Origin: Calditrichales bacterium | Lineage (GTDB): Bacteria; Calditrichota; Calditrichia; Calditrichales; J004 | Length of the DNA stretch: 64,000 bases | Direction of reading: 5' to 3' | NCBI GenBank assembly: GCA_965267575.1 | Contig: OZ254086.1 | Span: 1,184,001 to 1,248,000, forward strand | In this document: piece by piece, positions 1-64,000 of the stretch | Numbering within the stretch: position 1 is the stretch's first letter | Layout: the number at the start of each line of letters is the position of its first letter | Notes under the pieces: generated by a model | What the model was told of the DNA's origin: nothing | The model's input: the letters and a program-made list of their open reading frames with translations, nothing else | Databases searched by the model: none | Position numbers and translations under genes: made by a program

Positions 1-1109
1 AAAATCTTACCGTCAAATGTAACCGCAAAAACATTGTTGATATCAGTACCACGAATTTTTGAAATTGCAAAGATATCTTTGAGTTCAAATGAAGTAATAC
101 TTTGATTACGATTTAATATGTGGGCGTTTTTGCCACCTATAAATACCTTTGATGAACTTTTAAACCAATGACTTACAACAAAGTCGCTAAATTTCAAAAC
201 TTCAATTTTCTCAATCTTTAAATCATTTAAAAAGATTAACTTATGATTATCTGCAATGGGATCGGTTATACTTACAATTAATTCTCGCTCCTCATTACCC
301 CATATGTCTCTGACGTTATAGTTTTGTGGGATTTGGACTTCATTAACTACACTACCGGCCACTTTAAGGAGAATTCCATTACCACCTACGTATATTTCGT
401 TCTTATCAAATCCAAAAATGTCGTCAATATATTCGCTATTTCCTTCCCATAGTAGGGTCGCTACTCCACCCCTCCATCTATATATATTATAACCTGTCAG
501 CCACACATCTTTTTTATTTGCTGCCCAAATTCCACCAACATTTGTTAACGGTACCGGTTCAGACCACCCTGCTTCATGCTTAACTTCTATATCTTCCCAT
601 AAGCCATTGTCGTACGACAAAATTGTAAATGGCCCGATAAGATTTCCCGCACTGTCTCGTTTTGTATAATCTCCTGTTACCCAAAAACTGTCCTCATCCC
701 AAATCAAACAGTCATTGAAGACGCCATCAAATACAAAACTGGATACTTCAAAATTTCTTTTTGTGGTGTCCATGGTGGTTACAGTCATGCGTTCGCTGCT
801 GTCGCCGCCTTTGCGGGCCCAGGCCGTGTAGCTGTAGGTTGTGGCCGGCTCAAGTCCTGTGTCATGGATCAGGGTATCGGCGCTGTGCAGCCTGCCTTCA
901 AAAATAATGGTCGTGTCCCGTTGCACAATGTAGGTGGCCTTGCGCTTCAGCGGGTTGCTGCTCAGGGTTATCCAGGTTTCGGTCACTTCGGCGTCCACAT
1001 CCAGAGTTAATTCCTGGTCCTTGAAAATGGACGGGCTCTCGGAACAGCCGGTTACAAGGATTAAAAACGGGATTAGAATTATGCAGGAAGGTATCAAACG
1101 GCATTTCAT
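1..1109 (-). CDS. Lipoprotein with N-terminal FN3-like domain and probable beta-propeller-like C-terminus (partial, runs off window start)
   Basis: Not in the ORF track because it has no stop in the window. Manual translation from ATG 1109: MKCRLIPSCIILIPFLILVTGC (lipobox), DTGLEPATTYSY...TTMDTT (FN3-like), then IW/IFG...VW/IYVGG repeats; frame appears open to position 1. Confidence 0.75.
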   Translation of the reverse strand, partial: MKCRLIPSCIILIPFLILVTGCSESPSIFKDQELTLDVDAEVTETWITLSSNPLKRKATYIVQRDTTIIFEGRLHSADTLIHDTGLEPATTYSYTAWARKGGDSSERMTVTTMDTTKRNFEVSSFVFDGVFNDCLIWDEDSFWVTGDYTKRDSAGNLIGPFTILSYDNGLWEDIEVKHEAGWSEPVPLTNVGGIWAANKKDVWLTGYNIYRWRGGVATLLWEGNSEYIDDIFGFDKNEIYVGGNGILLKVAGSVVNEVQIPQNYNVRDIWGNEERELIVSITDPIADNHKLIFLNDLKIEKIEVLKFSDFVVSHWFKSSSKVFIGGKNAHILNRNQSITSFELKDIFAISKIRGTDINNVFAVTFDGKI

Positions 1110-1298
1110 AAACAGGGCTTTCGTGTTGTGCCGTCCATGGCGGGTTAGATGCAGGCGGGGAAGGTTTGCTCATCTACGTAAGGACAATACCTATATGCTA
1201 TCTGAAAAGCAAGCATTATTTAGGTTGTTTTTAACTGTTATTATGTTTCGTATTGTACGCAAACTATACGCCGCTATACACATCACGGAAAGTCAGGC

Positions 1299-1334
1299 AA
1301 AAAAAAACGCTCCCATCATTTTGACGGGAGCGTT
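1299..1334 (-). terminator. Rho-independent terminator after amidase gene
   Basis: Minus strand AACGCTCCCGTCA-AAA-TGATGGGAGCGTT followed by T-run. Confidence 0.75.
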
Positions 1335-1383
1335 GGAGTCACAAAATCTGTGTTTCCTGTTTTTGCTGCCGGAGAACGATCGC

Positions 1384-4062
1384 CTACTTCACCAGAACCA
1401 TCTTGCGCGTTTGAACAAAAGCCCCGGTCTGAAGGCGGTAGTAATAAATACCGCTGGCCAGGCCTTTGCCGTCAAAGCGGACGACGTGCGAGCCGGCTTC
1501 TTTGGGCGCGTCAATCAGTATTGCTACACGCCGGCCCAGGATGTCGAACACTTCCAGTTTTACATTGGCGGCCATGGGCAGCTCAAAGCCAATTTTTGTT
1601 GCCGGGTTAAACGGATTCGGGTAATTGGCGTGCAATTCAACGCTGCGCACGGTGGCCACAGCCGGATCATCCAGCCCGGTCACCACGTCGTATTGCCCGT
1701 CTTCCACAAAGATGTTTGATATTGCCTCACCATCAGCAGCGCGGCGCAGGGCAATGGATGTCCATACCGGGGCCCCCTGCGAGCCATCCAGGTCAAAGCG
1801 CAGCAGTTTCCAGCCGCTGAAATCGATGGCCGTTTTATATGTCAGCGTGTCTCCGCCCTGCGCGAAGGCCAGCTCCAGGTGGTTTTTGCTGTAATCACCA
1901 AAAACCCAGACACCGAATTCGGTCACCGTGCTGGTGGGAACCACAATGCCGCTGTCGTGGCCAACGAAAGCATATGCGCTGTCCTGTGTAAAGGTGGTGT
2001 AGAAACGGCCCGATGTTCCGCTCATTCTTTCCAGGCTGGAAAGGCCAAAGGTGCTAAGCGCGCTGTCGATGCCGTAGGTCTTGTCGCTCTCTTGCGGCTT
2101 TTTCCAGCCGGTCGTTGTATTAAAGTTCTCCACGATCGTTCCGGAAACGTATGTTTCCGTATCCGTCGTAAAGGTGATCTCCACCGTATCGAGCAGCGAA
2201 AGGCCGTCTTCATCCTGGATACCGGGCAGCAGGCGTGCCAGATAGGTTCTTCCCGCTTCCATGCCTGTGCGAGGTTCAAAGCGTAGCGCCGTACGGGTGC
2301 CGCGTTGTTCCAGCTTCCAGGAACGCACCACAAGCTGGTCGCCGTTCACTTCAAACATTTCGACTTTATTGACCACGCTGTTGGCATCCACGATCGCGCC
2401 GAACATAAACACCACTTCAGCCATCGTACCGATGCCGCCGGCTCCATCCGCAGGGAATGATTCCAGCACAACCACTTCGTTGAATTTGCGGGTGCGGAAC
2501 TCATAAACAAACGTGTCCGCCAAGCCTACATAAAAAGAGTTAAGCGCACTGTCGCTTAATGTGATCGTGTAATGCGTATTGGCCTGCAGCAGCGAATCCG
2601 GGTTAAACACCAGCCGGGTATCGCCGTCATACCACTGGAAATTGCCTTCAGCCTGCGGCTCGATCGTAAATGCTTTGCGCACGGCATCGCGGTTCATGGC
2701 CTGGTCGAAGACAATCTCCACGTTACGGTCGATGGGAATGCTGTCATTTTGCGCGGGCTTGGTGGAAAGCACCACGGGACGCACATGCTGCGCCGCCGTT
2801 GTAAAAGCAAAGCTAAAATCTTCGCCCAGCACCTGGCCGTTAGAGCCTTTGGCGCTGCTGTCCACGGTTACCGTGTACTGCGTGGCGGTGTTAAAGGCGC
2901 TGTCGGGCGTAAATACCATTATGCGATTGCCTTCACGCCAGCTTAAGTTGCCGGCCCGGTACGGCGCAATCGACAAGGCCTGCACCACCGACGAGGTGTT
3001 CATGCTCTGGCTGAAGGTAATCTCAAAGCTGCTGTAAGTGCCGATGTTGCCGGCCCCTTCCTGCGGATTGGTACCAAACACGCGTGGGCTTTTGTTGCCG
3101 GTTTTGGCGGGAAACAACTCTTTAAAAGCAGTGCGGTTGGCTGTAACTGTCACGGCAACGGTATCAGCCACGTATTCGCCATAATCCACAATCAGCGTGT
3201 AGTCGCCCGTATCGACGGAATCAAAGACAAAGTAGCCGTTGTTGTTAAAGTCGCCCTTAAACGTGCGCAGCAACGAATCCTCCTGGTAGAGCGAAGCGAG
3301 CACATTATTTATGGGTACAAAGCGGTCATTGGGCAGAGATGTGTTGTAGCCGTAAGATGTCAACCGCGTGTTGTCGCGGGCGATACCGGCCACGGCGCCG
3401 TAATCCAGATCGGGCAGTTCAAAATAGTCCAGCATAGCACGCAGCATGGCCACGGCTTCATGGCGCCGGTAATCATGATTTTGCAGGCGCCACGATTCAT
3501 TCACATAGTCATGGAAGGAGCCTTCGGAAAGCGTGCCGGGCATTTCCAGGTTGCGCAACACACCGAGGTTGAATCCCAGGAAAGAGTAATCGCCGCGGGT
3601 GTAAGTGGTGGTTGTATAGTTTACATGATGCAGCTCCGGCCCCATGATGTCGCACATAACTTTCGCCAGGGCAAATTCGGGCGTACCGTTTGTGCCCGGT
3701 ATTTCTTCATACAACATCAACGTATAGTTGGCATTGGCATTGGCGGCGTTGCTGTGGATGGAATGGAAAAAATCCACATTGTTCTCATTGGCGATCGCCG
3801 AGATCTGCGACAGGGGCAGATCGTCTTCGGTGCGGTTTTGCGTACGCGACATAACCACTTCGGCGCCACGCGCTTCCAGCAGGTCACGCAGGTGCAGCCC
3901 CTTGGTCAGGTTCCCTTCGGATTCCCAGAATCCCGTCGCCGGGATATAGCGGTCGTTGGAATCGTTTCCGCCGTGCCCGGGGTTGACCATGATCTTCACC
4001 CCTTCAAACTGGGCAAAAAGCGGCGCCGTAAAAAACAGTAATAATAAAAGTCCCTTTTTCAT
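1384..4062 (-). CDS. N-acetylmuramoyl-L-alanine amidase (Amidase_3) with Ig-like (Big_5/SbsA) repeats and C-terminal secretion sorting domain
   Basis: Signal peptide; NPGHGG, E, SIHSNA and LSEGSFH Zn-amidase motifs; three P.V....P...I.F...M Ig repeats; NYPNPFNPATKI...LASGIYYYRL tail. Confidence 0.85.
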   Translation of the reverse strand: MKKGLLLLLFFTAPLFAQFEGVKIMVNPGHGGNDSNDRYIPATGFWESEGNLTKGLHLRDLLEARGAEVVMSRTQNRTEDDLPLSQISAIANENNVDFFHSIHSNAANANANYTLMLYEEIPGTNGTPEFALAKVMCDIMGPELHHVNYTTTTYTRGDYSFLGFNLGVLRNLEMPGTLSEGSFHDYVNESWRLQNHDYRRHEAVAMLRAMLDYFELPDLDYGAVAGIARDNTRLTSYGYNTSLPNDRFVPINNVLASLYQEDSLLRTFKGDFNNNGYFVFDSVDTGDYTLIVDYGEYVADTVAVTVTANRTAFKELFPAKTGNKSPRVFGTNPQEGAGNIGTYSSFEITFSQSMNTSSVVQALSIAPYRAGNLSWREGNRIMVFTPDSAFNTATQYTVTVDSSAKGSNGQVLGEDFSFAFTTAAQHVRPVVLSTKPAQNDSIPIDRNVEIVFDQAMNRDAVRKAFTIEPQAEGNFQWYDGDTRLVFNPDSLLQANTHYTITLSDSALNSFYVGLADTFVYEFRTRKFNEVVVLESFPADGAGGIGTMAEVVFMFGAIVDANSVVNKVEMFEVNGDQLVVRSWKLEQRGTRTALRFEPRTGMEAGRTYLARLLPGIQDEDGLSLLDTVEITFTTDTETYVSGTIVENFNTTTGWKKPQESDKTYGIDSALSTFGLSSLERMSGTSGRFYTTFTQDSAYAFVGHDSGIVVPTSTVTEFGVWVFGDYSKNHLELAFAQGGDTLTYKTAIDFSGWKLLRFDLDGSQGAPVWTSIALRRAADGEAISNIFVEDGQYDVVTGLDDPAVATVRSVELHANYPNPFNPATKIGFELPMAANVKLEVFDILGRRVAILIDAPKEAGSHVVRFDGKGLASGIYYYRLQTGAFVQTRKMVLVK

Positions 4063-4066
4063 ACCC

Positions 4067-4966
4067 TTACTCCTTTACAATTTCAATTTTATAAATCACC
4101 CCGGACTCCGTGCCCAAAACAATAAAATCGTTTTGCGGACTCCAGTAAGGGTAGAGTTCAATTTGATCTTCGGTTTGAGTTACGGCAATGGTTTTGGTGC
4201 CATTGGCCGCGGTGACAAATATATCTGATGCCAGAAGGCGGTGGCCGTCATCGTGGTCCTTCATATAGATGATCCAGTTGCCATCGGCCGACCAGCGCGG
4301 GGCGTTGGCGTAGCCCAGATCCACAAGAATATTGCCATCCAGATCGCTGATGTATGTGCCTTCACCGGCTTTGGTAAACAGCAGCTTTGTGCCGTCCGGT
4401 GAAACCGATGGCCAGATGTAGTGTCCTTCGCCGCGCGGTGTCAGGGCATTTTCAGCGCCGTCACGGCTCACAACGATATTGCTGTTATCGATATAGGCAA
4501 AGGCTGCGTCAGCTTCGCCGGGCTGCTCCAACACCCGCCGTGTTCCGTTTTGCAGCAGCACCATGCCGCCTTCCTGAACGGGCTGCAGACGGCCGGCTTC
4601 ACGTTCGTTTTCAAAAACCGTTTCTTTTTGCGCCGTTGCCAGATCATAGCGGTACATGCTGAAAAAGCGCCGCGGACCCTGGTATTTATATGTCCGGTAA
4701 TAAAGCGCTGAGCCGTCACCCGAAAAGGCGGCGTCATAGCCTGCGCCACGCTCTTCCGTCAGGGTGACCACTTCTCCTTCACTATTGAGATAATAGAGTC
4801 CCTTGTAATTGGGCTGCGTAAAGAAAACGCGCCCGTCCGGACTGACAAAAGGATGGCTGAAGTCGCCCTGTTCAACCGTGGTTAGCGCCTGCGGACTAGA
4901 AAAAGTAATATTTTGTGCATGCGCTAAACTCAATAAAAACAATAATCCAACTAAAATAAATCGCAT
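4067..4966 (-). CDS. Secreted TolB-like beta-propeller (PD40 repeats)
   Basis: Signal peptide MRFILVGLL; PFVSPDG, PSVSPDGTKLLF, PRWSADG, PYWSP repeats. Confidence 0.8.
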   Translation of the reverse strand: MRFILVGLLFLLSLAHAQNITFSSPQALTTVEQGDFSHPFVSPDGRVFFTQPNYKGLYYLNSEGEVVTLTEERGAGYDAAFSGDGSALYYRTYKYQGPRRFFSMYRYDLATAQKETVFENEREAGRLQPVQEGGMVLLQNGTRRVLEQPGEADAAFAYIDNSNIVVSRDGAENALTPRGEGHYIWPSVSPDGTKLLFTKAGEGTYISDLDGNILVDLGYANAPRWSADGNWIIYMKDHDDGHRLLASDIFVTAANGTKTIAVTQTEDQIELYPYWSPQNDFIVLGTESGVIYKIEIVKE

Positions 4967-5078
4967 ATTTTTTCTCCTGCGTACTAAAAAGTGGAATAAA
5001 CCGATCACCCAAAAGTTATACGTTCCGTCTAATTTAATTGAACTTGTCTAATTTTCGTACAACTTAAGGAGATGTGTC

Positions 5079-5765
5079 ATGATTCGACGTTTTTCTTTTC
5101 TGCTCCTGCTGGGAGCTTTTGTTTTCACCGCTGCCTGCTCTGAGGATGATAATAACGATCCTGTAAGCGGTAATGATCCGATGGCCCGTGTTTTAGTTGG
5201 CCATGCTTCGCCGGATGCACCGGCTGTTGATCTGTTGGTTGACGACAATGTTGCCGGAAGCGGCCTTGCTTTCCCCAACAACACCGGCTACCTGAGTGTA
5301 GATGCCGGAACACGTAACATTAAGGTTAACGTGACCGGCACCACCACCACGGTCATTGAAGCCGACCTGACGCTGGAAGCTGATAAAGCGTACTCCGTTT
5401 TCGCAACGGACAGTGTAGCCAGCATTTCACCAATCGTGATTGAAGACGATCTGAGCACCCCGGCTTCCGGCAAAGCGCATGTTCGCTTTATCCATCTTTC
5501 GCCCAACGCTCCGGCTGTAGATATCACGCTGACAGATGGCACAGTGGTTTTTGGCAACACGGCTTTCCAGGCTTTTACGGCCTTTACGCCACTTGATGCC
5601 GGAACTTATGATCTGCAAGTGCGTGTAGCAGGAACTTCCACGGTGGTACTGAACCTGCCTGGTATCAGTTTTGCCGATGGTAAGATCTACACCGTTTTCG
5701 CCAAAGGATTTGTTGGCGGTAATGTAGAACAAGCACTGGGCGCTGAAATTATTTCAAACAACTAA
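5079..5765 (+). CDS. DUF4397 lipoprotein
   Basis: Lipobox TAAC; duplicated HASPDAPAVD / HLSPNAPAVD motifs. Confidence 0.85.
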   Translation: MIRRFSFLLLLGAFVFTAACSEDDNNDPVSGNDPMARVLVGHASPDAPAVDLLVDDNVAGSGLAFPNNTGYLSVDAGTRNIKVNVTGTTTTVIEADLTLEADKAYSVFATDSVASISPIVIEDDLSTPASGKAHVRFIHLSPNAPAVDITLTDGTVVFGNTAFQAFTAFTPLDAGTYDLQVRVAGTSTVVLNLPGISFADGKIYTVFAKGFVGGNVEQALGAEIISNN

Positions 5766-5787
5766 TCCTCAAATGCCCCCCTGAGGT

Positions 5788-5823
5788 AAGCCTGTCCGTT
5801 TATTCGACGGATGGGCTTTTTTT
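5788..5823 (+). terminator. Rho-independent terminator
   Basis: AAGCCTGTCCGT...ACGGATGGGCTT followed by T-run, just after the DUF4397 gene. Confidence 0.7.
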
Positions 5824-5877
5824 ATTAGCAGTTTGTTTAACTGCTGAACAAACATATCAAATATCGTAAATAGAAAC

Positions 5878-5908
5878 AAAAAAGCCCGATACATTTGGCG
5901 GGCTTTTT
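5878..5908. terminator. Bidirectional terminator-like hairpin
   Basis: AAAAAAGCCCG-loop-CGGGCTTTTT between convergent genes. Confidence 0.6.
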
Positions 5909-5961
5909 GATTTACGTGAACAGCGGCCCAAAGTGTGTCATTTTAAGGCTTGCAGAACAGC

Positions 5962-6624
5962 TCAGGAGCGGCCGGAAAATTTGGAGACGGCATCCGCAAA
6001 GGCAGATAATTTCAGGGGATCCAGACGGTCGTTGCTGCGGATGCCGCTGCAGATGTCCACGCCAAACGGCTGCACTTCCCGTAAAGCATTGCGCACATTG
6101 GATGGGTTGAGGCCCCCGGCAAGTAATACAGGTTTTTTAATGGTCTGAACAATACGCCGGCTGATCTGCCAGTTGTGGGTTTGGCCGGTTCCTCCCAGGG
6201 TTTTTTGCGCATCCGCGGGACGCCCCGAATCCAGCAACAACCAGTCGGCAAATTGCGCCACTCTGCGCGCTTCGGCCAGTGCGGTTTCATCCCAGACATG
6301 AAGCACGCCAACCAGTTTCACCGGGCCATCCAATGCCGCGCGCAGTTTTCGCCACTGCGCGTCCGTAAGCGTATCGCACAGTTGGATGGTGCTGGTGGAA
6401 CAACGCGCATGCTGCCGGGCAATTTGTTCTGCACCAGTCAGGCTCGTCAGCAGAAAAGTATCAAGGCGTCCCCTGTATTCTGCGGCCAGTTCGGCAATCA
6501 CGTCTTCGCTGATCACGCCCGGACCGCTGGGCATGGCAGAAACCAGGCCGATGGCATTTGCACCGGCTTTCCGCGCAAGCTCGGCTTCATCGCGGTTTTT
6601 TATGCAACATGTTTTGATGAACAT
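5962..6624 (-). CDS. trpF: Phosphoribosylanthranilate isomerase
   Basis: IKTCCI, LLLDS, GGTGQTHNW, LAGGLNPSNV, GVDICSGI motifs. Confidence 0.85.
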   Translation of the reverse strand: MFIKTCCIKNRDEAELARKAGANAIGLVSAMPSGPGVISEDVIAELAAEYRGRLDTFLLTSLTGAEQIARQHARCSTSTIQLCDTLTDAQWRKLRAALDGPVKLVGVLHVWDETALAEARRVAQFADWLLLDSGRPADAQKTLGGTGQTHNWQISRRIVQTIKKPVLLAGGLNPSNVRNALREVQPFGVDICSGIRSNDRLDPLKLSAFADAVSKFSGRS

Positions 6625-6837
6625 AGGCAAAGTGGATGGGTGAATTTTTGAATTGCTGAATGAATGAACTTTTTTGCGTTTTTAAACCAATTTGCCGCTA
6701 TCACGCAATATATTCTGAAACGAGTTCAGAATGACGACCATCGCATCATGCTGAATTTATTTCAGCGTCCCGGATCATGATCATGGCTCGCCTATACGCA
6801 CGTTAACACTTTAACACACCAACACCTTAACACCTTA

Positions 6838-8595
6838 TCAAATCCTCGCCTGGTAGGTGTAAAGCTGGTAATAGCGTCCTTCGTTTTTAATTAGATCTTC
6901 ATGCTTGCCGCGTTCCACGATCTCACCATTTTCGATGACGAGGATCTGGTCGGCGCGGCGGATGGTGCTGAGGCGGTGAGCGATGACGAATACCGTACGC
7001 CCCTTCATCAGAAATTCCAGCGATTGCTGGATGTATTTTTCACTCTCCGTGTCCAGGTTGGAAGTAGCTTCATCCAGGATAAGGATGCGCGGATTGGCCA
7101 GCAGCGCCCGGGCAATGGCCACACGCTGACGCTGTCCGCCGGAAAGCTTAACACCACGCTCACCGATCAGCGTGTTCAAACCCTTTTCAAAGCGGGCGGT
7201 AAATTCATCCACGTAGGCGGCCTTTACCGCTTCCTGTAATTCTTCTTCCGTAGCATCGGCGCGGGCAAACATAATATTTTCCCTGATCGTCCCCTCAAAC
7301 AGGAAATCATCCTGCAGGACAACACCGAGATACCTTCGGAAGCTGGGGAGCGTTACCGCGCTCAGGTCGCGGCCATCAATGCAGACGTTGCCGCTGTCCG
7401 GTGTCAGAAAAGATGCTGCCAGCCCGGCGATAGTGGTTTTTCCGGAGCCGGAACTGCCCACCAACGCCGTCACCGTGCCCGCCGGCGCGTCAAAGCTGAT
7501 ATCTTTGATAACATCATTTCCGGGTTCATAGGCAAAGCGCACGTTTTCAAATGACATATTGCCGTTTAACCCATCAAGCACAACGGTTCGTTTGGGATCG
7601 TCTTCTTCGCGTTCTTTACGCAGCAGATCTTCCATGCGGTCCAGGCCGGCAAAAGCCTCCGTGATCTGGCTGCCGATATTGCCCATCTGCACGATCGGCG
7701 CGATCATAAAACCGAGATAAAGCACGAACGCAAAAAAGTCACCGATCGTCATTTTACCTTCGATGATCATGTAGCCGCCCATGCCCATCACCGCAACGGA
7801 GGCAATACCCATCAGCATGGTGGCCGAGCTGGTAACAAGACTTGTCGTGGTCAGAGATTTTTTAACATTTTCAAAAAGGCGATCGGCTCCACGCTCAAAT
7901 ACTTTTTCTTCCTGCGTCTCAGCATTAAAGCCTTTGATAACGCGAATCCCGCCCAGCGATTCGGTAAGCCGGCCTGTGACGTCGGCATTGATCACACTAC
8001 GCTCTCGAAAAATGGGGCGTATGTAGCTGAACGATTTCAATGAGATCAGGCCAAAGATTGCCAGCGGGATAAATGAGACCAGCGTCATCCAGACGTTGAT
8101 ATTAAGCAGAATCACCAGCGCCACAATGGCCGTAAGGATACCGCCGAAAAGCTGCACCAAGCCGGTCCCGACCAGGTTGCGCACGCCTTCCGCATCACTC
8201 ATAATGCGCGATACCAGCGCTCCCGATTTGTTATTATCAAAAAAGCGCACGGGCAGACGCATCACCTGCTGTTGCACCTGTACCCGCAATTTAGCGATCA
8301 GGTTTTGTGCTTCCACGCTTAGCAGCTTTACCAACGCGTACGACGTGACAGCCTGTACGGCAACCGCCAGCAGCACGGCAATCAACAACCACTTAAAAAG
8401 CTCAAAGTCGGATTTGGCGATGACGTCATCGATGAGGTACTTGGATGAACCGGGCAAAACGAGACCGGCCAGGCGGTTGATAACGATCAGAACGAGGCCG
8501 GCAAAAAGCAGTTTGCGCCGCGGCCAGACAATTTTACGAAATGCGTAACGGATAGAGTTGACCCGGTCGCGGGTCGCGGAGGTTTCTGTGGACAT
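6838..8595 (-). CDS. ABC exporter, fused permease/ATPase (MsbA/Sav1866-like)
   Basis: TM domain; Walker A GSSGSGKT, LSGGQRQR, ILILDEATS. Confidence 0.92.
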   Translation of the reverse strand: MSTETSATRDRVNSIRYAFRKIVWPRRKLLFAGLVLIVINRLAGLVLPGSSKYLIDDVIAKSDFELFKWLLIAVLLAVAVQAVTSYALVKLLSVEAQNLIAKLRVQVQQQVMRLPVRFFDNNKSGALVSRIMSDAEGVRNLVGTGLVQLFGGILTAIVALVILLNINVWMTLVSFIPLAIFGLISLKSFSYIRPIFRERSVINADVTGRLTESLGGIRVIKGFNAETQEEKVFERGADRLFENVKKSLTTTSLVTSSATMLMGIASVAVMGMGGYMIIEGKMTIGDFFAFVLYLGFMIAPIVQMGNIGSQITEAFAGLDRMEDLLRKEREEDDPKRTVVLDGLNGNMSFENVRFAYEPGNDVIKDISFDAPAGTVTALVGSSGSGKTTIAGLAASFLTPDSGNVCIDGRDLSAVTLPSFRRYLGVVLQDDFLFEGTIRENIMFARADATEEELQEAVKAAYVDEFTARFEKGLNTLIGERGVKLSGGQRQRVAIARALLANPRILILDEATSNLDTESEKYIQQSLEFLMKGRTVFVIAHRLSTIRRADQILVIENGEIVERGKHEDLIKNEGRYYQLYTYQARI

Positions 8596-8790
8596 AATTT
8601 TTCCTGCGGAGATTGATACAAAGCCCTTTGATGTTCGTTCGGCTCAACAGTTGCATGGATTTTTCAGGAATTCCTTGTAAATTATAGATTTTACAAGATG
8701 AATGTGAACCCGTTTATTTGACCGCTGTTTTATTTTTTCTAAAATCGGTGGCTGTTAGTACGAATGCATTTTTAAAAAGATAAAGGAATT

Positions 8791-9606
8791 ATGAAAAGCG
8801 CAAAACTTATCACCCACAACGGGAAAGCCCACTTTGATGAATTTTTGGCGGTTGCCCTGATCCTGGCCGAACATGATGACACGCACTTTCACATCGAGCG
8901 CCGCGAACCCACGGAAGAGGAATTGGATAATCCCGATATATGGATCGTGGATATAGGCCAGCGTTACCAGCCGGAGCTGAAAAACTTTGATCATCACCAG
9001 GACACCTCACTGAAAGCCAGCTTTGTGCTGGTCGCCGAACACCTGCAAGTGGACCAGTATCTGCGTAACGCGCCCTGGTGGAGCTTCAAGGATGAAATCG
9101 ATCGCCGTGGCGGCTACAAGCTGGCCGATGAGCTGGGACTGGAATCATTGGAACCGCTAAACAGTCCGCTGGAAAATTTTATCCTTGGGCTGTTTGCCGA
9201 AAGTCCTCTCTCCGTCTACCAGCAGATGAAGATGTTTGGCAGGGACCAGATCGAGACCGGCAAAAAGATGGAGCAGCAGATCGAATTCTGGAAAACCTGC
9301 GAACAGTTCATGATTAAGGACAAAAAGGTGCTGCTGGGCCTGACCGACGAAACCATGGGCAGCGTGGAGTACTGCGAAAGCCTGGACGAGCCGCCGGCAG
9401 TGCGCATCACTTATGACGGGCGCGGCGAAGGCTGGAGCCTCTCCACGATAAAAGATGCCGAAGGTGTGGATTTCTCGCTGCTGGAAGGCCATGAAGAGAT
9501 TAAATTTGCCCACAAGAACGGCTTTATCGCCAAAACCAAAAAGCGCATCGCGCTGGAAGATGTGAAAAAGCTGGTGGAAAAAGCGATTGTAAACGGGCAT
9601 TCATAA
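8791..9606 (+). CDS. MYG1 family (UPF0160) metal-dependent hydrolase/exonuclease
   Basis: THNGKAHFDE, VDIG, FDHHQ, FAHKNGFIA motifs. Confidence 0.8.
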   Translation: MKSAKLITHNGKAHFDEFLAVALILAEHDDTHFHIERREPTEEELDNPDIWIVDIGQRYQPELKNFDHHQDTSLKASFVLVAEHLQVDQYLRNAPWWSFKDEIDRRGGYKLADELGLESLEPLNSPLENFILGLFAESPLSVYQQMKMFGRDQIETGKKMEQQIEFWKTCEQFMIKDKKVLLGLTDETMGSVEYCESLDEPPAVRITYDGRGEGWSLSTIKDAEGVDFSLLEGHEEIKFAHKNGFIAKTKKRIALEDVKKLVEKAIVNGHS

Positions 9607-9768
9607 GGAGCGTGAGATAGCCCGTATTCCTGTTTGGTAATTTTTTAATTGAAGCTTGCTTGTTATTTGTTTTTTTGGCATTTGGCATTTGCTATTTCAC
9701 ATACTTCTCGCTTTGGCGCTTAATTCGCAATTTTTCTATATTGCTTCGAAACACATGCGGAGCACAAT

Positions 9769-10428
9769 ATGAAGCGCATTCCAGAGCCACAATTAATGGA
9801 CATGGAAGAACAGGCCAGGGCCTATGCTATGGCCGATTTCAGCGACTCCAACACCCTGTTTGTAGATCTTTTCAAACGCACATTTCCAAAATTTAAGAAC
9901 GGCTTTATCATAGACCTGGGCTGTGGTCCGGGTGATATCACGCTGCGCCTGGCCCGTGCTTTTCCGGAGTGTTTTGTGCATGGCATCGATGGTTCCGCGG
10001 CCATGTTGCGCCACGCCGCCGAGCTTCTGCATCAGTCGCAGCACCTGGAAACACGCGTACGTTTTGTGGAAGCGATAATCCCGGAAGCCGCCATGCCGCA
10101 CACGCAGTACGACGCGATCGTAAGCAACAGCCTGCTTCACCATTTGCACAAACCGGAGCATTTCTGGCAAGCGGTAAAAGAGTACGGCAGGAAAGGCGCG
10201 CCAGTCTTTGTGATGGACCTGTTCCGGCCGGAAAATGAGGCACAGGCCCGCGCCATCTTGGAGCACTATGCCGCCAACGAATCGTCCATTCTGAAAGAAG
10301 ACTTCTACAACTCGCTGGTCGCGTCATTCAGCGAAAAAGAAATCAAGGCCCAGCTTAAAAGGGCCGGACTCAAGCTCAAAACCGGGATCGTCAGCGACCG
10401 GCACATCGCCGTTTTCGGTACACTCTAA
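9769..10428 (+). CDS. Class I SAM-dependent methyltransferase
   Basis: IDLGCGPGD, GIDGS, SNSLLHH. Confidence 0.88.
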   Translation: MKRIPEPQLMDMEEQARAYAMADFSDSNTLFVDLFKRTFPKFKNGFIIDLGCGPGDITLRLARAFPECFVHGIDGSAAMLRHAAELLHQSQHLETRVRFVEAIIPEAAMPHTQYDAIVSNSLLHHLHKPEHFWQAVKEYGRKGAPVFVMDLFRPENEAQARAILEHYAANESSILKEDFYNSLVASFSEKEIKAQLKRAGLKLKTGIVSDRHIAVFGTL

Positions 10429-10442
10429 ATAACAGGCTTTAG

Positions 10443-10979
10443 ATGAATTTATATTTTCGATTGCTTCGCATTTTGTGGAAGTGCTTTCGCGTTAAAAAAC
10501 AACATCCCCTGCAGGCGGCCGTTCTGCAATTCCGCTGCTGGCCGCTTGACTGCGACTTTAACGGCCACATGACCAACGCCCGCTACCCCGCCTTGATGGA
10601 TCTGGGACGCACCTTTTTAACAGCCCAGGCCGGAATCCTGTACAAATCCTACCGCAAAGGCTACTTCGCCATCGCCACCGGGCTGGAGATAAATTTTCTG
10701 CGCGAGATAAAGCCGTTCCGCACCTTTGAGCTGCACACGCGACTGATCGGCTGGGATGAAAAATACTGGTACATCGAACAGGAGTTCAGGGACGGCGAGC
10801 GCTTGCTGGCCAATGCCATGGTGCGCGGATTGTTTGTGCAAAAGGGGCGCAAAGTGGCTTTTGAGGAAGTCAACCAGTTGCTGGACGAACCGGCCTACAC
10901 CCCCACCCTGCCTGAGAAAGCCGTCGCCTGGCGTGAGTTGCAACAGCTAAAAAAAGCAGCGGGAACGGGCCAGGGGTGA
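10443..10979 (+). CDS. Hotdog-fold thioesterase (4HBT-like)
   Basis: DCDFNGHMTNARY...DLGR motif. Confidence 0.85.
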   Translation: MNLYFRLLRILWKCFRVKKQHPLQAAVLQFRCWPLDCDFNGHMTNARYPALMDLGRTFLTAQAGILYKSYRKGYFAIATGLEINFLREIKPFRTFELHTRLIGWDEKYWYIEQEFRDGERLLANAMVRGLFVQKGRKVAFEEVNQLLDEPAYTPTLPEKAVAWRELQQLKKAAGTGQG

Positions 10980-11133
10980 ATAGGCGAATTACTGAACTAC
11001 TGAATTGCTGAATTTGAAATTCTAGTAACGGGATTTCACGGTTTACTGACAAAAACTTCTCCTAAACTGTTTTTATCTTTTTGAGAGAATACTTGCGTTG
11101 CGGGTCTCTATATGGTTTTAAAGCCAAAAAACC

Positions 11134-11490
11134 ATGAGCCCAATGACCCAAAACATCACTACAATTGCCTGCAGCAATGTGACAGATATGATCGCTTTTT
11201 ACTGCGATTTGCTGGGCCTAAAGCTGCTGTATGCCGGCCCGGATTCGGCGGAACTAAAGCTCGGTGAAACGGTGATCCAGTTGCAGGAAACAACCGCTCC
11301 CGCAAAACAGGCGGCAGCTCTGATCATTGAGGTGAGCCACCGCGAGCTGGACTACTGGTACCGTGAACTGCTGCGCCGCTATGTGGAGATTGTCGAAGCG
11401 CCCACCGACCGCGGACACGGCTACCGCGCCATGTATTTTAAAGACCCCCAGGGAAATGTAATCCAGATGTACGCCTACATATCTTTGTAG
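11134..11490 (+). CDS. VOC/glyoxalase family protein
   Basis: AFYCDLLG and GYRAMYFKDPQGN. Confidence 0.85.
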   Translation: MSPMTQNITTIACSNVTDMIAFYCDLLGLKLLYAGPDSAELKLGETVIQLQETTAPAKQAAALIIEVSHRELDYWYRELLRRYVEIVEAPTDRGHGYRAMYFKDPQGNVIQMYAYISL

Positions 11491-11585
11491 GTTCTTCAGC
11501 CGTTGTGTTGAATCGGGATTTGGTCATCGATAGATTGTTCTGATGATAAAAAACCGATGACCGAACCGGGGAAGACCTAAAAGAT

Positions 11586-12347
11586 ATGTTGTCAAAACTC
11601 AAGAGAACGCTCAAAGGCGACAAACGAAATTTCAGTCACTTCTGTAACACTTACAATCTAACGCTGGATTATGACCTCAATAAAGGCGAGCAGCGTATCC
11701 TCAAGGCCATTTTTGAGGATCGGGAGTACGCCGATTTTTTCCCCTTTTACAAAAAGTCAACCATCCTGGATATTGGCGCCCATTACGGCTATTTCTCACT
11801 TTTCGCGGCACAAAACAGCGCGCAGGGATCACACATCATAGCCGTTGAGCCAGATAATGCCAACTTCAAAATGCTGCAGAAAAATATCGCATCAAGCGGT
11901 TATGAAAACATCACGACGTTGTATTATGCCGTTGGCAGCGAGGACGGCGTTTCGCGTCTTTATCACGGACGAAGCACAAATCATTCGATCCTGCAAAGCT
12001 ACGATCTGTTAAACAAAGACTTACCTTATGATGAAGTAAACAGCGTATCGCTGGAGAAATTGTTCGCGGAAAACAAGATAGAGCAGGTAGATTTCCTGAA
12101 GATGGATTGCGAAGGCGCTGAATTTCCCATTTTAACCTCTACACCCCCGCATGTTTTTGAGAGGATAGAAACGATCTCCATGGAGTTTCACGATCTGCGT
12201 GATCCGGATTATTCCGCCGAAGCACTGCTGCAAATTCTCATTTCGCAGGGCTTTGAGATCGTAAAATACCATTATGAGCGTACGTCGATGAATTTCAATT
12301 TTGGCAAGGTCATCGGCAGCAAGCTTTTCAAGAGGCTGAAAGGTTGA
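11586..12347 (+). CDS. FkbM family methyltransferase
   Basis: LDIGAHYGYFS, AVEP, LKMDCEGAE, MEFH. Confidence 0.88.
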   Translation: MLSKLKRTLKGDKRNFSHFCNTYNLTLDYDLNKGEQRILKAIFEDREYADFFPFYKKSTILDIGAHYGYFSLFAAQNSAQGSHIIAVEPDNANFKMLQKNIASSGYENITTLYYAVGSEDGVSRLYHGRSTNHSILQSYDLLNKDLPYDEVNSVSLEKLFAENKIEQVDFLKMDCEGAEFPILTSTPPHVFERIETISMEFHDLRDPDYSAEALLQILISQGFEIVKYHYERTSMNFNFGKVIGSKLFKRLKG

Positions 12348-12551
12348 TCTTTTTTGCGGATGCAACTAACGGCTTTCTTTTATGAGGCCGTTATTCTAAA
12401 ATCGATTTTAATGCTGGAAGCCGAAGCACGTGACAATAAGTTCAGAACTCTTGAGTGCCCGTGCCAAATCTTTTAATCCCATTTGAACCCCTCATTCCTG
12501 TTGTTTTATTTTAGAGCGATTTTTAATCGTTCACGTTTATAAGGAGGCTGT

Positions 12552-13421
12552 ATGGCCCGTGTTGATATAAACGGTAGCCAATTGGAATATTTTGAAGCGG
12601 GAAAAGGCGCGACCGTCGTTTTGGTGCACGGCTCCGCTAGCGACTACCGCACATGGTTCCGGCAGTTAAAAGCTTTCGCCGGGCACTATCGCGTAGTCAC
12701 CTACAGCCGGCGCTACCACTGGCCCAACACTCCCATCGCTGAAGACAAAGAGTACAGGATGGATGAGCAGCTTGATGATTTAGACGCTCTGCTGCAATCG
12801 CTTAATGCTGAAAAGGTTCACCTCGTGGGTCACTCCTATGGCGCGTTTTTAGCTTTGCTGCTGGCCATGCGCCGGCCGCAGATGATACAATCGCTGGTGC
12901 TGGCCGAGCCGCCGGTGTTGACCCTGTTTGTGAGCAACCAACCCAAACCGGCAGAAACGATCAAGCTGCTGCTTACGAAACCGGGCCTGGCTATGGCCAT
13001 CATGCGTTTTGGGGCTAAAGGCGTTGTGCCCGCCGTAAAAGCGTTCAAAGAGGGTGATGACAAAAACGGCCTGAAGATTTTCGGCGACGCTGTTTTTGGA
13101 AAGGGCAGCTATGATAAACTGCCGGAAGAAAGAAAGCAGCGCGTACTGGACAACCTGAGCAATGTAAAAGCTGAACTGTTGGGCCCGGGTTTTGTGCCGC
13201 TGGAAAAAGACAAAATCCGGCAGATAAAAACCCCCGCGTTGCTGGTCCGTGGCTGGAATACCATCCCGCTGTTTGGCCACATGATTGACCAGCTACACAC
13301 ACTACTACCCCAAACCAAACATGCCGCCATCCCGCGTGCCACTCACGCCCCCCATGAAGATAACGGTGAAGCGTTTAACAAGGTCGTCCTGGAGTTTTTG
13401 GGCAAGCAAAGCGGCTCGTAG
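12552..13421 (+). CDS. Alpha/beta hydrolase
   Basis: VHGS, GHSYG nucleophile elbow, C-terminal His; AAGGAGG RBS. Confidence 0.88.
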   Translation: MARVDINGSQLEYFEAGKGATVVLVHGSASDYRTWFRQLKAFAGHYRVVTYSRRYHWPNTPIAEDKEYRMDEQLDDLDALLQSLNAEKVHLVGHSYGAFLALLLAMRRPQMIQSLVLAEPPVLTLFVSNQPKPAETIKLLLTKPGLAMAIMRFGAKGVVPAVKAFKEGDDKNGLKIFGDAVFGKGSYDKLPEERKQRVLDNLSNVKAELLGPGFVPLEKDKIRQIKTPALLVRGWNTIPLFGHMIDQLHTLLPQTKHAAIPRATHAPHEDNGEAFNKVVLEFLGKQSGS

Positions 13422-13444
13422 CTTTCGCGATGACTAATCTTAAT

Positions 13445-13642
13445 AAACCGATGAATCGGTTGATAGAGGCTTTATTAGGCGGTAAATGCCCATGACTAAA
13501 AGTCATGGGTTAACAAATCCAATTTCTGTGTTTTGGCCGCCGCGCAGAAATAGATTTTTATGGGAAGGTCAACATGGTTAACCCACAACTTCAGTCGTGG
13601 GACCAAATGATACAGTATTAGCCAAAACCGATTCATCGGTTT
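13445..13642. repeat. REPIN-like unit 1 (A-B ... B'-A')
   Basis: A=AACCGATGAATCGGTT 13446-13461; B=CCCATGACTAAAAGTCATGGG 13489-13509; B' 13582-13601; A'=AACCGATTCATCGGTT 13626-13641. Confidence 0.85.
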
Positions 13643-13720
13643 AACACAGCAAGCGCTAGTGCAGGCAATCCGAAAAGAAATATTGTATCTTTTGTGAAAC
13701 TGACGGCAAGGAGCAAAACC

Positions 13721-13900
13721 ATGATCGAACTCAAAGAAAAAGATGACCAAATCCCACTCTGCCCGCACTGTGGCCAGATGCTCAATGAAATCTGGTACCG
13801 CGAACTGAAATCGACATGGGGCAAACGCTACGTCTACTTCTGCTCCATGTGCAAGAAGGTGCTGGGTGTTTCGCACCGCAAGGGCTTTTTTATGGGGTAG
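13721..13900 (+). CDS. Small zinc-ribbon protein
   Basis: AAGGAG RBS; CPHC...CSMC; ends SHRKGFFMG. Confidence 0.7.
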   Translation: MIELKEKDDQIPLCPHCGQMLNEIWYRELKSTWGKRYVYFCSMCKKVLGVSHRKGFFMG

Positions 13901-13910
13901 GGAGTCTTTT

Positions 13911-14071
13911 AAACCGATGAATCGGTTTGGGGTAGAAGGGTAAACCACTGCGGATTCTCATGATTAAAGTCATGGGTTAATGGTATTAAAAAGCAGGTTT
14001 TAATAACCCACGACTTCAGTCGTGGTATTAAAACATAAACAGCAATTCTCCGGGAACCGATTCATCGGTTT
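13911..14071. repeat. REPIN-like unit 2
   Basis: A 13912-13927, B 13957-13976, B' CCCACGACTTCAGTCGTGG from 14007, A' 14055-14070. Confidence 0.85.
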
Positions 14072-14089
14072 CAAAACGTGGAGGCGACA

Positions 14090-14545
14090 ATGTCAAAAAG
14101 GTCTTACAGCGCCTGTTATTTACATTTTGTCTGGGGCACTAAGAAGCATTATCCACTTTTGTCAAACACAGAAACCAGAAAAAAGCTTTATCATTTTTTT
14201 CGCCAATACCTGAAGGAGAAAGAAATTTTCCTTATCGCCATCTATATCAATCCCGAACACATCCACTTGCTCATTGACTTGCCTACGAATATTACAATCG
14301 AAGATGTTATCAAATTGACCAAGGGCGGTTCATCTCACTGGATAAACCAAAACGATCTCACCAAACTGAAGTTTGCCTGGGCCACAGGTTACGGTGTCTT
14401 CTCTGTTTCAAAGTCCAACCTGGAGCGTGTAAAACGCTACATCGAAAACCAGGAAGAGCATCATAAAAGGAAAACCTTCCTCGATGAGTACCGGGAGTTT
14501 GTTCACAAATATGGGATGGAATTCAGGGAAGAGCAGCCTCTCTAA
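14090..14545 (+). mobile_element. tnpA: IS200-like HUH Y1 transposase, probably REP-associated (RAYT/TnpA-REP)
   Basis: HFVWGTK, EHIH (HUH), KGGSS, FAWATGY, YIENQ (catalytic Tyr); flanked by multiple palindromic repeats; no tnpB. Confidence 0.88.
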
Positions 14546-14546
14546 A

Positions 14547-14745
14547 AAACCGATGAATCGGTTTGCAGTGGTAAAACGCTTGCGTTAAAGCCCCATGACT
14601 AAAGTCGTGGGTTAACAAATCCAGCCCCTGGCACAATCGGGCACAGCATGCGCTTCTCCACAGAGTAGTCAATTTAGCTAATCCGCGACTTCAGTCGTGG
14701 GCTTATGATTTAAACTACATGCGCCGGGAGCCGATTCATCGGTTT
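14547..14745. repeat. REPIN-like unit 3
   Basis: A 14548-14563, B 14592-14611, B' 14682-14701, A' 14729-14744. Confidence 0.85.
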
Positions 14746-14771
14746 CTATAAACTTAACGCCAAGAAAACCC

Positions 14772-17700
14772 CTATGCCGGCTCAGCCACTTTTTCCTCCG
14801 TATCCTGCGGTGTGTAGATCATGTAGAGCACAGGGACAACGACCAGCGTTAACACGGCCGAGAAGGCCAGTCCGCCAATGATGGCCCAGCCCATGGGCGC
14901 CCACAGTGTACCGCCGCCCAGTGTCAGCGGCAGCAAACCGCCAATCGTAGTCAGCGTGGTAAGGACGATGGGTACAAAGCGCGTTTGCCCGGCTTCTTTC
15001 AGTGCTTCCATCATGCCTTTGCCCCCGGCGCGCAGCTGATTAGTGTAGTCCACCAGGATGATTGAGTTGTTGATCACAATGCCCACCAGGCTGGTAAGCC
15101 CGACGCCGGCAGTAAAGGAAAAGGAAAACCCGGTCACCAGCAGCGCAAAAAAGGCGCCGGTAACTGCCAGCGGTATGGCCGAGAAAACGATCAGCGGCTG
15201 TACGAAAGAGCGGAACTGCAGCACCAGCACGCCAAAAATAGCCACCAGCGCGATCATCACCGCTTTCATCAGGCCGCCAAAAGACTCGCCTGTACTTTCC
15301 AGCTCGCCACCCACGTAAAAGCTGTAGCCGGCCGGCCAGTCGTACTGCTCCAGCTCGCCGATCACCGCCTGGGTTATTTCATTGGTGTTGTAGCCCTGCA
15401 TCACGTCGGACTTTACGGTCACGCTACGCTGTGTTTTAAAATGGCTGATCTCGCTGGGGCTTTTCTTAAAGCGGATATCGGCCACCTGGCGCAGCGGCAC
15501 CTGTTCGCCCTGGCTGTTCACCAGCGTTACCGCCTGCAGGCTCTCCATCCGGGCCGCGTCACGCTCGCGGGCCTGGCGCAGCACGATGTCGTAATCCTTG
15601 CCGTTTTTATCCTGGTAGCCGGATACCGCGATTCCAGCCAGCGCCGTGCGCACCGCACGGTCCACCTGCACCACGCTAAGGCCGCTTATGGCCGTACGCG
15701 CCGGATCGATCTTTACATCCAGGTCGGTGGCGGCCGTCAGCAGCGGGTTGTTTATGTTGATCGTGCCCTCCTGCGAGGCTATGATCTGCTCCACATCGCC
15801 GGCAATACGTTCAAGCACCGAGAGGTTTTCACCAAGCACCTTAATGGCTATGGGCGCTTCCACCGGCGGCCCCTGTTCAAACTCCTTTACCTCTATGCGC
15901 GCGCCCGGTATCTGCGCCGTTTGTTCACGCAGCTCGGTTAACAGGCGGGCCATCATTTCCATGTCGTCGTTTTTAAGGGTGACGTAGATCTGGGCAAAAG
16001 TAGGCGTTTCACGCTGTACCCAAATATTATAGTAGATTCGTGGATTGCTGTGGCCCACATTGCTGGTAAAACCGGCCACCTCTTCGCGGGCGGCAAGCAT
16101 TGCCTCAACTTCATTGGTGATCGCGTCCGTTTTCTCCAGGCTGTTGCCCTTTGGCAGAAAAATATTCACCATAAACTGCGGCTTTTCCGCCTTGGGGAAA
16201 AAACTCACGCCCACCAATGGGAAAATCGCCAGCGATACAATAAAGACGATCAAGGTGGCAATAATCACCCGGCCGCGATAACGCAGCGCCGTGTCCAGTG
16301 TTTTGCTGTAACGCTTATCGACGAATTCCTGCATAAAGGTCAGCGCTTTTTTGTCCTTCTTTTTCGGATCGGCTTTCAGAAAACGGCTGGAGAGATATGG
16401 TACAAGCGTCAGCGCAAGGAACAGCGAAGCGGTTAAAATATAGACCACGGTCACCGGCATACTGCGGATAAAATCGCCCGTGGTGCTGCCCAGCATCATC
16501 AGCGGCACAAAAGCCAGGATAGTTGTAACAGTAGAACTCACCACCGCCCATCCCACCTGGGAAACCCCTTTCACGGCGGCTTCAACCGGGCGCATCCCCT
16601 GGCGCATAAAGCGCTGGATGTTTTCCGTCACCACGATGGCGTTATCTACAAGCAGACCCAGCGCGATCACCATCGCCACAATGGACATCTGCTGCAGCGC
16701 GTAGCCGGTCAAATCCACAAAACCCACCGCAATTACAATCGACAACGGAATAGCCAGAGCGATGATAAGTGACATATTGAGCCCGAAGGCCAGGAAAATA
16801 ACCAGCCCGACCAGGATAACGCCCTGCCCCAGGTTTGAGAAAAAAACATTGAGCCGCTCGGCGACGCTTTCCGACTGGTCAAACACAATTTCCAGGCTGA
16901 TGCCCGCGGGCAGCGCTGCGATGAACTCTTCCAGAACGCTTTCCACGCCTTCGCGGATATCAAAAATGTTGGTACCTTTATTTTGCAGGATGGTTACAAA
17001 AACAGCGCGGGTGCCGTTGTGCCGGGCAATGTATTTCTGCTCCTCGTAGTCCAGACGCACACCGGCCACATCACGCAACAGAACAGGGTTCCCGGCGCGG
17101 GCATGTATCACCGTGTTTTCGATTTCCTCCAGGTTTTCATAAGAGCCGCTGGTGCGCACGTTGAACTTTTTGCCCTGCATGTTCACACTGCCCGCGGGGA
17201 TATTGGCGTTGCTGTACTGTATCGCTTCGATTACCTGTTGCAGCGGGATGCGCAATTCCGCCAGGCGCCGTAAGTCCAGATCGATAGTGACCTGCTGTTG
17301 CGGATTGGCAAAAATATCCGAGCGTTTTACGCCGGGTACGCGCTCCAGCTTTTTCTGTAAAATCTCGGCTTGTTGCTCCAACGTGCGGTAAGACGCGGAA
17401 TCAGACACGAGCGCCGTCTGCAGGATCTGCACATCGGAAATGCTCCATTTGATCACATCAAGCGCCAGCACTTCATCGGGCAGCTCTTCGCGGGCACGGT
17501 TTACTTTTTGTAAAACATCGCTGTATTTATCGTCGGGGTCGCTGCCGCTTGTAAACTCGATCTGCAGCACGGCCAACCCGTCATCAATGGAGGTATCAAA
17601 CTTTTTAATATCTTCCAGTTCGTTGATCGTTTCCTCCAGCGGGTCAACGACAAGGGTTTCCATATCCTCGGGACTGGCCCCCGGCATTACGATGATGACG

Positions 17701-17837
17701 GAGCTTCCCGGCGGCGATATCTGCGGGTCTTCCGAACGCGGCATGTTTAAAAAAGAAGCCACGCCGGATAGCACCAGCAAAACGGTCATGATCACCGTAA
17801 ACTGGTGATTCTCAATGGCAATTCGGGGTAGTTTCAT
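14772..17837 (-). CDS. RND efflux permease (AcrB/AcrD/AcrF family)
   Basis: 1021 aa; GLLVDNAIVVTENI, GIVINNSI, RFVPIVLT motifs. Confidence 0.92.
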   Translation of the reverse strand: MKLPRIAIENHQFTVIMTVLLVLSGVASFLNMPRSEDPQISPPGSSVIIVMPGASPEDMETLVVDPLEETINELEDIKKFDTSIDDGLAVLQIEFTSGSDPDDKYSDVLQKVNRAREELPDEVLALDVIKWSISDVQILQTALVSDSASYRTLEQQAEILQKKLERVPGVKRSDIFANPQQQVTIDLDLRRLAELRIPLQQVIEAIQYSNANIPAGSVNMQGKKFNVRTSGSYENLEEIENTVIHARAGNPVLLRDVAGVRLDYEEQKYIARHNGTRAVFVTILQNKGTNIFDIREGVESVLEEFIAALPAGISLEIVFDQSESVAERLNVFFSNLGQGVILVGLVIFLAFGLNMSLIIALAIPLSIVIAVGFVDLTGYALQQMSIVAMVIALGLLVDNAIVVTENIQRFMRQGMRPVEAAVKGVSQVGWAVVSSTVTTILAFVPLMMLGSTTGDFIRSMPVTVVYILTASLFLALTLVPYLSSRFLKADPKKKDKKALTFMQEFVDKRYSKTLDTALRYRGRVIIATLIVFIVSLAIFPLVGVSFFPKAEKPQFMVNIFLPKGNSLEKTDAITNEVEAMLAAREEVAGFTSNVGHSNPRIYYNIWVQRETPTFAQIYVTLKNDDMEMMARLLTELREQTAQIPGARIEVKEFEQGPPVEAPIAIKVLGENLSVLERIAGDVEQIIASQEGTININNPLLTAATDLDVKIDPARTAISGLSVVQVDRAVRTALAGIAVSGYQDKNGKDYDIVLRQARERDAARMESLQAVTLVNSQGEQVPLRQVADIRFKKSPSEISHFKTQRSVTVKSDVMQGYNTNEITQAVIGELEQYDWPAGYSFYVGGELESTGESFGGLMKAVMIALVAIFGVLVLQFRSFVQPLIVFSAIPLAVTGAFFALLVTGFSFSFTAGVGLTSLVGIVINNSIILVDYTNQLRAGGKGMMEALKEAGQTRFVPIVLTTLTTIGGLLPLTLGGGTLWAPMGWAIIGGLAFSAVLTLVVVPVLYMIYTPQDTEEKVAEPA

Positions 17838-17886
17838 TCTGTTTTCCTTTTTTATCCTTCACCATGAAAGGCATAGCAGGTGAGAT

Positions 17887-17919
17887 ATCCCGGTGTGGCT
17901 AGCCGCCAATCGGGATGAC
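17887..17919. repeat. Dispersed palindromic repeat (second copy at 42597-42630)
   Basis: ATCCCGGTGTGGCT(C)AGCCGCCAA(T/C)CGGGATGAC, near-identical at both sites. Confidence 0.7.
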
Positions 17920-18024
17920 AATCTCAATCTTTTTCTTTTTCGTAATCATAATCTTTCTCACAGGTTTTAGGGACACATCCCCTAACCCTTTCACTTGCTG
18001 CAATGAAAGCGGCTTCGAAGTCGC

Positions 18025-19068
18025 TTACTCCACTACTTCAACCAGCTTGTTATCAGCCAGGTAAGCCGATCCGTCTGTTACTACAGTGCGCGGTAAGGCG
18101 CTGTTTTCACGAACGGCCACATAATCTTCCAGGATGTATTCAATTTCCACGGGGTGACGTTGGGCGCGGTTTTCCGGGCTCACACTGAAGACGTAACTGC
18201 TCATACCTTCGCTTTCTCCAAGGGCATTAACCGGGATCATCGAAAAATCGCTACCGCCTTGCGGATAAACACGGGCGTGCCCCACCAGTCCGGAAAGCAG
18301 ACGCGGTGTTTTGTCCTGCAACAGCATTTGTACTTCGTAAGTGCCGCTGGCCGGGTTGGGGCTGCCGGCGATTTCTGTTATATAGGCGCGGAAAGAGCGC
18401 CCGGGGATGGCATCCAGAAATACGCGCGCGGAATCACCGCGGCTCAGGCGCAATGCGTCCTTATCAGAAGCGCCAACCTTGAAGACCCAGTTTCCTTCTT
18501 TGCCGGCAAAAAGAAACAGCGGCGCGCCCGGAGAAGTCATTTCACCTTCCTCGGCCAATATCTTCAGTACCATGCCGTCGGAGGGCGCCTCAATGCGTGA
18601 ATGTTTTTCATTAAAGCGGGCAATATTCAGATCGGCCCGGGCTACCTCGACGGCCGTGCGCACATTTTGCAGCTGCTCCAATGTGGCAGCGCTGTCTTCG
18701 TACAATTTTTCCACACGTCGCAGATCGCGTTGTGCTTTTTCATAACCGCTTTCAGCCTGCACGCGATAGGCTTCGATTTCGGCCTGGTCCAGCCTGGCCA
18801 GAAGGTCACCTTTTTTTACAGAGACGCCTTCCACGACATCAATCCGGTCAATCAATCCACCGACTTTAAAGGCGAGCATGGCCTCACTTGCCGAAGCCAG
18901 TCTTCCGCTCACCTCAACGGGCACACTGATGGCGCGTTTTTGTACATCTGCCAGCCGCACTTTTACGGCCAGCTCTTTATTTTCCTGGGCGGCTTCACCG
19001 GAACAAGCTTGCGCAACAAAAAGCGCTGCCAGCAGCAAAAGGCCGCTTAGGATTGTTGACTTTGTCAT
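18025..19068 (-). CDS. RND periplasmic adaptor (membrane fusion protein), lipoprotein
   Basis: AQAC lipobox; FKVGGLI...VKKGDLLARLD, IEAPSDG. Confidence 0.9.
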   Translation of the reverse strand: MTKSTILSGLLLLAALFVAQACSGEAAQENKELAVKVRLADVQKRAISVPVEVSGRLASASEAMLAFKVGGLIDRIDVVEGVSVKKGDLLARLDQAEIEAYRVQAESGYEKAQRDLRRVEKLYEDSAATLEQLQNVRTAVEVARADLNIARFNEKHSRIEAPSDGMVLKILAEEGEMTSPGAPLFLFAGKEGNWVFKVGASDKDALRLSRGDSARVFLDAIPGRSFRAYITEIAGSPNPASGTYEVQMLLQDKTPRLLSGLVGHARVYPQGGSDFSMIPVNALGESEGMSSYVFSVSPENRAQRHPVEIEYILEDYVAVRENSALPRTVVTDGSAYLADNKLVEVVE

Positions 19069-19140
19069 TTTAAATTCTCCTCTTTTCACCATAAAACTTC
19101 ATGATCCTGATCTTGCTCTCATGCCCTTAGGGTATCCGAA

Positions 19141-20511
19141 TCATTCCTTCACATAATCTTCGCTCGCCAGAACGCGCTGCAATTCGGCCTCGCGCATGTG
19201 GTAATCATAACGCGCCACCACAAGGTCGATGTCCGCGCGGGTCATGGCGTTGCGGGCATCGAGGTATTCGATGTGCGGCGCTACCCCCTGCTCATATCTT
19301 TTATTTACAATCTGGAACGATTCACGGGCGGCCAGCGCCTGCTGCCTGGCGCTCTCCAGGTTTTTGCGGCCCACATCCACGGCCAGCCAGGCGTCGCGTA
19401 CCTGCAAACGAATCTGCATGCGCAGCGCCTGCAACTGACTCTCCAGGCGCCGCGCTTCTATTTCGGCATGTTCTTTTTTGGCCGCGTCGCCAAAGCCGTT
19501 AAACAAGTTCCAGCTCAACAGGGCGTTGGCCATCCAGTAATCATCTTCAGCGGTGAAGGCGTATTCTTCACCCTGGAAACCGTAATCCACAACCACGTTT
19601 ACGTTGGGCAAATAGGCGCTGCCGGCTATTTTACCGACCCGCCGCGAGGCGGAAACAGCATAGTCCAGCTGCTGTAATTCGGGACGCATTTTCAGGGCCA
19701 GGGCCTCGGCATCCTCCAGTTCCAGCAGAGAAAGCGGATCGAGATAGCCGCCGGCTTCAACCACCTCAATGGGCTCATCCAAGTCGCGGTTCAGCAGAAA
19801 GTTGACATAACTGGCCGCCAGTGTTTTTTGCCGTTGGGCGTCACTGCGCTGCTGCACAATTTTTAAGCGTTCGGAACGCGCCCGTAAGACCGCGTCGCGT
19901 GTCACCATGTCATTCTGGAACAGCGACTCGCTGACACGAATATTTTCCAAAAGCAGCGTGTCGGTTTCTGCCAAAACTTCATTCAATTTTAGACTTTGCA
20001 GATAACGCAGGTAAGCCTTTTTAACCTCTGCTGCCAGCTCTGTTTTGTAGGCGGCCACGGCGGCGCTGTCACTGCGGCTTAAATCGCTTTTTAGTTTGTA
20101 ATTGTGATAAATGGCGGGCTGGAAAACGGGCTGCACCAGGCGCAGCTTTGTATCGTGCTCTTCCTCGCGCAAAAATGGAAACGACACATTTTCGATTTGC
20201 GGAAAACGTTGCTGCCCCGTGAGATCATTCAGGGTTGCATAAACGCCGTTTAGTAAATCGCCAAGCGGAAATTCTATCTGTCGCCCGCCACCGGCACGTG
20301 AGTAACGCGCTTCTATTGAAAGTGACGGCATAAACATGGAGCGGGCCTCATCAAGGGCGGCCATGCTTTTGGCATAGGAAAATTCTTTTTGCTGCAACGC
20401 CAGGTTGTTGCTATATGCTTCGCTTACATATTGTTGAAGCACGTCATTCAGCGCGTCGGCCTGCACGGATACAGCGCCCAGCAACGAAACGATCAGAATA
20501 AGCTTTTTCAT
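19141..20511 (-). CDS. TolC family outer membrane efflux protein
   Basis: Signal peptide, two OEP repeats (PSLS, RPEL, WNLFNG, YEQG), in RND operon. Confidence 0.9.
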   Translation of the reverse strand: MKKLILIVSLLGAVSVQADALNDVLQQYVSEAYSNNLALQQKEFSYAKSMAALDEARSMFMPSLSIEARYSRAGGGRQIEFPLGDLLNGVYATLNDLTGQQRFPQIENVSFPFLREEEHDTKLRLVQPVFQPAIYHNYKLKSDLSRSDSAAVAAYKTELAAEVKKAYLRYLQSLKLNEVLAETDTLLLENIRVSESLFQNDMVTRDAVLRARSERLKIVQQRSDAQRQKTLAASYVNFLLNRDLDEPIEVVEAGGYLDPLSLLELEDAEALALKMRPELQQLDYAVSASRRVGKIAGSAYLPNVNVVVDYGFQGEEYAFTAEDDYWMANALLSWNLFNGFGDAAKKEHAEIEARRLESQLQALRMQIRLQVRDAWLAVDVGRKNLESARQQALAARESFQIVNKRYEQGVAPHIEYLDARNAMTRADIDLVVARYDYHMREAELQRVLASEDYVKE

Positions 20512-21146
20512 TTGGAATCCCCTGTTTTGGATGTAAGACTGCGCATTTGAAAATCGAGCGTATGTTCCAGGAGTGCTTCAATATCCATATTGAAATGTTC
20601 GCTGAGGTAATCGCCCTTGCCGTACGCCACCTGCAAAATGCCGGTGTTTTGACCCCACAGCATAACGGCCGTTTCCATGGGATCCAGGTCTTTACGGATT
20701 GTCCCGTCCTCATGGCCATGGGCGATGGCTTTGGCCACCACTTCAAGCGCGCGGGCGCCATTCTCATCGGCTTCTGTGCTGGACACATCGTCTCCGTGAG
20801 CTTCGCATACAAGCATCACGTCAAAGTAGTTTTTGTAAGCACGGTAAAAATGATGGTAGGCTTCGCCGATGCGCCGCGCCCGTTCCGCACCGCTCCCCCC
20901 TTCGTCATAAGCTTTTTGAAAAAGATCGGCCAAAATCTTCAGTCCGCGGGCGTTAATAGCGGCATACAAATCATCTTTATTTTTGAAATAGAGATAAAGA
21001 GTGCCTTTGCTGAATTCAGCTTCTTCCGCCACTTCATCCATGGTTGTGGTATCAAATCCCTTGCTGAAAAAAAGTGTCTCCGCGGCATCAATAATTGAAT
21101 TGCGGCGCTGCTGTTTTTCCCGTTCGCGTCTTTCCGTTGTCCCCAA
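20508..21146 (-). CDS. TetR/AcrR family regulator
   Basis: IIDAAETLFFSKGFDTTTMDEVAEEAEFSKGTLYLYFKNK HTH; TTG start. Confidence 0.92.
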   Translation of the reverse strand: MGTTERREREKQQRRNSIIDAAETLFFSKGFDTTTMDEVAEEAEFSKGTLYLYFKNKDDLYAAINARGLKILADLFQKAYDEGGSGAERARRIGEAYHHFYRAYKNYFDVMLVCEAHGDDVSSTEADENGARALEVVAKAIAHGHEDGTIRKDLDPMETAVMLWGQNTGILQVAYGKGDYLSEHFNMDIEALLEHTLDFQMRSLTSKTGDSK

Positions 21147-21168
21147 AACTAAACTCCGTTTTATTTAC

Positions 21169-21181
21169 TGACTAAAGGTCA
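21169..21181. promoter_or_regulatory. Candidate TetR operator
   Basis: TGAC-TAAAG-GTCA palindrome immediately upstream of tetR. Confidence 0.4.
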
Positions 21182-21315
21182 TTTACTGGGCAAGAGTATA
21201 TATATTAAAATTTCATAAAGCAAGTCTAAAATAAAAAATGCTAAAAACAGTGCGTATTAGTGTTTGTTTAGTCTGGTCAATTTGAATAGATTGCCCCTTT
21301 TTCAACAGGGAGGAA

Positions 21316-22128
21316 TTGCGCGTGGATCTTATTAAATCGATCGTTTTGGGACTTGTACAGGGATTGTCTGAATTCTTACCGATTTCCAGCTCGGGTCACC
21401 TGGTTATTTTTGCCGAGATCCTGGATTTTCACGAAGAGGGTATCGCTTTTGAGGTATTCGTTCATTTTGGAACGCTTATGTCTATCCTGCTGGCTTTCCG
21501 CTACGAGCTGGCGCGGATGATCGCAGCCCCCTGGCAGGTGTGGGTAAAAAAAAGCAGTGATGCCGAAATGCAGACTTTTCTAAAATGGGATCTATACGTT
21601 ATTGTGGCCACCATCCCGGCCGGCGTTATCGGCTTAACACTAAAAGACCCGATCGAAGCCCTTTTTTCCAATGTGCTGCTGGTATTCTTCATGCTGATGA
21701 TAACGGGCACGCTGATGTACCTGAGTCGCTTTATGAAAAACAAAAACACACCGTTGGGATATTTTAATGCTTTTATTATCGGAATTGCCCAGGCCTTTGC
21801 GATTCTTCCGGGTATATCGCGCAGCGGCAGCACTATTTTTACCGGTATCGCCATGGGCATCGAGCGCGAAAAAGTGGCGCGCTTTTCCTTCATCATGTCC
21901 ATACCGGCAATTTTTGGCGCCGTCATTCTAAAACTGAACGACCTGATGGGCGTGCCGATCACAGGCGGCCAAATGATCAATTACGCCGCCGGAACGCTGG
22001 TGGCTTTTATCTCTGGCTATCTGGCTATCATTTGGTTGCTGGACATTGTTAAGCGTGGTAAACTTCAATGGTTCGGCTATTATTGTTATCTTGTCGCATT
22101 AATCGGATTCACCTGGTTCTGGATGTAG
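21316..22128 (+). CDS. uppP: Undecaprenyl-diphosphate phosphatase
   Basis: QGLSEFLPISSSGH and PGISRSGST motifs. Confidence 0.93.
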   Translation: MRVDLIKSIVLGLVQGLSEFLPISSSGHLVIFAEILDFHEEGIAFEVFVHFGTLMSILLAFRYELARMIAAPWQVWVKKSSDAEMQTFLKWDLYVIVATIPAGVIGLTLKDPIEALFSNVLLVFFMLMITGTLMYLSRFMKNKNTPLGYFNAFIIGIAQAFAILPGISRSGSTIFTGIAMGIEREKVARFSFIMSIPAIFGAVILKLNDLMGVPITGGQMINYAAGTLVAFISGYLAIIWLLDIVKRGKLQWFGYYCYLVALIGFTWFWM

Positions 22129-22132
22129 GCTT

Positions 22133-23587
22133 ATGAGTAACATAAAAAGAGAGCTTTTCACCTCCCGGTTCGGGTTTATTGCAGCTACACTGGGTATGGC
22201 AATCGGCGCCGGAAACATCTGGCGTTTTCCGCGTTTGGCGGGCCAGTACGGCGGTTCTTTCCTGATTACCTGGCTGATCTTTTTGCTACTGTGGTCTATC
22301 CCTCTGCTCATTGCTGAGTATGCCGTAGGCCGCAAGGAGCGCACCGGCGTTATCGGGGCGTTTAAACGTACCATGGGAGAAAAATTTGTCTGGATGGGCT
22401 GGTTTGTCGCCTTCTGTACAAGTGCCATCATGTTTTATTACTCCGTGGTCTGCGGCTGGGCCCTTAAATACTTCAGCGTGGCGGCCAGCGGTCAGCTTAC
22501 CGAGATTGATCACAGCGCATTTTGGGTCAGTTTCACGTCCGGCGCTCAGCCCGCCTTTTTTATGATTTTAGCACTGCTGGTCGGTGCTGGGTTTATTTAC
22601 CTGGGTATTGTCAAAGGCGTGGAGCGTTTCTCAAAGATCATCATTCCGACACTCTATGGTCTTATGATTATATCCGCATTCAAGGCGCTTAGCCTGGAAG
22701 GCGCCGGTCTTGGACTGGATTACTTTTTCTCGTTCGACAGTCATTCATTATGGGATTACAAAATTTGGCTGGAAGGGCTTTCACAATCGGCCTGGTCTAC
22801 CGGGGCAGGCTGGGGGCTGATCCTAACCTATGCCGTATATTCACGCAGTAAAGAATCCATTATTGGTAATGTTTTCCTTACCGGCATCGGCAACAATCTC
22901 GCTTCTTTACTGGCGGGTTTGGTTATCATCCCCACAGTATTTGCCCTAAGCGCGACAACGCAGCAGGCAAACGAGCTTTTAGCCGTTGGCAACCAGGGGC
23001 TGGCATTTATCGCCATACCTGAACTTTTTAGCAAAATGGTTGGCGGCAACCTGTTTGGTACGATATTCTTCCTGTCATTGTTTTTTGCAGCACTCTCCAG
23101 CCTGCTGGCCATGATTGAACTGGCTTCATGCGTTTTGATCGATTTTGGCATCAATCGCAAAAAGGCGGTTGTCATTGTCGTTATAGTCGCTGTCGTTTTG
23201 GGCCTGCCTTCCGCCCTTTCACTGGATATTTTCAACAACCAGGATTGGGTGTGGGGCGTAGGACTGATTGTCAGCGGCTTTATGTTTAATCTGCTGGTTA
23301 TCAAAATAGGTCCGGTGCGTTTTGTAAAAGAATGGCTGCAACCGCAAAAAAATGAGGCCTTTATCGCCTTTAGCTTTAAAATTCTTTTCTATATCGTTAT
23401 ACCTCTGGAATTTGTTGTTATGCTGGGCTGGTGGCTATACCAGGCGGCAACCACATTTTCCGTTTCTGCCTGGGATCCGTTTGAGACCTACAGCCTAGGA
23501 ACCACGCTCTTACAGTGGGCAATTATATTGCTTGTCGGTTTCGCGCTTAACAAAAAGATGTCCAAGTTACTGGAAAGAGGCGCATGA
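22133..23587 (+). CDS. Sodium-dependent transporter (NSS/SNF family)
   Basis: GMAIGAGNIWRFP, GGSFL, multiple TM segments. Confidence 0.9.
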   Translation: MSNIKRELFTSRFGFIAATLGMAIGAGNIWRFPRLAGQYGGSFLITWLIFLLLWSIPLLIAEYAVGRKERTGVIGAFKRTMGEKFVWMGWFVAFCTSAIMFYYSVVCGWALKYFSVAASGQLTEIDHSAFWVSFTSGAQPAFFMILALLVGAGFIYLGIVKGVERFSKIIIPTLYGLMIISAFKALSLEGAGLGLDYFFSFDSHSLWDYKIWLEGLSQSAWSTGAGWGLILTYAVYSRSKESIIGNVFLTGIGNNLASLLAGLVIIPTVFALSATTQQANELLAVGNQGLAFIAIPELFSKMVGGNLFGTIFFLSLFFAALSSLLAMIELASCVLIDFGINRKKAVVIVVIVAVVLGLPSALSLDIFNNQDWVWGVGLIVSGFMFNLLVIKIGPVRFVKEWLQPQKNEAFIAFSFKILFYIVIPLEFVVMLGWWLYQAATTFSVSAWDPFETYSLGTTLLQWAIILLVGFALNKKMSKLLERGA

Positions 23588-24579
23588 TCCACGCCCAAGA
23601 TATTATTGGCAAAATAGCAAGCGGCGATGTAAGCCCGGTTTACCTTCTTATCGGCAAGGAAAAATTTTTTCATGATCAGGTTATCCAGGCCATGACGCAG
23701 CGTTTGCTGCCCGATGCGTCGTCACGCAGTCTCAACCTCTACCTGCTTTACGGCGGTGAGAACAGTCTGCCGGAGGTGGTAAATGCTGCGCAGTCGCGGC
23801 CGATGCTTGCCGACAAAAAGCTGGTTATTGTGCGTGATTTTAACCGTATGCGCTCCGCTGACAGCGAACCGTTTATTAAATACCTGGAGAACCCGCAGCC
23901 TTATACGGTACTTGTAATGGCCGCAGAAGAGCTTGGTGCCGGCAATGTTAACAAAGCCGCGCGCAAACAAGCCCTGGAAGTAGAGTGCAAGCCGCTCTCC
24001 GAGCAAAAGGTGGCCTCGTGGATCCGCAGCCGCGCAAAAGGCAAAAAAGTCCCGTTGGATGAAAGTGCCTGCGAGGCGTTGGCCGAGCTAACCGGCAACA
24101 ACCTGCTAACCATCGATCACGAACTGGAAAAGCTGGCCAGTTTTATGGCCGGAGCCGAAACGATCAGCGCCGATGATGTTGCCCGTTTAAGCGGTCTTTC
24201 CGCTGAGTACAACGTTTTTAATTTGCAGCGCACCCTCTCCCTGCGCGATATAAAAAAAAGCTATGTTATCATCAAACGCCTTATAGAGGCCGGCGATAAT
24301 ATTCATATGATCATGGCTGTTTTATTTGCCCATTTCCGGAAAACGCTGCTGGTTAGCCGCATGCTGGAAAAAAATGAAAGCCCGGCGGCGATCAAGCAAA
24401 CATTAAAAATGGGCGACTACCAGTTACGCCAGGTTATGCAGACAAAGCAGAAATTTTCCGTCGACGCAATCGAAAACGTTATATCTTTCTTACAGTCATT
24501 GGATAAAGAGCTTAAAAGCAGTTCGCTTAAAGACGAATATGCAGCGCAGAGTTTGTGTTACAATATTTGCACGGCGTAA
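23584..24579 (+). CDS. holA: DNA polymerase III delta subunit
   Basis: PVYLLIGKE, PMLADKKLVIV, ELEKL, NVFNL. Confidence 0.88.
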   Translation: MIHAQDIIGKIASGDVSPVYLLIGKEKFFHDQVIQAMTQRLLPDASSRSLNLYLLYGGENSLPEVVNAAQSRPMLADKKLVIVRDFNRMRSADSEPFIKYLENPQPYTVLVMAAEELGAGNVNKAARKQALEVECKPLSEQKVASWIRSRAKGKKVPLDESACEALAELTGNNLLTIDHELEKLASFMAGAETISADDVARLSGLSAEYNVFNLQRTLSLRDIKKSYVIIKRLIEAGDNIHMIMAVLFAHFRKTLLVSRMLEKNESPAAIKQTLKMGDYQLRQVMQTKQKFSVDAIENVISFLQSLDKELKSSSLKDEYAAQSLCYNICTA

Positions 24580-24614
24580 TCACTTCTTAGTATTTTCTTT
24601 TTATTAAAAAAGTG

Positions 24615-24639
24615 GGAACACCACAAAACATGTAATGTT
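24615..24639 (+). promoter_or_regulatory. Candidate ECF-sigma autoregulatory promoter
   Basis: GGAAC-N17-GTT just upstream of the ECF sigma gene. Confidence 0.4.
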
Positions 24640-24656
24640 AAAATAGCGATTTTTTA

Positions 24657-25277
24657 ATGACCGAAAAGGAAAAGACAGACACCGGTCTTCAAAAAGGTGT
24701 TGAACCAACGGATGAAGTATTAATCGCCCGTTTTCAGGATGGCGATGAATATGCCTTTAATTTGCTTGTAAAGCGATATAAAGACCCGTTGATGAATTTT
24801 GTATTTCGATTTGTCGGCAACAGGACCGATGCGGAGGATATCGTGCAGGAAACGTTTTTGCGCCTGTATAAAAACAAACACTATTATAAAGAGATTGCCA
24901 AATTCTCTACCTGGATCTACACGATTGCCGGAAACCTTGCCAAAACAGAGCTGCGCAAAAGAAAGCGTCGCAATATGTTTTCCATCAACAACTTTATGCA
25001 GACCGACAAAGACTATGACCTGCCGGACAAAGGCGTTACCCCGGACAGACACGCCAATACCATTATCACCGATAACATTATTCAGGGTGCGATCGACAAG
25101 CTCTCCCCAAAATTCAGACAGGTTATTCTGCTCAGGGATGTTCAGGGTTTCTCTTACGAAGAGATATCTCAGATTGTTGATATTCCGCTTGGTACGGTTA
25201 AATCCCGCGTAAACCGGGCACGCCTGAGACTTCAGCAGGAATTGAAAAAAGTAATGAAAGATGTAACCGAACAATAA
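24657..25277 (+). CDS. ECF RNA polymerase sigma-70 factor (RpoE/SigW-like)
   Basis: DAEDIVQETF, FSTWIYTIA, GTVKSRVNRAR. Confidence 0.92.
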   Translation: MTEKEKTDTGLQKGVEPTDEVLIARFQDGDEYAFNLLVKRYKDPLMNFVFRFVGNRTDAEDIVQETFLRLYKNKHYYKEIAKFSTWIYTIAGNLAKTELRKRKRRNMFSINNFMQTDKDYDLPDKGVTPDRHANTIITDNIIQGAIDKLSPKFRQVILLRDVQGFSYEEISQIVDIPLGTVKSRVNRARLRLQQELKKVMKDVTEQ

Positions 25278-25292
25278 AAAGGTCTTTCGCCT

Positions 25293-25796
25293 ATGATGAA
25301 TTGTGACAAAGCTTTATCATTGTTATCCGACTACATTGACGGAACGCTTGATCCGGAAATCAAGCGTGAAGTGGAAACCCACCTTAACAACGACCCCGCA
25401 TGCATGGCCGTTTTCAGAGATGCTCAGAAAATACGCCTGCAATTTGGCAAAATGGAGCCGGTAAAAACATCAGCGGATTTTGATGCTAACTTAAGAAAAC
25501 GCATTATGGATTTTAACGCCGGCGGCGAAAAAAGTATCCTCAATGGCAAAAAAGGATTGTCACTGGCCTTTTCCGGCACAACGCTGGTAGTTGTTTTCGC
25601 CGTGATGATGTTCAGTGACTACGGGTCGGGTCCGCGGCCGGAACAGGAAAATATCCAGCCTTCGTCAACTATAGAGATTAAGACCAACAAAAATGCCGAC
25701 AGTGAGCTGGTAAAAAAAGAAGCGCTAAACGATTCGCTTAAAAAGCCGGATGAGATAAACACAGAGAATATTAAGACCGCCAGCGAAAAGAGATGA
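25293..25796 (+). CDS. Anti-sigma factor (zf-HC2-like, single TM)
   Basis: MNC...LSDYIDGTL...HLNNDPAC (HxxxCxxC with first C replaced by D), TM helix, follows the sigma gene. Confidence 0.78.
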   Translation: MMNCDKALSLLSDYIDGTLDPEIKREVETHLNNDPACMAVFRDAQKIRLQFGKMEPVKTSADFDANLRKRIMDFNAGGEKSILNGKKGLSLAFSGTTLVVVFAVMMFSDYGSGPRPEQENIQPSSTIEIKTNKNADSELVKKEALNDSLKKPDEINTENIKTASEKR

Positions 25797-25856
25797 CTTT
25801 CACACTCTGACAGCTTATATTTTTTTATAATAGTAAGCTAAAACGGGGCGCATTCT

Positions 25857-27155
25857 GTGAATTTTTACATCCTGGTTATTGTCATTCTGCTAATAGGCTT
25901 TTTTGTAAACCTTAGTTCACTAATTGGATTTTGGGGCAATTTTCTTTTTAAAGCATCCTTACTGGGTGCTTTTTTAATTCTATTCAAGAAAGAAAAACGC
26001 CTTTTTTCATTCCCCATACCCGGCAGGCAAACTTCCCCTGCCGCTCCCGAGGAAAATGCAGCGCCAAAACCGCCAATAAAAGAGAACATCAGGCGCAAGC
26101 AGGGCATCTCACTTCTGGATTGCCTTAATGACCAGGAGCATCACATAAAAGAGTTCGTTAAAAGCCAATTTGATATTTTATACAACTACCTCATCCCCAC
26201 AAACGGTTATGTTTTCTTAAGCGACAGGGAAGGCAACACCTATCTCGTTCACAAGGCGGTGAATCATCCGGAAAACTGGTCGGAGAGCCATAGCCTGCCC
26301 GGCTTTATCAATTTGATGACAAATACCGCGCGCGAAATTTTAATTGAGAATCATATTCAGAATGTATCAAACCTGATCCCCTTTTATGATCAGAGCGCGT
26401 ACAAACCCGCGTCGATCTTCGCCATGTATACGGAGCTTGAAAACGGCTACCGCCTTTACTGGGCCTTTGACAGCCAGGCGGCAGACCATTTTAACGAAGA
26501 AGAACTGATCTTACCGAAACAGGTGAATTTTACGACCAGTTATGTGCTCGACAATATTTTGCGCTACGAAAACCTGCTGCAGGAAAACTACGACACTGCG
26601 CGGCTAATGCAGCTGGCCGTAAGCCTTAACGGGGCCCATGACTTTAAACAGGCGCTGGACCTTTTTGTAGAAGCCATAAGCCGCGAATTTGTGGCCGACA
26701 AGCTTACAATTGCTTTCCGTGAAGAAAACGGACGTCAGCCAGAAAAAGCGCTCATTGAAAAATCCATCGGCCAGGAAGATTTCCTCAAAAGCGGGCAACG
26801 CTTCAACCTGGAAGACGGCTTGCATGGCTGGGTTATTATGAAAAACAAAATTTACCTGATTGAGGACATGGAACAGGGTGAATATTTCATTCCACGATTT
26901 TCAAAAAGCGAAAAAACCAATTATGGTTTACGTTCGTTCCTGTCCGTTCCCGTGGGCGATAAAGAGCGCGCTATGGGCATGGTTTCGCTTGAGCACAAAA
27001 AACCATCGGTCTATAAAATGGCGGAGAAGAACAAGCTGCACATGTATATCAATCTGCTCTCTTCCGTGATAAAACGATTTAGCGAAAAAGAAAATGATAC
27101 GGAAACGCCGCCTTCAGACACAAAAAAAAGGGATGAACCGAAGTCCATCCCCTGA
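25857..27155 (+). CDS. Membrane-anchored GAF-domain protein
   Basis: Two N-terminal TMs; GLHGWV...IEDM...RSFLSVP...GMVSL GAF motif; no output domain. Confidence 0.7.
   Translation: MNFYILVIVILLIGFFVNLSSLIGFWGNFLFKASLLGAFLILFKKEKRLFSFPIPGRQTSPAAPEENAAPKPPIKENIRRKQGISLLDCLNDQEHHIKEFVKSQFDILYNYLIPTNGYVFLSDREGNTYLVHKAVNHPENWSESHSLPGFINLMTNTAREILIENHIQNVSNLIPFYDQSAYKPASIFAMYTELENGYRLYWAFDSQAADHFNEEELILPKQVNFTTSYVLDNILRYENLLQENYDTARLMQLAVSLNGAHDFKQALDLFVEAISREFVADKLTIAFREENGRQPEKALIEKSIGQEDFLKSGQRFNLEDGLHGWVIMKNKIYLIEDMEQGEYFIPRFSKSEKTNYGLRSFLSVPVGDKERAMGMVSLEHKKPSVYKMAEKNKLHMYINLLSSVIKRFSEKENDTETPPSDTKKRDEPKSIP
27122..27152 (-). terminator. Terminator for receiver-like gene
   Basis: Minus strand GGGATG-GACTTCGGTT-CATCCC-TTTTTTT. 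Confidence 0.6.
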
Positions 27156-27191
27156 ATCATCCCTGATCGATATTCCCAATCTTTTATGGCT

Positions 27192-27563
27192 TTAATGCTT
27201 TACGTATAAGCTGCGCAACGTTGTCCAGCGGTCAATATAGTGGCGCAGGTTTTTTATCTTTACCGGTTCGTTCACACACTCCAGGAAATTTTCGCGGTTG
27301 GTGGTAAGTCCCTTACTGGCCCCGATATAGATAACGGGAATATTTGACGTGTGCGGATCCATCCGGAGACGATTCAACGTGTCCACGCCGCCTTCTTCCG
27401 TGAAATTTTCGTTTAAAATAATTACGGCGGGTTTTTGAGAAGATACTTGTCTGAAAAGATCGACATGCCTGTGAACCGTAACAACCTTGTAGCTATATAC
27501 ATCCAGAACAGCTTGCATGGACCTAGCTTTATTTACGTCGTTCTCGCAAATAAAAATTTTCAT
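27192..27563 (-). CDS. Stand-alone receiver-like (pseudo-receiver) protein
   Basis: CheY pattern MKIFICEND...KPAVIILNE...LRMDPHTSNIPVI; phospho-Asp position is Asn. Confidence 0.7.
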   Translation of the reverse strand: MKIFICENDVNKARSMQAVLDVYSYKVVTVHRHVDLFRQVSSQKPAVIILNENFTEEGGVDTLNRLRMDPHTSNIPVIYIGASKGLTTNRENFLECVNEPVKIKNLRHYIDRWTTLRSLYVKH

Positions 27564-27624
27564 TCTGTAACTCCTCTCGATTGCATATGTAAATTTGGTG
27601 CGGCTCTTATTTGACAATTTATAC

Positions 27625-27640
27625 TACAACCGGCATGCCA
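27625..27640 (-). promoter_or_regulatory. Sigma-54 (-24/-12) promoter
   Basis: TGGCATG-CCGG-TTGTA versus consensus TGGCACG-N4-TTGCW; directly downstream of a sigma-54 activator gene. Confidence 0.65.
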
Positions 27641-27733
27641 GACCCATAAGTGTATGTTTTTCATAAACTTAAGTCATATTATCTATAAGTATATGATTTT
27701 ACTTGACTTAAGGTCAAAATAGTTGTTTAAGAT

Positions 27734-27778
27734 TGTAAAATATGCAAACTACCCAAAAAGCAGATTGCAATTTATACA
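27734..27778. promoter_or_regulatory. Tandem enhancer-binding-protein sites (UAS)
   Basis: TGTAAAATATGCA (27734-27746) and TGCAATTTATACA (27766-27778), 32 bp apart. Confidence 0.5.
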
Positions 27779-29116
27779 CTATTCGAGGCGGGAAACGAGA
27801 GTGCGGTAATTTATATTCAGGTATTTACAGGCTTCTTTCTTGTTCTTCTGAACGTGGTCATAAACAAGGCGCACATACATGCGTTGAAATTCTTCCAGTG
27901 TAAGGTTGTTGGAAAGCGCATATTGTAAAACAGGATTATCGTCCTGCTCATGCAGCTCTCCCTGGATATCCTTTATGGTAAGCACCTTATTATTTGTCAG
28001 CAGTAACCGGATCAGTGTGTTCTCAAGCTCGCGGATATTGCCTCGCCATTCCTGCTTTGACAGGTAAGCAATCAACGATGGATCAAATCTGGGCACCTGC
28101 TTATTGTTGCGTTCGCAATAACGGCTGCTGAAATGATCGATCAAAGCCGGAATATCATCAGGACGCTCCCTAAGCGGCGGTACATTGATCGGGATGACGT
28201 TTATACGGTAAAACAGGTCTTCACGAAAATTCTTTTCTTTAACTTCATCTTTCAGATTTCTGTTTGTAGCGGCCACCAGGCGGAAATCTGCCTTTATTTC
28301 CCTCGTTCCGCCAAGACGGTAAAAGCGCTTTTCCTGCAGAACGCGCAGTAACTTGGCCTGGATGCTCAGCGGCATTTCGCCAATCTCATCCAGAAACAGC
28401 GTACCGCTGGCGGCCAGCTCAAAGTGTCCTTTCTTCAGGTCCGTGGCTCCGGTAAAGGCGCCCTTTTCATGGCCAAACAATTCATTCTCCAGCAGGTTGT
28501 CGGGCAAGGCAGCGCTGTTTATGGCGATGAACGGTCCTTTTGATCTCTTGCCGCGGTTATGGATATGACGGGCGATCACCTCTTTTCCCGTGCCTGATTC
28601 ACCGGTAATCAGTATGGGCTCCTGGGTGTCCTTTGTATTTTCTACAAGTGTGAGAATGTTCTTCATCGGCTTGCTTACGGCCACAAACCCTTCCGGGTCA
28701 ATGTCGCTGGAAAGACGCAGCCGCAGCTGGCGGTTTTCGCGTTCCAGCTTTTGCATGCGGATTGCGCGCTTCACAAGCAAGGGCAATTCATCCTGAATAT
28801 TTTCACCCTTGAAGAAATAGGAGTAGGCGCCACGCTTTTGTGCTTCCAGTGCATGCTGATGGTCTTTGGAGGAAGTAATGACAATAATTTTGGCATCCGT
28901 GCCGCGGGCAATAATGAAATCTAAAATAGTAAAACCCTGCTCTATCTGCGGCAGGCCCAGATCCTGAACAACAATATCCGGCTTAAAGCTTTCAAATATC
29001 TGCCGTGCTTCATCGGTGGAGCCGGTCACTTCGTAATCATACTCTTCACCCAGCCACTTTTTATAGCGCTGCTGCCAGATAACATTATCTTCGACGATCA
29101 GGATTCTACAGGTCAT
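27779..29116 (-). CDS. Sigma-54-dependent response regulator (NtrC/AtoC family)
   Basis: REC (VED, QDLGLP), [33 protein letters not shown]. Confidence 0.93.
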
Positions 29117-30122
29117 TATTCTTTACCGGAATTAAAATTACAACTGTCGTGCGGGGCGCTAACGATGAAATTGTTAAGGTGCCCCCATGTTCGTTAATTA
29201 TTTTTTCCGCAATTGTTAAACCCAGGCCCGGGTGACCGCTATATTTTTTGGTCGTAAAGAAAGGCTTTTTGATATAGGGCAGAAAATCCGCGGGCACACC
29301 GCCGCCGTCATCGGAGACCGACAATTCGCACCACTTTGTCTCCGGAACAACCCCGACTCCTTCCTGTAGCCGGCACTCGATATGAACGCGATCCATGCTT
29401 TCCGTCATCTCGATTGCATTTTTTACAATCTCGTTAAATGCCCGTGAAAAGAGCTCCACATCCACATTAACTATAAAAGAGGAATGGGTTTCCGGGATGG
29501 CCGGCATATTCAGCTCCAGCAGCGAAAGGGAGTCGCGGATAAACACATCGATGGCGATGTCGCTTTTGAACAGCTCAAAATCGCGCAAAAGAAAAAGCAG
29601 GTCTTTGTTAACCTTGTTCTGGTAATCAAGCCGCATCGTGCGTTCATCTTCATCCACATCCCGCTTATTGATATCAACCAGGGATTGCACGTCATGCATC
29701 ATTTGAGAAATCAGATGCCCGTAAAAATTATCACTGCCGTTTACCGTGCTTTGATGCACCTTGTCCAGCATGGCCGCCAGATGCTGCCAGACTTTCAAGA
29801 CCGGCTCTAATTCACCAAGCACGGAAGAAGGCCCCGTAAACAAAAACTGCTTTTGCGATTGTCTCCCGGGGATATCAAAAGCATAAAAAAGGTCATTAAC
29901 GTTTATTGTACCGCCGGTCTGCAAATATCTTGCGGGCAGGCGCAGGCCGCTGTCTTCACGCTCGGCCTCTCCTTCCAGCAGCAATGCCGCCGTGGGCATG
30001 GCCGTTATACTGTAACATTTGATTGTAGTTTTAATTTTGCCCCGGATATAATCTCGTGTGATCAACGCCAGTTGTTTACGGTTGCCCGCTTCCCTGCATT
30101 GTTCCAGATATCGTTCAATCAT
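29106..30122 (-). CDS. Sensor histidine kinase (cytoplasmic)
   Basis: H-box MMHDV, N-box EIVKNAI, VSDDGGG, FFTTK, GLGL; start MIERY overlaps mazG stop. Confidence 0.8.
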   Translation of the reverse strand: MIERYLEQCREAGNRKQLALITRDYIRGKIKTTIKCYSITAMPTAALLLEGEAEREDSGLRLPARYLQTGGTINVNDLFYAFDIPGRQSQKQFLFTGPSSVLGELEPVLKVWQHLAAMLDKVHQSTVNGSDNFYGHLISQMMHDVQSLVDINKRDVDEDERTMRLDYQNKVNKDLLFLLRDFELFKSDIAIDVFIRDSLSLLELNMPAIPETHSSFIVNVDVELFSRAFNEIVKNAIEMTESMDRVHIECRLQEGVGVVPETKWCELSVSDDGGGVPADFLPYIKKPFFTTKKYSGHPGLGLTIAEKIINEHGGTLTISSLAPRTTVVILIPVKNNDL

Positions 30123-30885
30123 TGCCCGATGTACCTTCCTTGGCGTTTTGCCAGAATTTTTCCAATGTTTCCAGATCTGCTCCGGACATTTTGTCCATAT
30201 CGTAATTAAACTGCTTTTCAATGAAAGCAAAGCGCTGCCTGAATTTGCGGTTGGTCTGGTTGAGCGCATCCTCGCTTACCACGTTAAGAAAACGTCCCAG
30301 GTTAACGATGGCAAAAAGTATGTCCCCATACTCTTCTCGGACCGTTTCGGTGTCGTTGTTGTGGACGGCCTGCTTTAGTTCGTCCAGCTCCTCCTGCAGC
30401 TTATCGATTACCGCGTCGATGCGCTTCCACTCAAAGCCGACGGTGGCGGCTTTTTCCTGCATGCGTTGCGCCTTCAGCAGGGCCGGCATACTGTCCGGAA
30501 TACCGCTCAGCATGGAGTCGCGCCGCTCTTTCTTGTACTTGTTCTGTTCCCAGTTGCGCTGTACTTCTTCGGCGGTGATGCCGGTTTCACGCTGAAATAC
30601 ATGGGGGTGGCGCTCTACCATCTTGTCCGAAATCCGGCTCACCACATCATCAAAGGAAAAGCGCTTCTGCTCCCCGGCGATGGCGCTGTGAAACACGATT
30701 TGCAGAAGCAGATCGCCCAGCTCACCTTTCAAAGCTTCAAAATCATTTTGGTCGATTGCTTCGGTTACCTCGTGCGCTTCCTCCAAAAGGTAGCGCTTCA
30801 GGCTTTCGTGCGTTTGCTCTGCATCCCACGGACAGTGACGCCGCAACAGCTCCATTATCCTTAAAAAACGATCCATTTCCTGCAT
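30115..30885 (-). CDS. mazG: Nucleoside triphosphate pyrophosphohydrolase
   Basis: CPWDAEQTH, EEAHE, GELGDLL, RHPHVF, EYGDILF. Confidence 0.93.
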   Translation of the reverse strand: MQEMDRFLRIMELLRRHCPWDAEQTHESLKRYLLEEAHEVTEAIDQNDFEALKGELGDLLLQIVFHSAIAGEQKRFSFDDVVSRISDKMVERHPHVFQRETGITAEEVQRNWEQNKYKKERRDSMLSGIPDSMPALLKAQRMQEKAATVGFEWKRIDAVIDKLQEELDELKQAVHNNDTETVREEYGDILFAIVNLGRFLNVVSEDALNQTNRKFRQRFAFIEKQFNYDMDKMSGADLETLEKFWQNAKEGTSGND

Positions 30886-31043
30886 ATAAAATTCTCAAAA
30901 AATTTTCGATTGTATTTTTTGCAATCTACAAAACAAGACCCAAAAATGCGACAATCTGTGGCAGGCAAAAAACAAAATTCTAAATTGAAAAAATAGCGCA
31001 AAGGTTTTACTTTGCACAGCTTTATAAATACGGAGCTGCCAAT

Positions 31044-32009
31044 ATGAAATCCATTGCCATTTTAACAAGCGGCGGCGATGCCCCGGGTATGAACGCTACC
31101 ATTCGTGCCGCCACGCGTACTGCCATCCGCAGGGAAATGAAAGTATACGGAATCCATCGCGGATATTCCGGCCTGGTGTACAGGGAATATGAAGAATTCA
31201 AGCGACATTCGGTTTCAAATATCATTCAGCGCGGCGGGACGATCCTGAAAACCTCGCGTTGCGATGAATGGCGCACACCGCCGGGACGGGAAAAGGGCGC
31301 CAAATTTCTGCGTGAACTGGGCGTGGAAGGCCTGATCGCTATTGGCGGTGACGGCACATTCCGTGGACTGCATTATTTTTCCAAGGAGCATGATATCCCC
31401 GTTATTGGCATTCCCGCCACCATCGATAACGATATTTACGGCACCGATTTTACTATCGGTTACGACACGGCTGTCAATATCGCCATGGAAGCAATCGATA
31501 AAATACGCGATACGGCTGACTCCCACGAACGCCTTTTTGTTATCGAGGTAATGGGCCGCAACTCAGGGTATATCGCGCTCTGTACGGGCGTTGCGGGCGG
31601 GGCTGAAGAAATCCTGATCCCTGAGCGCGAAATAAAGGTAGAGGAGATTGCCGAGCGCATTTTTGAAGGCCGAAAAATGGGCAAAACCAGCAGCGTTGTC
31701 GTGGTGGCGGAAGGCGATGAGGAAGGCAAATCCTACACGCTGGCCAATAAGATAAAGCGTATCAGCGGAATGGATTACAGGATGGTTGTGCTCGGGCATA
31801 TTCAGCGCGGTGGTTCGCCCACTGCCCGCGACCGCGTTCTGGGCAGCACGCTGGGCTGTGAGGCCGTGCTCGGTCTGGAGAACGGCCGCAACAAAGAAAT
31901 GGTGGGCGTGGTCAACGGTGAAATCACCTTTACGCCGCTGGAAGATTCCTGGAAAAAGAAAAAGGACGTGGACGAGGAGCTGTTTAAACTGAACGCCTAC
32001 CTCAGATAG
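31044..32009 (+). CDS. pfkA: ATP-dependent 6-phosphofructokinase
   Basis: TSGGDAPGMNA, GGDGT, TIDND, EVMGR, LGHIQRGG. Confidence 0.95.
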   Translation: MKSIAILTSGGDAPGMNATIRAATRTAIRREMKVYGIHRGYSGLVYREYEEFKRHSVSNIIQRGGTILKTSRCDEWRTPPGREKGAKFLRELGVEGLIAIGGDGTFRGLHYFSKEHDIPVIGIPATIDNDIYGTDFTIGYDTAVNIAMEAIDKIRDTADSHERLFVIEVMGRNSGYIALCTGVAGGAEEILIPEREIKVEEIAERIFEGRKMGKTSSVVVVAEGDEEGKSYTLANKIKRISGMDYRMVVLGHIQRGGSPTARDRVLGSTLGCEAVLGLENGRNKEMVGVVNGEITFTPLEDSWKKKKDVDEELFKLNAYLR

Positions 32010-32658
32010 CCACAGCGGTTTTCACTTCCGGCAGCGGTCCAACCACAGCACGGATTTTGTCGCCGGGGGTAAGCGGACCCACACCGGCCGGCGTCCCGGT
32101 CAAGACAACATCGCCGGGCAGCAACGTAAAAATGTGCGAGATATAACTTATCAGCGTATGCAGCGGAAAGATCATCTGGCCGGTATTGCCCTTTTGGCGC
32201 ACTTCACCATTTTGCTCCAGCAGCACCTCCCATTGGCCATCATAATTAACCCGGGCCGAGTCCGCAAAGCGCGATACGGGGCAGGCGCGATCAAACCCTT
32301 TGGCCACGCTCCAGGGCAGGCCTGCTTTCTTGGCCTCACTTTGCACGTCACGCAAAGTTAGATCCAGGGCCATGCCATAGCCGCGCACATAATCCAGCGC
32401 TTCATCTTCAGCAACGCGTTGTGCTTTTTTGCCGATCACCACGGCCAGCTCCAGCTCGTAATGCACGGCACCCTTATCGCGCGGAATTATCAGCGCTTCT
32501 TCCATCGGGCAAAGTGCCGTGGAAGGTTTTAAAAACAGAACCGGGTCTTTGGTGCGTTGCGCCTTCATCTCTTCGATATGCTCGCCGTAGTTTCTGCCCA
32601 CCGCCACGATCTTGCTGCATTCTACGCGGCTGCCGTCATTCATCTGTATATAATTCAT
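32002..32658 (-). CDS. Fumarylacetoacetate hydrolase family protein
   Basis: VGRNY, FLKP, HYELEL, DLTLRD, GDVVLTGTPAGVG. Confidence 0.92.
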   Translation of the reverse strand: MNYIQMNDGSRVECSKIVAVGRNYGEHIEEMKAQRTKDPVLFLKPSTALCPMEEALIIPRDKGAVHYELELAVVIGKKAQRVAEDEALDYVRGYGMALDLTLRDVQSEAKKAGLPWSVAKGFDRACPVSRFADSARVNYDGQWEVLLEQNGEVRQKGNTGQMIFPLHTLISYISHIFTLLPGDVVLTGTPAGVGPLTPGDKIRAVVGPLPEVKTAVAI

Positions 32659-33953
32659 CAGTCCAAAATCCGTAATAGTTTAATACCTGTTCGTGTTATC
32701 CGTTCACGATCCACTTCTTTCAAAGCGTCGCGTACTTCCTTTTCCTGGGCGTTTTCAACAAATATGTGCACGTAGCCCAGTTCGTTGCCATTGCTCTTAT
32801 CCACTTCGGCATGCGCCGAAACGATATTGATATTGTGGCTGCCTATGATATTTGTCAGTTTGCCCATCACGCCGGGTTTGTCCACACAGGGAAAGCGCAG
32901 GTAATAGGACGTAACCACATCGTTGATATCCGTAACCGGTTTATTATTCCAGTTAAAGGTAAAGTAATCGCGGCGCGGGCTTTTAAATATGCGATTGCCT
33001 ACCTCCACGAGGTCGCGCATGATCAGGCTGCTTGTGGGCTTGGTGCCCACACCCAGACCGTAAACCATGTATTCGCCCAGCAGGTCGGTTTTAATATAAT
33101 AGGCGTTGTATTCACCGCGCACCGAAACCAGCGGATGGCTCCTCGGCACCAGTGTCGGATGCACTCGGATTTCAAATTTGTCTTTGTGGTCGCGCAGGAT
33201 AGCCAGCGGCTTAATTTCGTAGCCGTATTGCTTGGCGCATTTAATGTCATACTGCGTGATATCGGCGATGCCCTCGGCGTAAACATCAAGAAAACCAATA
33301 TCAATCCCAAAGGCCGTTGCCGCCAGGATGGCAACTTTCATGGCTGAATCCGAGCCTTCATAATCCACAACGGCAATCGACTCCGCCATTTTCAAAATTT
33401 CCGGCATTTCCAGCACCTGGTGCAAGGAACGGCTGTTGTCCGTCATCTGGTCGAGGATGAAGTTGGATACGCCGCTGACGATGCCGGTCATTTCGGTGAT
33501 GCGGTTGGCCACCAGGTCGCGCTGCAGGATAGCCGAAACGGGAATGCCACCGCCAAGCGACGGCTCGGTCAGAAAATGGATCTGGTTCTCGTTGGCCAGG
33601 TCAGAAAGCTCGTGGATTTTGGCGGCCAGCAGGGCACGATTGGCGGAAATGATGTGTTTCTTTTTTTCAATAAACTTGCGGATGATACTGAACGTCGGCT
33701 CAATACCGCCTATGGCGTCGACCACCACCCTGATCTTTTTGTCGCGCAAAATGTCATTGGGGTCGCTTGTGAACAGGCTCGCATCGACATCCGCGGGGCG
33801 CTTAAAATTTTTATTGCGAACCAGGATTTTGGCGGGATTCAGGTCAAAGCCGGTCTTGTCATGGATTGACTTACGCGTTGCCTGCAGGGCTTTGTAGAAA
33901 CCCTGGCCCATTTTTCCAAAACCCAAAAGGGCAAAATTGAGTTGGTTGCTCAT
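32658..33953 (-). CDS. hom: Homoserine dehydrogenase-like protein with C-terminal ACT domain (divergent)
   Basis: GFGKMG, GGGIP, NFIL, DYEGSDSAMK, VHPTLV, YYLRF..VDKPGV ACT. Confidence 0.8.
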   Translation of the reverse strand: MSNQLNFALLGFGKMGQGFYKALQATRKSIHDKTGFDLNPAKILVRNKNFKRPADVDASLFTSDPNDILRDKKIRVVVDAIGGIEPTFSIIRKFIEKKKHIISANRALLAAKIHELSDLANENQIHFLTEPSLGGGIPVSAILQRDLVANRITEMTGIVSGVSNFILDQMTDNSRSLHQVLEMPEILKMAESIAVVDYEGSDSAMKVAILAATAFGIDIGFLDVYAEGIADITQYDIKCAKQYGYEIKPLAILRDHKDKFEIRVHPTLVPRSHPLVSVRGEYNAYYIKTDLLGEYMVYGLGVGTKPTSSLIMRDLVEVGNRIFKSPRRDYFTFNWNNKPVTDINDVVTSYYLRFPCVDKPGVMGKLTNIIGSHNINIVSAHAEVDKSNGNELGYVHIFVENAQEKEVRDALKEVDRERITRTGIKLLRILD

Positions 33954-34357
33954 TATTTGTCTGCCAATACCGTGGATACGACCACTTTGTAGTAGCCGTT
34001 TTTGCGCAGCAGATCCATAATACGGATGACCGTTCCGTGGTTAACATCGCTGTCGGCCTTTAAAACAATCTGCTGCTGGTCGTTTACATCTTTGAGAGAT
34101 TTGATCTCTTCAACCATGGTGTTCAATGTAATAAGCTGATCGTTTAAAAAAACATTTTTTTCTTTATCCAGGTAGATGATCACTTTTTGCGTGGTGTGGC
34201 TCTGGGCGCTTTCCGCTTCCGGCAAATTAAGCTGTATGCCGGGCTGCTCCAAAAAGGTGGAGGAAACGGCAAAAAAGATAATCAGAATGAATAGCACGTC
34301 GATCAGCGAGGTCAGGTTGAGCGTCAGTTTTTTGGGCTTGCGAATGGAAAGACGCAT
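33953..34357 (-). CDS. exbD: Biopolymer transporter ExbD/TolR
   Basis: NLTSLIDVLFILIIFF, LKAD. Confidence 0.9.
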   Translation of the reverse strand: MRLSIRKPKKLTLNLTSLIDVLFILIIFFAVSSTFLEQPGIQLNLPEAESAQSHTTQKVIIYLDKEKNVFLNDQLITLNTMVEEIKSLKDVNDQQQIVLKADSDVNHGTVIRIMDLLRKNGYYKVVVSTVLADK

Positions 34358-34986
34358 CAGGAAGCCTCCTGCGCTTCACCTTGCTTGAGGCGGTGGATTT
34401 TTTGCACCAGCGTGTTGGCGTATTTCTCGATATCGAGGATCAGGCTTTCTGCTTTACTGGAGAAATAGTTGTAGGCAATAAGCACGGGGATGCCGATAAA
34501 CAGGCCGGTCACTGTGGTAAGCAACGCCTCGGAAATGCCGCCGGACAGCGCCGCCGTTTGCCCGATGCCCTGATCCTTGATCACGCTGAATACCTGCACC
34601 ATACCGAGCACGGTACCAAGCAAACCCAGCAACGGCGCAATCGCCGCGATTGTCTCCAGAATGGTTAAGCCTTTTTCAAGCTCGCGGATGTCCTGGCGGC
34701 CCTGGTCTTCGAGAAGCTGGCGGATATCTTCCTTGTGAAAGTGAACGTTGTCCAGCGCCAGTAAAATCAATCCCGAAAGGGCGCCTTTATATTTGGCGCA
34801 GACATTGCGGGCAAAATCAATATCTTTTAAGGACGAGAAGTTGTCGACAACGGAAATAATCTCCGGCACAATGATCTTTTTTTTGCGCAGGGCGATGGCC
34901 CTTTCCACGACAAATGCCAGCGCGATCAGTGAAGCCAGCGCCAGCGGGTACATCATAATTCCACCACGTTCGAATAGTTCAATCAT
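34357..34986 (-). CDS. exbB: MotA/TolQ/ExbB proton channel
   Basis: APLLGLLGTVLGM, GISEALLTT. Confidence 0.9.
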   Translation of the reverse strand: MIELFERGGIMMYPLALASLIALAFVVERAIALRKKKIIVPEIISVVDNFSSLKDIDFARNVCAKYKGALSGLILLALDNVHFHKEDIRQLLEDQGRQDIRELEKGLTILETIAAIAPLLGLLGTVLGMVQVFSVIKDQGIGQTAALSGGISEALLTTVTGLFIGIPVLIAYNYFSSKAESLILDIEKYANTLVQKIHRLKQGEAQEAS

Positions 34987-34989
34987 CTA

Positions 34990-35868
34990 TCATCTCCTAC
35001 GTAAATCGGGGTAAATCAGGGTTGCGGTTATGCCCAGTTTTTCATCGGGGAAATCATCCGGCAGCGGCAAAAACGGAAACGTGCTGCGGATTGAATTGAC
35101 GCTGGCGTCGAGCAGGGACTCATGTCCCTGGTGGTCGAGCACTTCCAGCGTTATCAAGTTGCCCTGGCGGTCAATCTCCAGGTAGAGCCTGGTGCGTCCG
35201 GAGATCAGGCCAAGGCGGTTGTAGGCCGCGGGCGTAAACCAGACGTTCTGATGCTTGACGCGCAGCTTGTTCAGGTACGGCGCGTAGGCCCAGGCATAGG
35301 TGGAGAGAGACAGCGCGCCGACCTCCTCCACGGAAAATTTTTTCTGCTCGCTGGTCTGGCCGGTGCCGGGGCTGCCAACACTGGCCTCAGATGTTTCTTC
35401 ATCTTCCCGGGTTATGCGGTCTTCACCTTTGGGGTTGTTGGTTTCATCCACCTGCTTGCCGGTGAGGGCTTTACTGCTGAACGGCTTCCAGCCCGGCGGC
35501 TTAAATTGCGTAGACGAAAGATTTGGCGTTTGCCGTGTTCCTTCGCTCATCGGATTGTTGGGACTGGTCTGGTCGGTTTTTTCGGGATTGCGGGCGCGGC
35601 TGTTGCGATCGGACAAAAGGTTGGTCTGGTCGGGTCTTTCCTCATTGAAGTTACGGTTCTCCACGATCAGCCTTTCCTGCTCCTCCTGATCCTGCTGTTG
35701 CGGCCTGTTTTCGGGAAAGATGAACTCCACCTCGGTGGCCTGCGCTTCCTCAACGGGCTCCGCGTTGATTACAAGGATATCGATAAAATCCAGGAAAAGG
35801 AGAAGGGCTGCATGGAACAGAAGGGAAAAAACCGCCGCCAGCCACAATGCTTTTTTGCGTTCAATCAT
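34990..35868 (-). CDS. TonB/TolA-like energy transducer
   Basis: N-terminal TM with SLLFH motif, charged linker, C-terminal IDRQG...LLDASV...PFLPLP. Confidence 0.75.
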   Translation of the reverse strand: MIERKKALWLAAVFSLLFHAALLLFLDFIDILVINAEPVEEAQATEVEFIFPENRPQQQDQEEQERLIVENRNFNEERPDQTNLLSDRNSRARNPEKTDQTSPNNPMSEGTRQTPNLSSTQFKPPGWKPFSSKALTGKQVDETNNPKGEDRITREDEETSEASVGSPGTGQTSEQKKFSVEEVGALSLSTYAWAYAPYLNKLRVKHQNVWFTPAAYNRLGLISGRTRLYLEIDRQGNLITLEVLDHQGHESLLDASVNSIRSTFPFLPLPDDFPDEKLGITATLIYPDLRRR

Positions 35869-36028
35869 ACAAATAATGCCTGCTGCATAGAGCCGTTAAA
35901 TTAGGTGTTGACGGTTTTTTAAGCAATTGAACAATAAACGGTTCCAAAACTTGCAGCGCTTTATCAAAAAATAAAAAAATGGTATATTTCTTTTTAATTG
36001 CGGATTGAAATCGGGGTAGCAATTAATT

Positions 36029-36120
36029 TCCCCTTATTAAAGGGGACTAAGGGGTTGTATTTGTGCGTCAATCATTTATCAATGAAGCACAACCCCCTAA
36101 CCCCCTTTACCAAGGGGGGA
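36029..36120. repeat. Inverted pair of REP-like palindromes
   Basis: TCCCCTTATTAAAGGGGACTAAGGGGTTGT ... ACAACCCCCTAACCCCCTTTACCAAGGGGGGA. Confidence 0.7.
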
Positions 36121-36168
36121 CCATTTCTTACCCGAGCCCGCGTTAAATACTAATTAAAAATAGGCTCA

Positions 36169-37266
36169 ATGTATTTCGATCGTATTGTACTGCAGAAACA
36201 TATAAAGGATTTTTTTGCGCGCACGTTGGAGAATGACCGGTTGGCACACGCCTACCTGTTCTTCGGGCCGGAAGGCAGCGGCAAGGATGCTTTTGCGCTG
36301 GAGCTGGCCAAAGCGCTGAACTGCAGCGACATGTTCGGCAAGCCCTGCGACCAGTGCCCTTCATGTAGCAAAATAAAGCGCCTGGCACATCCCGATGTGA
36401 AGATGCTCTTTCCGATCTCGCGCACGGAGCGTGATAATGAAGGCAAGCTGCTGCCGCTGATGAAGGAGAAAGCAGCCAACCCCTACCGCCAGCCGGCCGT
36501 TGCCGGTCACCTGTCCATCGCCATAGAGCAGATACGAGAGCTGAAAAGCGAGGCCAAGTATGCCCCCTTCGAGGCGCAGAAGCGCGTGTTTATTGTCAGC
36601 GGGGCGGAGTATATGACACGCGAAGCGGCCAACTCTTTTCTGAAGCTGCTGGAAGAACCGCCCAAGGACCTGCTGCTGATCCTCTGCACCAACGATATGC
36701 AGGCCCTGATGGACACGATCCGCTCACGCTGCCAGCCTGTGCGTTTTTCGCCGTTTGATGATCAGCAGATCCGCGATATCGTGGAGCGCTATGCGGAGGT
36801 GGAGCAAAGGGCGCTGGATGCGGCCATACGCGTAAGCCGCCACAACCTGCGGCGCATTTTTGACCGCCTGGACAGCAACGCCGAAGATTACCGCCCGCTG
36901 GCCGTTGAGTTTCTGCGCCACCTGACCAGCGGAAACTGGGTGGGCGCCAACGATATTATTGACGCGCTGGGACAGGGCCGCGACAAAAACAAGGTGCTGG
37001 AATTTATCGAGATGGCTATACTGTGGCTGCGTGACGCGCTCTATTACCACGCCTCGGGCAGCAACACGGAGTTGCTGAACAACGACATGGAGGAATCCAT
37101 CATTAAGTTTGCCGACTTTTTCAAAGAGCTGGATTATGAACGCACGCTGGAGCTTCTGGAAAAAGCCTATCGCGACATAAACGCCAACACGCACCCGGCC
37201 CTTACCCTAACACGGCTGGCCGTGGACATCCAGCGTGAACTGAAGTCCGCCAGGGAGACAGCCTAA
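36169..37266 (+). CDS. holB: DNA polymerase III delta' subunit
   Basis: HAYLFFGPEGSGK, C..PCDQCPSC, HPD, ANSFLKLLEEPP, TIRSRC. Confidence 0.92.
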   Translation: MYFDRIVLQKHIKDFFARTLENDRLAHAYLFFGPEGSGKDAFALELAKALNCSDMFGKPCDQCPSCSKIKRLAHPDVKMLFPISRTERDNEGKLLPLMKEKAANPYRQPAVAGHLSIAIEQIRELKSEAKYAPFEAQKRVFIVSGAEYMTREAANSFLKLLEEPPKDLLLILCTNDMQALMDTIRSRCQPVRFSPFDDQQIRDIVERYAEVEQRALDAAIRVSRHNLRRIFDRLDSNAEDYRPLAVEFLRHLTSGNWVGANDIIDALGQGRDKNKVLEFIEMAILWLRDALYYHASGSNTELLNNDMEESIIKFADFFKELDYERTLELLEKAYRDINANTHPALTLTRLAVDIQRELKSARETA

Positions 37267-37270
37267 GCAT

Positions 37271-38494
37271 ATGAGCAATCGCAAAAAAGAACCACGCATT
37301 TACGACATTACCATTATCGGCGCCGGCATTGTGGGGCTGGCCAGCGCCTACGTCCTTTCCCGCGAAACAGATGCTTCGATCCTCGTCATCGAAGCGGAAA
37401 ATGACCTGGCCCAACACCAGACAGGTCACAACAGCGGCGTGATACATTCGGGCCTCTATTACAAGCCCGGCTCCTACAAAGCGCGCAATTGCGTGGAAGG
37501 CCGGGAGGCCATGTATATCTTTTGCGAGAACAACAATGTGGAGCATGAACGCTGCGGCAAGATCGTGGTGGCGACCAGCAAGAAGGAAATGAATCAGCTG
37601 CTGAAGCTGCAAAAGCGCGGCGAGGAAAACGGCCTGCAGGGGATGAAGCTGCTAAACAGCGACGAGATGCGCGAATACGAGCCGCACGTCGCCGGCAAAG
37701 GCGCGCTTTATGTGCCGCAAACGGGCATCGTGAATTACACGAATGTCTGCAAGGCGCTGGCCTGGCACATCCGTAACAAGGAGCACGAGATCCGCTACAA
37801 CACGCGCTTTTTGAAATACCACCGCGCCAATCCCGGCATGGTGCTGGAAACGTCATCGGGGCCCGTGCACACAAAACACCTGATCAACTGCGCCGGGCTG
37901 CAATCGGACCGTGTGGCCAGGCTGTGCAAGGTAAGACCGGGCGTGCGGATTGTCCCTTTCCGGGGCGAATACTATGTACTTAAAAAGGAGAAGCAGCACC
38001 TGGTACGCAACCTGATCTACCCCGTGCCCGATCCAAGCTTTCCCTTCCTTGGCGTTCATTTTACACGGATGATCGATGGCGGCGTGGAGGCAGGACCCAA
38101 CGCCGTACTGGCCTTTAAGCGCGAAGGCTACGACAAAAGCTCGTTCAGCATTCGCGATACGCTGGATACGTTCCGTTTCCCGGGATTCTGGTCTTTGGCG
38201 TTGCGCTATGGCGTAACCGGACTTGGTGAGTTTTACAGATCACTGAGCAAAAGCGCTTTTGTGGAGGCGTTGCAAAAGCTTGTACCGGAGGTGAGCGAAG
38301 AGGATGTGGAACCCGGCGGCGCAGGTGTCCGCGCCCAGGCCCTGAAAGCCAACGGCCAACTGGTGGATGATTTCTTCATCCGTGAGAGCGAAAACATGAT
38401 CCACGTGCTGAACGCCCCCTCCCCTGCCGCCACGGCCTCGCTCAGCATCGGCCGGCGCATCGCAAACCTGGCGAAGGAAAATTTCAGGATATAA
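37271..38494 (+). CDS. lhgO: L-2-hydroxyglutarate oxidase
   Basis: GAGIVG, HQTGHNSGVIHSGLYY, FLGVHFT, NAPSPAATAS. Confidence 0.92.
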   Translation: MSNRKKEPRIYDITIIGAGIVGLASAYVLSRETDASILVIEAENDLAQHQTGHNSGVIHSGLYYKPGSYKARNCVEGREAMYIFCENNNVEHERCGKIVVATSKKEMNQLLKLQKRGEENGLQGMKLLNSDEMREYEPHVAGKGALYVPQTGIVNYTNVCKALAWHIRNKEHEIRYNTRFLKYHRANPGMVLETSSGPVHTKHLINCAGLQSDRVARLCKVRPGVRIVPFRGEYYVLKKEKQHLVRNLIYPVPDPSFPFLGVHFTRMIDGGVEAGPNAVLAFKREGYDKSSFSIRDTLDTFRFPGFWSLALRYGVTGLGEFYRSLSKSAFVEALQKLVPEVSEEDVEPGGAGVRAQALKANGQLVDDFFIRESENMIHVLNAPSPAATASLSIGRRIANLAKENFRI

Positions 38495-38559
38495 ATCCCG
38501 TCTTATTCTATACGCCATGAAGAGCATGAAGGGCTTGTGTGGGATTGCCGCAGCTTGCT

Positions 38560-38617
38560 GTGCGTATGATTCTTTTATTTCATTAGACACATCCGGATGG
38601 AAGAATAGTTTAGGCAT
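38560..38617 (-). pseudogene. 5' remnant of RelE/ParE-type toxin
   Basis: MPKLFFHPDVSNEIKESY directly after the antitoxin; similarity and AT-richness end after about 19 codons. Confidence 0.55.
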
Positions 38618-38622
38618 TTGCT

Positions 38623-38844
38623 TTAGCCTTTGATTCCTTGCTTTATTTTATCCCACGTTACAGGCTTAACATTTCCACTTACAAGGTCATCATATCTTTT
38701 CTCAGCTAATTTGGCCCATGCAGAATCGACTTCTTCATCAATCACTGTGTCTAAAGATGAAATGATTATATGGGCCATTAAGGCTCTCTCTTTAGGATTT
38801 AGCTGTTTGACGTTTTCTAAAATTTGCTTAAAATCTTTTGACAT
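38623..38844 (-). CDS. Addiction module antitoxin component (TIGR02574-like)
   Basis: L...ERA..A..IISSLD...VDSAWAKLAEKR...SG.VKPVTW pattern. Confidence 0.8.
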   Translation of the reverse strand: MSKDFKQILENVKQLNPKERALMAHIIISSLDTVIDEEVDSAWAKLAEKRYDDLVSGNVKPVTWDKIKQGIKG

Positions 38845-38940
38845 ATATTCTCCATGAATACTTTATCTAAAAATAAGTCTGGCGAGCGAGTTGCCAAAAT
38901 TAATAGACAAACTTCGAATTATATCTTTTGAATGGACAAA

Positions 38941-40206
38941 CTATTTGAGATATAAAATCTTTTGAACATCTCTGAAAAAACCTGCTGAAAACCGGGAAAA
39001 ATAAATCCCGCTTGGTAATGGTTTTCCATCAACCGTTCCATCCCATAACAAAGTATGCTCACCGGCATTTTTTGGTTCATTGATAAGCGTGGTGACGTGT
39101 TTACTGTTTATCGAATAAATATCGAGAGATACATGTTGATTTACCGGTAAAGAAAAGGAGATTTTTGTAGAACTGTTAAAAGGATTGGGATAGTTTTGCT
39201 GTAAGCGATATCCGGTTGATTCTTTCTCTCCAGCATCAATCGAATTAATAATTTTACCCGATTCTATCAATACCGATGATTCTCCTGCCAATGATAATTT
39301 AACAACCCGAAACTCTTCAACGCCTCTTCCGCTGCCGTGACCGGTTTCAAATACGAAAATGGCGCCGTCATTATAGGCAATACCAAGCGGGAACCATTCC
39401 CCGCCGGAATAATAGAAATCGCTGTGTTTACCTTCCGGGGTTACTTTCAAAACCCGGGCATTTGAATAATAAGCAACATAAAAATTGCCATTTTCGTCGA
39501 TATCCAGATCATACATTGTATTGTAATTATTTCCACCCCAGGGATTGTCCGGGGGATTATTCTCCAGTAAACCGCTGGCAATCGTAGTCACCTGGCCATC
39601 GCTTGTAATCTTTCGGATAGCACCATCATCGCTTACATAAATGTTGCCATCACTAAGCAGGGTCATTGCATCGATTTTTGTAAACCGTGCTTCCAGCCGG
39701 TATCCGTCTTCGGTGCCTCTCAAGCCGCCGATATAGGGATAATATTTACCGCTGGGTTCTCTTTTATAAATATAAACGTAAACATCATCTCCTTTGGTAT
39801 AGATGTGTTGATAATACAAATTTCCATCTTTATCCAGTGCAAATTTGCTACCCAACAGATCACTGTTATTTGTTGGTTCAATGACGTAGCTTTCTTCACC
39901 GTTTGGGGCAACTTTAATTAGACTTACCCAGCCATTGCCCAGCTGAGTTTCTTCGTTTTCCAGATAAAGATTATCATGTTCATCCACAAATAACTGATGC
40001 ACCCACTTATCCGAATATAGTTTTAGCAATGTGTTATTGGGTGAATATTTCCAGATGGCCCTGTTACCGATATTGGTAAAATAAAAATTGCCTTTTGAGT
40101 CGAATTCAGTGCCCCAGCCTTCATGTGCTTTTACAGATGTAAATACAGTTGTCAGCAACATAAACAGATATAATATTCTTTTAGGCATGACACTCCTTAA
40201 ATTCAT
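38941..40206 (-). CDS. Secreted NHL-repeat/beta-propeller protein with C-terminal sorting domain
   Basis: DSKGNFYF, DKDGNLY, DGNIYVSD, IRKITSDGQVTT repeats; QNYPNPFNSST...LPSGIYF tail. Confidence 0.8.
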   Translation of the reverse strand: MNLRSVMPKRILYLFMLLTTVFTSVKAHEGWGTEFDSKGNFYFTNIGNRAIWKYSPNNTLLKLYSDKWVHQLFVDEHDNLYLENEETQLGNGWVSLIKVAPNGEESYVIEPTNNSDLLGSKFALDKDGNLYYQHIYTKGDDVYVYIYKREPSGKYYPYIGGLRGTEDGYRLEARFTKIDAMTLLSDGNIYVSDDGAIRKITSDGQVTTIASGLLENNPPDNPWGGNNYNTMYDLDIDENGNFYVAYYSNARVLKVTPEGKHSDFYYSGGEWFPLGIAYNDGAIFVFETGHGSGRGVEEFRVVKLSLAGESSVLIESGKIINSIDAGEKESTGYRLQQNYPNPFNSSTKISFSLPVNQHVSLDIYSINSKHVTTLINEPKNAGEHTLLWDGTVDGKPLPSGIYFSRFSAGFFRDVQKILYLK

Positions 40207-40370
40207 TTTAGCTTTATTTTCTTACGGGTTTAAAGTGCCGTACTACGGGTAAAATAAAAATAAGTTATCTGGCAGGACAGGGGGGACAATTTTGGAAAAC
40301 GGCTGGCCAACGGCATGTTCTTTTGCAGGCTGCAGGCGGGTAATTTTGTGCAAACACGCAGATGGTACTT

Positions 40371-40467
40371 TTGTAACGATGAGCATAACGGGCACGAACG
40401 CTGAACAAACTTCCAGTTGCAAAATCATGCCCCGCGTGAAGTGTCCGCGTTAATGCTGTTGTTATGT
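40371..40467 (-). other. attC site, terminal in left array
   Basis: Minus: ACATAAC-AACAG-CATTAAC...CGTTATG-CTCATC-GTTACAA (R''-L''...L'-R'). Confidence 0.85.
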
Positions 40468-40487
40468 TGCCATTATTTTATATAATA

Positions 40488-40680
40488 TTACTCAATTATA
40501 TCATTCCAATCAGAAGTAATTTTTAGTTTATTATTATTATTTTCAACTTTGAAACGTATGGTATCTGCACCAACTGGGTATTTAACAATTAAATCTGATC
40601 TTCCGACATTTAATGGTATAATTTCTCTAGTTGTTAATTTTATTATTGAAGAATCAAATCCTGAAAAACCGCATGCAAAA
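40488..40680 (-). pseudogene. 5'-truncated cassette gene
   Basis: AT-rich ORF end upstream of attC; its 5' part and the GTT start expected from R'' are missing. Confidence 0.6.
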
Positions 40681-40684
40681 TTTT

Positions 40685-40739
40685 CAAAGTGGAAATTCAC
40701 CGTCGCGCGGTTAATTCCCAGTTAATGCTGGTGTTATAC
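40685..40739 (-). other. Truncated attC (left half only)
   Basis: Minus: GTATAAC-ACCAG-CATTAAC-TGGGAATTAACCGCGCGACGGTGAATTTCC, homologous to attC at 51797-51894; L'/R' absent. Confidence 0.7.
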
Positions 40740-40743
40740 AGGT

Positions 40744-41280
40744 TTAATTTTTAGACAACGGTACTGCTACTATTTTCTTTCCCTTTCTTTTAAAGCCATT
40801 TAATTCTCGTAACTTTTCAAAAGTTGATCGATCATATTCTGGATTTAATGCATATTCTAGTTTTTGTATTATTTCAAACATTATTGTTATCCCATCAACA
40901 GCTATTACTTGTTCTATAAATTTTTTACTAACAAATTTTGAAGTATAAAGTTTTAATGCTTTAAGAAAATAAAACTTAACATGTCTTCTGGCTTTATCAA
41001 TTTCCTGAGCTTTTTCATCACCATTTGCAAGGTTTTCAATCCATTTTTCATTAAAATCATTTGGACTTTCATCTTTCCAATTTTTTAAGATTCTTAAACT
41101 ATTTACCATTTTATAGTCACTGTATTCTTCTAAAAATTGTAAATATAAATTGGCTTCCGTTGTTGATTTGATAGCTTTTGCTGATAACCATGCTGCGATT
41201 GCGGAGAAAGACGCTGCGATTGCTGTAATTGCGGTTAGTATCAAAATGCCTAATTGTTGGATTTCTGTATTACTTTCCAT
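40744..41280 (-). CDS. Cassette gene: N-terminal TM, helical protein (DUF4760-like)
   Basis: AT-rich ORF bounded by GTTATACAGG and CCTGTATAAC; family assignment tentative. Confidence 0.7.
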   Translation of the reverse strand: MESNTEIQQLGILILTAITAIAASFSAIAAWLSAKAIKSTTEANLYLQFLEEYSDYKMVNSLRILKNWKDESPNDFNEKWIENLANGDEKAQEIDKARRHVKFYFLKALKLYTSKFVSKKFIEQVIAVDGITIMFEIIQKLEYALNPEYDRSTFEKLRELNGFKRKGKKIVAVPLSKN

Positions 41281-41307
41281 TTGTGGGCTTTCAATTTTAT
41301 AAAACCT

Positions 41308-41405
41308 GTATAACGTTTTGGCATAAGAGGCGCGAACGCTTGATACGCTTAACTTTGCAAAATCATGCCCCGCGTGAAGCGTCCTGCTTAATGCCTTTGT
41401 TAGCA
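41308..41405 (-). other. attC site
   Basis: Minus: TGCTAAC-AAAGG-CATTAAG...CTTATGC-CAAAAC-GTTATAC. Confidence 0.85.
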
Positions 41406-41421
41406 GCTATTTAAGTAGCAG

Positions 41422-42183
41422 CTATTTAAGATTATAATATTTATTAATTTCTTGTATTAATCCCACATCAGTATGTACGCCTGGCATTACTTTGGGGTTT
41501 TCATCAGAATTCACCAAAATATACCCAACAGATCTCTCATATTCGCTTGTAAAAATCGGAACTGATTCATGTTCTGGAAGCCACACACTTATAATTTCTG
41601 CAGAAGTATTCACAACTTTTATTTTTTCTTCATCTAAGTATGGTTTTATTTTCTCTGAATAATACATAAAGTCAGAAATCATTTCATTAAAGCCGGATTC
41701 TTCATTTTGGGATTTCGTATCTATCTCTTCTTGAGAAGGTTGATACAAAATTACACAAGGCTCAGAGATAAATTGAACTTTATCATTTTGGTGGATGATT
41801 TTTATATCATCAATTTGAGCATGTATTTTAATATACTTTGTTTGGCTACCTTCGATATAGCTTATATAAATGGAAGTTGACGTTCTGATTAGTTTGGGAG
41901 CATACATTGGTGAGAATCTAAATAATGATTGATTTGGATATTCACCATACTCTGAAACAGCTACAAAGATATTATTGGTAATTTCTCCATTGGAAAAGCC
42001 TGCGCTTCCAGGTTCATTTGAAGTACTACAAATCCTTATTATTAACGAATCATTCCTAATTTCACCAAGAATTTCTATTTCATTAAAAAGTTTTTTTAAA
42101 CTCTCATCACTAATTTTTGAAACTGAAACCTGAGAATAAGAATAAACAATAAATAAACTGAGAATAAAGAATATTTTTTTCAT
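41422..42183 (-). CDS. Cassette gene: secreted hypothetical protein
   Basis: Signal peptide MKKIFFILSLF; bounded by GTTATCAGC and GCTGCTAAC. Confidence 0.75.
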   Translation of the reverse strand: MKKIFFILSLFIVYSYSQVSVSKISDESLKKLFNEIEILGEIRNDSLIIRICSTSNEPGSAGFSNGEITNNIFVAVSEYGEYPNQSLFRFSPMYAPKLIRTSTSIYISYIEGSQTKYIKIHAQIDDIKIIHQNDKVQFISEPCVILYQPSQEEIDTKSQNEESGFNEMISDFMYYSEKIKPYLDEEKIKVVNTSAEIISVWLPEHESVPIFTSEYERSVGYILVNSDENPKVMPGVHTDVGLIQEINKYYNLK

Positions 42184-42192
42184 AATGTTTTA

Positions 42193-42235
42193 GCTGATAA
42201 CAAGTATTAGACGTACTAAAATCCATGTTATAACA
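42193..42235 (-). other. attI-like site of left array
   Basis: ...TTTTAGTACGTCTAATACTT-GTTATCAGC; no attC hairpin upstream of this GTT. Confidence 0.55.
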
Positions 42236-42477
42236 TTCCTAATTAGTATTTTTTATATGTGGAAAAAATTCCATATAAAACACCTATAGCGTGGTATAGG
42301 TGGAAAATTTTCCATATAAAAACACGGTTTTAGACACCCTATTTTATTTTGGGATAATATAACCTCAAAGAAGCAGCAAAACAGCTTTTTTTCCACCGTT
42401 TAATACTCTTCTCCCTAAGAGTCAAGATGTTGCGTCTCTACACAAATATCGTCTCCAAGCCTGGCAGGGTGGAGAAA

Positions 42478-42703
42478 CGGGAGTGTATGTAAGGCTGCTA
42501 CAACTTTCATTTCCTGGATTCCTGTTTTCACGGGAATGACATGCCGGAAAGGGACGGGCATTTTTTGTTACTGTGAAATAATAAGAAATGGGAAAGATCC
42601 CGGTGTGGCTCAGCCGCCAACCGGGATGACGCTCCATTTCATGAACAAGATTTACCTGAACACGCACTCTAACACCTTAACACCCAAACACTTTAGCACA
42701 CTC
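42478..42703. repeat. Composite repeat, inverted copy of 50163-50423
   Basis: TTCATTTCCTGGATTCCTGTTTTCACGGGAATGACATGCCGG block plus CAAGATTTACCTGAACACG/AACACC block. Confidence 0.8.
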
Positions 42704-42706
42704 TTT

Positions 42707-43984
42707 CTACACACCCATTGCTTCCACAAGCCACAGGCTCAGGCCAGGCCAGTAGGTGATGATCAGCAGGGCGATCAGCAGAATAACCAGGAAGGGCAGC
42801 GTGGCGCGGTAGAGTTTCAGTACCGGCTGGTCAAAGCGGAAAGAGGCGATAAACAGGTTCATGCCCACGGGCGGCGTGGAGTAGCCGATGCCCAGGTTGG
42901 CCAGGAAGATGATGCCCAGGTGCACCGGGTCGATGCCGTAGTTGGCGGCGATGGGAATGATCAGCGGGGCCACCACCATGATTGCCGAGAAAATATCCAT
43001 CATCGCGCCGACAACCAGCAGGAACAGGTTCAGCACAATCAGGAAAGCGATTTTGGAGGTGATCAGCGTTTTCATGGCGTCGAGGATCTGCATCGGGATC
43101 TGCGCGTCCACCAGGTAATTGGCCAGCCCCAGCGCGGCGCCCAGTATCACCAAAATGCCCCCTACCATGATCATGCTGTCGTTGACCACGCGACGCAGGT
43201 CTTTTTTGATAGAAATATCGCGATAGATGAACACTTCCACGATCAGCACCCAGAAGGCGGTTATAGCCGCGGCTTCGGTGGCGGTAAACCAGCCCAGGTA
43301 AATCCCGGCCAGGATGACAAAGGGCAAAGGGATTTCAAAGGCGGCGTCACGTGTGGAGCTCCACAGCTCCGCCGCGTTGAAAGGCTTGCGTTTAACCGCG
43401 CTGCCACGCACCACCCACATGGCGTAAAGCGCCAATAGCAGCACCATCAGCGTGCCCGGCAGAATACCGGCCATAAAAAGCTTGTCGATGCTGGTTTCCG
43501 CCACCAGGCCGTACAAAATGATCGGCAGGCTGGGCGGGAAAAGCAGACCAAGATTGCCGGAAGCGGTCAGCATGCCCAGGCTGAATTTCTCGGAGTAGTT
43601 CTCCTCCATCAGGGCAGGCAAAAGCAGACCACCCAATGCCACGATCGTAACACCGGAGGCCCCGGTGAAGGCGGTAAACACGGCGCATGAAACCAGCGCC
43701 ACGATGGCCAGGCTGGCCGGCATCCAGCCGAACAGCGCCCGTGAAAAATTGACCAGCCGTTGCGGCGTGCGGCTTTCCGCCAGCAGGTAGCCCGCAAAGG
43801 TAAACAGCGGGATGGCCAGCAAAACCGGCTGACTCGCCAAACGGTACAATTCAATGATCAGCGCGCTGGAATCGATCTCAGCGGCGTGAAAGGCCAGCAG
43901 GGCAATCGCCGAAATGATGACGAAAAGGGGTGTGCCAAACAGGGTCAGAACCAGCAGCAGCAATCCAATCAGGAGGACAGTCAT
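42707..43984 (-). CDS. dctM: TRAP transporter large permease
   Basis: LLAIPLFTFAG, GLLFPPSLPIILYG, TPPVGMNLF. Confidence 0.92.
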   Translation of the reverse strand: MTVLLIGLLLLVLTLFGTPLFVIISAIALLAFHAAEIDSSALIIELYRLASQPVLLAIPLFTFAGYLLAESRTPQRLVNFSRALFGWMPASLAIVALVSCAVFTAFTGASGVTIVALGGLLLPALMEENYSEKFSLGMLTASGNLGLLFPPSLPIILYGLVAETSIDKLFMAGILPGTLMVLLLALYAMWVVRGSAVKRKPFNAAELWSSTRDAAFEIPLPFVILAGIYLGWFTATEAAAITAFWVLIVEVFIYRDISIKKDLRRVVNDSMIMVGGILVILGAALGLANYLVDAQIPMQILDAMKTLITSKIAFLIVLNLFLLVVGAMMDIFSAIMVVAPLIIPIAANYGIDPVHLGIIFLANLGIGYSTPPVGMNLFIASFRFDQPVLKLYRATLPFLVILLIALLIITYWPGLSLWLVEAMGV

Positions 43985-44478
43985 GATGCTTCCTCCCGCG
44001 GCTTAAGCGCCACTGCATTGTAAAGTGCCAGCAAGAGAAAGCGTACCCCCATCAGCGCGAATCCTATCGGGATGATCACCTGGAAATACCACGAGGGGAT
44101 ATCGTCGAACAGCGTGCCGCCATACATGCGTTCGTCCATTACAAATGTATATGACGCGTCTGCCAAAAAATAACAGACCACCACGGAAGCAATCTGCGTA
44201 ACAATTTTTGCCACGACCTGCGCGCGGCCTTTAAGCAGCCTGCCAAACACGTCGATGTTGATGTGCTTTTCATCGCGGGTGGCCAGCGAGGCGCCGACAA
44301 AACCAACCCACAGTACCAGGTGCCGCAGAAAAGCGTCGCCCCATAAAAAGCTTTGATCGAACAGGTTGCGCAGCAGCACCTGGGCAAAAGCCAGCAGCAC
44401 CATCACAAGCACTACCAGCACTAAAAACCACGATTCGACGCGCGCGAAGGCGCCGTTTATTTTTTCCAGTATGTTCAT
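43981..44478 (-). CDS. dctQ: TRAP transporter small permease
   Basis: 4 TMs, QVLLRN, GASLATRDEKHINID. Confidence 0.88.
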   Translation of the reverse strand: MNILEKINGAFARVESWFLVLVVLVMVLLAFAQVLLRNLFDQSFLWGDAFLRHLVLWVGFVGASLATRDEKHINIDVFGRLLKGRAQVVAKIVTQIASVVVCYFLADASYTFVMDERMYGGTLFDDIPSWYFQVIIPIGFALMGVRFLLLALYNAVALKPREEAS

Positions 44479-44577
44479 AAGTCGCCGTTTTTTTGGCCAT
44501 CAACATAGCGGATTTAAAAATATGCTTCAAGCGTTTTCGCCGTTTCATCATTGCCCGGCGATGCGTATTTTGGCGCA

Positions 44578-45887
44578 TGATGCGATTTCTCCTGGCACAC
44601 ACGGCACGTTACTTCCGCTCCTACCGTTTTAGCGGTCTGCTGGAGCTCTTTTTCCTGCTGCTGATCGTCTGGGCTTTTGGCGCCACGCGGCTGGCTTCTT
44701 TCACCGAGCGTTGGCTGGCCGAAGGCACCTCCGCGGGTCTGCTTTTTCTCAGCGCGCACATCTTCTGGCTGGCCGCGCAATGGACGCTTGTTTTCATCGT
44801 GGCCTTTTTGCTGCCGCGTCTGCCACAGGTAAAAGCCCTGCAGGGATTGCCTCTCAGCAACCGCCGTCTGCTCGGTTTACTGGCTGTTTTTTGCGCGCGC
44901 TACATGCTGGCCTTTGCCGCCCTATGGCTGATCGTTGTCTGGGCGCTGGCGGAAAGCGAGGCCTGGGTTGCGGCTTTGGGCGGGCTGCTGATGATGCCGG
45001 CGGGCCTGCTGTTCTCCATTGTTTTTATTCTTTTTGGGCGATTGCTTTTTGGGCAACGGCAACATTTCCTGTTTTTTACCCCGGCCCTGCTGCTGGCGGC
45101 GCACATACCCTTTACGCTTTTTTACTATTCCGGTTCAACGTTTGCCGCGGCCGATGCTGTTGTCGCGCTGCTTCTCGCCGGGTGGATGCTTTTTATGTTG
45201 CCCCGTCTGCCACAGCGTCACGCGGAAGATCTTTTCCCGGCTCCGGCGAACAGGCGCTCCGGTTTTTCCAGGCTTGCGCTGCCGCGATTGTTTGGCCGGC
45301 GCGTCCGGGCTCTCTGGCAGAAGGAGGTTTTATCGTTGTGGCGCAACCCGCGCTACCGGCGCCTAAAGCTGCTGCACCTGCTGTTGTTGTTAGCCGCCAA
45401 CAGCTGGGCCTTCACCCTACCCGCGGAGACACAGGTTTTTGCTCTCACGCTGATTGCCGCGACCTGGCTGTGGCTGCATTACAGTCACGGCTTTAACGAA
45501 AAATACGCCCACGCCGACGATGATATATTTTTGCTGACGCTGCCCTTGCGCCTGCGTCACCTGCTGGCCGCCAAATACCTGGCCGAGCTGCCGGCCTTGC
45601 TGCTGCTGTTTGCCGTCCAGGGCGCTTTTATGGTGCTGGCCTCGGGGAGCACCGTGGCGCTGCAGGCGCTGATCGTGTTATTCATTTTTGCCCATTTCGT
45701 ATTGCTGATCATGCTCAATTTCCGCATCCTCTTTCACAACGATCCGCGCAGCGCCGGCTACCTGTACCATTTTGTGGTGCTGTTTATCGGGCTGATGAGT
45801 TACAATTACCGGCTGGTGGGACCGCTCGTGGCACTGGGACTATTGATTTACTACTTTGACAAAAACAGGCGTTACCTGAACCACTGA
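44578..45887 (+). CDS. Putative ABC transporter permease (start uncertain, 44493-44581)
   Basis: Multi-TM, ALWQKE..LWRNP and LLTLP....LLAAKY motifs; coupled to ATPase gene. Confidence 0.7.
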
Positions 45888-46510
45888 TGCACACACTTAA
45901 AACAGATAACCTGCAGCTTTATTACGAAGATATTCCCGCGCTTAAAGGCGTCACCTTGGAATTGTCCTCCGGGCAAATCTACGGTTTGCAGGGCCCCAAC
46001 GGCGCCGGCAAAAGTACTCTGCTGAAAATCGCTGCCGGCATCATCACCGCCTACCGCGGTTCCATTTCTCTGGATGGATACGAAGTACGCGGGGAACGTT
46101 TTTGGATCAAGAAAAACAGCTGCTACTGCGCGGAGCAGGCCAGTCTGATGCCCTACCTGAGCGGTCGCGAATACCTCACCATGATCGCCGATATTTACGA
46201 CGCGGACAAAAATGTAATCAACACATACTTAGAATTGTGCAACCTGGAGCATGAGGCCGATACGCTGGTGGAAGACTACAGCCATGGCATGCGTCAAAAA
46301 CTGGCCCTGGCCGGCGCTTTCCTGCCGCAGCCGCCGTTCCTTTTCCTGGATGAAGCGCTGAACGGGCTGGATCAGGTCACAACCGAAAAAGTACTCAGTT
46401 ATCTCGCGGGCTTAGAACAGACTTTGGTCGTTTTTGCGTCACACCAGGCAGAGCTTCTGCAGCGCACTTGTACAACCGTTCTGCGTATTGAAGACGGAAA
46501 AATTGTCTGA
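45887..46510 (+). CDS. ABC transporter ATP-binding protein
   Basis: GPNGAGKST, YSHGMRQK, FLDEALNGLD. Confidence 0.9.
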   Translation: MHTLKTDNLQLYYEDIPALKGVTLELSSGQIYGLQGPNGAGKSTLLKIAAGIITAYRGSISLDGYEVRGERFWIKKNSCYCAEQASLMPYLSGREYLTMIADIYDADKNVINTYLELCNLEHEADTLVEDYSHGMRQKLALAGAFLPQPPFLFLDEALNGLDQVTTEKVLSYLAGLEQTLVVFASHQAELLQRTCTTVLRIEDGKIV

Positions 46511-46547
46511 GAACGCCCTATCGTCAAAGGAAATAATACTTTAGCTA

Positions 46548-46594
46548 TTGCATCTACAGGTAAACGGATGTATACTTGGTGTACTATTGTATAT
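46548..46594 (+). promoter_or_regulatory. lexA promoter with candidate SOS box
   Basis: TTGCAT-N17-TATACT followed by GTGTAC-TATT-GTATAT (46579-46594). Confidence 0.7.
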
Positions 46595-46611
46595 TAAACC
46601 GGGAGTACACC

Positions 46612-47232
46612 ATGAGCAAGGGTCTCACCCGCCGTCAGCAGGAAATAATGGAGATCATCACCGATCACATCAAACGTAAGGGATACGCGCCCACCTACCA
46701 GGAGTTGGCTGACCGGCTCAACATCAAATCCAAATACGCCATTTTAAAGCACATCGATAGTCTTGTTTCCAAGGGCTATCTGGAGAAGGACTCTTCGGCG
46801 CGGGCGTTGCGCGTGGTGCATCCGGATTTTATGCCGGCCAATAATAACGAATACGAGCTGCCGCTGATCGGTCGCGTGGCGGCCGGTTATCCCATCCTGG
46901 CCCAGGAAAACGTGGAACGCTATGTCTCCATCCCGCGGGCGATGGTTAAAGCCGAGGGCCGCTACTTCGCCCTGAAGGTGCGTGGCGATTCGATGATCAA
47001 CGCCGGTATTTTTGAAGATGACATCGTTGTGGTGCTGGCTGCGCAGAGTGCTTACAACCGCGACATCGTTGTGGCCCTGGTGGATGACGAAGTGACGGTA
47101 AAGCGCCTCATCCGCGATGGTGGCCAAACCTACCTGAAAGCCGAAAACCCGGATTACGAGGACATCTACCCGCAAGGCCAATGGTCCATCCAGGGCAAGG
47201 TGGTTGGATTGATCCGTGAAATGGCAAATTAG
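46612..47232 (+). CDS. lexA: SOS repressor LexA
   Basis: LTRRQQEI...GYAPT wHTH, GRVAAG cleavage site, GDSM Ser, TVKR Lys. Confidence 0.95.
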   Translation: MSKGLTRRQQEIMEIITDHIKRKGYAPTYQELADRLNIKSKYAILKHIDSLVSKGYLEKDSSARALRVVHPDFMPANNNEYELPLIGRVAAGYPILAQENVERYVSIPRAMVKAEGRYFALKVRGDSMINAGIFEDDIVVVLAAQSAYNRDIVVALVDDEVTVKRLIRDGGQTYLKAENPDYEDIYPQGQWSIQGKVVGLIREMAN

Positions 47233-47363
47233 AAGAGTGGCGGGTTGAATTATTGAATAGATGAATTGATGGATTAGAGAATCTTCAAAAATTGAAGCAC
47301 GTTCTTTTCAAAAATTCAAATATTCAACCATTCACTAATTCAGTATTTCATACATTCACTTCT

Positions 47364-47753
47364 ATGGAACTCTACAACATTCCTCTTTTTGGCGAGGTGC
47401 ACATTGAGCACGACGGACCCTGGCAGGGCGATTACGACCTGGGCGAGCTCATCCGCAATGTGCGTGCCCGCGAAGCCGAAACCATCACCGTGCGTGCCGC
47501 CGATGACGGCCTGATCAGCGACGGTATTTACCCCAACGATTTTCTCACCGTGGACATGAAGCGCAAACCACACGATGGCGATATTGCAGTGGTGCGCCTG
47601 GGTCACCGTGTGTATGCACGTAAGATTTTTTTTGAGAAGAAATTTGTCCGCCTGGAAACCAGCGGCGACAACCCCGCCCCCCTGATCATAGAACCCAAGA
47701 CCCCGGGATTTGAATTAGTCGGCCGTGTGGTGACGGTGATACGGGAATTGTAG
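47364..47753 (+). CDS. S24/UmuD-like protein lacking catalytic residues
   Basis: Aligns to LexA C-terminal domain (IPLFGEV, GIYPND, DGDIAVV, LVGRVV) but AG->IE, GDSM->DDGL, VKR->ARK; no HTH. Confidence 0.72.
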   Translation: MELYNIPLFGEVHIEHDGPWQGDYDLGELIRNVRAREAETITVRAADDGLISDGIYPNDFLTVDMKRKPHDGDIAVVRLGHRVYARKIFFEKKFVRLETSGDNPAPLIIEPKTPGFELVGRVVTVIREL

Positions 47754-47758
47754 GAGAA

Positions 47759-48157
47759 CTATTTTAATAGTTTAAAGTCTTTTGATTTGGCCGCCGTTTT
47801 ATCCAGGGTAACCGTATAATCACAGCCCTCACGTTTGTTGTAAACGGCGATCAAATAGTCAGAAAAATCTGCCTGGCCCTGCGCAAATAACAGAGCCGCT
47901 TGTCGAGCATCCGTTGCCTTCTCAACTTTTAACTCTTTCGAATCCAAAAGGGTATTTAGTACTTCAACAATAAGCTCTTTAGGATATTTATACGCGCGTT
48001 TTAAAACCCAAACTAATTCACATAAGACGACAGTATTAATAAAGCCCGGACTTTCGATAGTGCAATTATTCTCAATAAATTCGCTTGCTAAAGCCGCTTG
48101 ACCTGGATCATCTTGTACGACATAGCGGACGATTACATTGCTGTCAAGGCCCTTCAT
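47759..48157 (-). CDS. vapC: PIN-domain toxin (VapC family)
   Basis: GLDSNVIVRY, LCELVWVL, ADFSDYLI, TLDK. Confidence 0.88.
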   Translation of the reverse strand: MKGLDSNVIVRYVVQDDPGQAALASEFIENNCTIESPGFINTVVLCELVWVLKRAYKYPKELIVEVLNTLLDSKELKVEKATDARQAALLFAQGQADFSDYLIAVYNKREGCDYTVTLDKTAAKSKDFKLLK

Positions 48158-48386
48158 TATTCTCTCCGCCTTCAATTGCAGCTTGCATTTCTTCTAAACT
48201 CACCACATAGTCCGGCTTTGGAAGTATCCCTTTTAATTTCTTAACAGAGGTCTTTACCGGCGCCAGATATATTCGACCAGAATCATCTAAAACGAAATCT
48301 ATTTTATCCCCAGTATTTAGATTCAGTTTTTTTCTGATCTTGCCCGGGAGTGTAATTTGACCTTTGCTCGTAAGCGTAGATGTCAT
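48144..48386 (-). CDS. AbrB/MazE/SpoVT family antitoxin
   Basis: STLTSKGQITLPGKIRKKLNL..GD; overlaps toxin start. Confidence 0.88.
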   Translation of the reverse strand: MTSTLTSKGQITLPGKIRKKLNLNTGDKIDFVLDDSGRIYLAPVKTSVKKLKGILPKPDYVVSLEEMQAAIEGGENNEGP

Positions 48387-48406
48387 TTCAAAAACCCTCA
48401 TCATTT

Positions 48407-48423
48407 CCTTACTAAAGGTAAGG
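48407..48423. promoter_or_regulatory. Candidate TA autoregulatory operator
   Basis: CCTTAC-TAAAG-GTAAGG palindrome upstream of antitoxin. Confidence 0.55.
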
Positions 48424-48624
48424 GAATTTCCTTGAAATGTAAAATTTGTTTAGGACGAAAAAATCTATTTTCGTTGAGAAGCATTTTTGCGCCATTTAGC
48501 GCCGGCTGTCATCTCAAATCCCCGGTTAGGGGTGAGAGATCAAGGAGCTACCGATGCAGCCCGAACTCCTCGCGTCCCAAAAATCCGTCCATTCCCCATT
48601 CCCAATTTTTTAATTCCCGCAACG

Positions 48625-48672
48625 TTGCCCCGCGCCCGGCTTCTCCTTATATTTTGGTGTACATAAGTACAC
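48625..48672 (+). promoter_or_regulatory. Promoter with candidate SOS box for polymerase operon
   Basis: TTGCCC-N17-TATATT followed by perfect-armed GTGTAC-ATAA-GTACAC (48657-48672). Confidence 0.72.
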
Positions 48673-48679
48673 TACAAGG

Positions 48680-48940
48680 ATGAGCATGAAATTTGAAGAC
48701 ATCTTCGAGCCGATCGAAGTGATCACCCATTTCAAGGATGGCAAACTGCGGCCCCTGCGCTTTAAGTGGAACGGCCGGGTTTACAAAGTGCGCCAGTGGA
48801 ACGGCAACTGGATCAACCACCAGGGCTATACCAAGCAGTACCACTTTTCCGTGCGCGCCGACAGCTCCGACTATATCGAGCTGCTGTTTGACGACTCCAC
48901 CCTGCAATGGCAGATCGCCCGTGTCTGCCTGGAAGGATAG
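48680..48940 (+). CDS. Small DUF6504/ImuB-C-like protein, probable Y-family polymerase partner
   Basis: EPIEV...PLRFKWNGRVYKV...W...HFSV...ELLFD...WQI pattern; 2 bp upstream of the polymerase. Confidence 0.65.
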   Translation: MSMKFEDIFEPIEVITHFKDGKLRPLRFKWNGRVYKVRQWNGNWINHQGYTKQYHFSVRADSSDYIELLFDDSTLQWQIARVCLEG

Positions 48941-48942
48941 CC

Positions 48943-50160
48943 ATGCCACAACGTGTCATCATGCACATAGACGCCGATGCTTTTTTTGCCTCGGTGGAAC
49001 AGGGTTTTAACCCGCAGCTGCGTAACCGTCCGGTGGTTGTGGGCGGTATTGCCGAGCAGCGCGGCGTGGTGCATACGGCCAGCTACGAAGCGCGCGAACA
49101 GGGCATCCGCACCGGCATGCCACTGGTAAAGGCCAAAACCATCTGTCCCGATGCGGTGTTCCTGAAAGGCGATTACGCGCACTACCGCGCCGTGGGTGAA
49201 GTGCTGCAGGAGGTCTACCTGCGCTATACGCCGCGCGTGGAATTTACTTCGCTAGATGATGCCTACCTAGATCTCACCGGCACCGGGCACATCCATGAGT
49301 CGCCCACTTGGGTGGCGCGTTGCATCAGCGATGAAGTAGAGCGTCGCGTGGGCGTCAGCATCTCCATCGGTATCGCCGGCAGCAAGATGATCGCCCGCAT
49401 TGCCTCGGGCATGTACAAGCCGCGCGGCATCGCCCACATAACCCCGGACCATGAGATGGATTTTTTGGGCAAACTGCCCGTGGACCAGCTGCCGGGTATC
49501 GGGCGCATGGCGAAGGAAAAACTGACCGATCTGCACATCTTCAAGGTGGCTGAACTGGCCCGCCTGCCGCGCATCATCGTGGAGCAGCTGTTTGGCAAAA
49601 ACGGTATCACCATCTGGAAAATGGCCAACGGCATCGATGAGCGTGAAGTGAAAACGCGCGTCATCCCCCGTCAGATAAGCCGCGAAACCAGCTTCCCCGA
49701 AGACACCTCGGACATGGGCATCATCAAGGGCAGCATGCAGTACCTGGCCGAGCGCGTGGCCCTGACCCTGCGCCGCGATCAGCTCACCTGCCGCACCGTC
49801 GGCATCCGCCTGGCCTATTCCGATTTCAGCCGCATTGGCCGCAGCCGCAGCATGGAGATGGCCTCCGATGATCCCGCCGACATCTACGCCCAGGCCGAGC
49901 AGCTGTTCGACGCGTTGACGCTGCGCCGCGTGCGCATCCGTCATATCGGTGTTTCCGTCACGCAGATCCGGCCGCGCAATGAGCAGGCCTTCCTGTTCAG
50001 CGAGCGCTCACGCAAGGAGGCCCTCAACAGCGCCATTGATGAGCTGCGTGAACGCTTTGGCTTTATGGCCGTAATGCCCGCCGACACGCTAAAGCTGAAA
50101 AGCCGCTACCGCAACGACGCCCACGGCTACATCCTGCACAACCCGGCGCTCACACGGTGA
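48943..50160 (+). CDS. dinB: Y-family DNA polymerase (DinB-like) with C-terminal RecA-NT-like motif
   Basis: HIDADAFFASVE, SYEAR..GI..GM, SLDDAYLD, KPRG, LPGIG, QAFLF clamp-like motif, LNSAIDELRERFG. Confidence 0.9.
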   Translation: MPQRVIMHIDADAFFASVEQGFNPQLRNRPVVVGGIAEQRGVVHTASYEAREQGIRTGMPLVKAKTICPDAVFLKGDYAHYRAVGEVLQEVYLRYTPRVEFTSLDDAYLDLTGTGHIHESPTWVARCISDEVERRVGVSISIGIAGSKMIARIASGMYKPRGIAHITPDHEMDFLGKLPVDQLPGIGRMAKEKLTDLHIFKVAELARLPRIIVEQLFGKNGITIWKMANGIDEREVKTRVIPRQISRETSFPEDTSDMGIIKGSMQYLAERVALTLRRDQLTCRTVGIRLAYSDFSRIGRSRSMEMASDDPADIYAQAEQLFDALTLRRVRIRHIGVSVTQIRPRNEQAFLFSERSRKEALNSAIDELRERFGFMAVMPADTLKLKSRYRNDAHGYILHNPALTR

Positions 50161-50162
50161 CA

Positions 50163-50423
50163 ATGTGTTATGGTGTTTGGGTGTTAAAGTGCGTTTTCAG
50201 GTGTTCACGTGTTCAGGTAAATCTTGATCGTGATCTTACTCATGATCAAGATCCGTGGAAAACCATCCCATCTTTTTCGTTCTCTTTCTCTTTATCATTA
50301 TCTGCGTTTTCTTCACCATGAAGGACATGAAGGGCATGAAGAAACGCCAGTCCTTATCCGGCATGTCATTCCTGTGAAAACGGGAATCCAGGAAATGAAG
50401 ATTGTGGCTCTTACACACTCCCG
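50163..50423. repeat. Composite repeat, inverted copy of 42478-42703
   Basis: GTGTT 8-mer run plus CGTGTTCAGGTAAATCTTG, and CCGGCATGTCATTCCTGTGAAAACGGGAATCCAGGAAATGAA. Confidence 0.8.
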
Positions 50424-50607
50424 ACCAGACAAAGAATCATGCCGGTTTTGTTGGCCTGCGAAAGGTGTTTTTTTTGTAAAAAATTTACTTAGTGTAAAGA
50501 TATGCGGGTCCACATATCACGCCTGTGGGAATGATATATTGCCAAAAAATCCAGATAACACCACCTGTGAGGAATATTTGAAAAAACAGTTTTTTTTGTG
50601 CTGACGG

Positions 50608-50650
50608 ATTATGTATTTTTCTATAAAACTACATAATAATAATGTTAGGC
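50608..50650 (+). other. attI-like site of right array
   Basis: ATTATGTA-N14-TACATAAT-AATAAT-GTTAGGC; no attC hairpin upstream; GTTAGGCA matches cassette-end TGCCTAAC. Confidence 0.55.
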
Positions 50651-50658
50651 ACTTGAAC

Positions 50659-51093
50659 ATGGAAAAAGAAACCTTACAAATAGCTAAGAAAATATTTAAA
50701 CGCATAGCTACAGATTATCCCAGTTTAGAAACTACAATCCAAGAGGGAAGTCAAGTGGAACTAGAAATGGTTATTCCAAAGCAAAAAGGCTTGAAGTTTC
50801 CGATTCATTTAAATCTTCAAAACAATGATGAACTACATTTGCAAGCAGGAAATTGTTTTTGGCTAGAATGGTTCCCTTGTACAAATCCTGAGCGTGTTGA
50901 ACAATTTGTTGACGCAGTTAATGGATTAATATCAGGAAAATACAGAATCTTGGAACACTATAGAGGAAAGCGAGCAATTAAAGCAGAGTTTCAAATACCT
51001 GATGGGGAAACTTGGAATACAATTGGGACATGGAGTACTTTGAGTTTCCCATTTCCTATGAGAAAAGAACAAAAGGTTGTCTCAAATGCCTAA
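50659..51093 (+). CDS. Cassette gene: hypothetical protein
   Basis: AT-rich ORF whose TAA stop lies within R'' GCCTAAC. Confidence 0.75.
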   Translation: MEKETLQIAKKIFKRIATDYPSLETTIQEGSQVELEMVIPKQKGLKFPIHLNLQNNDELHLQAGNCFWLEWFPCTNPERVEQFVDAVNGLISGKYRILEHYRGKRAIKAEFQIPDGETWNTIGTWSTLSFPFPMRKEQKVVSNA

Positions 51094-51209
51094 CAAGCAA
51101 ATTAACCTGACGTGATCGGGACTTTCCTTCGGCCTTCCATTGTGAAACCCAATCTATCTGCTAAATTACACTCTTAATCACCACGCAGGTTATCTGCTGG
51201 CCGCTATAT
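51088..51209 (+). other. attC site with mutated R' (GCT)
   Basis: GCCTAAC-AAGCA-AATTAACCTGACGTG...CACGCAGGTTATCT-GCTGGCC-GCTATAT. Confidence 0.75.
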
Positions 51210-51229
51210 AACCAAAGAGTTCTAATTAA

Positions 51230-51793
51230 ATGAAAAAAACAATTATAATTTTCATCCTTACCTTTACTTCTATTCTAGATTGTTTTGCTCAATCTGATAT
51301 AAATAAAATTGCTAATGTTACTTTTGAAAAAGATGGAATAAAATTTTCTTTTTATATTAATAAAACTATCGTTTCTTCAAAGGATACGCTTGAAACAGAA
51401 ATTGATATTTTAAATGAATCTGATAATTCAATTTTCGTTGTACCAACATTCCATTTTACTTATGTGGTGGATAGTATATCCAAAATTCCGAATAGTATCT
51501 ATTTGGATTTTGGTGGTTCAATTGAAGATTATATAGTAGCTGTTCCATTTATTGAAATAGAAAAAAATAAAAATTTTAGTGTTAAAAAGAATTTTCATTG
51601 TAGCAATTTTTCTTATGATGGTTTTGCTAAAGAAATATATTTCCAATTATGGTTTGGATATCTTAGACCAAGACCTTTTGAAAAATTTGAAGAACCTAAA
51701 ATATCAGATGGATATCTTTATTTCGATCAATCGAATATTAAATTTTTTGAAAAAGGTTTATTAAGTTTGGCAAAGGTAATACATCACCAATAG
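51230..51793 (+). CDS. Cassette gene: secreted hypothetical protein
   Basis: Signal peptide MKKTIIIFIL; very AT-rich; between attC sites. Confidence 0.75.
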   Translation: MKKTIIIFILTFTSILDCFAQSDINKIANVTFEKDGIKFSFYINKTIVSSKDTLETEIDILNESDNSIFVVPTFHFTYVVDSISKIPNSIYLDFGGSIEDYIVAVPFIEIEKNKNFSVKKNFHCSNFSYDGFAKEIYFQLWFGYLRPRPFEKFEEPKISDGYLYFDQSNIKFFEKGLLSLAKVIHHQ

Positions 51794-51796
51794 GTC

Positions 51797-51894
51797 ATAT
51801 AAACAAAATATTCAACTGAGAATTAACCGCCGGACGGTGAATTCCCAAACGATAAATCATACAGCGGTTAATCCCGTTAATATTCACGTTATAT
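51797..51894 (+). other. attC site
   Basis: ATATAAAC-AAAATATTCAAC...TTAACCGC...GCGGTTAA...GTTAATAT-TCAC-GTTATAT. Confidence 0.8.
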
Positions 51895-51931
51895 GCTTAG
51901 AGCCTGTTAATAATAAAGTTTTGATGTAAAG

Positions 51932-52537
51932 ATGAAGCTATCTACACTTATAATACTAAGCGCGACATTATCGCTACTAGGTATATTAACCATTGCATAC
52001 TCAGATCTGCTTTGGAGCGAACTCTGGCTTGGAGTTCTGTTTTTTGAAGCACCACTATTTCTTGGATTCTTAACAATCTTTATTTCATCGATAGTTTTGT
52101 TAATTAAACACAAAAGAATTAAAAATCTTTTACCATTATTTATTAATGTATCCACCATATTAATTATAGTTTTTTGTCCTTTGGGAGACTGGAAAAATTC
52201 TTTTACATTTCAATGGCATTTTGATGAAATGAATAAGATTGTGCAAATGGTTAACTCTGGTGAATTAAGTCCCAATGTTAAACATAATCAAAGACTAATC
52301 CGTCTTCCATCACAATATGAAAACTTATCTGTAGGTGGCGGTGAAATTATCGTCGATAAGATCAACGATTTGAATGTTGTTTTCTTTTACACGTTTAGAG
52401 GAACGCCGGATGGAAGAGCCGGTTTTATTCATCTTCCTAAGAAAACAAGTCTTGCAGATTTGAAAAGAAAAATTTATTATGAGTTATATTTCCAAAAGAA
52501 GCTGACAGATAATTGGTTTTATATAAGTGCAGATTAA
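51932..52537 (+). CDS. Cassette gene: membrane protein (about 3 TMs plus soluble domain)
   Basis: Bounded by GTTATATGC and GCATATAAC. Confidence 0.75.
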   Translation: MKLSTLIILSATLSLLGILTIAYSDLLWSELWLGVLFFEAPLFLGFLTIFISSIVLLIKHKRIKNLLPLFINVSTILIIVFCPLGDWKNSFTFQWHFDEMNKIVQMVNSGELSPNVKHNQRLIRLPSQYENLSVGGGEIIVDKINDLNVVFFYTFRGTPDGRAGFIHLPKKTSLADLKRKIYYELYFQKKLTDNWFYISAD

Positions 52538-52580
52538 AAGAAATATGATCATAGTTAATTTTTACATTAATAGTAGTAGC

Positions 52581-52678
52581 ATATAACAAAGGCATTAACT
52601 CGGAAACTTCACGTGGACGGTGATTTGGCAAATGGAAGCTTTATCAGCGCTCGTGCCGGCTATGCTCGAACGTTACAA
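52581..52678 (+). other. attC site, terminal in right array
   Basis: ATATAAC-AAAGG-CATTAAC...GCTATGC-TCGAAC-GTTACAA; same family as 40371-40467 and 41308-41405. Confidence 0.85.
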
Positions 52679-52757
52679 ACCTAATTTTCCCTCACCCCTG
52701 AACAAAAAGACATCAAGACTCAAAAACCTCAGGACCACAAGACCGCCAGCCCCCGGC

Positions 52758-53522
52758 CTAAACCAGCCGGCCGTAATAGAGCGAGCAGCGGTAGAGAAAC
52801 TGCACCTCGCCGGCAGCATCCATGTGTTCTTCAAAAAGTGCTTCGGCCTCCGCGCGCAAGGGTATATAAGCGGCGCTCTCCGGCAGCGGAACATAAGACG
52901 ACGAATGCAGCAATCCGAACACACCCTCTTTATTGAGCTTCATGCGGTTGGGAAAAGTGGCCTTATGAAAAACCTGCGGGGCAAAAAAAGCGCGAACAGC
53001 TTCGTCATCGGCATAGCCGCAACGGCGGCCGGCATACTCGGGGCAGTGCTTTTGCAATAAAGCCTCATACCCGCGCAAAAAGGGTGTGGCGTATTTATCG
53101 CGTTCGTTCCAGATTAAGGCGACCATACCCGGCGGCTTTAGGATACGCAACCATTCGCGGCGGGTTTGTTCGGGCTCGAACCAGTGGAAGGCCTGGGCCG
53201 CGCACACGGCGCAAATGCTTTGGTCCGGCAGGTTGCTTTCCTCCGCTTTTCCGTCCACAATGATAACGCCCGCGCCCTTGATTTCGCGGCGCAGCGTTTT
53301 GCGCATGGCTTCATTTGGCTCCACAGCAAATACGCGCATTCCCTTGTCCAGCAAAAGCCTGGTAAAGATGCCCGTCCCAGCGCCAAAATCGGCAACAGGA
53401 CCGCCGGGGCTCAATTTGCAGGCACGCTTCAGAAACGTTATTATCTCTTCAGGGTAGCCCGGACGAAACCGGTGGTAGGATTGCGCGCGTCCGGAAAAGC
53501 GCGTTAGGGGATTATTATCCAT
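52758..53522 (-). CDS. Class I SAM-dependent methyltransferase
   Basis: RFS...YHRFRPGYP, ADFGAGTGIFT, AVEPN, AQAFHWF. Confidence 0.9.
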   Translation of the reverse strand: MDNNPLTRFSGRAQSYHRFRPGYPEEIITFLKRACKLSPGGPVADFGAGTGIFTRLLLDKGMRVFAVEPNEAMRKTLRREIKGAGVIIVDGKAEESNLPDQSICAVCAAQAFHWFEPEQTRREWLRILKPPGMVALIWNERDKYATPFLRGYEALLQKHCPEYAGRRCGYADDEAVRAFFAPQVFHKATFPNRMKLNKEGVFGLLHSSSYVPLPESAAYIPLRAEAEALFEEHMDAAGEVQFLYRCSLYYGRLV

Positions 53523-53602
53523 ATTTAACCCGCGTGTTACACTTACAGGCCACCAATAACATACATTTAAAAGAGCGCGCTGCCAATACAAAGGAGAGAA
53601 AA

Positions 53603-56065
53603 ATGCAATTTTTTGAATTATACGGTTTTTTAACGGAGTGGCCCCTTATTTATAGCATTGTTACTGTTTTGGTCGCTGTTCTCGTTTTGGCTTATAACCG
53701 CGCGCCGCTGTGGCTATGGTCGATCGTAATCCTGGCACTGCTCGGCGGCCTGGGCGCTTCCGCTGCGCTGTTCATCGTGGCGGCGGCGATTCTTGCTTTG
53801 TTTAATATTCCGCTTATAAGACGCCTGCTTATAACGGCGCCGATCGTGAAGCTGCTAAAGGCGCTTAATTTCATGCCCGTGATCTCGGAAACCGAGCAGA
53901 CAGCCATCGAAGCCGGCAATATCTGGGTTGACGGTATGCTATTTTCGGGCCGGCCGGATTTTAAAAAGATCATGCGGGAGCCCTATCCCGAACTGAGCGA
54001 AGAAGAGCAGCGCTTCCTGGACGGTCCCGTGAACGAACTGTGCCGCATGGTCAGTGAATGGGACGTTTACCAGCGCCGCGATCTGCCGCCCGAAGCCTGG
54101 GACTATATTAAAAAAGAGCGCTTCTGGGGTTTGATCATTCCCAAAGAATATGGCGGGCTGGGTTTTTCCGCTTCCGCCAACAGCGCCATCGTTGCACGGG
54201 TCGCTTCACGCAGCAACCCGCTGGCCACAACCGTGATGGTGCCCAACTCGCTGGGTCCGGCGGAACTGTTGTTGCATTACGGCACCGAAGAGCAAAAAAA
54301 GCACTACCTGCCGCGCCTTGCCCGTGGCGAAGAGATTCCCTGTTTTGCTTTAACAGAACCGCAGGCCGGTTCCGATGCCGGCGCCATGACTTCCACCGGC
54401 GTCGTTTTCAAAGGTGACGACGGCAAGCTCTATCTGCGTCTGAACTGGCGCAAACGCTACATTACCCTGGCGGCAATCTCCACTATACTGGGTCTGGCCT
54501 TTAAAATGCGCGATCCCGACAACCTGCTGGGCAAGGGAGAAGAACTGGGCATCACCTGCGCGCTGATCCCGACAGATACGGAAGGTGTCGTTGTCGATAA
54601 ACGTCACGATCCGCTGAGCATTCCTTTTTACAACAGCCCCACCGAAGGCCACGATGTTGTTGTCGGGCTGGACGCCATCATTGGCGGGCCGGAGCAGGCC
54701 GGTAACGGCTGGCGCATGCTGATGGAGTCGCTCGCCGTGGGCCGCGGCATCAGTCTGCCGGCTACAGGCAGCGGCGGAACCTGGTGGGCAACCCGCGTGG
54801 CAGGCGCCTACGCCATGGTGCGTCGCCAGTTTGGCCTGCCGATCGCTAAATTTGAAGGCATTGAAGAGCAGCTTGGCAAGCTGGCGATAGCCTCCTATAC
54901 GCTGGACGCCGCGCGCCGTTTTACCTGCGGCGGGCTGGACAGCGGCCAGAAGCCGGCGGTCATTACGGCCATGGCCAAGTACAATTTCACGGAAACCCTG
55001 CGTACATCAATAAACCGCGCCATGGATATCCTTGGCGGCGCCGGTATCGTAATGGGTCCGCGCAACCTTATGGCCCACGCCTATTTTTCCGTGCCGGTCA
55101 ATATTACCGTGGAGGGCGCCAATATCCTGACCCGCACGCTGATGATCTTCGGGCAGGGCGCCGTGCGCTGCCATCCCTACGCCTATGATGAGATTATGGC
55201 CCTGATGAAAGATGACGTCAAAGCTTTCGACAAAGTATTCTGGAAACATGCCGGACATATTGTTTCACTTGCGGCCCGCTCGCTGTTGCTCAGCCTCAGC
55301 CGCGGACAACTGTTTTTCAGCCATCCGGGTGGCCCGCTGGCGCGCTATTACCGCAAGCTGGGCTGGGCCGCGGCGTCCTTTGCCTTCCTGGCCGATTTTG
55401 CCATGGCCCGGCACGGCGGAGCGCTGAAGCGCCTGGAAAAAATCAACGGACGCTTTGCCGACATTTTTTCCAACCTGTATCTGGCCACAACCATTTTGCG
55501 GCGCTATGAAGCGGAGGGACGACCTAAAGAAACCCGCGATCTGGCGGAAGCGTCTTTACAAAGCCGCTTCGCCGATATGCAGGTGGCTTTCGATGCGCTG
55601 TACCGCAATATCGGCTTTCCCTTTAACACGCTGCCGCTGCTCTGGTCACGGGTCAATCCGATCGGCTCCGCGCCAAAGGATGCGCTGAACAAAAAGGCCG
55701 CCGAGTTTATCACCACACCGGGCGAATGGCGCAACCGCCTGACACATGGCATCTACCTGCCAACGGAAAGCGACGATACCCTGGCCCAACTGGAACGCGC
55801 CTTTGAGCTGGTTATTCGCGCGGATGACATCATGAAGAAGGTGTACAAGGCCGCGGGAAAGGGTGAGATAAGACGCGCTGAATCTGAAGAGATGATCAAA
55901 CAGGCGCTGGAGAAAAACATCATTAGCGGCAATGAGGCCGAATTGATGGAGCAGGCTGAAAAGGCCCGCGCCGAGGCCGTGGAAGTTGATGCCTTTGGCC
56001 TGGATGAGTATTTTGAAAAGTCCGTTTACAAAAACAAGGCGCCGGGCGCTGAACTGGTAGATTAA
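53603..56065 (+). CDS. fadE: Long-chain acyl-CoA dehydrogenase (FadE type)
   Basis: N-terminal TM, VPNSLGP, CFALTEPQAGSDA, ITVEGANILTR, DUF1974-like tail; AAGGAG RBS. Confidence 0.92.
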   Translation: MQFFELYGFLTEWPLIYSIVTVLVAVLVLAYNRAPLWLWSIVILALLGGLGASAALFIVAAAILALFNIPLIRRLLITAPIVKLLKALNFMPVISETEQTAIEAGNIWVDGMLFSGRPDFKKIMREPYPELSEEEQRFLDGPVNELCRMVSEWDVYQRRDLPPEAWDYIKKERFWGLIIPKEYGGLGFSASANSAIVARVASRSNPLATTVMVPNSLGPAELLLHYGTEEQKKHYLPRLARGEEIPCFALTEPQAGSDAGAMTSTGVVFKGDDGKLYLRLNWRKRYITLAAISTILGLAFKMRDPDNLLGKGEELGITCALIPTDTEGVVVDKRHDPLSIPFYNSPTEGHDVVVGLDAIIGGPEQAGNGWRMLMESLAVGRGISLPATGSGGTWWATRVAGAYAMVRRQFGLPIAKFEGIEEQLGKLAIASYTLDAARRFTCGGLDSGQKPAVITAMAKYNFTETLRTSINRAMDILGGAGIVMGPRNLMAHAYFSVPVNITVEGANILTRTLMIFGQGAVRCHPYAYDEIMALMKDDVKAFDKVFWKHAGHIVSLAARSLLLSLSRGQLFFSHPGGPLARYYRKLGWAAASFAFLADFAMARHGGALKRLEKINGRFADIFSNLYLATTILRRYEAEGRPKETRDLAEASLQSRFADMQVAFDALYRNIGFPFNTLPLLWSRVNPIGSAPKDALNKKAAEFITTPGEWRNRLTHGIYLPTESDDTLAQLERAFELVIRADDIMKKVYKAAGKGEIRRAESEEMIKQALEKNIISGNEAELMEQAEKARAEAVEVDAFGLDEYFEKSVYKNKAPGAELVD

Positions 56066-56067
56066 AC

Positions 56068-56880
56068 ATGAGCCATATTGAGGTCCTTTCCCTGCATATT
56101 TACCCGCTTAAATCCTGCGCGGCCGTCGATCTTTCAACGGCGCAGGTGGGTGACCGCGGTTTTGTTAACGACCGTATTCTGATGTTGGTGGAGGAAGAAG
56201 GCGAATTCATGACCCAGCGTGATCACCCGCGTATGGCGCTGATACGTGCAACCATCGACATGGGGATGCTGAGTCTCTCAGCCGGCGATATGCCGTCTAT
56301 GGTGCACATGCTGGAGGATGAGGGAGCGCCGCAAGCCGTAGAAGTGTGGGGCGATCTGTGCGAAGCCATCGACCAGGGGGATGAAGTGGCAGACTGGTGC
56401 AGCCGTTTCCTGGAAGTACCCTGCCGCATGTACATGATGCGTCACGGGTTTCAGCGCAATCTTGATCCTGAATATCGTGTCTCGGCGGGAGACCATACCG
56501 GTTTCGCCGACGGTTACCCCTTTCTGCTCATCTCGCAGGAATCGCTAGATGACCTGAACAGCCGCATGGAAAAACCCGTCCCGATGAACCGCTTTCGTCC
56601 CAATATTGTTGTGCGCGGCTGCGAACCCTACGCGGAAGACAGCTGGAGCCGTATTCAAATCGGCGACGTGAAGCTGGAAGTGGTAAAGCCGTGCGTCCGC
56701 TGCGTTATAACCACCACGGACCAGAAAACGGCCGAACGTTTTAAGGAACCGCTAAAAACGCTGGCCGGTTACAGGCGCATCGACAGCGGCGGCGTTATTT
56801 TCGGGCAGAACCTGATCCACCGCAACCGCGGTGTTATAAAAACAGGTATGCCGCTAAAAGTTCTCTCCGCGCGGCAATAA
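56068..56880 (+). CDS. MOSC domain protein (YcbX/mARC-like)
   Basis: IYPLKSC, DR..MLV, RFRPNIVV, KPCVRC. Confidence 0.9.
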   Translation: MSHIEVLSLHIYPLKSCAAVDLSTAQVGDRGFVNDRILMLVEEEGEFMTQRDHPRMALIRATIDMGMLSLSAGDMPSMVHMLEDEGAPQAVEVWGDLCEAIDQGDEVADWCSRFLEVPCRMYMMRHGFQRNLDPEYRVSAGDHTGFADGYPFLLISQESLDDLNSRMEKPVPMNRFRPNIVVRGCEPYAEDSWSRIQIGDVKLEVVKPCVRCVITTTDQKTAERFKEPLKTLAGYRRIDSGGVIFGQNLIHRNRGVIKTGMPLKVLSARQ

Positions 56881-56938
56881 TGATTGTCCGGCCCTGCGCA
56901 AGTTTGTAAATTAAATCAAAAAGCTTCAGGAGGATGAC

Positions 56939-57652
56939 ATGATCCGCCTCAACAAGCAAGTCCCGCTGGAAGATATCCTTGCCCGTCAAATACACTTTTG
57001 GGAAAGCACCGGAAAACAACGCGAAAGCATCCCCGGCCGGCTGCCCTGTATTGCCTTTTCCCGCCAGCCCGGTTGTTCCGACATGGCCCTGGCCAATGAA
57101 CTCTCCAGGCGCCTCAACTGGAAAATTTTTGACAAAGAGATCGTCGAATACATCGCCGGTAACAACAATATTCGCAAAGAGATGGTGGAGATTTTTGATG
57201 AAAAGACGCGAACGGAGATGGACAATCTTTTCCAGGCCCTGGTAAACAGCCAGGCGCTCAATCAACAATCTTACGCTAAATACCTGGCCAAAACGATCAT
57301 CGGGATCGGCAAGCACGGTGCGGCTATTATCCTGGGACGCGGCGCCAATTTTATCCTGCCCGACAAAACAGCATTGAAAATACGTATTGTTGAAGAGTTT
57401 GACGATCGTGTTCAAAACCTTGTTAATCTCAGTATCGACCGTGAAAATGCTATCAAACAATTAAACGAAGAGACCGCCAACCAGAAGGCCTTTTTAAACC
57501 GGTTGTTTGGCGTGAAGTCACTTGAAGCAACGGCCTTTGATATCGTGATAAATCTTTCCAAAATGACAGTTGATTGTGCCGCGGATATTATTGTCTGCGC
57601 GCTGACCCACAAATTCAAAATCCATAAAGATGACCTGAGAGTGGAACTATGA
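56939..57652 (+). CDS. Cytidylate kinase-like family protein
   Basis: IAFSRQPGC, FDKEI, IILGRGANFIL, FDIVIN. Confidence 0.8.
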   Translation: MIRLNKQVPLEDILARQIHFWESTGKQRESIPGRLPCIAFSRQPGCSDMALANELSRRLNWKIFDKEIVEYIAGNNNIRKEMVEIFDEKTRTEMDNLFQALVNSQALNQQSYAKYLAKTIIGIGKHGAAIILGRGANFILPDKTALKIRIVEEFDDRVQNLVNLSIDRENAIKQLNEETANQKAFLNRLFGVKSLEATAFDIVINLSKMTVDCAADIIVCALTHKFKIHKDDLRVEL

Positions 57653-58188
57653 GAACAAGCCTGCTATTGCTGATCCCCGTCGTGTTGATAACCTGTTCAC
57701 AGGATAACATGAAACAGGAAAAGGCGATTGCTTCAAAAGCCCTTAAGCCGTTCAAAATGGAGTTGATGCATACGCTGCAGAAAACCATGCAGGAAGAAGG
57801 CCCGCTTGCGGCTATTCGCGTCTGTAGCATGGAGGCTCCGGAGATCGCGCGTCAGAATGAGCGCCCCGGCATCCTGATGGGTCGCACCAGCCATAAATTG
57901 CGCAATCCGGATAACGAACCGCGGGAATGGGTGAAGCCGCTGCTGGCACACTATGTTTCCATGCCGGAAGATACCAGCAGCCGTGTGGTGGACTTGGAAA
58001 ATAATCGCACGGGCTACGTGGAGCCGATCCATGTGAAAGCGCTTTGCCTCGCCTGTCATGGTGACCCGCCTGCGGCCGTGGCAACCGTTATTGATTCCCT
58101 CTATCCGGCCGATGAGGCAACGGGTTTTGCGGAAAGTGATTTCCGCGGTCTGTTTTGGGTGGAGATGGATCGCTCTATAATGGAATAG
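57649..58188 (+). CDS. DUF3365 c-type cytochrome (lipoprotein)
   Basis: RTSHKLRNPDNEP, CLACHG, YPADEATGF..DFRG. Confidence 0.82.
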   Translation: MRTSLLLLIPVVLITCSQDNMKQEKAIASKALKPFKMELMHTLQKTMQEEGPLAAIRVCSMEAPEIARQNERPGILMGRTSHKLRNPDNEPREWVKPLLAHYVSMPEDTSSRVVDLENNRTGYVEPIHVKALCLACHGDPPAAVATVIDSLYPADEATGFAESDFRGLFWVEMDRSIME

Positions 58189-58960
58189 CGATAAACAAAA
58201 ACGGCCTGACAGTACTTCGCTTGTAAAGCTTCAGAAAGCGTTTTTGGTTACTTTGCGTGATCAGCCAGGCGCAAAAACTTCCGACCAGTGCTCCCGCCGC
58301 TACATCTGTCAGGTAATGTTTGTCCGCAGCGATACGCATATATCCGGTTAACCCCGCCAGCACCAAACTTCCGCTCCAGATCAATCCCGATTCATTTTGA
58401 TATTTTTCTTCCAGCAGCATAGAACCGGAAACGGCCAGGGCAAAGGCCAGGCTTGTATGCCCGCTGAAAAATGAAAGATTGTCGTTATGACCGCGGGATG
58501 AAGCCGTTTTAAAACGGGCGTATGGTCTTTGACGGCCCACCAGAAATTTTACACCATTGGTAACAATGCCGGTTGCTGCCAGAACCTGCACCTGGTTAAG
58601 TATCGCGTTGCTGTATTCATAGGGCGATATGGCGGGAAGCCAGACAGCGGAGGGCATAAAAACACCATAGAGCAACGCGTCGCTGATGCGTGCCGCGGTT
58701 CGCATATTTTCTCGGCCCCAAAAAATGGCGTTACGTGCCGCAGCATCAAACTCTCCGGGCTCTGTCCAGCGAGGTTGATCCGGCGCCAGTGACTTGCCAA
58801 ATACCTGTCCGGCGGCAGCGATGGAAAGGCCGCCATAACCCAAAACATAATCCGCCGTTGACGGTTTCTCCTGAGCCGATGCGGCACCCGCCAGCAGAAA
58901 AACAATCGTGCAAACAACAAAAAAAGGCCGCGCAGTGGCGGCCTTCGTTTTACTTAACAT
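58175..58960 (-). CDS. PAP2 family phosphatase
   Basis: K....RQRP, SFFSGH, RIAADKHYLTDV. Confidence 0.87.
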   Translation of the reverse strand: MLSKTKAATARPFFVVCTIVFLLAGAASAQEKPSTADYVLGYGGLSIAAAGQVFGKSLAPDQPRWTEPGEFDAAARNAIFWGRENMRTAARISDALLYGVFMPSAVWLPAISPYEYSNAILNQVQVLAATGIVTNGVKFLVGRQRPYARFKTASSRGHNDNLSFFSGHTSLAFALAVSGSMLLEEKYQNESGLIWSGSLVLAGLTGYMRIAADKHYLTDVAAGALVGSFCAWLITQSNQKRFLKLYKRSTVRPFLFIAIPL

Positions 58961-60452
58961 TTCCAATTAATTTTTGTATCGGCTTTGTAAAGATAAGGAA
59001 TACCAATCCCGCGGCAGCGACGATCACGGCCACGTTGCCGAAGAGTTCTGTCAGCGGCATATTCTCAAAATTACCCGCCAGCAGACCGGCAATCAGGTTA
59101 CCGAGAGCGGCGCCCATAAACCAGATACCCATCATCTGGCCGACAAGCTTTTTGGGAGAGAGCTTGGTGACGCTGCTAAGACCCACAGGGCTGAGACAAA
59201 GCTCGCCGGTGGTATGCAGAAAATAGGTGGCAATAAGCCAGGCCGGACTGACCAACTGGCCTTTTTCCGTGTAGCTTGCGGCCCAGGCCATTACAAAAAA
59301 ACCAACGCCTAAAAGTACAAGGCCATAGGCAAATTTTGTCGGAATGGACGGCTCGCGTCTATCCAGCCACAGCCACAACCAGCCAAACACAGGCGCCAGC
59401 GTTATGATAAAAAGAGGGTTGATCGATTGCAGCCAGCTTGCCGGCATCATCCAGCCCAGAACAACACGGTCGGTGTAGTCCGCGGCAAACAGGTTAAGGG
59501 AAGAACCTGCCTGTTCAAAACCGGACCAGAACATGGCCGCTCCTATGAACAGGAAGAAAATGACCACAATGCGCTTCTTTTCCTGAGTATTAAATTCGCC
59601 AAAGATCAAAACATACAAAAAATAGATGATGGCCAGTGAGACGATAAAAACACCGGTATTACCGGCTACATCAGCCATGTCAAACGCGAGCAGGCCGGTA
59701 ACCCGGAACGCGGCAACAAAAGCAATCAGAACGCCGACAAAACCAAGGCCAATATAAAGCATCTTGCTGTTTTTCTTGATCTCCACAGGCGTGGCTTCCG
59801 GCCGCAGACCTGCTTCGCCAAAGTTTTTAATACCCATACGGTACTGGATAAGGCCTAACACCATCCCGATACCGGCAGCGCTGAAACCAAGATGCCAGTT
59901 GATGGTTTCGCCAAGAAAACCGCAAACCAGCGGGCCGGCAAACGCGCCGATGTTGATACCCATGTAAAATATGGAGAAGCCGGCATCGCGGCGTGCCCCG
60001 CCTTCCGGGTATAAACCGCCGACAATGGCGCTCACATTGGGTTTAAGAAGACCCGTTCCGATTACAATAAGGATAAGACCAAGGTAGAAAGTAAAGGTAA
60101 AAGGAACCGCCATGCTGAAATGGCCGGCGGCAATGATAACGCCCCCGACAAAGACCGCTTTTTGCTGGCCCCAGATACGGTCAGCTACCCAGCCGCCGGG
60201 CAAAGCCAGAAGATAGACCATGGCTGTGTAAAGACCGTAAATGGCAGCGCCGGTTTCCGTGTCCAGGCCAAATCCGCCGTTCTCGATGGGCGCTACCATA
60301 AACAGCAACAATATGCCCCTCATGCCGTAGTAGCTGAATCGTTCCCAAAGCTCCGTAAAAAACAGCACCGGTAAGCCCTTTGGGTTGTGCCCGAAAATGC
60401 GTCCCATGACGCCTTCCAGTTGAGGCACTTCCGGCGTTTGCTTCTCAGGCAT
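58950..60452 (-). CDS. Proton-dependent oligopeptide transporter (POT/PTR)
   Basis: ELWERFSYYGMR, GLLKPN, FYMGINIG, ELCLSPVG. Confidence 0.93.
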   Translation of the reverse strand: MPEKQTPEVPQLEGVMGRIFGHNPKGLPVLFFTELWERFSYYGMRGILLLFMVAPIENGGFGLDTETGAAIYGLYTAMVYLLALPGGWVADRIWGQQKAVFVGGVIIAAGHFSMAVPFTFTFYLGLILIVIGTGLLKPNVSAIVGGLYPEGGARRDAGFSIFYMGINIGAFAGPLVCGFLGETINWHLGFSAAGIGMVLGLIQYRMGIKNFGEAGLRPEATPVEIKKNSKMLYIGLGFVGVLIAFVAAFRVTGLLAFDMADVAGNTGVFIVSLAIIYFLYVLIFGEFNTQEKKRIVVIFFLFIGAAMFWSGFEQAGSSLNLFAADYTDRVVLGWMMPASWLQSINPLFIITLAPVFGWLWLWLDRREPSIPTKFAYGLVLLGVGFFVMAWAASYTEKGQLVSPAWLIATYFLHTTGELCLSPVGLSSVTKLSPKKLVGQMMGIWFMGAALGNLIAGLLAGNFENMPLTELFGNVAVIVAAAGLVFLIFTKPIQKLIGNVK

Positions 60453-60623
60453 CCGCACCTCCATGAGTTGATTTATTTATATATGTGAATGTGATTGAAT
60501 CCATGTTTCAGACAGTTTTTATTCACTTTATATGCGGGCGATTTTGTAATATAGGAAACCTGTATATAAACAACAAAACCCTTTTTTTACAAGCCGTTAC
60601 CCCCTTCGTGAAGGATAGCTATC

Positions 60624-62042
60624 ATGTCTGATATGGCAAAATCACGCTTTGTATTTGCCAAAAAGATCTGGTCCGTTTTGCGCTCAATCATGCGCGGCGA
60701 TGAGGAAGATTATACCACAGGCTCCATTGGCCGGGCTGTGCTTTACCTGGCTATTCCCATGGTGCTGGAGATGGCGCTGGAGTCGGTTTTTGCCGTCGTG
60801 GATGTTTTTTTTGTGGCCCGCCTGGGCGCCGATGCAGTGGCCGCAGTAGGCATCACCGATGCCATTGTTACGATTGTTTTTGCCATCGGTATCGGGCTGA
60901 GCATGGGTACCACCGCCATGGTGGCCCGGCGTATCGGAGAAAAGGATCGTCATGCGGCGTCACGCGCGGCGGTGCAGGCCATCTGGCTGGGCGTTTTTAT
61001 TTCGGCGCCGGTTGCGCTGGGCGGTATAATCTTTGCCGAGGACATTTTGCGCGTCATGGGTGGTAGTGATTCCGTGGTAAATATAGGCTCCGGCTTTACG
61101 GCGGTTTTGCTGGGCGGCAATATCACGATCATGCTGCTTTTTATTCTAAACGCCGTGTTTCGCGGCGCGGGAGACGCGGTTATCGCCATGCGCGTTTTGT
61201 GGATTTCCAATATTCTCAACATTATCCTGGACCCGCTTTTGATTTTCGGGATTGGCTCATTTGAAGGCTTCGGCGTTACGGGCGCGGCCATCGCCACAAC
61301 CATCGGGCGCGGGACCGGCGTTGTAATCCAGCTGCGCACGCTTTTTTCCGGCCGTAGCCGCATCCCGATTGCCTTGGCCGACCTGAAACCGGACTGGCCG
61401 CTGATGCGCCGGCTGGTGCGTATTTCCATCTGGGGTGTTTTTCAGTTTATGATTTCCACATCGTCATGGGTGGTGTTGGTTCGCATCTTGGCGGTTTTCG
61501 GCAGTGCCGCATTAGCCGGATATACGATCGCCATACGTATAATCATTTTTACTATACTGCCCTCGTGGGGTTTGTCCAACGCGGCGGCCACCCTGGTCGG
61601 CCAAAACCTCGGCGCCAAAAATCCACGGCGCGCGGAGAAATCCGTCTGGATTGCCGCTTATGTGAACCTGGCTTTCCTGCTTTCGATTGCTGCCGTTTTT
61701 ATTGCCATTCCGGAGTGGATCGTCAGGATATTTACAGATGACCCGGCGGTGCTTCAACAGGGCGTGGAGGCGTTGCGGGTCATCAGCTACGGATATGGTT
61801 TTTACGCCTTCGGTATGGTCATTGTGCAGGCATTCAACGGCGCGGGCGATACAACTACGCCGACCATTGTAAACTTTTTTTCCTACTGGATTTTTCAAAT
61901 ACCGCTGGCTTACGTATTTTCCGTATCGCTGGGTTTTGGCGCGCATGGCGTTTACTGGGCCATCCCCGTGGCCGAGGCGCTGTTGACCGTCATTGCCGTC
62001 GTCGTGTTTAAACGCGGCAAGTGGAAGCTGAAAGAAGTATAA
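60624..62042 (+). CDS. MATE family efflux transporter
   Basis: LAIPMVLEM, NIILDPLLIFG, GVTGAAIAT, VGQNLGA. Confidence 0.92.
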   Translation: MSDMAKSRFVFAKKIWSVLRSIMRGDEEDYTTGSIGRAVLYLAIPMVLEMALESVFAVVDVFFVARLGADAVAAVGITDAIVTIVFAIGIGLSMGTTAMVARRIGEKDRHAASRAAVQAIWLGVFISAPVALGGIIFAEDILRVMGGSDSVVNIGSGFTAVLLGGNITIMLLFILNAVFRGAGDAVIAMRVLWISNILNIILDPLLIFGIGSFEGFGVTGAAIATTIGRGTGVVIQLRTLFSGRSRIPIALADLKPDWPLMRRLVRISIWGVFQFMISTSSWVVLVRILAVFGSAALAGYTIAIRIIIFTILPSWGLSNAAATLVGQNLGAKNPRRAEKSVWIAAYVNLAFLLSIAAVFIAIPEWIVRIFTDDPAVLQQGVEALRVISYGYGFYAFGMVIVQAFNGAGDTTTPTIVNFFSYWIFQIPLAYVFSVSLGFGAHGVYWAIPVAEALLTVIAVVVFKRGKWKLKEV

Positions 62043-62061
62043 TTCAAACGCACACAGCCAT

Positions 62062-63456
62062 ATGAATTTCAGGGACTTGTTCGAAAGGCAGAATGTTTAT
62101 TTCCGCGATACCGTGCGGCATACGGATGCTAAAAGCCGGGTGCGCAAACTTTCGCAAATGCGCGAATGGATCATGGGCAACCGAGAGCAGATAGGCCAAG
62201 CCGTTTACGCCGATCTGAAAAAGTCCGTCCCGGAAACAGACCTTACCGAGATAAAAGCCTCCCTGCTGGAAATTGACCATGCCCGTAAAAACCTACGGCG
62301 CTGGATGAAACCAAAACGTGCCGGCAGGTCGCTGCTTTTTCTCAGTGCTTCGGGCAAAACGGTCGCCCAGCCCAAAGGTGTCTGCCTGATCATTTCGCCA
62401 TGGAATTTTCCATTTCTGTTGAGCATCGGTCCGTTAACGGCGGCGATCGCGGCGGGTAATTGTGTTATTCTAAAGCCTTCGGAAATGGCCCCGCAAACAA
62501 GCCGCCTGCTGTGCCGCATGGCCGAAGAGCTTTTCCCGGCGCAGGAAATATCTGTCGTTGAAGGCGGTGTCGAAACGGCACAGGCGTTGCTGAAATTGCC
62601 CTTTGACCACATCTTTTTTACCGGCAGCACACGTGTTGGCAAAATCGTTATGGAAGCGGCTGCCCAAAATCTCAGTTCGCTGACGCTGGAGCTGGGCGGT
62701 GAAAATCCGGCCATAGTGGATGATACGGCACGCATTGAACTGACCGCGCGGCGACTTGTGTGGGGCAGGTTTATCAATTGCGGCCAGGCTTGCGTGGCGC
62801 CCAATACCGTTTATGTGCACGAAAGCATCCGTGAACCTTTGACAGTGGCAGTTAAGCGCCAGATTGGGATGCTGTTTCCCGGCGCCAAAAAAAACAATCC
62901 CGATTACGGGCGCATTATTGATGAAAAAAATTTCAGGCGGATTGCAGAACTGCTGGATGATGCCGGAGAGAAGCAGGCGCGCGTTATCTATGGCGGCAAT
63001 ACGGACGAAAAAGAGCTTTTCATCGAGCCCACTGTTTTGGAGTGCAACAACAGGGAGGCACGTGTTTTCCGCGAAGAAATTTTCGGGCCGCTTTTGGTAT
63101 TACATGGCTATAAAGAATTGGACGATGTACTGGCTTTTATTAATGAAGGCCATAAACCTCTGGCCCTGTATGTTTTTTCACAGAACAGAAAGGCGATCGA
63201 TTATATTATCTCAAACAGCGCGTCCGGTGGTGTGGGCATTAACGATACGACGCTGCAATTTGCCCACCCGCATCTGCCTTTCGGGGGAGAAAATCATAGC
63301 GGCCTGGGACGCGGCCACGGCTATCACGGTTTTCTGGCTTTCAGCAATGAGCGGGCCGTTTTTCGCCAGAGCCGCTGGAATACAAGCGCGCTGATTTATC
63401 CGCCTTACACGGCGGGCGTAAAAAAAATCATAAATATTATTTTACGATATTTCTAA
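62062..63456 (+). CDS. Aldehyde dehydrogenase (ALDH3/coniferyl-type)
   Basis: PWNFP, LKPSE, FTGS, LELGG, GQACVAP, EEIFGP, PFGG. Confidence 0.92.
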   Translation: MNFRDLFERQNVYFRDTVRHTDAKSRVRKLSQMREWIMGNREQIGQAVYADLKKSVPETDLTEIKASLLEIDHARKNLRRWMKPKRAGRSLLFLSASGKTVAQPKGVCLIISPWNFPFLLSIGPLTAAIAAGNCVILKPSEMAPQTSRLLCRMAEELFPAQEISVVEGGVETAQALLKLPFDHIFFTGSTRVGKIVMEAAAQNLSSLTLELGGENPAIVDDTARIELTARRLVWGRFINCGQACVAPNTVYVHESIREPLTVAVKRQIGMLFPGAKKNNPDYGRIIDEKNFRRIAELLDDAGEKQARVIYGGNTDEKELFIEPTVLECNNREARVFREEIFGPLLVLHGYKELDDVLAFINEGHKPLALYVFSQNRKAIDYIISNSASGGVGINDTTLQFAHPHLPFGGENHSGLGRGHGYHGFLAFSNERAVFRQSRWNTSALIYPPYTAGVKKIINIILRYF

Positions 63457-63482
63457 AACCAACACCTATAAGGGAGGAGACT

Positions 63483-64000
63483 ATGACACGGTTATTAGCC
63501 CTTTGTATTTTTGTATTCGGCATTTCTGTAACACATGCCCAGATCGAAACACCGGCGCCCAGCCCGCTGGCCAAGGTGACGCAGGTTGTGGGCATTACCG
63601 AAGTGGAGATTACCTATTCCCGCCCGGGCATAAAGGGACGCGAGATCTTTGGCGGCCTTGTTCCATACAATGAAGTATGGCGGACAGGCGCCAACGCCTC
63701 CACCAAGCTAAGCTTTAGCAGCAGTGTGACGCTGGAAGGCAATGATATTCCGGCAGGGACTTACAGCCTTTACACTATTCCCAATCCCGAAGGCTGGGAA
63801 ATTATCATCAACAAAAAACTGGATTCCGGCGGACGTCATGTGGCGGAAGAAGATTTGATACGCTTTAAAGTAAAGCCCGGCGATTTCCCGCGTTCGGTTG
63901 AACGCTTTTATATCGGTGTGGAAGACATGACCGACAACAGTGCGACGATCTTTCTGCGCTGGCATAAAACCGAAGTACCGATCCGCCTGGAAGTACCAAC
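63483..64000 (+). CDS. DUF2911 domain protein (partial, runs off window end)
   Basis: AGGAG RBS; signal peptide, PAPSP, YSRPGIKGREIFGGLVPY, WRTGANAST. Confidence 0.85.
   Translation, partial: MTRLLALCIFVFGISVTHAQIETPAPSPLAKVTQVVGITEVEITYSRPGIKGREIFGGLVPYNEVWRTGANASTKLSFSSSVTLEGNDIPAGTYSLYTIPNPEGWEIIINKKLDSGGRHVAEEDLIRFKVKPGDFPRSVERFYIGVEDMTDNSATIFLRWHKTEVPIRLEVP

Follow-up and report, generated by a model that had tools for sequence, protein, structure and literature searches.

Two outward-facing cassette arrays and their attC sites

The window analyzed here is a 64,000-nucleotide (nt) stretch of chromosome C1 in a complete, 4.73-Mb Calditrichales genome. It contains two low-GC islands (GC of 0.28-0.35 versus approximately 0.55 in the flanks) that point outward from a core segment. 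This 8-kb inter-array segment carries the core genes dctMQ, lexA, a umuD-like gene and a Y-family polymerase gene, which are conserved in relatives. The left array is encoded on the minus strand, with the G of its first GTT at position 42201, and the right array on the plus strand, with its first GTT at 50644-50646; each of these GTTs lies approximately 500 bp from a host gene, encoding DctM (42707-43984, minus) and the Y-family polymerase (48907-50160, plus), respectively. The initial annotation described an integrase-less, outward-facing pair of arrays that begin a few hundred base pairs beyond host genes, each with a GTT outside any attC. Our analysis agreed with this description on the orientation of the islands and their attC sites, on the absence of IntI from the window, on the distances to the host genes, and on the position of the starting G|TT, which closes a conserved head in each array (designated P1 in the left and P2 in the right array).

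The proposal that the two arrays follow the same plan, opened by a shared composite repeat, was only partly confirmed. Each array indeed consists of a head, a GTT and attC sites, but part of the proposed plan came down to REP-like filler and to a pair of direct repeats missing in the right head. The composite repeat is present on both sides (70 bp at 76% and 89 bp at 83% identity between left and right); its cores, however, belong to dispersed families of approximately 10-27 copies genome-wide and were not found at the other arrays of this genome. These REP-like intergenic modules, located upstream of P1 (42478..42700, minus) and P2 (50164..50423, plus), lie outside the integron-like unit and represent dispersed filler only. 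They resemble REP or REPIN-like repeats in being short, hairpin-bearing modules in 10-27 copies but have no part in the cassette system here.

In the left array, the open reading frame (ORF) of cassette 1 (41422..42183, minus) encodes 253 amino acids (aa) assigned to no family and is followed by attC L1 (41305..41409, minus, 92.2 bits). The ORF of cassette 2 (40744..41280, minus, 178 aa, no family above threshold) precedes attC L2 (about 40605..40743, minus), a decayed site of 10.3 bits (E value of 0.84) that kept its R″ and L″ boxes and diverged in its 3′ half; its 5′ half is 88% identical to attC R2 over 34 nt. A doubtful ORF of 70 aa (40488-40700) lies before the terminal attC L3 (40368..40471, minus, 97.3 bits). 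In the right array, the first ORF as listed (50611-51093) begins upstream of the GTT, and the ATG at 50659 is the likelier start (50659..51093, plus). The adjoining attC R1 (51084..51212, plus, 9.7 bits, E value of 1.1) is defective: it keeps its R″ box (TGCCTAAC) and L stem but no longer has GTTA in its R′ box. There follow the ORF of cassette 2 (51230..51793, plus, 187 aa) with attC R2 (51794..51896, plus, 83 bits), which shares 92% identity with an attC from the integron of the relative G003, and the ORF of cassette 3 (51932..52537, plus, 201 aa) with the terminal attC R3 (52577..52681, plus, 97.7 bits). The two terminal attCs share 80% identity. As the initial annotation stated, both end in GTTACAAA, and the cassette ends are complementary (GTTATACAGG/CCTGTATAAC, GTTAGGCA/TGCCTAAC and GTTATATGC/GCATATAAC, with GTTATCAGC/GCTGCTAAC matching at 8 of 9 positions).

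The attC sites were examined with a covariance model (R1) seeded with seven sites, all from this genome and four of them in the window. Four of the six window sites scored 83-98 bits, while attC L2 and attC R1 did not score; of the three attCs originally counted per array, two are thus intact and one is decayed. In the hand-drawn attC structure, 94.9% of the cells are paired, compared with 28-42% when the partners are slid, and the structure contains seven compensatory pairs; none of 500 shuffles matched the observed values. An attC is characterized by R″ (..AAC) and R′ (GTT..) boxes and by an L″/L′ stem that contains an unpaired spacer and extrahelical bases, with the structure rather than the sequence being conserved. 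The folds show bulged L″ bases, and these structural hallmarks are present in four of the six window sites and lacking in the other two. The model further recovered five non-seed sites in this genome (E ≤ 4.4e-4) and, in relatives, 48 matches (E ≤ 1) that adjoin bona fide intI genes and without exception have the expected orientation (19/19 minus in G003:C1, 3/3 plus in G003:C15 and 26/26 plus in G049). It recovered no attC from 24 short loci in relatives, six of them intI loci with at most 1.5 kb of flank, or beside the intI of G011, which has an in-frame TGA. Since a model built on this genome also recognizes arrays beside true intI genes, the four high-scoring window attCs are genuine.

Conserved heads P1 and P2

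The head of the left array, P1 (42195..42403, minus), spans approximately 210 bp from TTAAACGG at 42403 to CTAATACTTG|TT, which includes the crossover GTT. It occurs in four genomic copies, the other three being located at C1:4680355-4680144 (92% identity by BLAST), C1:335326-335115 (88%) and C1:2470160-2470208 (the last 49 bp only, 100%). The left boundary is sharp and identical in three copies, with unrelated flanks, and in two of these three the preceding base is a G, yielding GTTAAAC, which is consistent with GTTRRRY. P1 contains a direct-repeat pair (TATATGGAAWWTTTTCCAC..., 42254..42321, minus) of two 27-nt copies that are 89% identical at a spacing of 41. The initial annotation assigned such a pair to both heads; in P2, we found no direct repeat, and a 13-nt inverted repeat is present. 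P1 has, at the motif level, an inverted repeat of its own (ATAACATGGATT/AATACTTGTTAT), a promoter-like site facing the cassettes (TTGAGG-16-TAAAAT, 42341..42368, minus) and a divergent one (TAGACA-16-GATAAT, 42331-42358, plus); these promoter-like sites are consensus matches only, of which six were found versus a shuffle mean of 1.3.

The last approximately 95 nt of P1 align with the intI-adjacent spacer in contig C165 of the relative G035, and the likeness stops at the GTT. Identity amounts to 75% over 79 nt with this spacer, which lies beside an intact 337-aa intI, and to 72% with the spacer beside a broken intI in G035:C13. As G035 carries an intact integrase gene, this homology to its intI-attI spacer marks P1 as a real attI. 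The attI position next to a divergent intI (G035:C165 and C13) was found for P1 only.

The right head, P2 (50460..50646, plus), ends in ...AATAATAATG|TT. Three genomic copies of P2 (approximately 165-190 bp) were found, comprising the right array and two other loci, C1:4473212-4473403 (81% identity by BLAST) and C1:4462980-4463118 (82%), both followed by cassettes. The copies diverge just after GTTA, and their left boundary is not sharp. No homologue of P2 next to an intI was found among the phylum's 86 genomes, and the sole outside match of P2 is a 37-nt stretch in G050 that is not beside intI. P1 and P2 are two different sequences: overall homology was undetected, as 5-142 of 300 shuffles scored as high in nine comparisons. 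They share a single short box, TCCA[ACT][AC]TAT..CACGC, a pattern picked post hoc, whose six genomic occurrences are all in heads.

All five extra head copies (three of P1 and two of P2) are followed by cassettes, which differ from copy to copy and are joined at the same G|TT. Similarity among the copies ends at GTT(A), as expected of an attI with its crossover at the head of the array, and in both window arrays, as well as at loci B, C and E, the bases 3′ of the GTT are complementary to the R″ box of the following attC. In 4.73 Mb there are exactly seven occurrences of the core CTAATACWTGTTA, versus approximately 0.3 expected by rough estimate, and all seven lie at the start of a cassette. 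ATT replaces GTT at one left junction, and the model found no attC in the 8.7 kb following the P1 copy at locus A. The head copies are 81-92% identical, and their dispersal is therefore old. Collectively, the heads differ in sequence and each recurs before other cassettes, so that the arrays are, as proposed, not fragments of one broken array; likewise, "dispersed attI platforms" is a fair description of heads that recur genome-wide, one of them homologous to an intI-linked attI.

Integrase genes, satellite heads and a prophage

The initial annotation further suggested that an integrase elsewhere may load the arrays in trans. This part failed: none of 10 matches to the TIGR02249 profile in the complete genome exceeded the cut-off, and a family-level IntI query retrieved only Xer-like ORFs, with neither an IntI nor an IntI remnant. 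A resident IntI therefore does not load the arrays in trans at present. Contigs of three runs (X1, X3 and X4) from one sample contained no alternative joints, and neither cassette turnover nor an empty site nor a recombination event was observed. With at least two attC sites each, no intI nearby and none adjoining the attI, the window arrays are CALINs rather than complete integrons.

IntI exceeded the cut-off in 30 of 61 genomes searched. G035 carries, besides an intact intI, two intI-less attI copies on contigs C436 (81%) and C481 (82%). Both copies start at TTGCCAT, which corresponds to the intI start codon plus 4 nt, and they share substitutions against the intI-linked copies. Behind the C436 copy lie a 342-aa ORF and an attC scoring 38.8 bits; one of the two satellites thus heads a cassette. 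As judged from this assembly, a 73%-complete metagenome-assembled genome (MAG) whose contigs may stem from more than one cell, intI-less attI copies coexist with an intact intI in G035. The complete genome G049, which has intI and a large array, contains no extra attI copy.

A prophage at C1: about 3,822,900-3,851,500 carries three copies of the P1 core, two of them with a 23-nt stretch of DR1, a repeat of the P1 direct-repeat pair, and four attC matches (22.9-38 bits), all on the strand opposite to the phage genes. Its gene for a 243-aa Xer-like recombinase diverges from a P1-type mini-attI, behind which lie a cassette and an attC; with one site approximately 50 nt from the recombinase start, the layout is integron-like. 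We rejected this protein as an IntI: it scored 80.1 bits against a cut-off of 265, with an alignment in two stretches that leaves out the central part of the model, and has only a generic Phage_integrase domain and a short N terminus without the IntI-specific segment. Its nearest relatives in 80 loci share at most 39% identity.

Origin of the arrays and implications

CALINs outnumber complete integrons, and how they arise is under debate, with integrase loss, rearrangement and attG insertion as the proposed routes. The two arrays studied here are probably attI-headed CALINs, that is, satellite platforms that were once loaded in trans and are now orphaned and decaying. Integron integrases are common in the lineage, and in such a scenario an intI-less attI platform would arise once per family. 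The platform would then reach new sites by copying or movement, with IntI acting on GTT-type boxes at its two ends as the probable agent, and each copy would be loaded independently through attI x attC recombination catalyzed in trans. IntI would since have been lost, or would have been present only transiently, leaving arrays that are now static and decaying, with two of the six window attCs defective. We suggest more tentatively that the attI platform might itself be a small mobile unit, with IntI-type GTT boxes (GTTAAAC ... CTAATACTTG|TT) and divergent promoters, seeded by IntI across chromosome and prophage; a resident, transient or phage-borne integrase could then load many pads in trans as a distributed integron, with this genome in a post-integrase state. 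In a bolder form, the small Xer-like recombinase of the prophage, beside its mini-attI, may have taken over.

Alternatively, each array could be what is left of its own complete integron after in-place deletion of intI, with neither platform mobility nor trans loading. Integrase loss is a classical proposed origin of CALINs in the account given in PMC4889954, IntI is frequent in the relatives, and broken intI genes occur in G035:C13 and G016. We nevertheless consider this explanation unlikely, because independent deletions would not stop at one base, as the identical left boundary of three P1 copies in unrelated flanks would demand; moreover, both G035 satellites are cut 7 nt into intI and share substitutions, and this genome holds no IntI remnant. 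Continued activity of the system, with a non-IntI tyrosine recombinase serving it, is even less probable. The prophage, with its P1 cores, attC matches and integron-like layout, offers a candidate in the 243-aa enzyme, but this is not an IntI, two window attCs have decayed, and alternative joints were not seen in the contigs. Direct insertion of cassettes into non-specific attG sites by a transient IntI, with local DNA upstream, is documented, as are small CALINs or SALINs (Loot et al., preprint 10.1101/2022.09.11.507474); the small size of the arrays here and three other islands without a P1 or P2 head (near 181461, 4671321 and 4460412) would fit this route. For the window arrays we hold it to be very improbable, as 165-210 bp before the GTT are conserved at four (P1) and three (P2) loci, which is unexpected for an arbitrary target with little in common beyond GTT, and P1 is homologous to an intI-adjacent attI. 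Least probable of all is a single integron split by inversion or rearrangement of the 8-kb segment, for the outward-facing arrays, the inverted REP-like modules just inside them and the similar terminal attCs with the same ending are outweighed by separate heads of different families, core genes between the arrays that are conserved in relatives, and further copies of each head megabases away.

The arrays resemble CALINs as outlined in 2016 (PMC4889954) in having at least two attC sites without intI nearby, a small size, cassettes without database homologues and a genome without any IntI. They differ from the CALINs of that outline in keeping a recognizable attI head that is multicopy and falls into two families. 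According to the same source, IntegronFinder detects attI solely through exact matches to classes 1-3, and heads such as P1 and P2 therefore go unreported by this route. A known CALIN headed by its lineage's attI copy has such a head in common and likewise links attI and attC to a prophage; an intact IntI resides in the same element there, whereas this genome has none, seven chromosomal heads and, in the prophage, shortened attI copies. Insertion into attG, as presented in the preprint, likewise places cassettes outside a classical integron at a GTT junction, but in unrelated genomic sequences instead of a conserved 165-210-bp platform. The Delta-attI-type cassettes of mobile integrons, in the account of PMC12901181, also employ attI as a movable recombination partner in arrays; they are resistance cassettes, and their class 1 and 2 integrons possess IntI, whereas whole attI platforms head chromosomal mini-arrays here. 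The lineage-typical, fairly homogeneous attC family (R2 being 92% identical to an attC of G003) is reminiscent of a sedentary chromosomal integron, from which the present case differs in lacking both intI and a single long array.

Our results thus propose a fourth route to CALINs, in which copies of an attI platform are dispersed without an integrase and each is loaded separately. The genome also yields natural attI sequences from a little-studied phylum, along with a prophage that carries a shortened attI form. If the route were general, integron surveys based on intI and attC only would overlook landing pads, a lineage's capacity for gene capture would be distributed over many loci, and one incoming integrase could reactivate all landing pads together.

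Arrangement of the two arrays and their attC sites

The genome is a single, complete contig of 4,732,520 bases (98% completeness), of which the window is part, and within the window a core segment is bordered on both sides by low-GC islands. The left island is read on the minus strand from position 42403 and the right island on the plus strand from 50460, and both present the same order: a head sequence, a GTT, and three short ORFs, each followed by an imperfect palindrome that starts with ..AAC and ends with GTT... In these elements, the common plan described in the initial annotation is indeed present in both arrays, but another part of it turned out to be repeat filler. The complementary cassette ends quoted there were exact, and both terminal sites finish in GTTACAAA. 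None of the six cassette ORF products matched a Pfam, NCBIfam or PADLOC family at a meaningful score, and no homologue of the six proteins was found in the relatives' fetched arrays or elsewhere in the genome. A search of the whole window against Rfam at gathering thresholds returned no matches.

To describe the attC sites, we aligned seven sites of this genome, including four window sites, and drew the R''/R' and L''/L' structure by hand on this alignment; RNAalifold applied to the raw MAFFT alignments, in which two rows were misaligned, gave no consensus structure. In the hand-drawn structure, 94.9% of the cells formed pairs, compared with 28 to 42% when the partners were slid, and compensatory changes occurred in seven pairs; the observed values were reached by none of 500 shuffles. 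The resulting covariance model (model R1) gave scores of 83 to 98 bits to four of the six sites in the window. The remaining two, the decayed second site of the left array and the defective first site of the right array, scored 10.3 and 9.7 bits, which is not significant, and were the best sub-threshold matches, at the correct place and on the correct strand. One of them has a diverged 3' half and the other is devoid of the GTTA of the R' box.

Since the model was built from these same sites, outside tests were needed. Within the genome, five sites that were not part of the seed were recovered at E ≤ 4.4e-4. Three sites (B2, C1 and D2) had been left out of the seed; C1 was recovered at 43 bits, and the divergent B2 and D2 were not recovered. 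Among five loci of relatives, picked solely for carrying intI, the model gave 48 matches at E ≤ 1, all on the strand expected for an array diverging from intI (19 of 19 in G003:C1, 3 of 3 in G003:C15 and 26 of 26 in G049). The G011 locus and the G004 locus, a 2.3-kb stub, gave no match. Furthermore, the second attC of the right array is 92% identical to one site of the G003 array. The recovery of non-seed sites, the matches at intI loci of relatives and this likeness show that the window sites are true attCs of the type of this lineage. A result that speaks against this is the lack of any match when the model was run on 24 short loci from other relatives, among them six with intI and at most 1.5 kb of flank.

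Two other features of the window should be mentioned. The low GC content extends past the terminal left attC (38500-40367) into a region without an attC match, which encodes a 421-aa protein bearing a T9SS sorting tail and also contains an Unstab_antitox gene (73 aa) and an apparent truncated toxin start. A PIN toxin and MazE/AbrB antitoxin pair (47759-48404; GC 0.38) lies between the umuD-like and Y-family polymerase genes, which adjoin directly, without this pair, in the relatives G003, G004 and G007.

Recurrent heads upstream of the cassettes

A BLAST search of the genome with the roughly 500 bp that precede each first GTT separated two kinds of sequence. The distal pieces, previously described as a shared composite repeat, are dispersed families of about 10 to 27 copies. 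Longer versions of two of these pieces, 70 bp (76%) and 89 bp (83%), are common to the two arrays; the other arrays lack these extended REP-like versions. The modules concerned (42478-42700 and 50164-50423) stand in the same order at both arrays, and their likeness exceeds the 27 to 38 bp common with other copies.

The proximal sequences, in contrast, behave as discrete heads. The head of the left array, P1, occupies the 210 bp before the GTT (42403-42195) and recurs at positions 4680355 (92%) and 335326 (88%) of the genome, with a partial copy comprising its last 49 bp at 2470160 (100%). The head of the right array, P2, spans about 190 bp before the GTT and recurs at 4473212 (81%) and 4462980 (82%). 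Low-GC DNA follows every copy of P1 and P2, and in each of the five extra copies that were followed as far as an attC (loci B, C, D, E and part of D), this attC closes the cassette behind the GTT. At loci B, C and E, the attC R'' box is complementary to the bases following the GTT; at locus A, the head is present and no attC match was found over the 8.7 kb after it. The aligned copies agree as far as GTT(A) and then diverge; different cassettes are joined at the same G|TT, predicted in the window at 42201 and 50644. A 13-nt core, CTAATACWTGTTA, has exactly seven occurrences genome-wide, compared with about 0.3 expected, each time at a head-cassette junction. At the other end, three P1 copies have an identical boundary, TTAAACGG, which in two cases follows a G, and the flanks beyond it are unrelated.

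No overall alignment of P1 with P2 is possible. The direct-repeat pair attributed to both heads exists in P1 (27 nt, 89%, spacing 41), whereas the sole repeat of P2 is an inverted one of 13 nt. P1 also contains an inverted repeat with the crossover GTT within its right arm, and divergent promoter-like hexamers that are consensus matches only. A box common to both heads, TCCA[ACT][AC]TAT..CACGC, occurs six times in the genome, always in heads, by a pattern picked post hoc.

Absence of IntI, and the attI nature of P1 and presumed attI nature of P2

The initial annotation suggested loading by an integrase elsewhere, and for this genome the idea of such an integrase proved wrong. Of 61 genomes searched, 30 have IntI above the TIGR02249 cut-off; among genomes of the same family, 6 of 9 have it at E ≤ 1e-40. 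This genome has none above the cut-off, the best match being an Xer-type ORF of 298 aa whose alignment leaves out the IntI-specific middle of the model. A family-level IntI query revealed no remnant either. A 118-aa recombinase fragment at 4705636 looks, judged by eye, more like the C-terminus of a generic phage-type integrase than like IntI.

The last 80 nt or so of P1 match G035:C165:4354-4432 (75%, E 5.5e-8). This stretch separates an intact intI (337 aa) from the first GTT and is on the strand opposite to intI. P1 also matches the equivalent spacer at a broken intI of the same relative (G035:C13). These matches identify P1, at the level of sequence, as a genuine attI region. The cores beside intI of G003 and G004 are similar (AATAYTATGTTAT). 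P2 has no intI-linked relative among 86 genomes of the phylum, and its presumed attI status rests on its position and recurrence.

Copies of an attI spacer away from intI are also found in one relative. G035, a 73%-complete MAG, carries four copies of its spacer: at the intact intI, at the broken intI (93%), and on contigs C436 (81%) and C481 (82%), where unrelated genes stand in place of intI. Both of these satellites start at TTGCCAT, the intI start codon plus four bases, and the C436 copy is followed by a 342-aa ORF and a 38.8-bit attC. Since the two share substitutions relative to the intI-linked copies, they descend from one intI-less progenitor. Two points qualify this picture: the G035 assembly is incomplete, and in G049, a complete genome with a long array, the spacer occurs just once. 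In G003, a 99% attI copy (C19) sits at a contig end; weaker attI-like matches (C5 twice, C20, C13) were rejected as satellites, being just a promoter-like motif of about 35 nt with no attC match. Synteny with the relatives, which belong to other genera, yielded no empty sites; genes are conserved between them and the present genome while the spacers are not.

Several observations concern the integrase loci themselves. The palindrome TGTAC-N4-GTACA has two matches in the window, one where lexA starts (46580-46593) and one upstream of the polymerase gene (48658-48671), a number equalled in 13 of 100 shuffles. G003 and G004 have a similar palindrome next to the start of intI. These positions suggest that it could be the SOS box of the lineage, with the integrases under SOS control. 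The intI genes of G003:C1, G003:C15 and G011 each contain one in-frame TGA and may be pseudogenes or recoded genes. Elements that resemble the IS91 family in their protein pattern, with a zinc-binding transposase, interrupt three integrons precisely at the attI crossover (one in G035:C165, two in G003); a tyrosine recombinase precedes in G035, and a further copy lies within the G003 array.

Other cassette islands and the proposed origin of the platforms

A prophage at about 3,822,900-3,851,500 encodes, among others, an O-like replication initiator, DnaB, two tyrosine recombinases, terminase, portal, head and tape measure. The P1 core is present in it three times, always on the strand that is not used by the phage genes. 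Two of these are a 36-nt fusion of the core with the first direct-repeat copy of P1. The prophage has four attC matches (22.9 to 38 bits by model R1) and a cassette with perfectly complementary 11-nt ends (GTTAGGTGGCC/GGCCACCTAAC). Mini-attI sites are at 3828294 and 3834382, and about 50 nt separate one of the prophage mini-attI sites from the start of a 243-aa recombinase gene. Three more cassette islands (181461, 4671321 and 4460412) have an attC match without a P1 or P2 head; one headless island has a T9SS-tail protein and an attC with GTT mutated to GCT. The islands tend to pair: the window arrays are 8 kb apart, E and D 10 kb, and A and the 4671321 site 9 kb.

Takeover of the sites by the 243-aa Xer-like recombinase of the prophage is possible but unsupported; its relatives are all at most 39% identical (80 of 265 confirmed loci). 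Independent loss of intI in place would leave the identical boundaries unexplained, and insertion at attG sites would leave the conserved heads unexplained. A single integron split in two, which the initial annotation had not favoured, is excluded because the two heads are not the same sequence and the arrays are separated by core genes. Its main proposal, dispersed attI platforms, was largely right: the heads recur, and P1 matches intI-adjacent spacers. Both the cassette arrays and the attI heads are real, with P2 a presumed attI.

The system looks inactive in this genome, since two of the six attCs are defective, the head copies are 81 to 92% alike, and the contigs of three runs of one sample show no alternative joints. 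These contigs break at P1, where the depth is about 2.1 to 2.3 times that of the flanks, and none of them spans the greater part of the right array. In all, four runs are available, from this one sample and study, each as contigs and with no RNA run among them. It is accepted that CALIN cassettes can be mobilised in trans (PMC12444791, PMC9668308), and the literature searched, whose supplements may list further cases, gave no description of multi-copy heads. We propose that an intI-less platform arose once per head family and then moved or was copied. The left-end GTTAAAC fits the IntI box GTTRRRY and, together with the right-end attI, could permit excision as a small circle. Each copy would then have been loaded separately by attI x attC recombination, with the integrase supplied in trans.
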